The translations under genes were made by a program, and so were the position numbers. This document shows positions 1-24,415 of a stretch of 24,415 nucleotides of DNA, one piece after another. The notes beneath the pieces are model-generated. The model was not told the origin of the DNA and ran no database searches. It saw nothing but the letters and a program-made list of their open reading frames with translations. Source of the stretch: a virus (taxonomy: Duplodnaviria; Heunggongvirae; Uroviricota; Caudoviricetes). Each line of letters starts with the position of its first letter. Positions within the stretch are counted from its first letter, which is position 1. The stretch spans positions 1-24,415 of the IMG/VR virus record IMGVR_UViG_3300021255_002784; one strand, written 5' to 3'.

Positions 1-62
1 CCAAACCTTCTTGACTAAATCACGTGGTTCATTCCATTTATTATTGTATCAAAGTTATAACT

Positions 63-1676
63 ATGACAGAATATCAATTACAAATACTTCGTAATGCTGC
101 TGTGATGCCCAATTATGACACTGCTATGGCTGTTCTAAATTCATATCAGTATCATCATGTTGGTCAACCATTGGCTGTGCGCTACTACGACTCCGATCAA
201 AAGGTGACTGTTCTTTTTGCAATAGGTAAGAAGGATTGTGAAGATGTTATCCCAGGCGAACCTAATTGTGGTCCAGATTTCTACGATATAATCAATCGCA
301 ATTCTGGTGCTGTTACTGCAGTCATGAAATGGCGCATCTTAGGAGATTCTATCGATCAAGATGTTACGCACGCTTTATACACAGGCCCACATAGCGATCT
401 TACTGATACAGACGCTGCTGATTTTGGGTTGGGCACCCTAGTGTACTGTACTGACGGCATCATCGCTCGAGTAAAGAAACTGAAAGAATCGGAAACAGAA
501 ACCATAAACGATTGGTACGATTTTTATGGTAACGCGGGTAATGGACAATCGACTGATATTCATTGGGATCCTATTGTAGAAGGGGAGCCACAAGAAATCT
601 CATTCAAGGAAGGTTCGCAAACTGAATACGAAGGAGTCAATCATGATATCGGTGCGCTATATGTAACCAAAGAAGAAAATCGCGTTGATAAACTATACAA
701 AGGAGACAACCTGCTCGGTGATGCTTATGTATCATCAGAGCAAGGTGGTGCTGTAGTATCTACTGACGTCGGGGGCATCAAATCAGGTACTACTCTGGAT
801 TCCATCCTGGATTCTACGCAAGGCTCGGTAAGTAAAGTATTGGACATGATACTGTTTCCTGTTTATGCACCTCGTTACGTCGGGCCTAGCTGTGTTATAA
901 ATACACCGGCATCGACCAACATATTTATATATGATATGTTGCCACCTATAGTATGCAGCACAACACAGGCATACACATATACATCATCTTCTTCAAAGGT
1001 TTATGGAGGTTCAGCTACTGCGCAGACAACAAGAACTTATCCTAACGGAGCTACTGATGATGCTACTACCAGTGTTGTGGCTGAATATATAGGAAATTAT
1101 ACTTATTCTGCTGTAGCAAATTTCTCAGTCGGAACGGATTTGATCGAGGATACCAAAGGTAATCCAGCACACGGATGGGCAGATAATGATACTACATTGG
1201 CATCATCTACTCTTCATACAGAATACCTATCCGCTTCTGGTGAAGGATATGTGGTGGGAGCTCGTGGTAATATCAGTGCAGCCAACAAGACACTCAATGC
1301 GGTTTATCCTATTTGGGTTGGCTCCAAGGGACAAGATGAACCTACTCAGTTGAGTATAGAGCAATCACATGCCGCTCAAAATGGCGGAATAGAATATATA
1401 TTAAGTGAAGCAATCGGGATGTCATCTGGTAATCCTAATCCGAGCAACAGTTGGTATATAGATATTCCAACTGGCAAAAGTCTGGCCGTTATCTTGCGCG
1501 CACTAGATGGTACGTACCCAGCTACTAATGCACAGCAGATTTTGAAAATATCTACTAACACACCTAGTCGTCAATGGACAAGTTCAGCATTGAACGATGT
1601 ACATATTATGATCGACAGATATGTATATAATGGTCCTTCTTATTCAGGAGGAGTGCACAAAATAATTGTTTCGTAA
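63..1676 (+). CDS. Putative virion structural protein (fibre/spike-like, Ser/Thr/Gly-rich)
   Basis: Long ORF. ATG at 63 (MTEYQLQILRN) is preferred over the track's start at 24. Beta-rich T/S/G composition and segments such as VSTDVGGIKSGTT and FPVYAPRYVGPS recall Bacteroidota-phage fibre proteins. Lies upstream of the sheath gene. Function is inferred. Confidence 0.5.
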   Translation: MTEYQLQILRNAAVMPNYDTAMAVLNSYQYHHVGQPLAVRYYDSDQKVTVLFAIGKKDCEDVIPGEPNCGPDFYDIINRNSGAVTAVMKWRILGDSIDQDVTHALYTGPHSDLTDTDAADFGLGTLVYCTDGIIARVKKLKESETETINDWYDFYGNAGNGQSTDIHWDPIVEGEPQEISFKEGSQTEYEGVNHDIGALYVTKEENRVDKLYKGDNLLGDAYVSSEQGGAVVSTDVGGIKSGTTLDSILDSTQGSVSKVLDMILFPVYAPRYVGPSCVINTPASTNIFIYDMLPPIVCSTTQAYTYTSSSSKVYGGSATAQTTRTYPNGATDDATTSVVAEYIGNYTYSAVANFSVGTDLIEDTKGNPAHGWADNDTTLASSTLHTEYLSASGEGYVVGARGNISAANKTLNAVYPIWVGSKGQDEPTQLSIEQSHAAQNGGIEYILSEAIGMSSGNPNPSNSWYIDIPTGKSLAVILRALDGTYPATNAQQILKISTNTPSRQWTSSALNDVHIMIDRYVYNGPSYSGGVHKIIVS

Positions 1677-1678
1677 TT

Positions 1679-2449
1679 ATGGCAGTAGCATCAAATGATA
1701 TACCCATCAAACAACTAATGGGTTCTACCTATTCCGCAGGTTTCGATCTTACCGTTCGAACACCAATCGATGGACGTTTAGGTGTTAAGACATTGGCTGA
1801 TCTCACAGACGAAAGAGCTTGGAGATCCAAATCACAGAAAGACGATCAGCATCCTGAGTACTGGTTGTTTAATGGTCTGTTTACATCAGTAGCCGAAACC
1901 GGTAAGATATATGTACTAGTAGGAATTGATGAATCCAAGTCTGCTACTTTTTGGCCTAATCCAGCCGGACCAGGAACGATGACTACAGGACCCCGTTGGA
2001 TAGAACTGGGTGGAGCAGATAACTTCTTACAAGAAGCGTCTATAGTCGTAGCTAAATATGGATATATACCTGGTGCAGAGGCTCCAGGATATTACGAGGA
2101 AGGTGATTCGGATTTTGAACATGTATACGAGGATCAGGAATGTACTATTGAAGTAAGCTCTTCCAAGTATCTCAAATTAGTGGTTAAGGAATCCGGCGGA
2201 GCGTCGGGATCCGTAAAGAAAATCCTATATTGTGATGTTTCTGATTTGGTTGGTAATGTTCAAACACTTACCATCCTGGCCAACGGACAACTAGTCATGG
2301 AGTTTGATGGTAATCGTGCTAAGACAATCAACTTCATGGGTTCAGATAACGTCAATATTACTTCGATTTCACCCAATTCAGGCATAGTAAACGTCAACCT
2401 GGTTTGGTTAGATATCGAACCACCCATGAGCCCTGCATCAGAGGTATGA
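1679..2449 (+). CDS. Putative virion structural protein (fibre/head-fibre-like)
   Basis: 256-aa ORF starting 2 nt after the previous stop. The N-terminal PIDGRLGVKTLADL resembles the PLDxR-x-V-x-T-x-x-DL motif of phage fibre proteins. Followed by a terminator. Confidence 0.45.
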   Translation: MAVASNDIPIKQLMGSTYSAGFDLTVRTPIDGRLGVKTLADLTDERAWRSKSQKDDQHPEYWLFNGLFTSVAETGKIYVLVGIDESKSATFWPNPAGPGTMTTGPRWIELGGADNFLQEASIVVAKYGYIPGAEAPGYYEEGDSDFEHVYEDQECTIEVSSSKYLKLVVKESGGASGSVKKILYCDVSDLVGNVQTLTILANGQLVMEFDGNRAKTINFMGSDNVNITSISPNSGIVNVNLVWLDIEPPMSPASEV

Positions 2450-2463
2450 TAAAACATAAAACA

Positions 2464-2490
2464 AAAGAGGCGTGCGCGCCTCTTTCTTTG
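2464..2490 (+). terminator. Intrinsic terminator
   Basis: Stem aaagaggcg / loop tgcg / cgcctcttt followed by a T-rich tract, 15 nt after the 2449 stop. Confidence 0.8.
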
Positions 2491-2536
2491 TCTTTTATAC
2501 TCATAACAGCTCATTTTATTTTGGGTTGCGGGGTAC

Positions 2537-2553
2537 TTATTATAATTTATAAG
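2537..2553 (+). promoter_or_regulatory. Candidate late promoter element for the sheath gene
   Basis: ttattataatttataag about 30 nt upstream of the sheath ATG; a variant of the TTATTATATAG motif. Confidence 0.4.
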
Positions 2554-2583
2554 AAAACTGAAATATAAATAAACGTATACAAA

Positions 2584-5397
2584 ATGAGTTTACCTAATTA
2601 TTTAGCCAAGATAAAATCTTCTGGTATTTACCGATTTGTATGGGATAAATCACAAGTCACTGCTACCGAAGCAGAGACCTTGCGTCTTGTCGTAGGTTAC
2701 TCTGAAAAGGGTCCCTTCAACACACCGGTATATGTTGATAATCCAGGTGATTTTAAGACTATATTTGGTGACGTAAACAAGAAGTTGGAGAAACGTGGCG
2801 TATTCTTCCACCGCATGGCTCTACAAGCACTTGCTGGGGGCCCTATACTTGCACTCAATGTTAAAAAGTTCGGTAACGAACGGGTTGAGTATGTTGGTGG
2901 TAATGTTGGGACCGCGTTCGATGATCCTGCAAAAGCTGCAGTAGAAAAGGTGTTCAACACATCCCGCTTCTGGACATTGGATCCTGATAGTCTACCAAGC
3001 AACCTTGGAACCGAGTACGGTAAGTATATCACTATCACATCCACCGACTCAAAAGATTCTTCAAACACTATATTCATGCGTGGTTACACTCCTTCTGGTT
3101 ATGATGTAACCATCAAAACATGGTACTCAAGTAGTACTGACGAGGAGATGCCTGCATACATGGAAGGATACGAAGATATGCTTTTGAGCGATTTCTTCGC
3201 TGAAATCTTTGTGTTCAAAGGCAAATTCACTCCTGCTCTCGCTAAAACAGAAGAACTCAAGAAATACTTTGATGTGATTGATGGTAAGGTAACATTGAAA
3301 CCTTATTTGGTTAACGCTTTCGGTGAGAAAGTGGATACTCTCACCGCTCTTTCTGAAAATGAATGCAGCAATTTCATTCAACGTTATCAAGGTATATTGA
3401 TTCCTTACTTCAAAAACATTAACGGAGCATACATTTCATTGGATCTTTTGTTCAATGCTGACAATGATCTTCATAAAATGATGATGAAGCTCAACAGCGA
3501 CTTCTTGGATGATGGTGGTTACTATGATAGTCCACGGCCTACTGAATTGATCCCGTTCACCATGAAAGACATCACGACTCGCGGTTATGATCAGTTGACT
3601 GTGAACGATATTGCCAATGCAATTAAGGTGGCTACGGACGATCCTGAAAAATCATATTCAGAGCGTATTGCTGGTATCACCTCTCGTATCGACTTCATGA
3701 GCAACACAGCTATCATCCCTCATGTGGTAGTAGGTTCGTTTAGTCAGTTTACTTGGTCATTCGTAGGTAACGACTATGTTACCACTCCAGATTTGTATGT
3801 GTACAACGCCAAGACTGCTGTGACATCGGAAGATGGTGTGTTTACACTTGGTAATGAGTTCGTATCTGCAGGACTAGCAGAGGGTGATCGTATCCTGGTT
3901 AAGGTGGGTAATGATGTCAAACTCGTTACTATATCAGAAGTAATAGAAGGTGCAGAAGATGGAATAGCCAACAATATCAAGATCGTTACAACAGACGAGA
4001 ATGCTGAACCTATTGTGATTACTTCACAAGTCGTTCCTCATGAGGATGGTAAAGTATGTATCGCTATTGACTGTGAAGGTATAAGCGAAGCTACGGCAAA
4101 TGCGCTTGTATTGGGCGGTGTTGCTGGTACTGTTGCTGGTAATTATCGTTATTGGTTAGTAGAACCTGCTGATACGGTGGTTGTCACTGGTGACGCAGAA
4201 TACCAGGCTACTATATCAGCGCTTACTGATCATGCTATTGAGTATACAGACCAAACCGATACCGATCTACCCGTTATCGATCAAGAAACAACTGTTATTG
4301 TTAAGGCTACTCATATTTTAACCGAGGACATCGCTACGATGAGTCCGTTGTACCTCGAAGGTTACACCAAGGAGAACGAGAAACCTGCTAACAGCACTGT
4401 CGAGGCCAAATTGAAATGGCAGAAGGAACATATCCTTGCAGCTATCAACACAGACAGCTCAATCGGTTATCCTGGATTGGTAGAGGCACTGACAAACCGC
4501 AAAGACATCGATTACCGTTACATCGTGGATACATTCGAATCGTTCATCGATGCTGAATTGAAAGCAACCCTTGCATTGCTCGCCAAGAAGAAAGATAACG
4601 CTGTGTTGTTGACTAACTTCCCAGCAATCCAAACCTTCATTAAGTCTACTGCATGTAAGTTCACAGATAAGAACGGCGCGTTCCAAATGAAGTACGTAAA
4701 AGATGGTGGTAACCGTCAAAAAGGTGCAGCATTCTTCAGCCTACCATCTATTGACAACGGTGCATCCTGGTGTTCATTCAACACTCCTGTGGTGTTCTCT
4801 GATGGTGTAGTGAAGACAACGGTTCCTGCAGCAGCTCTCGTTTCCAACAACTTCATGGCAAAATACAGCGGACGTCAACCATACTACATTGTAGCCGGAC
4901 CTAACTACGGTCGTTTGTCATATCCTGGATTGGTTGGACCTGATTACAACTTCAGCCGGGCTGATTTGGATATTCTCGAGCCAATGGGTGTGAATGCAAC
5001 CGTATTCGTTCTGCGTAAAGGTACATTCATCAATAGTAACCAGACCGCTAAACAAACACCTGTTTCCGCATTGTCTAAGCTTAATGTTCGTGAGTTGGTT
5101 ATCTACCTACAAGATCAAATCGAAGACTTGTTGCAGAACTATCAATGGGAGTTCAATACACAACCCCTACGTGATCTTGTTAAGGCTAAAGCAGATACGA
5201 TCTGCCAGAACGTCAAAGCAAACGGCGGTATCTACGATTTCAACAATCAGTGCGATGAAAATAACAATAACGACGACGTTATTAACAACGAAATGTTCGT
5301 ATTGAGCACAAGCATCGAACCTGGTATGGGTTGTGGAAAAATGGTTCAAGAGTTGACTATCTACAAGAAAGGCGGAATGCGCGTAGTTATCTCCTAA
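2584..5397 (+). CDS. Contractile tail sheath protein (T4 gp18-like)
   Basis: 937 aa. N-terminal SSGIYRFVWDKS...LRLVVGYSEKGPFNTPVYV and C-terminal sheath domain (LEPMGVNA...NSNQTAKQ...LSKLNVRELVIYLQ...QWEFN...GIYDF..QCDENNN.DDVINN). Confidence 0.93.
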   Translation: MSLPNYLAKIKSSGIYRFVWDKSQVTATEAETLRLVVGYSEKGPFNTPVYVDNPGDFKTIFGDVNKKLEKRGVFFHRMALQALAGGPILALNVKKFGNERVEYVGGNVGTAFDDPAKAAVEKVFNTSRFWTLDPDSLPSNLGTEYGKYITITSTDSKDSSNTIFMRGYTPSGYDVTIKTWYSSSTDEEMPAYMEGYEDMLLSDFFAEIFVFKGKFTPALAKTEELKKYFDVIDGKVTLKPYLVNAFGEKVDTLTALSENECSNFIQRYQGILIPYFKNINGAYISLDLLFNADNDLHKMMMKLNSDFLDDGGYYDSPRPTELIPFTMKDITTRGYDQLTVNDIANAIKVATDDPEKSYSERIAGITSRIDFMSNTAIIPHVVVGSFSQFTWSFVGNDYVTTPDLYVYNAKTAVTSEDGVFTLGNEFVSAGLAEGDRILVKVGNDVKLVTISEVIEGAEDGIANNIKIVTTDENAEPIVITSQVVPHEDGKVCIAIDCEGISEATANALVLGGVAGTVAGNYRYWLVEPADTVVVTGDAEYQATISALTDHAIEYTDQTDTDLPVIDQETTVIVKATHILTEDIATMSPLYLEGYTKENEKPANSTVEAKLKWQKEHILAAINTDSSIGYPGLVEALTNRKDIDYRYIVDTFESFIDAELKATLALLAKKKDNAVLLTNFPAIQTFIKSTACKFTDKNGAFQMKYVKDGGNRQKGAAFFSLPSIDNGASWCSFNTPVVFSDGVVKTTVPAAALVSNNFMAKYSGRQPYYIVAGPNYGRLSYPGLVGPDYNFSRADLDILEPMGVNATVFVLRKGTFINSNQTAKQTPVSALSKLNVRELVIYLQDQIEDLLQNYQWEFNTQPLRDLVKAKADTICQNVKANGGIYDFNNQCDENNNNDDVINNEMFVLSTSIEPGMGCGKMVQELTIYKKGGMRVVIS

Positions 5398-5418
5398 TGC
5401 TCATGCACAAAATAAATG

Positions 5419-5452
5419 AAGAGGAAATCGCTAAAGATTTCCTCTTTTTTTT
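5419..5452 (+). terminator. Intrinsic terminator of the sheath gene
   Basis: aagaggaaatc / gctaaa / gatttcctctt plus T-run. Confidence 0.88.
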
Positions 5453-5520
5453 ATATATTTATATATAACTAATAATATATCTATATGGGATAAGAAAAGC
5501 TGCAGAAACTGAAAACATAA

Positions 5521-5547
5521 AAAAAAAGGAACCACAAGGTTCCTTTT
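5521..5547 (-). terminator. Intrinsic terminator of the minus-strand operon 7259->5553
   Basis: aaaaggaacc / acaa / ggttcctttt, with an A-run on + (U-run on -), 6 nt past the stop at 5553. Confidence 0.85.
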
Positions 5548-5552
5548 GTCAT

Positions 5553-6575
5553 TTATTGCCATTCCATTGTCTCATATAGGAACGTTGCCCATTCATTCAA
5601 TGCAGAAGCGATGTACTTGGTATGACCTTTAATAGGGTCTCCTCCTGTCATACTATTATATATCAGTTCTAGTGCATTGGATAGTTGTCTGAGTCGTTCG
5701 ATATTACGCATCTGCGCTTGATACTGATCGTTGATGCATCCACAATCCACAAAGTCACTTTGCCAAGCCGATGCAACTAGACTCAAGTTCATACGAACGA
5801 TATTATCGATATACAACTTGAACTCCTGGATGAAATCACACTCAAATTGAGTCCAGAAATCTATTTCGGAGAATACACTCACCATCTTGAGATAAATGTT
5901 CTTGCGATATATCCATAACGGATTACAGTTCGTCAGGCCCTGAGCATACAAGTTAGATAGATTTTGATTACCAGCACATCCGCATTGTGATGATCCTAAG
6001 GTTGTTGCTACTACTGATTGAGTAGCTCCAGCAGAAGAGCTCGCGCATCCACAACCCGGTGTACTGACTGTTGTCAAGGATAATGTTGTGCTACCAAACG
6101 TAGTCAATGCAGCCACCACGTCATTGTACATACCGCCAGCATAGTAGTCTAACATATGAGTGATGTCATGGTCTAGTACTATATTAAATGATAGTATGGT
6201 CTGGGCAAGCCAAGTTCTGAACTTCTTTATTTGATCCCAAGTCAGTTCTTTGGATGGACTAAAACTATTGAACGTGATATACTTATCTATGTCATTAGCC
6301 ACGTCAGTCAATACTGGATCTATAAACTCATCGATGTGTTCATAAGGTAGGTGTGGATATGAATCCAGTACACCGAGCAGCCCCATTTGAAGATCTTGAC
6401 TGGCTCGGATGGCTTGAACTATGGTCATGGTTTCCAACGGAACACAATGAGTCCAGTTCAAACAATGCACATATCGACCTTTGAATTGTTCGTTAAACAG
6501 TTCGCATTGGTCTTCTGACAATCCGGGTGCCATGGAAGGATCGATAATCTTATCCTGTAATTTAATTATATTCAT
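5553..6575 (-). CDS. Hypothetical protein with CGC motifs
   Basis: 340-aa ORF with three C-G-C motifs (PGCGCA, QCGCAG, DCGCI) around an S/T-rich linker. No family recognised. Confidence 0.75.
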   Translation of the reverse strand: MNIIKLQDKIIDPSMAPGLSEDQCELFNEQFKGRYVHCLNWTHCVPLETMTIVQAIRASQDLQMGLLGVLDSYPHLPYEHIDEFIDPVLTDVANDIDKYITFNSFSPSKELTWDQIKKFRTWLAQTILSFNIVLDHDITHMLDYYAGGMYNDVVAALTTFGSTTLSLTTVSTPGCGCASSSAGATQSVVATTLGSSQCGCAGNQNLSNLYAQGLTNCNPLWIYRKNIYLKMVSVFSEIDFWTQFECDFIQEFKLYIDNIVRMNLSLVASAWQSDFVDCGCINDQYQAQMRNIERLRQLSNALELIYNSMTGGDPIKGHTKYIASALNEWATFLYETMEWQ

Positions 6576-6584
6576 ATATTTATA

Positions 6585-7259
6585 TTATGCTTTGGCTATC
6601 GCCTGTTGATTTTTAGCTTTTTGTTCTTGTTGTTTTTTCTGACGCTCTGCAATCTGTTCTGCTTTGGCTTTGGCTTTCGCTTCGAGTTTGGCTTGCAGTT
6701 TTTCAGCCTCTTGTTCAGCTTTTTTCTTCGCCCCGTCAGTTAATTTATTCAATCCGGTTGTGACCTTATCCAGAGTCTTTTGAACGAATCCGAATATCTT
6801 TTCGAGCACCCAGTTGATCTTATCCTCTATCCATTGAATAGAATGATGAGTGGTGTCAGATACTATCTTCTGTCCTTCATCAATGTACGTCTGGACCTTT
6901 ATCATAGCATCGTCCAAGGTCTTTTTGATTGTTCCGACTTTGGCTTTGTAGGTAGATGCTCTTTCTATCTCTTTTTGAAGTTTTGCTACCGTACCAGGCA
7001 TCGTTATTCTGGCTGTTATCAATGCTGCGTTAGCTGTACTCAAAGTTGTGTCGTACGTCTGATACATGGTATCAATCACATTGTATGTAGCAGAAAGAGG
7101 AGCTGTGATAGTACTGATGATCGTTGATGCCGAACTGATCAGCTGATCGGTAATGTCTTTGATAGTACCTGTGAACATAGATGCATTCACCTTCGGTACA
7201 GTTATCGAAGGTATGTTCGTAGTAAGATTAGGTGTGCTATTTATTGTAGGTATATCCAT
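6585..7259 (-). CDS. Hypothetical helical protein with K/A/E/Q-rich coiled-coil C-terminus
   Basis: 224-aa ORF with a T/S/I-rich N-terminus and KAEQEAEKLQAKLEAKAKAKAEQ tail. TTATTATATAG lies directly upstream. Confidence 0.75.
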   Translation of the reverse strand: MDIPTINSTPNLTTNIPSITVPKVNASMFTGTIKDITDQLISSASTIISTITAPLSATYNVIDTMYQTYDTTLSTANAALITARITMPGTVAKLQKEIERASTYKAKVGTIKKTLDDAMIKVQTYIDEGQKIVSDTTHHSIQWIEDKINWVLEKIFGFVQKTLDKVTTGLNKLTDGAKKKAEQEAEKLQAKLEAKAKAKAEQIAERQKKQQEQKAKNQQAIAKA

Positions 7260-7262
7260 TTT

Positions 7263-7301
7263 CTATATAATAACAGTTGTGAATATCTATTTTTATTATA
7301 G
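7263..7301. promoter_or_regulatory. Divergent candidate late promoters
   Basis: ctatataataa at 7263-7273 reads TTATTATATAG on -. tttttattatag at 7290-7301 lies on + before the ATG at 7318. Confidence 0.5.
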
Positions 7302-7317
7302 AATAAAAAACAACCGC

Positions 7318-7560
7318 ATGGTAACAGAGGGCAACATCACGAATAACGAACGCTTGTACCGCAACTTCATGACTATGGTTCAAGTATACAAAAAGGATGC
7401 TGACGATAAAAGTATCAAGGTGGCCAAAACATCTAAAGGTAACTGGAAGGTGTTCGATTCAAGCGGTCGAAAAATCTGTTTGGTTTCCAAAAATATCCTC
7501 ACCGATGCTATGGTAGCCGAGTATAAACTCACAAAAATCGAGGATCCTACTAATAAATAA
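7318..7560 (+). CDS. Small hypothetical protein upstream of the major capsid gene
   Basis: 80 aa from ATG 7318 (MVTEGNITNNERLYRNF...). The longer track ORF from 7153 overlaps the opposite-strand gene and is rejected. Confidence 0.7.
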   Translation: MVTEGNITNNERLYRNFMTMVQVYKKDADDKSIKVAKTSKGNWKVFDSSGRKICLVSKNILTDAMVAEYKLTKIEDPTNK

Positions 7561-7597
7561 CACGTTGCATATCAACTCATTAACTTTGAAAAACTGA

Positions 7598-7611
7598 TTT
7601 TATTATTATAG
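7598..7611 (+). promoter_or_regulatory. Candidate late promoter for the major capsid gene
   Basis: ttttattattatag about 40 nt upstream of ATG 7654. Confidence 0.45.
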
Positions 7612-7653
7612 GATCAGAAAGTTTAACTAACGAAATAAATAAATATCAATAAA

Positions 7654-9384
7654 ATGATTCTAACAGAAAACGCACAAAAATGGTCTAGCATCATTAGTGA
7701 GTCTCTTCACATAGAGAATAAGTCAAAATTGGCTTGGATGTCGCAATATGCTGCTAACCACGAGATGTTCGAGGCTGTTCAAGCAGGCGACCCTGCAGCT
7801 GGTATCTACAGTACTCCTCTTAACACACTCGGTATGGGTAACCCACAAATGCCGGAACCTGCCAACGGATATCAAAGGGGTTCAGGTATCGGTATCGGCG
7901 CAACTGATTTCCATAATCAGAAAGTAGGTTCAGGTGACATTCCTATGTCAACTTTGACAATGTCTCTTGAAATCGCAGCTATGACAATTGGTTTGGAGCT
8001 CGTTCCTGTTATTCCTGCAAGTGGTCCTTGGGCAATGCTATCATATATGGACTTCCCATATGCCGGTGGTAAGCTCGGTAAACTCAACGAGACTTCTCTC
8101 GACGGTAAGGGTACTGGTGACTCTAACAAACCTATCTACATCCGTATCATCACAGATCGTGCTGTTCAAAAAGACGCTAAGGCTCTCGCGCAAGGCGCAG
8201 CTGTTGTTGTAACAGGTGCGGACAGTAAGACATTGAACGCAACCTATATCGGAAGCTCACGTCTTGACAACTCTATCATCGTTAAGGTGGTTGACTGTGG
8301 CGACGCAAACACTTCTATCGCAGACGTATTCGAGCAGACTGGTTTGACTATCAAGCTCGGTTCAGCAGCAGCAGCCAGTGTAACAGCAGCTCGTCCAGAG
8401 TTCGTAAACGGTGCAGCTGACCACGTTCAAGGTTTCGCAAACTTCGCTACTGGATCTAAAGATCCCATGACTCGTGCAGAGAACGAAACTGGTGTTGGTA
8501 ACACAATCGGTGCTCGTATGTTCACTCGTCTCGTACAAATGGGTGCTTACGAGGTAACGGGTTCCGTAACTCGTCAACAACTACAGGATATGCCACTCTA
8601 CGGAGTAGACGTTATCGGTAAGGTTCTCGAGGCAATGCAGAACGAGATCTCACAACATATCAATAACCGTATCTTGGACCGTGTATTCAAGCTTGGTGTT
8701 GAGAACGCAAAGACACAGTACGATTACCAAGGCGTTGACTTGAACCTCTTCTTTGGTGCTTCTTCTACCGCAACCAAGAACTTGAGCGACTTCACTGCAG
8801 CTAAGTACCTTGTTGACTTGAATGGTGTACCTGCATCTGATACTACTTCTGCTAATGCTTGGGCAACCGGTTGGGTTGTTAAGAACGCAACTCAGAACAC
8901 TGCAGCTGAGAATACTCACACTCATCAACGTCGTATCATGAGCCGCGCTCTTGCCGCTGCTAACTTGATCGCAAATGTATCTCGTTTCGGACGTGGCCAA
9001 TGGTTGGTAACTAACACTCAAGTCCTTTCAGCTCTTCAAGACTGTGCCGGCTTCGTTGTTGCACCTATGACCAACACATTGACACAAGATGGATCTAACA
9101 GCTTGTACTTCGCAGGTTCTCTTGCAGGTCTTCAAGTATATGTTGATCCTTATATGACTTGGGACGACTGCCGTATCTGTGTAGGACGTAAGTCTGATGG
9201 TAATACTCCTGGTGTGATCTTCATGCCGTACATCCTTGCTGATACTGTTCAAACAGTTGTTGAAGGTACAATGGCTCCTAAGTTGCTTGTGAACAGCAGA
9301 TTCCAGATTGTGGATGCGGGTTTTCACACAGACCAATCTTATTTCACATTCGCAGTAGATGCTGATGGTGCATACTTCCTCTAA
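7654..9384 (+). CDS. Major capsid protein (T4 gp23-like)
   Basis: 576 aa. N-terminal KW..I..E..., GLELVPVIP, LQDM...GVD....V...MQNEISQHIN..I, RRIMSR..AAANLIA..SRFGRGQWLV, AG.L.G..VYVDPY, G..FMPY, P.LLV.SR are all gp23-like. Strong codon bias. Confidence 0.92.
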   Translation: MILTENAQKWSSIISESLHIENKSKLAWMSQYAANHEMFEAVQAGDPAAGIYSTPLNTLGMGNPQMPEPANGYQRGSGIGIGATDFHNQKVGSGDIPMSTLTMSLEIAAMTIGLELVPVIPASGPWAMLSYMDFPYAGGKLGKLNETSLDGKGTGDSNKPIYIRIITDRAVQKDAKALAQGAAVVVTGADSKTLNATYIGSSRLDNSIIVKVVDCGDANTSIADVFEQTGLTIKLGSAAAASVTAARPEFVNGAADHVQGFANFATGSKDPMTRAENETGVGNTIGARMFTRLVQMGAYEVTGSVTRQQLQDMPLYGVDVIGKVLEAMQNEISQHINNRILDRVFKLGVENAKTQYDYQGVDLNLFFGASSTATKNLSDFTAAKYLVDLNGVPASDTTSANAWATGWVVKNATQNTAAENTHTHQRRIMSRALAAANLIANVSRFGRGQWLVTNTQVLSALQDCAGFVVAPMTNTLTQDGSNSLYFAGSLAGLQVYVDPYMTWDDCRICVGRKSDGNTPGVIFMPYILADTVQTVVEGTMAPKLLVNSRFQIVDAGFHTDQSYFTFAVDADGAYFL

Positions 9385-9420
9385 TCATTAGTATCTTACT
9401 CAGATATAATGTTTAACAGG

Positions 9421-9456
9421 GCACCCTGACTCGTGAGAGTCGGGGTGTTTTTTTTT
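9421..9456 (+). terminator. Intrinsic terminator of the major capsid gene
   Basis: gcaccctgactc / gtga (GNRA) / gagtcggggtgt plus long T-run. Confidence 0.9.
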
Positions 9457-9535
9457 GTTATAATTGATAGCAGACACGGTTAAAAAAATTATGTAAATCC
9501 ATATATTATTATACACAACAGAAAAAATCGTTCCT

Positions 9536-11248
9536 ATGACTATTCCAACATATTCTAGTCTGACTGCTGGCGCCGCGTCCGAAAAGTCTATGAAAATTCG
9601 TTATCCCGAATTTTGCCAATATCTCACAAAAACGTATCCGAATCTATCTTGGAGAGAGAAACTGTATTGGTACTTTCATCAGATATCAGAGTACCCTGTG
9701 TGCCCTGTGTGTGGATCGACGACCTCATTCATCAACATGAAAGAAGGCTATCGAACATATTGTTGTCGAACCTGTATGAACCGCGACCCTAACAAACAGG
9801 AGCGAACACGGATGACCTGTAACGAGAAATATGGCGGAAACGCTCCAGCTTGTTCATCAGATATTCAAAACAAGATGCATCAGACCAATATAGAACGTTA
9901 TGGGGTTGAAAATGCAATGCAAAACAAAAGTGTGTCTCAAAAATCTCATGACACAAACGTAAAAAAATACGGTGGTTGCGGAAATGCGTCTGTAGGATTA
10001 TTGGACAAGTACAAGCAAACCAATCTATCGAAATACGGCGCCGAGAACGTGATGCAAACCGAATCGGGCCGAACTCGATTAAAAGAAACATTTGTACGAA
10101 AGTATGGAGTAATTCACCCATCTCAAATAAAAGGAATTGGAGACAAAATAGCCCGATCGCGCAGAAACCACACGCTTAATAAATATGATGACGTGATATC
10201 CATTTCAGATGACGATGTTTGGATATGTAAATGTCCCCACCCTGAATGTACTAGGTGCATTGAAAAAACTTATAAGGTACATGGAAATGTATATCGAGAC
10301 CGAAAACGCGATCACACTGAACGGTGCACCAGATTACTCAAAGAGTGTAACACCAGGACTTCAGGAACATCTATCGAACTGTTTATCAGAAACATTTTGG
10401 ATGAAATCGGCGTGACTTATATATGCAATGATAAAACGATCATCTGCCCTAAAGAATTGGATTTGGTTATCCCTGACCACCATATTGCTATAGAATGTAA
10501 TGGTATTCAGTCCCATTATTATCCACACAAAGAACCTTCGTATCATTATAAAAAATATCAGGTCTGTCAAAAGAAAGGGATTCAGTTGCTTACCATATGG
10601 CAAGACCAGATTGAAAATTGTCCTGGCGTGGTTCGATCGATCATCAGGTCGAAACTGGGAATATACGATCGTCGAACATATGCCCGCAAATGTGAAGTAG
10701 TCGAACTCGAACCATCCATCTGCTGTGAATTTCTGGATAATAATCATATACAAGGCCGCACCAGTGCTAAGGTTCACTTAGGTCTGTTGTATGAAGGTGA
10801 TATAGTGTGTGTTATGACCTTTGGATCCAAACGTGGATGTTCTGGTAACAACAAGTCAACAGCAAATGAATGGGAGTTGAGTAGGTTTTGCACGATCACG
10901 AACACTCAGGTTGTGGGCGGGGCTGCTAAGTTGCTCAAATATTTTATCAGACATTATCATCCTACAACTATATATAGTTTCTCTTCAAACGACATTAGCG
11001 ATGGGGGCCTATATAAAAAGTTGGGTTTTACTGAATGTGGATCTAACCAGAGTTACTGGTACATAGACATCAGGTCCATGAAAAGATATCATCGTTCGAC
11101 ATTTACCAAAGATTCTATTGTTGATCGAGGATGGAAAGACACCAAAGACGGATGGACCGAACAAGAGGTCATGCTGGATCATGGGTACTATCAGATATAT
11201 GATTCGGGGCAAATCAAATGGGTTCTGGATTGCACTAAAATTATTTGA
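9536..11248 (+). CDS. Hef-like free-standing homing endonuclease (Zn ribbon, KYG repeats, Vsr/DUF559-like nuclease, GNAT-like C-terminus)
   Basis: CPVCG...CCRTC zinc ribbon; five T(N)xxKYG/RYG repeats; ELDLVIPDHHIAIECNGIQSH...KKYQVCQKKGIQLLTIWQD nuclease-like segment; C-terminal WELSRFC...GGAAKLLKYF...YKKLGF...IYDSGQIKW typical of Hef-like proteins in large phages. Confidence 0.75.
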   Translation: MTIPTYSSLTAGAASEKSMKIRYPEFCQYLTKTYPNLSWREKLYWYFHQISEYPVCPVCGSTTSFINMKEGYRTYCCRTCMNRDPNKQERTRMTCNEKYGGNAPACSSDIQNKMHQTNIERYGVENAMQNKSVSQKSHDTNVKKYGGCGNASVGLLDKYKQTNLSKYGAENVMQTESGRTRLKETFVRKYGVIHPSQIKGIGDKIARSRRNHTLNKYDDVISISDDDVWICKCPHPECTRCIEKTYKVHGNVYRDRKRDHTERCTRLLKECNTRTSGTSIELFIRNILDEIGVTYICNDKTIICPKELDLVIPDHHIAIECNGIQSHYYPHKEPSYHYKKYQVCQKKGIQLLTIWQDQIENCPGVVRSIIRSKLGIYDRRTYARKCEVVELEPSICCEFLDNNHIQGRTSAKVHLGLLYEGDIVCVMTFGSKRGCSGNNKSTANEWELSRFCTITNTQVVGGAAKLLKYFIRHYHPTTIYSFSSNDISDGGLYKKLGFTECGSNQSYWYIDIRSMKRYHRSTFTKDSIVDRGWKDTKDGWTEQEVMLDHGYYQIYDSGQIKWVLDCTKII

Positions 11249-11310
11249 ATTATTCACTAAATTTTTTCAGCCTTTTTATATATATAATTGTAACAAAAAT
11301 TATTAAGCAT

Positions 11311-11490
11311 ATGTTCCAGGTAAAAGACATCAATGTTAAAGATTGGAAGAGTTATAAATATATGGTGGTGAAACCTCAAAAAGATGGTTTTCACTACTAT
11401 ATGGTGTGTAGCAATTTTACTACTGCCGACCGAGTATCAAAGCGCATCAGTGGACTTTTGATGACGACTTCTGAGGTGGAAGCTATTTGA
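11311..11490 (+). CDS. Small hypothetical protein
   Basis: 59 aa from ATG 11311 (MFQVKDINVKDW...), after an AT-rich intergenic region. Confidence 0.6.
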   Translation: MFQVKDINVKDWKSYKYMVVKPQKDGFHYYMVCSNFTTADRVSKRISGLLMTTSEVEAI

Positions 11491-11506
11491 TTCTAAAACA
11501 ATCTAT

Positions 11507-11788
11507 ATGAAACCTGTACGAGCTACATTGACAAAGAAGCAAAAGGATTTCTTGTTTCAGTACTTTCCTGAAGACAATATGTTCACTTCTCAAAAAGAGA
11601 TAGACAAGATCACCGAAGTATTAAAATTGGACAGCGACAAGTCCGAGGAGTGGTACCGTTTGTTGCGCGGCGCCGTGGTGGAGTTCTACCACCCCATGAT
11701 AGATCAGGACTTCAAGTGCATGTACAGCATGCAGAGTGTTACTGCAGTGATTGATTACTACAAAGTAAAGAAAGGATACCCAGTATGA
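11507..11788 (+). CDS. Hypothetical protein
   Basis: 93-aa ORF with an ATGA overlap to the next gene. Confidence 0.75.
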   Translation: MKPVRATLTKKQKDFLFQYFPEDNMFTSQKEIDKITEVLKLDSDKSEEWYRLLRGAVVEFYHPMIDQDFKCMYSMQSVTAVIDYYKVKKGYPV

Positions 11789-12051
11789 CATACCCACACA
11801 TCAACATCAACATAACTACCAGAGTGGTGCTCACGGAGTACGGAGCAAAAGTCATCAACCAGTACAATAAAGAATATCATATATCCGATGATAAAGACTT
11901 TGATGAAAAGATATTTCCTACTAACTACAAGGAAGACGACGTTATTGAACGAGCCCTTTGGGAGTTGATGATGATATTCGGGCCACGCATCACTCAAGGT
12001 GGCCCGATCCCATTTATGTCTAACAACATAACGCTGATCAATGTTTTATGA
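11785..12051 (+). CDS. Hypothetical phage protein
   Basis: 88 aa. VVLTEYG...LWELMMIFG pattern recalls a widespread small phage family. ATGA overlaps on both sides. Confidence 0.75.
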   Translation: MTYPHININITTRVVLTEYGAKVINQYNKEYHISDDKDFDEKIFPTNYKEDDVIERALWELMMIFGPRITQGGPIPFMSNNITLINVL

Positions 12052-12692
12052 TGCCGGATGAAGAATACGAATATCGAACCAAGAATCACAAGACGCGCCT
12101 AGCTCGAGTGACTTTGTACTTGGAAGTACCTACTCAAAATGCTAATGGTAGAGTCAAAGAAGAAGACGATACCCTATCGAGTATAGAAACTATTCTGTTC
12201 AACAAAGGTTATATTCCTACTGGTCCTGGGGATATCAGTCTGTCACCGATTTTTGATGACGATGTGTTCTCGTACAAACGACCAGTAGGATATTTGGCAC
12301 CAGATGGCAAGTTCTATGTCATCGAGGAAGAAGAGAACGGTCTAGCCCATTTGGAAGTGTCTGGGGTTGTATATAATAAATATATAAAAACACGGTATAT
12401 CCAGATGAACCGCCTGGGTGGGTGTTTTGAGGATACACTGGAAAAGAACGGATTTATCAAAGTTCATATTCAGGACATCAGATACTTCGCGCATATGTAT
12501 ATTGGTAAGGACTCTCTTACAGGCGAAGAGAACTACACTCCTGATCCGACTCCTGAACAAATTCGAGCACTGATTAAGTACTGCAAGCATTTCAACTTAG
12601 AAGGAGAAAACTTTATCAACGAAAAACGTTTTGACTCGAGGATTTTACGAAATGGTGACCCATTGTCTATTAGAAAACTATTCGAGATATGA
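12048..12692 (+). CDS. Hypothetical phage protein
   Basis: 214 aa. GYLAPDGKFY...H...LEKNGFIKVH pattern recalls uncharacterised phage proteins. ATGA-coupled. Confidence 0.75.
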   Translation: MMPDEEYEYRTKNHKTRLARVTLYLEVPTQNANGRVKEEDDTLSSIETILFNKGYIPTGPGDISLSPIFDDDVFSYKRPVGYLAPDGKFYVIEEEENGLAHLEVSGVVYNKYIKTRYIQMNRLGGCFEDTLEKNGFIKVHIQDIRYFAHMYIGKDSLTGEENYTPDPTPEQIRALIKYCKHFNLEGENFINEKRFDSRILRNGDPLSIRKLFEI

Positions 12693-13144
12693 AAAACTAC
12701 AATGACATACTGGACACACTAATTATGTCCGCAATGAAAGAGCGCAACGAGGTTCGAGTGCGTACTCTTCGTGCAATGAAAGCCAATTTCACAGAGTGGA
12801 AGACCGCCAAACAAAATATCGGTAAAGAACTTACTGAGGAGGTCGAATTACAGATCATTAACAAGATGGTCAAAGAGCGTACTGAGTCGGCTGACCTGTA
12901 CGAGCAAGGTCATCGTCCGGATCTTGCTGAAGCAGAAAAGGCAGAAATCGACATCCTGAATGAGTTCCTTCCTGTACCAGCTACTGAAGAAGATATTTTG
13001 AAGTGTTTTAACGATGTAATTGGGCAAGATGACATTGAACCTATTAAAAAGAATATGGGTGTCATCATCAAGACTATCAAATCCATACTTCCTGGTGCGG
13101 ATGGCAAACTGGTATCTCAAATAGTAATGAAACGACTAAATTGA
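12689..13144 (+). CDS. GatB/YqeY domain protein
   Basis: AMKERNEVRVRTLRAMK...IINKMVKERTESADLYEQGHRPDLAEAEKAEIDILNEFLP...KNMGVIIK...ADGKLVSQIV matches the YqeY family pattern along its whole length. Confidence 0.9.
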   Translation: MKNYNDILDTLIMSAMKERNEVRVRTLRAMKANFTEWKTAKQNIGKELTEEVELQIINKMVKERTESADLYEQGHRPDLAEAEKAEIDILNEFLPVPATEEDILKCFNDVIGQDDIEPIKKNMGVIIKTIKSILPGADGKLVSQIVMKRLN

Positions 13145-13145
13145 T

Positions 13146-13370
13146 ATGTACTACACACCAGATTCACCAGGTGGGACTGATCTGGATCAGTTCTGTGAAG
13201 TCTTCAAAAAACTCGTCAAAGACAAGGTCAAAAGCATCGAGTACTGTGGGCTTGGTGTAATCACCATAACCTTTAAGGACGGTACGAAATGTGGGTCGAT
13301 GTTGCCTTGGTTTAGATCAGGTCTTATTGACAAGGATTCGTTCGTCGAACAGTATCGCACCACAAAATAA
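13146..13370 (+). CDS. Small hypothetical protein
   Basis: 74-aa ORF starting 1 nt after the previous stop. Confidence 0.65.
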   Translation: MYYTPDSPGGTDLDQFCEVFKKLVKDKVKSIEYCGLGVITITFKDGTKCGSMLPWFRSGLIDKDSFVEQYRTTK

Positions 13371-13383
13371 GAGTCAAAATAAC

Positions 13384-13440
13384 ATGAACATAAGATTTAA
13401 CAAAGAAGACAAAACGACATTCCAGTACTGGTTCACGTAA
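13384..13440 (+). pseudogene. Probable truncated gene start (MNIRFNKEDKTTFQYWFT*)
   Basis: ATG in an A-rich context 13 nt after the previous stop. The TAA falls inside the 42-bp repeat. The peptide recalls the start of a phage HD-like family (...STFxYWFAHW...), from memory only. Confidence 0.35.
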
Positions 13441-13474
13441 GACCTACATAATTGCATTATAACGCAAGATCTCC
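13433..13474 (+). repeat. Dispersed 42-bp repeat, copy A
   Basis: tcacgtaagacctacataattgcattataacgcaagatctcc is 36/42 identical to the reverse complement of 20295-20336. Confidence 0.9.
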
Positions 13475-13536
13475 GGTTGAGTTAATAAATTATAAGACTC
13501 AATATAGATATTGTGTTAAATCAAAGAAAAACGCGC

Positions 13537-13569
13537 AAAAAATAAGGATTACCCTTCCGGATAATCCTT
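13537..13569 (-). terminator. Intrinsic terminator of the minus-strand operon ending at 13590
   Basis: aaggatta...taatcctt stem (13544-13569) with an A-run on its left (U-run on -). Confidence 0.7.
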
Positions 13570-13589
13570 TAATTTTTGAATAGGTGTTA

Positions 13590-14291
13590 TCAGAACGCAG
13601 TCCAGACACCTTTTTCAGGATCCCACCACTGGTTGTTGTCGTTGGAATAAATGAAATGAACTTCATCGTCTCCAGAGGCCTTGCAAGTCTTCGAAATAAA
13701 GTTGGCTGCAGTCACTTTGTATCCGTTTCCGAGGAGGGCGTGGACAGCCTTGTCGACGTACTTCTTGTCGAAGTCCTTGTTGTGTTTAAGGATATCTTCA
13801 ACAAGTGATTCCAGTTCAGTATCTGATAGTGAATCAAGATCCAAACGTTCATCGGGTGTTTTTTCCAATGACTCATACAAGAACTCAGTTAGACTCTTCA
13901 TACGGAAACTCTCCTTGACCTTAGTAAGCTCGCGAAGCTTGTACATACAAGAATCGATAAGTCCTACCACATCATCTAAATCACTTTCGAGCTCAGGAAC
14001 TTCATTCAGTAGTTTACGGCCGGCATCACACACGGAATGAAGTTCTTCCAGGTACTCTAGTGCGTCGTATTCGTCGGCATCGAGCACGTTCTTGTAGTCA
14101 CCAACTTTCTGTTTGTTATGTCCCATGAAGTCTTCGATGAGTTTGTCGACCTTCTCGGGCATCTCTTTGTAGAACTCATCCAGGATAACGTGAACATCAT
14201 GATTGTCCGCTTTGAGGTGCTTACGCCATTCAGCTACAACACTCTGCTGAAGAGTTCCGAACAGTTCTTCTATTGATTTTATTGTCACCAT
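13590..14291 (-). CDS. Dps/ferritin-like (DUF5856-type) domain fused to a second ~100-aa domain
   Basis: KHLKADNHDVHVILDEFYKEMPEKVDKLIE contains H-x14-D-x3-E, the spacing of the Dps ferroxidase residues H63/D78/E82. The second module begins at M131 (MKSLTEFLYES). Confidence 0.65.
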   Translation of the reverse strand: MVTIKSIEELFGTLQQSVVAEWRKHLKADNHDVHVILDEFYKEMPEKVDKLIEDFMGHNKQKVGDYKNVLDADEYDALEYLEELHSVCDAGRKLLNEVPELESDLDDVVGLIDSCMYKLRELTKVKESFRMKSLTEFLYESLEKTPDERLDLDSLSDTELESLVEDILKHNKDFDKKYVDKAVHALLGNGYKVTAANFISKTCKASGDDEVHFIYSNDNNQWWDPEKGVWTAF

Positions 14292-14307
14292 GTTATATTA
14301 GTGTTTA

Positions 14308-14961
14308 TTAAAGGATGTATGCTTTGTTGTCGAAAAATCCGATGATATGAGTGCCATCACTCAAGTTGACCACGCACCAATTATTACCATAGATGTTAAC
14401 AGATTCATTCATCGCCTTGGCCATAGCGAACGGATTGTCGTTAGCACAAGAGGCAACCTCCATAATATCACCGTGACGAGAAAGGAATCGACCGTTTTGT
14501 GGAATAGCACTTTCACTGGTTACAAAAGAAGCACCGGATACCTGACAGCAGCAGTCAGGACATGCATTTACACATACTCCCCCTTTACCATCTTCCGGTC
14601 CTTTAGGCTCTTCGATCGGTTTGAGCATATAAACATTATCCCCGTTCAGTACATCATAGGTACCTACCAGATTATACCCGGACATGAAGTCACCAAAACT
14701 CCAATACCCAGACTGCCTGAAGTTGACTCCACCGTACATAGATGCATAGATGAACTGATCAAACTTGCGAGGGTCGGAAATAATATGCCCTGTAACCACT
14801 ATACGCCCATCATCAAGACGGGACATATGAGTATCTGTTGCTGCTCCGAAGGTGTTGTTGTACGCACGACATATAGGGCATTGTTCCGGTATGGTTGGAG
14901 CAATTGGTGTATAATGGAATGCGGCAACGCCTTTTGCAATAAGTTGACTAAATTTGTCCAT
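14308..14961 (-). CDS. Hypothetical Cys-rich protein
   Basis: 217 aa with CPIC and CVNACPDCCC clusters. Co-directional within the 16732->13590 operon. Confidence 0.75.
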   Translation of the reverse strand: MDKFSQLIAKGVAAFHYTPIAPTIPEQCPICRAYNNTFGAATDTHMSRLDDGRIVVTGHIISDPRKFDQFIYASMYGGVNFRQSGYWSFGDFMSGYNLVGTYDVLNGDNVYMLKPIEEPKGPEDGKGGVCVNACPDCCCQVSGASFVTSESAIPQNGRFLSRHGDIMEVASCANDNPFAMAKAMNESVNIYGNNWCVVNLSDGTHIIGFFDNKAYIL

Positions 14962-14978
14962 GTGTTACAATTGTTTAA

Positions 14979-15314
14979 TTATGCACCGAATGACTTGTTG
15001 AGCATACCTACGAGCTCACCCCATTCACCAGCTTCTACAAGATCTTTGTTGTCGTTAAGAAGACCGTCGATAGTATCTTTCATCTTCTTTTTGTCGAGTT
15101 CGTCACCGAACACCTCTTTGAACTTGTTTTCAGCATAATCGCGGAAAGTCTTTTCGTCTTTAATGGATTCGGTGGCTTTATCTGCTTCTTCAGCTTTTTT
15201 CTTTGCTTCTTTAGCATCCTTTTCGACCTTGTTCACCTTATCCTCGAGCTCTTTGATTTTTGCTTCATCAGCCTCATTCAAGTTCTCGTATAAGAAATTA
15301 GTAATGTTCTGCAT
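14979..15314 (-). CDS. Hypothetical acidic/charged helical protein, possible internal head protein
   Basis: 111 aa, E/K/A/D-rich. N-terminus MQNITNFLYENLNEA. Confidence 0.75.
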   Translation of the reverse strand: MQNITNFLYENLNEADEAKIKELEDKVNKVEKDAKEAKKKAEEADKATESIKDEKTFRDYAENKFKEVFGDELDKKKMKDTIDGLLNDNKDLVEAGEWGELVGMLNKSFGA

Positions 15315-15331
15315 ATTGATTTTTGTTTATT

Positions 15332-16732
15332 TTACCATTCTATATTTAACATTTTGGTGGCGGAGATGAGCTCCTCCATATATTCTGCTAAATCAGCATC
15401 TTTCTTGCGGCTCATATTTTCTGTAGGATACACCTCACTAAGGAAGAATACAATCATGCGTCGATTCTTACGAAGCCCAGCATTGAAGACGTCAATTCCT
15501 TTGGTTAGACAATCTAATATGAACTTGGCATCCTCAATATCTAGTTTGTCACATGCACCCAATACAGCACGTTCAAGAACTTTTTTGTCGTTCCAACGAG
15601 TGATACTCTCCAGCATCATGTAAACGTTATCATCATACAGTGCTTCCTTGATAGCACCTTTACCACATAGGGCGTGTTCCAATGCAACTGACTCTGTATA
15701 GGCATCTTTGATAGCACCAGTGATGCTAGCAGCTTTTGGATTGGTACGCAAGAACTTAAGAATCTTGCTGATGATACTGTTTTGGATATTACCATCAGAC
15801 ATACCGAATTTTTTAGCAATGTCTTTGACTTTTTGTCTCTGACCATAATAAGGTCCGAGGCCGAAATAACGGTAGAATATATCCACATCTCGAGCGGAGA
15901 ACTTGTCCTCGATCATCTTATACACTTCTTTCCATCTCTTTTCTTCTCCTTCGTAATCATGTGCACCGTCAGCGGCTCCGAGAGCTTTCAAGTGGTCCTG
16001 ATCAAAATCATCATCATTATCTCCCAGGAAACCATCCAAGGAAACTGCATCCAGCATGGCTGCACCGAAAGTCTCTTCTGCATACCAGTTGGTTCCGGAT
16101 AGGGTATGACCAACAGCATTGATCTCATCAAGAATAGCATGCTGAATAGTATAGGATGCGAATGTGCGGAATGAACTTCCTTTCTCTCGATCCCAGGTAT
16201 TCATAGCATTGACCAGACCCTCAGTACCTGCATCAATCAAGGATGGACGATCTAGACGGCTCTTACCCACGTATTGGTCTGCGATCTTATAAACAATAGG
16301 CATGTACATCTTTATAACGGCGTTACGACCAGCCGGTGTCTCCAAGTCAATAGTCATATCGCTGAGTGATGCCTGACCCGCAAGTATTTCTGCACGCTCT
16401 TTATCTGTTTGATACTGAGGAAGCATACGGATACTTTTGCCTGCTTTCTTGAGTAGCTCATGTAACTCAGAAACCTGAGCATCACTGATACTCAGTTCTT
16501 TGGCAACCTTAGCAAACTGACTCTTGTTCGCGTTGCGTATTTTGTCCAATTGATCAGCAGAAGTAAGGTTCAGACGTTGAGAAATAGCTACTATATCCTT
16601 GATGTTCTGAGGCATGACTCTGTTGACCTTACGAATATAGTTGGTTATTTCAGACTGTAACATAGCTGTTGCATTAGCATGTGCTTCGTGCAATTTTGCT
16701 TCATCAATTACTATCTGGCTAAAATTTTTCAT
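15332..16732 (-). CDS. Sigma70-family RNA polymerase sigma factor with N- and C-terminal extensions
   Basis: Region 2: YMPIVYKIADQY...SLIDAGTEGLVNAMNTWDREKGSSFRTFASYTIQHAILDEI. Region 4 HTH: FSARDVDIFYRYFGL...KVKDIAKKFGMSDGNIQNSIISKILKFLR. Start placed at MKNF (16732); the track starts at 16741. Confidence 0.85.
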   Translation of the reverse strand: MKNFSQIVIDEAKLHEAHANATAMLQSEITNYIRKVNRVMPQNIKDIVAISQRLNLTSADQLDKIRNANKSQFAKVAKELSISDAQVSELHELLKKAGKSIRMLPQYQTDKERAEILAGQASLSDMTIDLETPAGRNAVIKMYMPIVYKIADQYVGKSRLDRPSLIDAGTEGLVNAMNTWDREKGSSFRTFASYTIQHAILDEINAVGHTLSGTNWYAEETFGAAMLDAVSLDGFLGDNDDDFDQDHLKALGAADGAHDYEGEEKRWKEVYKMIEDKFSARDVDIFYRYFGLGPYYGQRQKVKDIAKKFGMSDGNIQNSIISKILKFLRTNPKAASITGAIKDAYTESVALEHALCGKGAIKEALYDDNVYMMLESITRWNDKKVLERAVLGACDKLDIEDAKFILDCLTKGIDVFNAGLRKNRRMIVFFLSEVYPTENMSRKKDADLAEYMEELISATKMLNIEW

Positions 16733-16793
16733 CGAATGCATTATATTATTACCAATAATAAGTCATGATATCTGCAAAATCAAAGGGTTACAA

Positions 16794-17261
16794 ATGATAA
16801 TATACAATTTCATCAAGTATCTGATACTGTCTATCCGGTACAATAGAATCCTTCAAAAAGTATATCAAGAAGAAGGCATCCTACAAGGTCTTTCAAAGAT
16901 GTTTGGGGTCGAGCTGAAACAGGATTGGATTGGGCGCGTATATACTGTCATCAATCCATATGTAGTCGAAGGAAAATACGATCCATCGTCCACTGTGTAT
17001 GAATTGGGCAATGACAATCCTACAGAACAAGTGGTAGAAAAGTTCATCATGGAACGTCTTAACGCCGCACGTGGTTTCATCCGAGCCAATAATCTGTTCG
17101 ATCTGTTGACATATAAAATAACACGATTAGATGATTACGATAACTACCTGTTTGTGATGTATCCTATTCCATATATTGACCTAGCCAAATGGACCAAGTG
17201 GATGATTGGACTGATATCTGTATTAGTGGTGATTGGTGTGATTTTATTGATCGTTCTCTAA
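16794..17261 (+). CDS. Hypothetical protein with C-terminal transmembrane helix
   Basis: Start placed at ATG 16794 (MIIYNFIKYL), since the track's upstream part overlaps the sigma gene. Ends in WMIGLISVLVVIGVILLIVL. Confidence 0.7.
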   Translation: MIIYNFIKYLILSIRYNRILQKVYQEEGILQGLSKMFGVELKQDWIGRVYTVINPYVVEGKYDPSSTVYELGNDNPTEQVVEKFIMERLNAARGFIRANNLFDLLTYKITRLDDYDNYLFVMYPIPYIDLAKWTKWMIGLISVLVVIGVILLIVL

Positions 17262-17313
17262 AAGTAAGGAATATTCTGATATATTATTATGAAAGTTTAA
17301 TTAAACAGTATAT

Positions 17314-17880
17314 ATGAGTACAGAAGAATTCAAAGACAAATCTGTCGAAGAAACTCAAGAGTTGCTTCAAAAACGTGTAGAAGAGTACACAGCAAAAGTA
17401 GACAAGATCACCGATGTAAACGAACTCAATAAGCTTGAACAAGAGATCGATGCAGAACAAGCCGAGTACGACGAGTACATCAAGAAAGTAGAATACGAAC
17501 TGAACGTTGTCGGTGTGGACTTCGAGGGCAAGCATTTCAGCCTTAACGATGTCGCCAAGAAAATCGTCTATTATCTCAACAAGATCGAACAGGACTTTCA
17601 ATACTGCCTCGGACTCCACGGTCTGGTGCTCCTCTGGAAGAAAGCCGACCTCAAGACCATTACCTACGGTGCATACGACAGCACACTCCGGCTGCTGGGT
17701 GGTCTCAAGTACAAAGGGGATTCAGAGTGGGTGGATATCCTCGTTATCAACAACTTCCTGACCTGTGCACACGAAGCGTATGTCAAAGATCGTTCCGGTT
17801 TGATTGCTCTGGCATCTATGCGTAACGCAGTAGTGAACCGCATTCAACTCTGTTCCAAGAAAGAAACAGCTACTGAGTAA
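17314..17880 (+). CDS. Hypothetical protein with acidic coiled-coil N-terminus
   Basis: 188-aa ORF with high-expression-type codon usage, followed by a terminator. Confidence 0.8.
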   Translation: MSTEEFKDKSVEETQELLQKRVEEYTAKVDKITDVNELNKLEQEIDAEQAEYDEYIKKVEYELNVVGVDFEGKHFSLNDVAKKIVYYLNKIEQDFQYCLGLHGLVLLWKKADLKTITYGAYDSTLRLLGGLKYKGDSEWVDILVINNFLTCAHEAYVKDRSGLIALASMRNAVVNRIQLCSKKETATE

Positions 17881-17900
17881 TCAGCAAAACAATGACAAAT

Positions 17901-17931
17901 AAAAAAGACCTCTGACGAGGTCTTTTTTTTT
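17901..17931. terminator. Bidirectional intrinsic terminator
   Basis: aaaaaagacctc / tgac / gaggtctttttt between convergent genes. Confidence 0.88.
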
Positions 17932-17979
17932 ATACTTAAGGTTTATTGGGTTTGCAGCAAAAGTACTACAATTTTTGTA

Positions 17980-19524
17980 TTAAGTGAATGACCCCCCTAT
18001 TTGATAGATACGGCTACCATCAGAATACCACAACTTTTTAGTCACGTCGTTAAAGTTAAGATGTGAACCGGTAAACAAGTCAAGAGGTGTAATATTATCT
18101 ACAATAGACCATGCGTCTCCGCTTCGTTGCCATACCAAATCAGTATCGATGTCAAGAATTACTCTGTGAGCCAGAGATGATGTATTATAAATACGTCCAT
18201 ATGGAGTTGAACTTTGATGCAACATAAAGTGAGCGTCATTCTTGAGTACGTCTAAATACGTAGAATAAGCACTACAATCAAATTCCGTCCAATTCGACAT
18301 ACCTTGAGTAATGTATCTTACTTTGTAATTATCGAGGTCTATTTGCACTTTGGATCCACTCACTAAATCTGGAATTTGATTGTCCAAATCAGTAATTTCT
18401 TCTGCAAGAATTTGCGAAAATCTCCAGGTAATTATATTTCCTATCTTCTCAGTTCTAACTCGAATATAGGATGGACCGTAATAATTGTTTGACCAAGGAT
18501 TAGTTATTAAACTGGTATTGCGCACCACACACTTTCCTTGTTCAACTGTTGAACCGCTAACTACTTCACCATCCGATCTTCCTACAATTCCAAAACTGTC
18601 AGCATTTGCTACTCCATCCCGAGGGTTAGCTGGATTGCGAGGATAGTACTTTTCTCTAATATCGGTAGAGATGTCTGCTTTGCGCTTTGCAATAGTAAGA
18701 TTTATATTAAATGCTCTAAAGCTACTACTTTTTAATTCAGGATCAGCACTTACTGCGAGCATTACAGTGGGACACCAGGTACCATCAGAATCAGTTGTGG
18801 CAGTAGTTCCAAAACCAATAAATCCACACCCTACGGTATCGTTGGCATCAGAATTTTCAAAATAACCATAAAGAGCATCATGCAATACATTGGTGGGTGT
18901 GTCGGGATTATACAAACAAGCTCTTCGGGAAAAGTAATTATCATTAAATTTAGCATCTACAGTGTAATCTGGTTGATTGTAATACCAAAAACCATTATCT
19001 GTAGAAGCCGGGCCGCCGGGAAGAAGATCACTCGCATCTAGTTCAACACTGTACCCACCTTCAGGTGTCCAAGCCTCATATTTGTTATTGGAGATAAGTT
19101 CTGTAGGCCATAAAGTTCCTATCTCTTGAATTGTAAAATCATTATACTTGCAATTTGCTAAATCTACCGGATTATCTACAACCATACCATCTTCATACAT
19201 AAGTTGATGCGTAGTAAGAGTAGTTCCATCATCAGAATATATGAGTTGGTTTTTAACCTTTGGAACATCTTCGAATGGTACACGGACATATGCACGGCCA
19301 TTAGCATCTACTTCGATAGGGTAGGTTTTATCACTTTGTTCGTATCCGAGTTTGATGCCACCCAGTTCCGTTGTAGAGGCAACTGGTAGAGCGTAGTTTG
19401 TGCCATAAGTCTGCCCTAAGGCTTTGATCAGTGGTTTATCAGTAAGAAATACAATATCATTGGGGTTTTGAACGGAGCGTTCCCATTCAGCTTCAGTGCC
19501 TTTTCGTATGGTTAAATTTGCCAT
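17980..19524 (-). CDS. Putative tail/head fibre protein
   Basis: N-terminal MANLTIRKGTEAEW and YALPVASTTELGGIKLGY...YPIEVDANGRAYVRVP are typical fibre-anchoring motifs. The rest is aromatic and beta-rich. ATG 19524 is preferred over the track's TTG at 19536. Confidence 0.55.
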   Translation of the reverse strand: MANLTIRKGTEAEWERSVQNPNDIVFLTDKPLIKALGQTYGTNYALPVASTTELGGIKLGYEQSDKTYPIEVDANGRAYVRVPFEDVPKVKNQLIYSDDGTTLTTHQLMYEDGMVVDNPVDLANCKYNDFTIQEIGTLWPTELISNNKYEAWTPEGGYSVELDASDLLPGGPASTDNGFWYYNQPDYTVDAKFNDNYFSRRACLYNPDTPTNVLHDALYGYFENSDANDTVGCGFIGFGTTATTDSDGTWCPTVMLAVSADPELKSSSFRAFNINLTIAKRKADISTDIREKYYPRNPANPRDGVANADSFGIVGRSDGEVVSGSTVEQGKCVVRNTSLITNPWSNNYYGPSYIRVRTEKIGNIITWRFSQILAEEITDLDNQIPDLVSGSKVQIDLDNYKVRYITQGMSNWTEFDCSAYSTYLDVLKNDAHFMLHQSSTPYGRIYNTSSLAHRVILDIDTDLVWQRSGDAWSIVDNITPLDLFTGSHLNFNDVTKKLWYSDGSRIYQIGGSFT

Positions 19525-19540
19525 AGCTTTATTCAATTTA

Positions 19541-19588
19541 CTATATAATAATGCCTAACACAAAACGATTTCAGCATTTATTATATAG
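19541..19588. promoter_or_regulatory. Back-to-back candidate late promoters (TTATTATATAG on each strand)
   Basis: ctatataataa at 19541-19551 (minus strand reads gcaTTATTATATAGt) and gcatTTATTATATAGt with the motif at 19578-19588 (plus). They face the fibre and tube genes respectively. Confidence 0.6.
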
Positions 19589-19606
19589 TCAAAAAATACA
19601 AAGAAT

Positions 19607-20200
19607 ATGGCTCTACCGCATATACAGAATAGTGAAGCCGGACGCAATAAATACGATCCCGCTCACAAGTCGATATATGAGTTGTACTTCACTATCCCTG
19701 AAGCACTTCGTGCAAAGTTCGCGCAGGATGAAGCACTTATCACTGAACACGTACTAACCGTAGGAGGTTTGGAAGGTCTTTATAAAGGTCCTGAGGCTGA
19801 TGCTCAAAAGTTCATGGGTACATCTCGTTCATATATCAAACCAACACTTGGTGGTGAAACATTCGCAGAAATCACAGTTAAGTTCTCCCTTAATCTTCGT
19901 AATGGTACTGACAACTACATCTACCGTTTGTTCCGTGCTTGGAAAAACCTCAACTACAATATAGCAACAGGTGAACGCCACCTCAAACCTGATTACTGTG
20001 CAGACTGGCTGCACCTTAAGGTTGCGAACCGTGTAGGTGATGTTTACCACGATGTTCTCATGCACGATGTCATGTTGGTTGGACCGGTTGTTCCTTCTGC
20101 CGATTACGACTACACAGCTGACGAAGCGCTTGAACTCGAGGTTAAGTTCCGTACTGACTGGTGGGATGAAAAGAACGCCGGTGATGAGGAAGAAGCATAA
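19607..20200 (+). CDS. Tail tube protein (T4 gp19-like)
   Basis: 197 aa. MALPH..NS.AG...YDP.HKS.YE.YF..P, QKFMG..RSY, ITVKFSLNL, IYRLFRAW...Y...TGE, DYDY...EALELEVKFR.DWWDE fits the tube pattern of the same lineage as the sheath. Confidence 0.85.
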   Translation: MALPHIQNSEAGRNKYDPAHKSIYELYFTIPEALRAKFAQDEALITEHVLTVGGLEGLYKGPEADAQKFMGTSRSYIKPTLGGETFAEITVKFSLNLRNGTDNYIYRLFRAWKNLNYNIATGERHLKPDYCADWLHLKVANRVGDVYHDVLMHDVMLVGPVVPSADYDYTADEALELEVKFRTDWWDEKNAGDEEEA

Positions 20201-20212
20201 CCTATAAACAAT

Positions 20213-20246
20213 AAAAACTTGTACGTGAGTACAGGTTTTTTTTTTT
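20213..20246 (+). terminator. Intrinsic terminator of the tail tube gene
   Basis: aaaaacttgtac / gtga (GNRA) / gtacaggttttt plus T-run. Confidence 0.85.
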
Positions 20247-20259
20247 GATATAAACACAT

Positions 20260-20300
20260 AAAAAATATCTCCTGAATACTTTATAAGGTATCCAGGAGAT
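20260..20300 (-). terminator. Hairpin, probable terminator of the MoxR gene, overlapping repeat copy B
   Basis: atctcctgaatac / tttataag / gtatccaggagat (13-bp stem; the single non-Watson-Crick position is G-U on the - strand). The A-run on its left gives a U-tract on -. Confidence 0.65.
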
Positions 20301-20336
20301 CTTTTGTTATAATGCAATCTCGTAGGTCTTACATGA
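20295..20336 (-). repeat. Dispersed 42-bp repeat, copy B (inverted relative to A)
   Basis: Minus strand reads tcatgtaagacctacgagattgcattataacaaaagatctcc, 36/42 identical to 13433-13474. Confidence 0.9.
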
Positions 20337-20357
20337 CTTACGTTATTCAAGGAAATC

Positions 20358-22229
20358 TTATCCTAATCCATCTTTTCCATCAACTGTTGCTGTCTTGAAT
20401 GCTTCACCATATTTCTTGGCAATGATAGACATACCGGTGCTGTAGTCAGGCATAGTGGTGCGATCTACTTTCCAAGCATTCATGAAGGCATCGAAGGCGT
20501 GAATGTTACCCCAGATCTCAGGTTTGCGATCGTTCATCTTCTTGAGGAAGAAGATATATGATTTCAAGTCGTTCAAACCAAGCGAAGCATCGCTGTCAGC
20601 TACGTCTGCTGCGAATACATTTTTGAATACATCGAGCACGTACGATGCAAGTTGTTCGTTGTTAGCCTTTACCAACCAGTTAGCCAAGGACTCGAACTCT
20701 TCTTGAGTAGGTAGTTTGTCTTTGTGTGCTGTTACTACGAGTTGTGCTAATGGTAGAGCTACGTGTACCAGATCCTTGGCATCGATTTTGAGACCTGCCC
20801 CACCATTCTGCCACGCAGACTGAACTGCTGCATCGAAGTTACCAATCCTACGGATTGTCTGAAGGAATGCCCAGAAGGCATCTACTGCTGTTGCTGGTAC
20901 GTATTTATTGAGTGTGAAGAGGATATCTTCAGCATCGAGATCAAATATATTAAATCCTTCCAACGAACCGGTATTGTGCATTTCAGCGAGATCGATCATT
21001 GCATTGGTCCAAGAACGAGGGGTGCACATGATATGGGTCATGTCTGAACCAGCCGTATCATCGCCGTTTGGATCCCAATAGAAGAACTTACCACCAGCTA
21101 GTGTTTCGCCTGCAGGCATGTCCAGCCACTGAGTAAGGAGTGGAGACATGAACCCTTGCTTATCAGCCCAAGCCCGCCAGGTCTTAGCAGTTGGTTCGTA
21201 ATAGACTTGCGCGAAACGGTTACCTAGTGCGTTACCAATGGATGACTGACCACCACGATCTTCGTCCTCGTCGCGGTTCGATGCGCATACGATAGCCCAA
21301 CCAGAACCTAATTTCCACCCGTTGAAGGTGGCTTCGTTAATCAAGGGTAGGATCACATTAAGTACTTGTTGGGTAGCACGAGACAACTCATCGATGAATA
21401 GCATACCGCGCCCACATTTGGCGTCGAGTTCTGCATCCAATTTTGCATCTCCAGTAGGACGCCATACAGGCAACCAGGTCTTTGGAACATCTTCGGCTCG
21501 ATCACCAGACTCGGTGTATTTTGGTAGCATGAAGTTTTCAGGAGTCTCGTTAGAAAGAGTCTTGGAGATAAGCGCGTAGTCTTTACCCTGCTCTGCAGAT
21601 ATCTCTGATACAACAGCATTGAGGATCGCTGTCTTTCCGATACCAGGCGCTCCCCAAATCATCAGACGAGCGGTGCGAGGGCTGGTTACGTGTTTCTTGA
21701 TCACCTGACGAAGTTTCTCATTAGTAGTGATCACATTGTACTTGGCTTGTGGATCTGTATTCGCCATCTGTACTTCATCGATCTGTTGGAATTGAGCCTT
21801 GAACTCTTCTTCATTAGACTCGCGAACTGCGCGTTTAGACAACCATTTCCACCATTCAACCGTAGAAGGATACAACTTGAGTGCACCTGTAAAGGCTTCT
21901 GTGCGACCTACCAGCTTACCCGAGGTCTTACCCAGGCTGACGAACGTGGACTTCTTATCAATCAGGCCATCATTGTATGCTTGACCAGCTGTCATCGGAG
22001 TAGAGCAGGGTAAGATGTTGCCTTCTTCATCTGTAACCATCCACCAAGTCTGTAGTTTGGCTACGATACCCTTACCCCAAGCTATCACTTGTTTAGCCAG
22101 TTTACCAAGTTTATCTTTGACTTTGCTGATGGCGTCACGAAGACCTTCGTCCACATGATTGTTCAACTCTGATTGGAGATAATCTGCAAGCGGCTGAACT
22201 CCTATAAAACTTTCTTGAATATTTCTCAT
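20358..22229 (-). CDS. MoxR-type AAA+ ATPase with a ~150-aa N-terminal extension
   Basis: Walker A WGAPGIGKT, Walker B MLFIDELSRA, sensor-I CASNR, ALGNRF arginine-finger region and TPRSW lid motif. Confidence 0.85.
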   Translation of the reverse strand: MRNIQESFIGVQPLADYLQSELNNHVDEGLRDAISKVKDKLGKLAKQVIAWGKGIVAKLQTWWMVTDEEGNILPCSTPMTAGQAYNDGLIDKKSTFVSLGKTSGKLVGRTEAFTGALKLYPSTVEWWKWLSKRAVRESNEEEFKAQFQQIDEVQMANTDPQAKYNVITTNEKLRQVIKKHVTSPRTARLMIWGAPGIGKTAILNAVVSEISAEQGKDYALISKTLSNETPENFMLPKYTESGDRAEDVPKTWLPVWRPTGDAKLDAELDAKCGRGMLFIDELSRATQQVLNVILPLINEATFNGWKLGSGWAIVCASNRDEDEDRGGQSSIGNALGNRFAQVYYEPTAKTWRAWADKQGFMSPLLTQWLDMPAGETLAGGKFFYWDPNGDDTAGSDMTHIMCTPRSWTNAMIDLAEMHNTGSLEGFNIFDLDAEDILFTLNKYVPATAVDAFWAFLQTIRRIGNFDAAVQSAWQNGGAGLKIDAKDLVHVALPLAQLVVTAHKDKLPTQEEFESLANWLVKANNEQLASYVLDVFKNVFAADVADSDASLGLNDLKSYIFFLKKMNDRKPEIWGNIHAFDAFMNAWKVDRTTMPDYSTGMSIIAKKYGEAFKTATVDGKDGLG

Positions 22230-22243
22230 AATACATGTATTTC

Positions 22244-22254
22244 CTAAATAATAA
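22244..22254 (-). promoter_or_regulatory. Candidate late promoter variant upstream of MoxR
   Basis: Minus strand TTATTATTTAG, one mismatch to TTATTATATAG, 14 nt before the ATG. Confidence 0.45.
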
Positions 22255-22293
22255 TGGGGTTGTCTTATATTTTTATAAAAACAATTTCATAAA

Positions 22294-22869
22294 ATGGTTA
22301 CTATAGGTCTGGACCTATCTATCAATTCGACAGGTGTATGTATATATAATACCACCCGTCTACAAAGCTTCTACTACATCATAAGCCCGAAGTTCACCAA
22401 AAAAGCTTCTACTAACGGTAATGCCTCGCTCGCACTCATACAGTATGAAAAAGCCACAGTGGACTCTAAAATAGACTACAGTGTCAAAGAAGAACTGAAG
22501 ACATATAATATATATAATATTGTACGTCACATCAAAACTATTTTAGAAGTATGGAAACCAGATGTAGTGACTATCGAAGGAGTCTCTTTCGGTAGCACTG
22601 GGTCAGCTGCTCTGATCGATCTATCAGGTCTCAACTACATGGCGCGTATGGCTTGTATAGAAGCACATGTTCGCAATGTGTTCATAGTGTCTCCTACCCA
22701 AAACAAGAAATTCGCCACAGGTAATGGTTCTGCTGAAAAAGATGTTATGATATCCGCCTGGCAAAAACTCGAGAAACATATGATAGGAATTGAACAGTAT
22801 GTCAAAGTGGATGATATTGCCGATGCCTACTTTATGGCTCGATATGGTGAATCTTTACTATCCAAGTAA
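22294..22869 (+). CDS. ruvC: RuvC-like Holliday junction resolvase
   Basis: IGLDLSINSTGV (first Asp), PDVVTIEGVSFG (Glu), VSPTQNKKFATGNGSAEKDVM, VDDIADAY (C-terminal acidic residues). Confidence 0.88.
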   Translation: MVTIGLDLSINSTGVCIYNTTRLQSFYYIISPKFTKKASTNGNASLALIQYEKATVDSKIDYSVKEELKTYNIYNIVRHIKTILEVWKPDVVTIEGVSFGSTGSAALIDLSGLNYMARMACIEAHVRNVFIVSPTQNKKFATGNGSAEKDVMISAWQKLEKHMIGIEQYVKVDDIADAYFMARYGESLLSK

Positions 22870-22907
22870 AATGATTATTTTATAAGTAACAAGATTCACA
22901 TAATTTA

Positions 22908-23837
22908 ATGGAAACAACAGCAAATACCATAATAGAGGCCTACGGATGGATCGGAGTGTTAGTGGTGCTTCTCGCAGCTATAGCATACCTCATATGGAAA
23001 GAAAATTCCGCTCAGAAGGAAAAAAGTCACAACACCACTGAGTTAAAAGAAGCATTCAAACACGATGTGGATGCAGTAGTGTCGAAAATCGATGCAGTAG
23101 TAACCAAAGTGGACATCATCAAAACCAATGCTGATGACAATAAGAAACAATTGATCGAAAGCATTGAAAAGCTTAATAAGCGTATCGATAAAACAGATGA
23201 TGATTTGACACAAATGGACGACATTATAAAAAAAGTGGACAAAAGGGTGGATGATATAGAGGACAATATGCATAAGTGTTATGTAGAGTCCCGGAATCAC
23301 GAACTTCAAGAAGCCAAAAAGCAAACCAGCAGGGTTCTTTTGAAATCTAAAGGTGGTTTGTTGTCCAAGAGCCTAAGGCGATGGTGCAATGCTATGAATG
23401 CTGACCACGTCTATATAGCGCAATTCCACAATGGTACTACAGACCTGCGCGGTATCCACTTTGTGAAATTCGATGTCATCACTGATGAGTTTGCTGATCC
23501 ATTGCATATTGCCGAAGGGGATCGCGAGTTTACACCGCTCTATCACAATCAGTATATCGTGGCCTACGGAGACATTGCTTACACCATGTGTCATGTATCA
23601 GCAGCGGTATTTGATGTGGATAGTGAAGAGTTCCTGGATCAGAGTGATGCCTTATATCGTCGTATGAAGACCATCGGAGTATATCAGACGGGTTTCGCAA
23701 TGATTCGCGATAACGAGGGTGAACCTATCGGATGGTTGGGTGCTGTTTCATATAGAGATAAGAAGATTGATTGTGAGTCGCTGGAAAAAGCTGCTCGCGA
23801 TGTAGAAAATATATTCAACGCAACAGATTATGACTAA
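22908..23837 (+). CDS. Membrane protein: N-terminal TM, coiled coil, GAF-like domain (holin-like candidate)
   Basis: TM WIGVLVVLLAAIAYLIW; heptad region at about aa 40-140; C-terminal ADHVYIAQFHNG...AMIRDNEGEPIGWLGAV resembles a GAF fold. Confidence 0.5.
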   Translation: METTANTIIEAYGWIGVLVVLLAAIAYLIWKENSAQKEKSHNTTELKEAFKHDVDAVVSKIDAVVTKVDIIKTNADDNKKQLIESIEKLNKRIDKTDDDLTQMDDIIKKVDKRVDDIEDNMHKCYVESRNHELQEAKKQTSRVLLKSKGGLLSKSLRRWCNAMNADHVYIAQFHNGTTDLRGIHFVKFDVITDEFADPLHIAEGDREFTPLYHNQYIVAYGDIAYTMCHVSAAVFDVDSEEFLDQSDALYRRMKTIGVYQTGFAMIRDNEGEPIGWLGAVSYRDKKIDCESLEKAARDVENIFNATDYD

Positions 23838-24192
23838 ATTTCCTAACGCCAACATGTTCCAAAAGAGCATCATTCAACAGCAATTAGAATATAATGCTAT
23901 AGTAGAGAAGTTCAAACAATGCTTGGCAAGTTTAGTAGAGAGTTACAATGTCAATGGAAATGTGTTCGGTTGGCAGGGTAAACCAGTAGAGTTTGAAACG
24001 GGTTACTTCGTAGTGGAATCTGAGAAGGATAATCTTCAAGACGCTATCCGGGAGATGACCTCTCTCGATAAATGTATTCGTATTGTTGAAAACAAAACAT
24101 TCCAGGTAGGTACGGTTACACATTACATATCAGAATGTGCTCCTGATGCCAAAGTACTGGATATCGAAAATCAAATCTTTGTTGAACGATAA
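23830..24192 (+). CDS. Hypothetical protein
   Basis: 120-aa ORF overlapping the previous stop by 8 nt. Confidence 0.7.
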   Translation: MTKFPNANMFQKSIIQQQLEYNAIVEKFKQCLASLVESYNVNGNVFGWQGKPVEFETGYFVVESEKDNLQDAIREMTSLDKCIRIVENKTFQVGTVTHYISECAPDAKVLDIENQIFVER

Positions 24193-24415
24193 TGTTACAA
24201 GACCTGAGTAGTTTCATAAAAACCGATTTTGTACTCCAAGAACTGCGTAAGTCCTGTCGAGTGATCTCTTCTATAGAAGAAGCCGATGCTTATGCACTGG
24301 ACGTATCACAGAGGCGATATGACAATGTAATATTTGAGAGGTCCAATCTTAAAAATTATTGCTTTGCCAAGATCCGCGAACTTGTTGATGCGAACATAGT
24401 GAATTGTAATTCCAG
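24192..24415 (+). CDS. Hypothetical protein, partial (runs off the window)
   Basis: TAATG overlap at 24190-24194 gives MLQDLSSFIKTDFVLQELRKSC..., open to the end of the window. Confidence 0.65.
   Translation, partial: MLQDLSSFIKTDFVLQELRKSCRVISSIEEADAYALDVSQRRYDNVIFERSNLKNYCFAKIRELVDANIVNCNS

Follow-up and report, generated by a model that had tools for sequence, protein, structure and literature searches.

Organization of the operon and its transcription signals

The window analysed here, a stretch of 24,415 nucleotides, belongs to an uncultured 197-kb phage from the gut or rumen. It contains an operon of four minus-strand genes, which encode the sigma factor SigA, an acidic protein of 111 aa, a protein of 217 aa and a DUF5856 (Dps-like) protein of 233 aa (Table 1). 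The original prediction had described four co-directional genes that end in one terminator and carry short related peptides; we located the four ORFs, a single hairpin with a T-run, and all four peptides at the codons given for them. Gene order is retained in three relatives (L003, L004 and L005), where additional genes with the peptide tag described below are inserted at the same locus. A megablast search of the region against 50,697 phage records returned no match.

Table 1. Positions of the genes, peptides and signals of the operon, numbered along the window.
Feature	Position	Strand	Description
Operon		minus	4 co-directional ORFs with gaps of 16-17 nt, from ORF coordinates
Promoter-like box CTTATTATTGG	16753..16761	minus	class L with a TTATTAT core; 20-29 nt before the sigma start; assigned from sequence only
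Sigma factor gene sigA	15332..16732	minus	466 aa from ATG 16732; alternative in-frame upstream ATG 16741
Sigma leader MKNFSQIVIDEAKLHE	16685..16732	minus	tag-like; candidate protease sites I-D-E and L-H-E
111-aa protein gene	14979..15314	minus	acidic, helical, function unknown, N-terminally tagged
Tag of the 111-aa protein MQNITNFLYENL	15279..15314	minus	profile score 11.8 bits; L-Y-E at positions 8-10
217-aa protein gene	14308..14961	minus	two-domain alpha/beta, function unknown, untagged; 'Cys-rich' protein of the original prediction
233-aa protein gene	13590..14291	minus	DUF5856 (Dps-like) domain, then tag, then 91-aa variable tail
Internal tag MKSLTEFLYESL	13866..13901	minus	codons 131-142 of the 233-aa protein gene; profile score 23.7 bits
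Intrinsic-terminator-like hairpin	13544..13569	minus	11 pairs and T-run; closes the operon; the one terminator

The TTATTAT core of the box upstream of sigA also precedes the sheath, MCP, tube, portal, head-closure and protease genes, and in the three relatives such a box lies at -20 to -31 of the sigma gene. It is likewise found before non-structural genes (a RimK-like operon, a homing endonuclease and an ATPase), and we therefore take it to mark a gene class and not virion membership. The position of sigA behind a virion-gene box, here and in the three relatives, fits late expression. Two further sigma genes, sigB and sigC, lie behind a different box of the TATATAT type, which precedes the DNA polymerase, helicase and kinase genes; the presumed timing of both promoter classes is read from gene content. 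A scan for Bacteroidota-type promoters (TTTG, 17-22 nt, TAnnTTTG) gave 6 matches genome-wide, none of them usefully placed, and no RNA polymerase gene was found in the phage genome. The phage seems to belong to a clade that is SD-less, has neither an RNA polymerase gene nor host-type promoters, and probably infects Bacteroidota.

Proteins encoded by the operon

That the first ORF encodes a sigma factor was borne out by a match to Sigma70_r2 (PF04542; 32.1 bits, cut-off 24, residues 143-207) and by one to phrog_351 (4e-13). Region 4 (PF04545) is weak when taken alone (12 bits). The AF2 model of SigA aligned with group-1 sigma chains over ~350 columns (Foldseek probability 1.0, E 7e-5), and the model indicates a member of the sigma-70 family in which region 4 and the overall sigma architecture are present. 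The protein is laid out as a leader, an N-domain of ~100 aa, region 2, an acidic linker, region 4 and a C-domain of ~135 aa. Among the three sigma genes of the phage, of which two are long and RpoD-like and one is small, only sigA has both a tag-like start and a TTATTAT box. We found 424 homologues of 451-479 aa. A tblastn search of 50,697 phage records gave no match, and hence no cultured relative with this sigma factor, while an IMG/VR search yielded only one near-identical contig, which ends at residue 120.

The 111-aa protein matched no Pfam or PHROG family. Its orthologues in the three relatives share 47-69% identity and all start with the tag, and the protein is itself a clear member of the tagged set.

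The 217-aa protein had been included in the tag set on account of its start, but this did not hold. Its N-terminus (MDKFSQLIAKGV) scored -12.9 on the tag profile, within the null, and Glu at tag position 10 is absent from it as well as from the matching position in the 90 homologue N-termini that were read. The family, as seen in 130 representatives, has a shared N-terminus of its own, M(R)DKFSELI..GVA.F.YTP, without Glu10. The label 'Cys-rich' was also abandoned, since the conserved columns do not include the cysteines, which are thus not a trait of the family; the zinc anti-sigma motif H-x3-C-x2-C is absent from the protein. Its AF2 model has a pLDDT of 88.6, and a fold search (Foldseek against the PDB, VIA wide) gave no clear match, the best being a generic alpha/beta hit with Z 5.2 over 68 residues.

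The 233-aa protein matched DUF5856 (PF19174, 58.4 bits; phrog_858) at residues 25-119. The most similar solved structures to a profile of 23 DUF5856 sequences were Dps chains, although weakly (E 0.12), and a phmmer search of the domain against the PDB gave no meaningful match. H34, D49 and E53 are invariant and D38 is nearly so, in a spacing that may be that of the Listeria Dps ferroxidase site. The original prediction treated this protein as a Dps-like fusion with an internal peptide at codon 131. The search yielded 337 homologues of 132-349 aa. Nearly all homologues carry a tag-like peptide after ...MYK[LV][RK]EL.E, and in the stand-alone forms this peptide is C-terminal. We inspected more than 100 distinct sequences and found the peptide conserved both in proteins that end there and in those that continue into DUF285 or other domains; because it sits behind the domain across these homologues, we regard it as a feature of the family. 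We reject the reading that it marks where a second gene was fused on, as its Met is, besides, often absent in homologues.

A peptide tag shared by unrelated proteins

Some 31 ORFs of the genome begin with MK[SNDT]L-x-[EQD]-[YSF]-[IL]-x-E-[SN]-L, while their bodies are mutually unrelated. The original prediction had proposed that a profile of the MxxLxxFLxE peptides be run over the whole proteome and homologues; on a genome-wide profile 31 ORFs scored at least 11.8 bits and 35 at least 4, almost all at ORF starts. The two clear peptides of the operon, MQNITNFLYENL and MKSLTEFLYESL, lie far beyond chance at the scores listed in Table 1. As a pattern, the tag occurred at 17 annotated N-termini (28 places overall) against 0.08 (0.6) expected from 200 residue shuffles. 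Leu4 is present in 30 of the 31 tags, and [LIV]xE stands at positions 4-6 and/or 8-10, the T4 register, in 31 of 31, a count taken from the sequences alone.

Descent from one paralogous family was rejected, as the tagged bodies show no BLASTP similarity at 1e-3 except for two paralogue pairs. Five codons, drawn from two codon families, specify Leu4, while Ser3 is specified by both AGY and TCN; this synonymous diversity points to selection at the protein level. It also led us to reject a DNA-level repeat or a translation-start effect, as did the internal and C-terminal copies of the tag, which occur in the DUF5856 protein and in two other ORFs. Loss of the peptides from homologues, which had been named beforehand as evidence against the idea, was not found: they are conserved in homologues of the sigma, 111-aa and DUF5856 proteins. 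A literature search for the letters of the tag or of the T4 capsid-targeting sequence (CTS) returned nothing relevant.

A 475-aa ORF at 183994-185421 matched both Peptidase S77 (PF03420; 35.7 and 34.2 bits, cut-off 27) and S80 (PF20034; 29.4 bits, cut-off 23.4), and is identified by these matches as a prohead protease of the T4 gp21 family (S77). Upstream of it lie eight consecutive tagged genes (177414-182291), with only one untagged ORF of 527 aa between this array and the protease gene. The claim that the MxxLxxFLxE peptides are T4-like capsid-targeting signals is thus upheld by ~31 unrelated tagged proteins, selection at the protein level, the [LIV]xE register and a gp21-family protease beside a tagged array.

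The peptide might alternatively be a docking helix for another shared partner, such as a phage chaperone or AAA+ ATPase, a membrane or assembly site or an adaptor for timed degradation, in which case the tagged proteins would act unpackaged in the infected cell. Occurrence at N-terminal, internal and C-terminal sites makes the tag a position-independent module, as might be expected of a peptide with a general binding role. Among the tagged proteins are enzymes such as MATCAP-like peptidases and a kinase/phosphatase-like protein, most of the set is acidic or neutral (median pI 5.9), and a conserved AAA-type ATPase of the same box class is encoded nearby (20358-22229). T4, however, packages enzymes such as Alt as well. 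The peptide moreover matches the T4 signal position by position and always with a gp21-type [LIV]xE site, a gp21-family protease is encoded with a tagged array adjoining, and the MCP itself has one matching site of the form I-x-E-S-L at its N-terminus (I-S-E-S-L, residues 14-18). We therefore consider a different partner improbable, and head-cargo tagging of the tagged proteins likely from their sequences.

The leader of the sigma factor as a possible tag

The sigma peptide had been called a looser match to the tag, and this stands in part. On a smoothed profile the leader scored 7.9, about equal to the 7.0 of the T4 peptide MKTYQEFIAE and above both the 99th percentile of the null (2.9; 225 untagged N-termini) and the lowest true tag (5.0). 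The pattern M-x-x-F-[ST]-x-[IF]-[ILV]-x-E, with exact T4 spacing and [LIV]xE at 8-10, was found in 104 of 120 sigma homologues; a conserved N-terminus is, though, expected in any conserved protein. Against the match, the leader of this phage scored only 2.1 on the strict profile, has one residue more than the tag, which puts it off-register by one, and carries Phe at position 4. The median of the sigma homologues on this genome's profile was -0.2. In the AF2 model, residues 1-24 form a lone helix ahead of the fold (pLDDT <50).

Alternatively, SigA may be an ordinary intracellular sigma factor, late or very late, that reads TTATTAT boxes including its own in positive feedback. The N-terminal helix would then be a conserved functional part that merely resembles the tag, such as a gate like region 1.1 or a helix that binds a partner, and the two tagged downstream genes would share its late transcript. 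Sigma orthologues have an invariant Met1 and an invariant Phe4, the latter where the tags have Leu4, and this Phe4 may reflect a different constraint; in addition, conservation runs unbroken into residues 11-45, and the leader here is off-register as noted. The start M-x-x-F-S-[QE]-[LI]-[IV] is common to SigA and the untagged 217-aa protein, the only two full-length genes of the genome that have it, a hint of a motif particular to this operon. Furthermore, bacteria commonly have autoregulated sigma operons, as with ECF sigma factors. We nevertheless regard such an intracellular role as less likely. SigB and SigC, presumably expressed from replication-class boxes, are natural candidates for switching on the late class, which would leave a third, late-only sigma factor without an obvious job in the cycle; [LIV]xE at positions 8-10 is kept in 87% of the sigma homologues, and the predicted structure sets the leader apart from the fold.

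A model of head cargo

According to our analysis, there is a better than even prospect that the operon is part of a genome-wide T4-type head-cargo system in which the sigma factor is a candidate cargo, given the conserved though looser form of the tag at its start. We infer docking, cleavage, packaging and ejection, as well as late timing and a role of the sigma factor at early promoters, in the following manner. The amphipathic peptide of ~12 residues, M-K-x-L-x-E-[Y/F/S]-[I/L]-x-E-[S/N]-L, would most likely dock proteins to the prohead scaffolding core. The gp21-family (S77) protease would then cut after the Glu, and the proteins would be retained in the head and exit with the DNA. Of the proteins encoded here, the 111-aa and DUF5856 proteins would be such cargo; in the latter the peptide follows the domain, and further domains of a variable kind have been joined after the peptide. 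The sigma factor, presumably transcribed with the virion genes and provided with its conserved looser peptide, could if packaged reprogram the host RNA polymerase at the next infection.

Packaging of the sigma factor is plausible from its sequence, though we would not yet expect it. Spelled out in full, one of the three sigma factors may be made late, packed by means of a T4-type leader and injected, and may capture the host core polymerase at time zero and lead it to the TATATAT-type early boxes; we put this forward as a tentative reading of the gene and promoter sequences. A limited literature search found no report of a packaged sigma factor. If true, a sigma factor delivered by the virion would be a novel mode of starting phage transcription and would explain the start-up of a phage that has neither a polymerase nor host-like promoters.

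Tenacibaculum phage PTm1, a cultured relative, gave nothing with a strict DNA pattern of the tag, a pattern that finds only 6 of the tags of the present phage. The profile scan returned only ~4 weak tag-like N-termini in PTm1, which makes it a poor stand-in.

Comparison with known systems

The T4 internal proteins IPI, IPII and IPIII carry a CTS that is removed by the prohead protease gp21 (Mullaney and Black, 1996; PMC3012670). As in T4, a peptide of ~10 residues is found here at the N-terminus of otherwise unrelated, fast-evolving proteins, and it shares the register of the T4 signal (M1, K2, a hydrophobic or aromatic residue at 4, E6, an aromatic residue at 7, I/L at 8, E10 and the (I/L)-x-E end). 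Both phages have a gp21-family (Peptidase_S77) protease gene and tagged genes clustered beside head-morphogenesis genes. In contrast to the handful of tagged proteins in T4, there are ~31 here, mostly acidic or neutral and not basic, and the tag has Leu at position 4, where T4 has Tyr, and is extended by a conserved S/N-L after Glu10. Internal and C-terminal copies (DUF5856 and two other ORFs) also set it apart from the T4 signal, and in the DUF5856 protein a cut after the Glu would leave the tag on the domain. The candidates here include a sigma factor and a Dps-like protein, known so far as sequences. Should the tag work as in T4, the proteins injected by an abundant group of uncultured phages could be read from sequence, ~31 of them in this phage, including enzymes, the Dps-like protein and possibly the sigma factor. 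The N-terminal, internal and C-terminal copies with variable domains behind them suggest that the tag is a portable address and a junction for the shuffling of cargo domains. Such a portable tag could serve in engineering the delivery of proteins by phage capsids.

Encapsulin cargo-loading peptides are short, terminal and often C-terminal, and they direct ferritin- or Dps-like cargo into an HK97-fold shell. The position of the DUF5856 tag at the C-terminal end of its domain is similar, but only by analogy: the sequences are unrelated, and the tag described here matches that of T4 and contains a protease site.

Among jumbo phages, the 'group 2' that lacks an RNA polymerase has a gp23-type capsid together with RpoD-like and minimal sigma factors (Iyer et al., 2021, PMC7824862). 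The present phage resembles them in its gp23-type capsid, the lack of a phage polymerase and the presence of several sigma factors. It differs in that one sigma gene stands behind a box of the structural-gene type and has a CTS-like leader, a feature not described in that study.

Other phages, namely phiKZ-like jumbo, N4 and crAss-like phages, package a vRNAP (PMC7598289, PMC7824862). The proposal made here is similar in that a transcription protein made late would be packed and injected, which would allow immediate reading of early genes that have non-host promoters. What those phages carry is a complete RNA polymerase, whereas the present one would bring in a sigma subunit alone to capture the host core enzyme. 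If true, a virion-delivered sigma factor would represent a minimal substitute for the RNA polymerases that crAss-like, N4 and phiKZ-like phages package.

Genome-wide distribution of the tag

The profile scan of the proteome proposed with the original prediction, for which the profile was built from regex matches, revealed a clear group of ORFs that share a short peptide, almost always at the ORF start. A total of 31 ORFs scored 11.8-29 bits and four more scored 4-8, with the consensus MK[SNDT]L-x-[EQD]-[YSF]-[IL]-x-E-[SN]-L. A simple tag regex matched 17 annotated N-termini, compared with 0.08 in shuffles. Without their first 15 residues the tagged proteins are unrelated, two paralogue pairs excepted. 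Leu4 is written with five different codons, so the peptide and not the DNA is under selection. The tagged set amounts to ~6,500 residues, mostly acidic to neutral, and includes two MATCAP-like peptidases, a DUF5591 protein, and a kinase/phosphatase-like protein. As the MATCAP-like tail-trimming enzymes start with the tag, they may themselves be cargo of the head, or else have head or injected proteins as their targets. Two further ORFs with an internal tag are either fusions of N-domain, tag and cargo, like the DUF5856 protein described below, or have their true start at the internal Met.

Features of the phage genome (G000:C1, whole genome; L004, a related phage sequence)
Feature	Position	Strand	Remark
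Sigma gene	15332-16732	-	first operon ORF
111-aa protein	14979-15314	-	second operon ORF
217-aa protein	14308-14961	-	third operon ORF
DUF5856 protein	13590-14291	-	fourth operon ORF
Hairpin and T-run	13569-13544	-	operon end, single one for four ORFs
156-aa protein	16791-17261	+	C-terminal membrane helix; divergent from sigma gene
phrog_3339, copy 1	9536-11248	+	in the window
phrog_3339, copy 2	G000:C1:31338-33026	+	
1027-aa ORF	G000:C1:71910-74993	-	internal tag, first-position Met at residue 62
MATCAP-like carboxypeptidases, RimK operon	G000:C1:131911-133119 and 130749-131918	-	starts MKSLTQYLYESF and, weaker, MISLAQYLHDDF
sigB, RpoD-like, 434 aa	140917-142221	+	behind hairpin, T-run, TATATAT box
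sigC, small, 211 aa	155787-156422	+	behind hairpin, T-run, TATATAT box
ORF with DUF3008-like start	167701-168240	-	then internal tag, first-position Met at residue 69
Eight tagged genes in a row	177414-182291		upstream of protease
Peptidase_S77/S80 prohead protease	183994-185421		
DUF285-repeat protein	L004:12248-13108	+	N-terminal tag; one relative

The operon and its candidate cargo

The predicted arrangement of four co-directional genes ending in one terminator was borne out, with four consecutive minus-strand ORFs, 16-17 nt between each, and a single hairpin with T-run. The spacer between the sigma gene and the divergent 156-aa gene measures about 50-60 nt and holds box-like sequences on both strands; this pairing is kept in three related phage sequences with the same operon order (L003, L004, and L005).

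Neither the 111-aa nor the 217-aa protein matched a family. The tag predicted on the 111-aa protein scored 11.8 bits, which places it within the tagged set, and its orthologues in three phages (sigma 42-55% identical) are likewise tagged, starting with MKNITKYLYES, MIDLIDFINEQ, and MKNISEFLNEC. The tag claimed for the 217-aa protein has to be abandoned: its score falls within that of untagged N-termini of the same genome. The N-terminus that its homologues do share, M(R)DKFSELI..GVA.F.YTP, is highly conserved and lacks Glu10. Although modeled with confidence (pLDDT 88.6), the protein had no clear structural relative. The start M-x-x-F-S-Q-[IL]-[IV] is common to the sigma factor (16732) and the 217-aa protein (14961). 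The sole other ORF start of this Phe type in the genome belongs to a 69-aa ORF (MITSFKEYIAQQ, G000:C1:117284) leading a small operon of two tagged genes.

In the fourth protein, residues 25-119 match DUF5856/phrog_858, and another 114 residues lie beyond the domain. Among the best 120 of 337 homologues, the domain ends in ...MYK[LV][RK]EL.E, and the peptide [MK]SL[KST][DE][FY][LI]xE[SQ][LI] follows 2-8 residues later. The predicted tag-like peptide is therefore real, but its Met is often absent, which rules out the start of a fused second gene and identifies a C-terminal element of the family. Stand-alone DUF5856 proteins (132-147 aa) end a few residues past the peptide, and longer homologues continue into DUF285 repeats, cytidylyltransferase or unknown domains. 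DUF285 repeats are tagged at the N-terminus in L004 and lie behind the DUF5856 tag in other relatives; the tag thus resembles a joint at which cargo domains recombine. Dps proteins ranked first when the domain profile was compared with the PDB, but at E 0.12; "Dps-like" is a plausible but tentative description. Within the tag system, head cargo is the likely role of both the 111-aa and the DUF5856 protein.

Phage genome and probable host

The complete virus record comprises 197,528 bp with direct terminal repeats. Its first 24.4 kb, which make up the window, carry genes for the sheath of a contractile tail, a tube protein, a major capsid protein (MCP) of the gp23 type, and a homing endonuclease; genes outside the window are crude ORF picks. 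Shine-Dalgarno-like words in only 4% of genes, A-rich leaders, and an MCP that shares 28-37% identity with its counterparts in Tenacibaculum, Chryseobacterium and Prevotella (Lak) phages and in Sphingomonas phage PAU point to a probable Bacteroidota host. No multisubunit RNA polymerase gene was found in the phage. The large homing-endonuclease family phrog_3339 is present in two copies, one directly 3' of the MCP gene and the other adjoining the portal gene.

The sigma factor

The first operon ORF is a genuine sigma-70 family member, as originally proposed: region 2 exceeds the Pfam cut-off, and the AlphaFold model of the protein, for which 59 homologues were used, can be aligned with group-1 sigma chains. 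The tag predicted on it fared less clearly. The leader (MKNFSQIVIDEAKLHE) has one extra residue; its score is 2.1 with the strict profile and 7.9 with the smoothed one, and the 99th percentile of the null is 2.9. Of 120 homologues with 41-87% identity, 104 start with M-x-x-F-[ST]-x-[IF]-[ILV]-x-E (for example, MRNFSEFLTEAR and MNNFTDFILEAR), which puts [LIV]xE precisely at positions 8-10, and near relatives with the same insertion retain a further [LI]-x-E at residues 15-17. Residues 1-24 are modeled as a lone helix ahead of the fold (pLDDT below 50). Position 4, invariantly Phe in the sigma orthologues versus Leu in the tags, counts against membership.

Two promoter-like box classes, defined by motif alone, recur in intergenic regions. 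TTATTAT(A/T)TA lies upstream of sheath, MCP, tube, portal, head-closure, baseplate-like, fibre-like and protease genes, several tagged genes, and the window sigma gene. A hairpin, T-run and TATATAT(T)TATACA box precede DNA polymerase, helicase, SSB-like, polynucleotide and thymidylate kinase genes, sigB, and sigC. In L003, L004, and L005, the TTATTAT box precedes the sigma gene by 20-31 nt and also lies upstream of the MCP, sheath, and terminase genes. Both classes are unlike the Bacteroidota -33/-7 consensus, a scan for which gave nothing useful.

Neither sigB nor sigC has a tag-like start. By its box, the window sigma is the only one predicted to be made with the virion genes, and neither of the others has a leader that is tag-like, conserved, and detached. 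Both features fit a sigma factor that would be packaged in the head for use in the following infection. They also fit an autoregulated late sigma factor with an N-terminal helix that only looks like the tag, and we consider packaging of the sigma factor possible, at somewhat below an even chance.

Comparison with T4

The concept of the T4 capsid-targeting peptide has been reviewed (PMC3012670). In the present phage, every tag contains [LIV]-x-E at positions 4-6 and/or 8-10, a Peptidase_S77/S80 prohead protease is encoded, and the run of eight tagged genes upstream of it is separated from it by only one untagged 527-aa ORF, in agreement with the T4-like reading first put forward. The MCP has one matching site, I-S-E-S-L, at residues 14-18. 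Head cargo as the general function of the tagged proteins is, in our view, moderately probable. Tenacibaculum phage PTm1 (AP019524.1), a cultured distant relative, has tag-like starts MKPLYESITEIF, MKELIKHIQESF, and MKKLYDHISENL at 81708, 141765, and 224211 (+); such starts are few in it, and a large tagged set is absent. MKTYQEFIAE, the T4 capsid-targeting sequence, has the same [LIV]-x-E register as the tags and scores 7.0 on the profile of this genome. The tag system is best explained as a putative expanded version of the T4-type leader for capsid targeting and protease processing.
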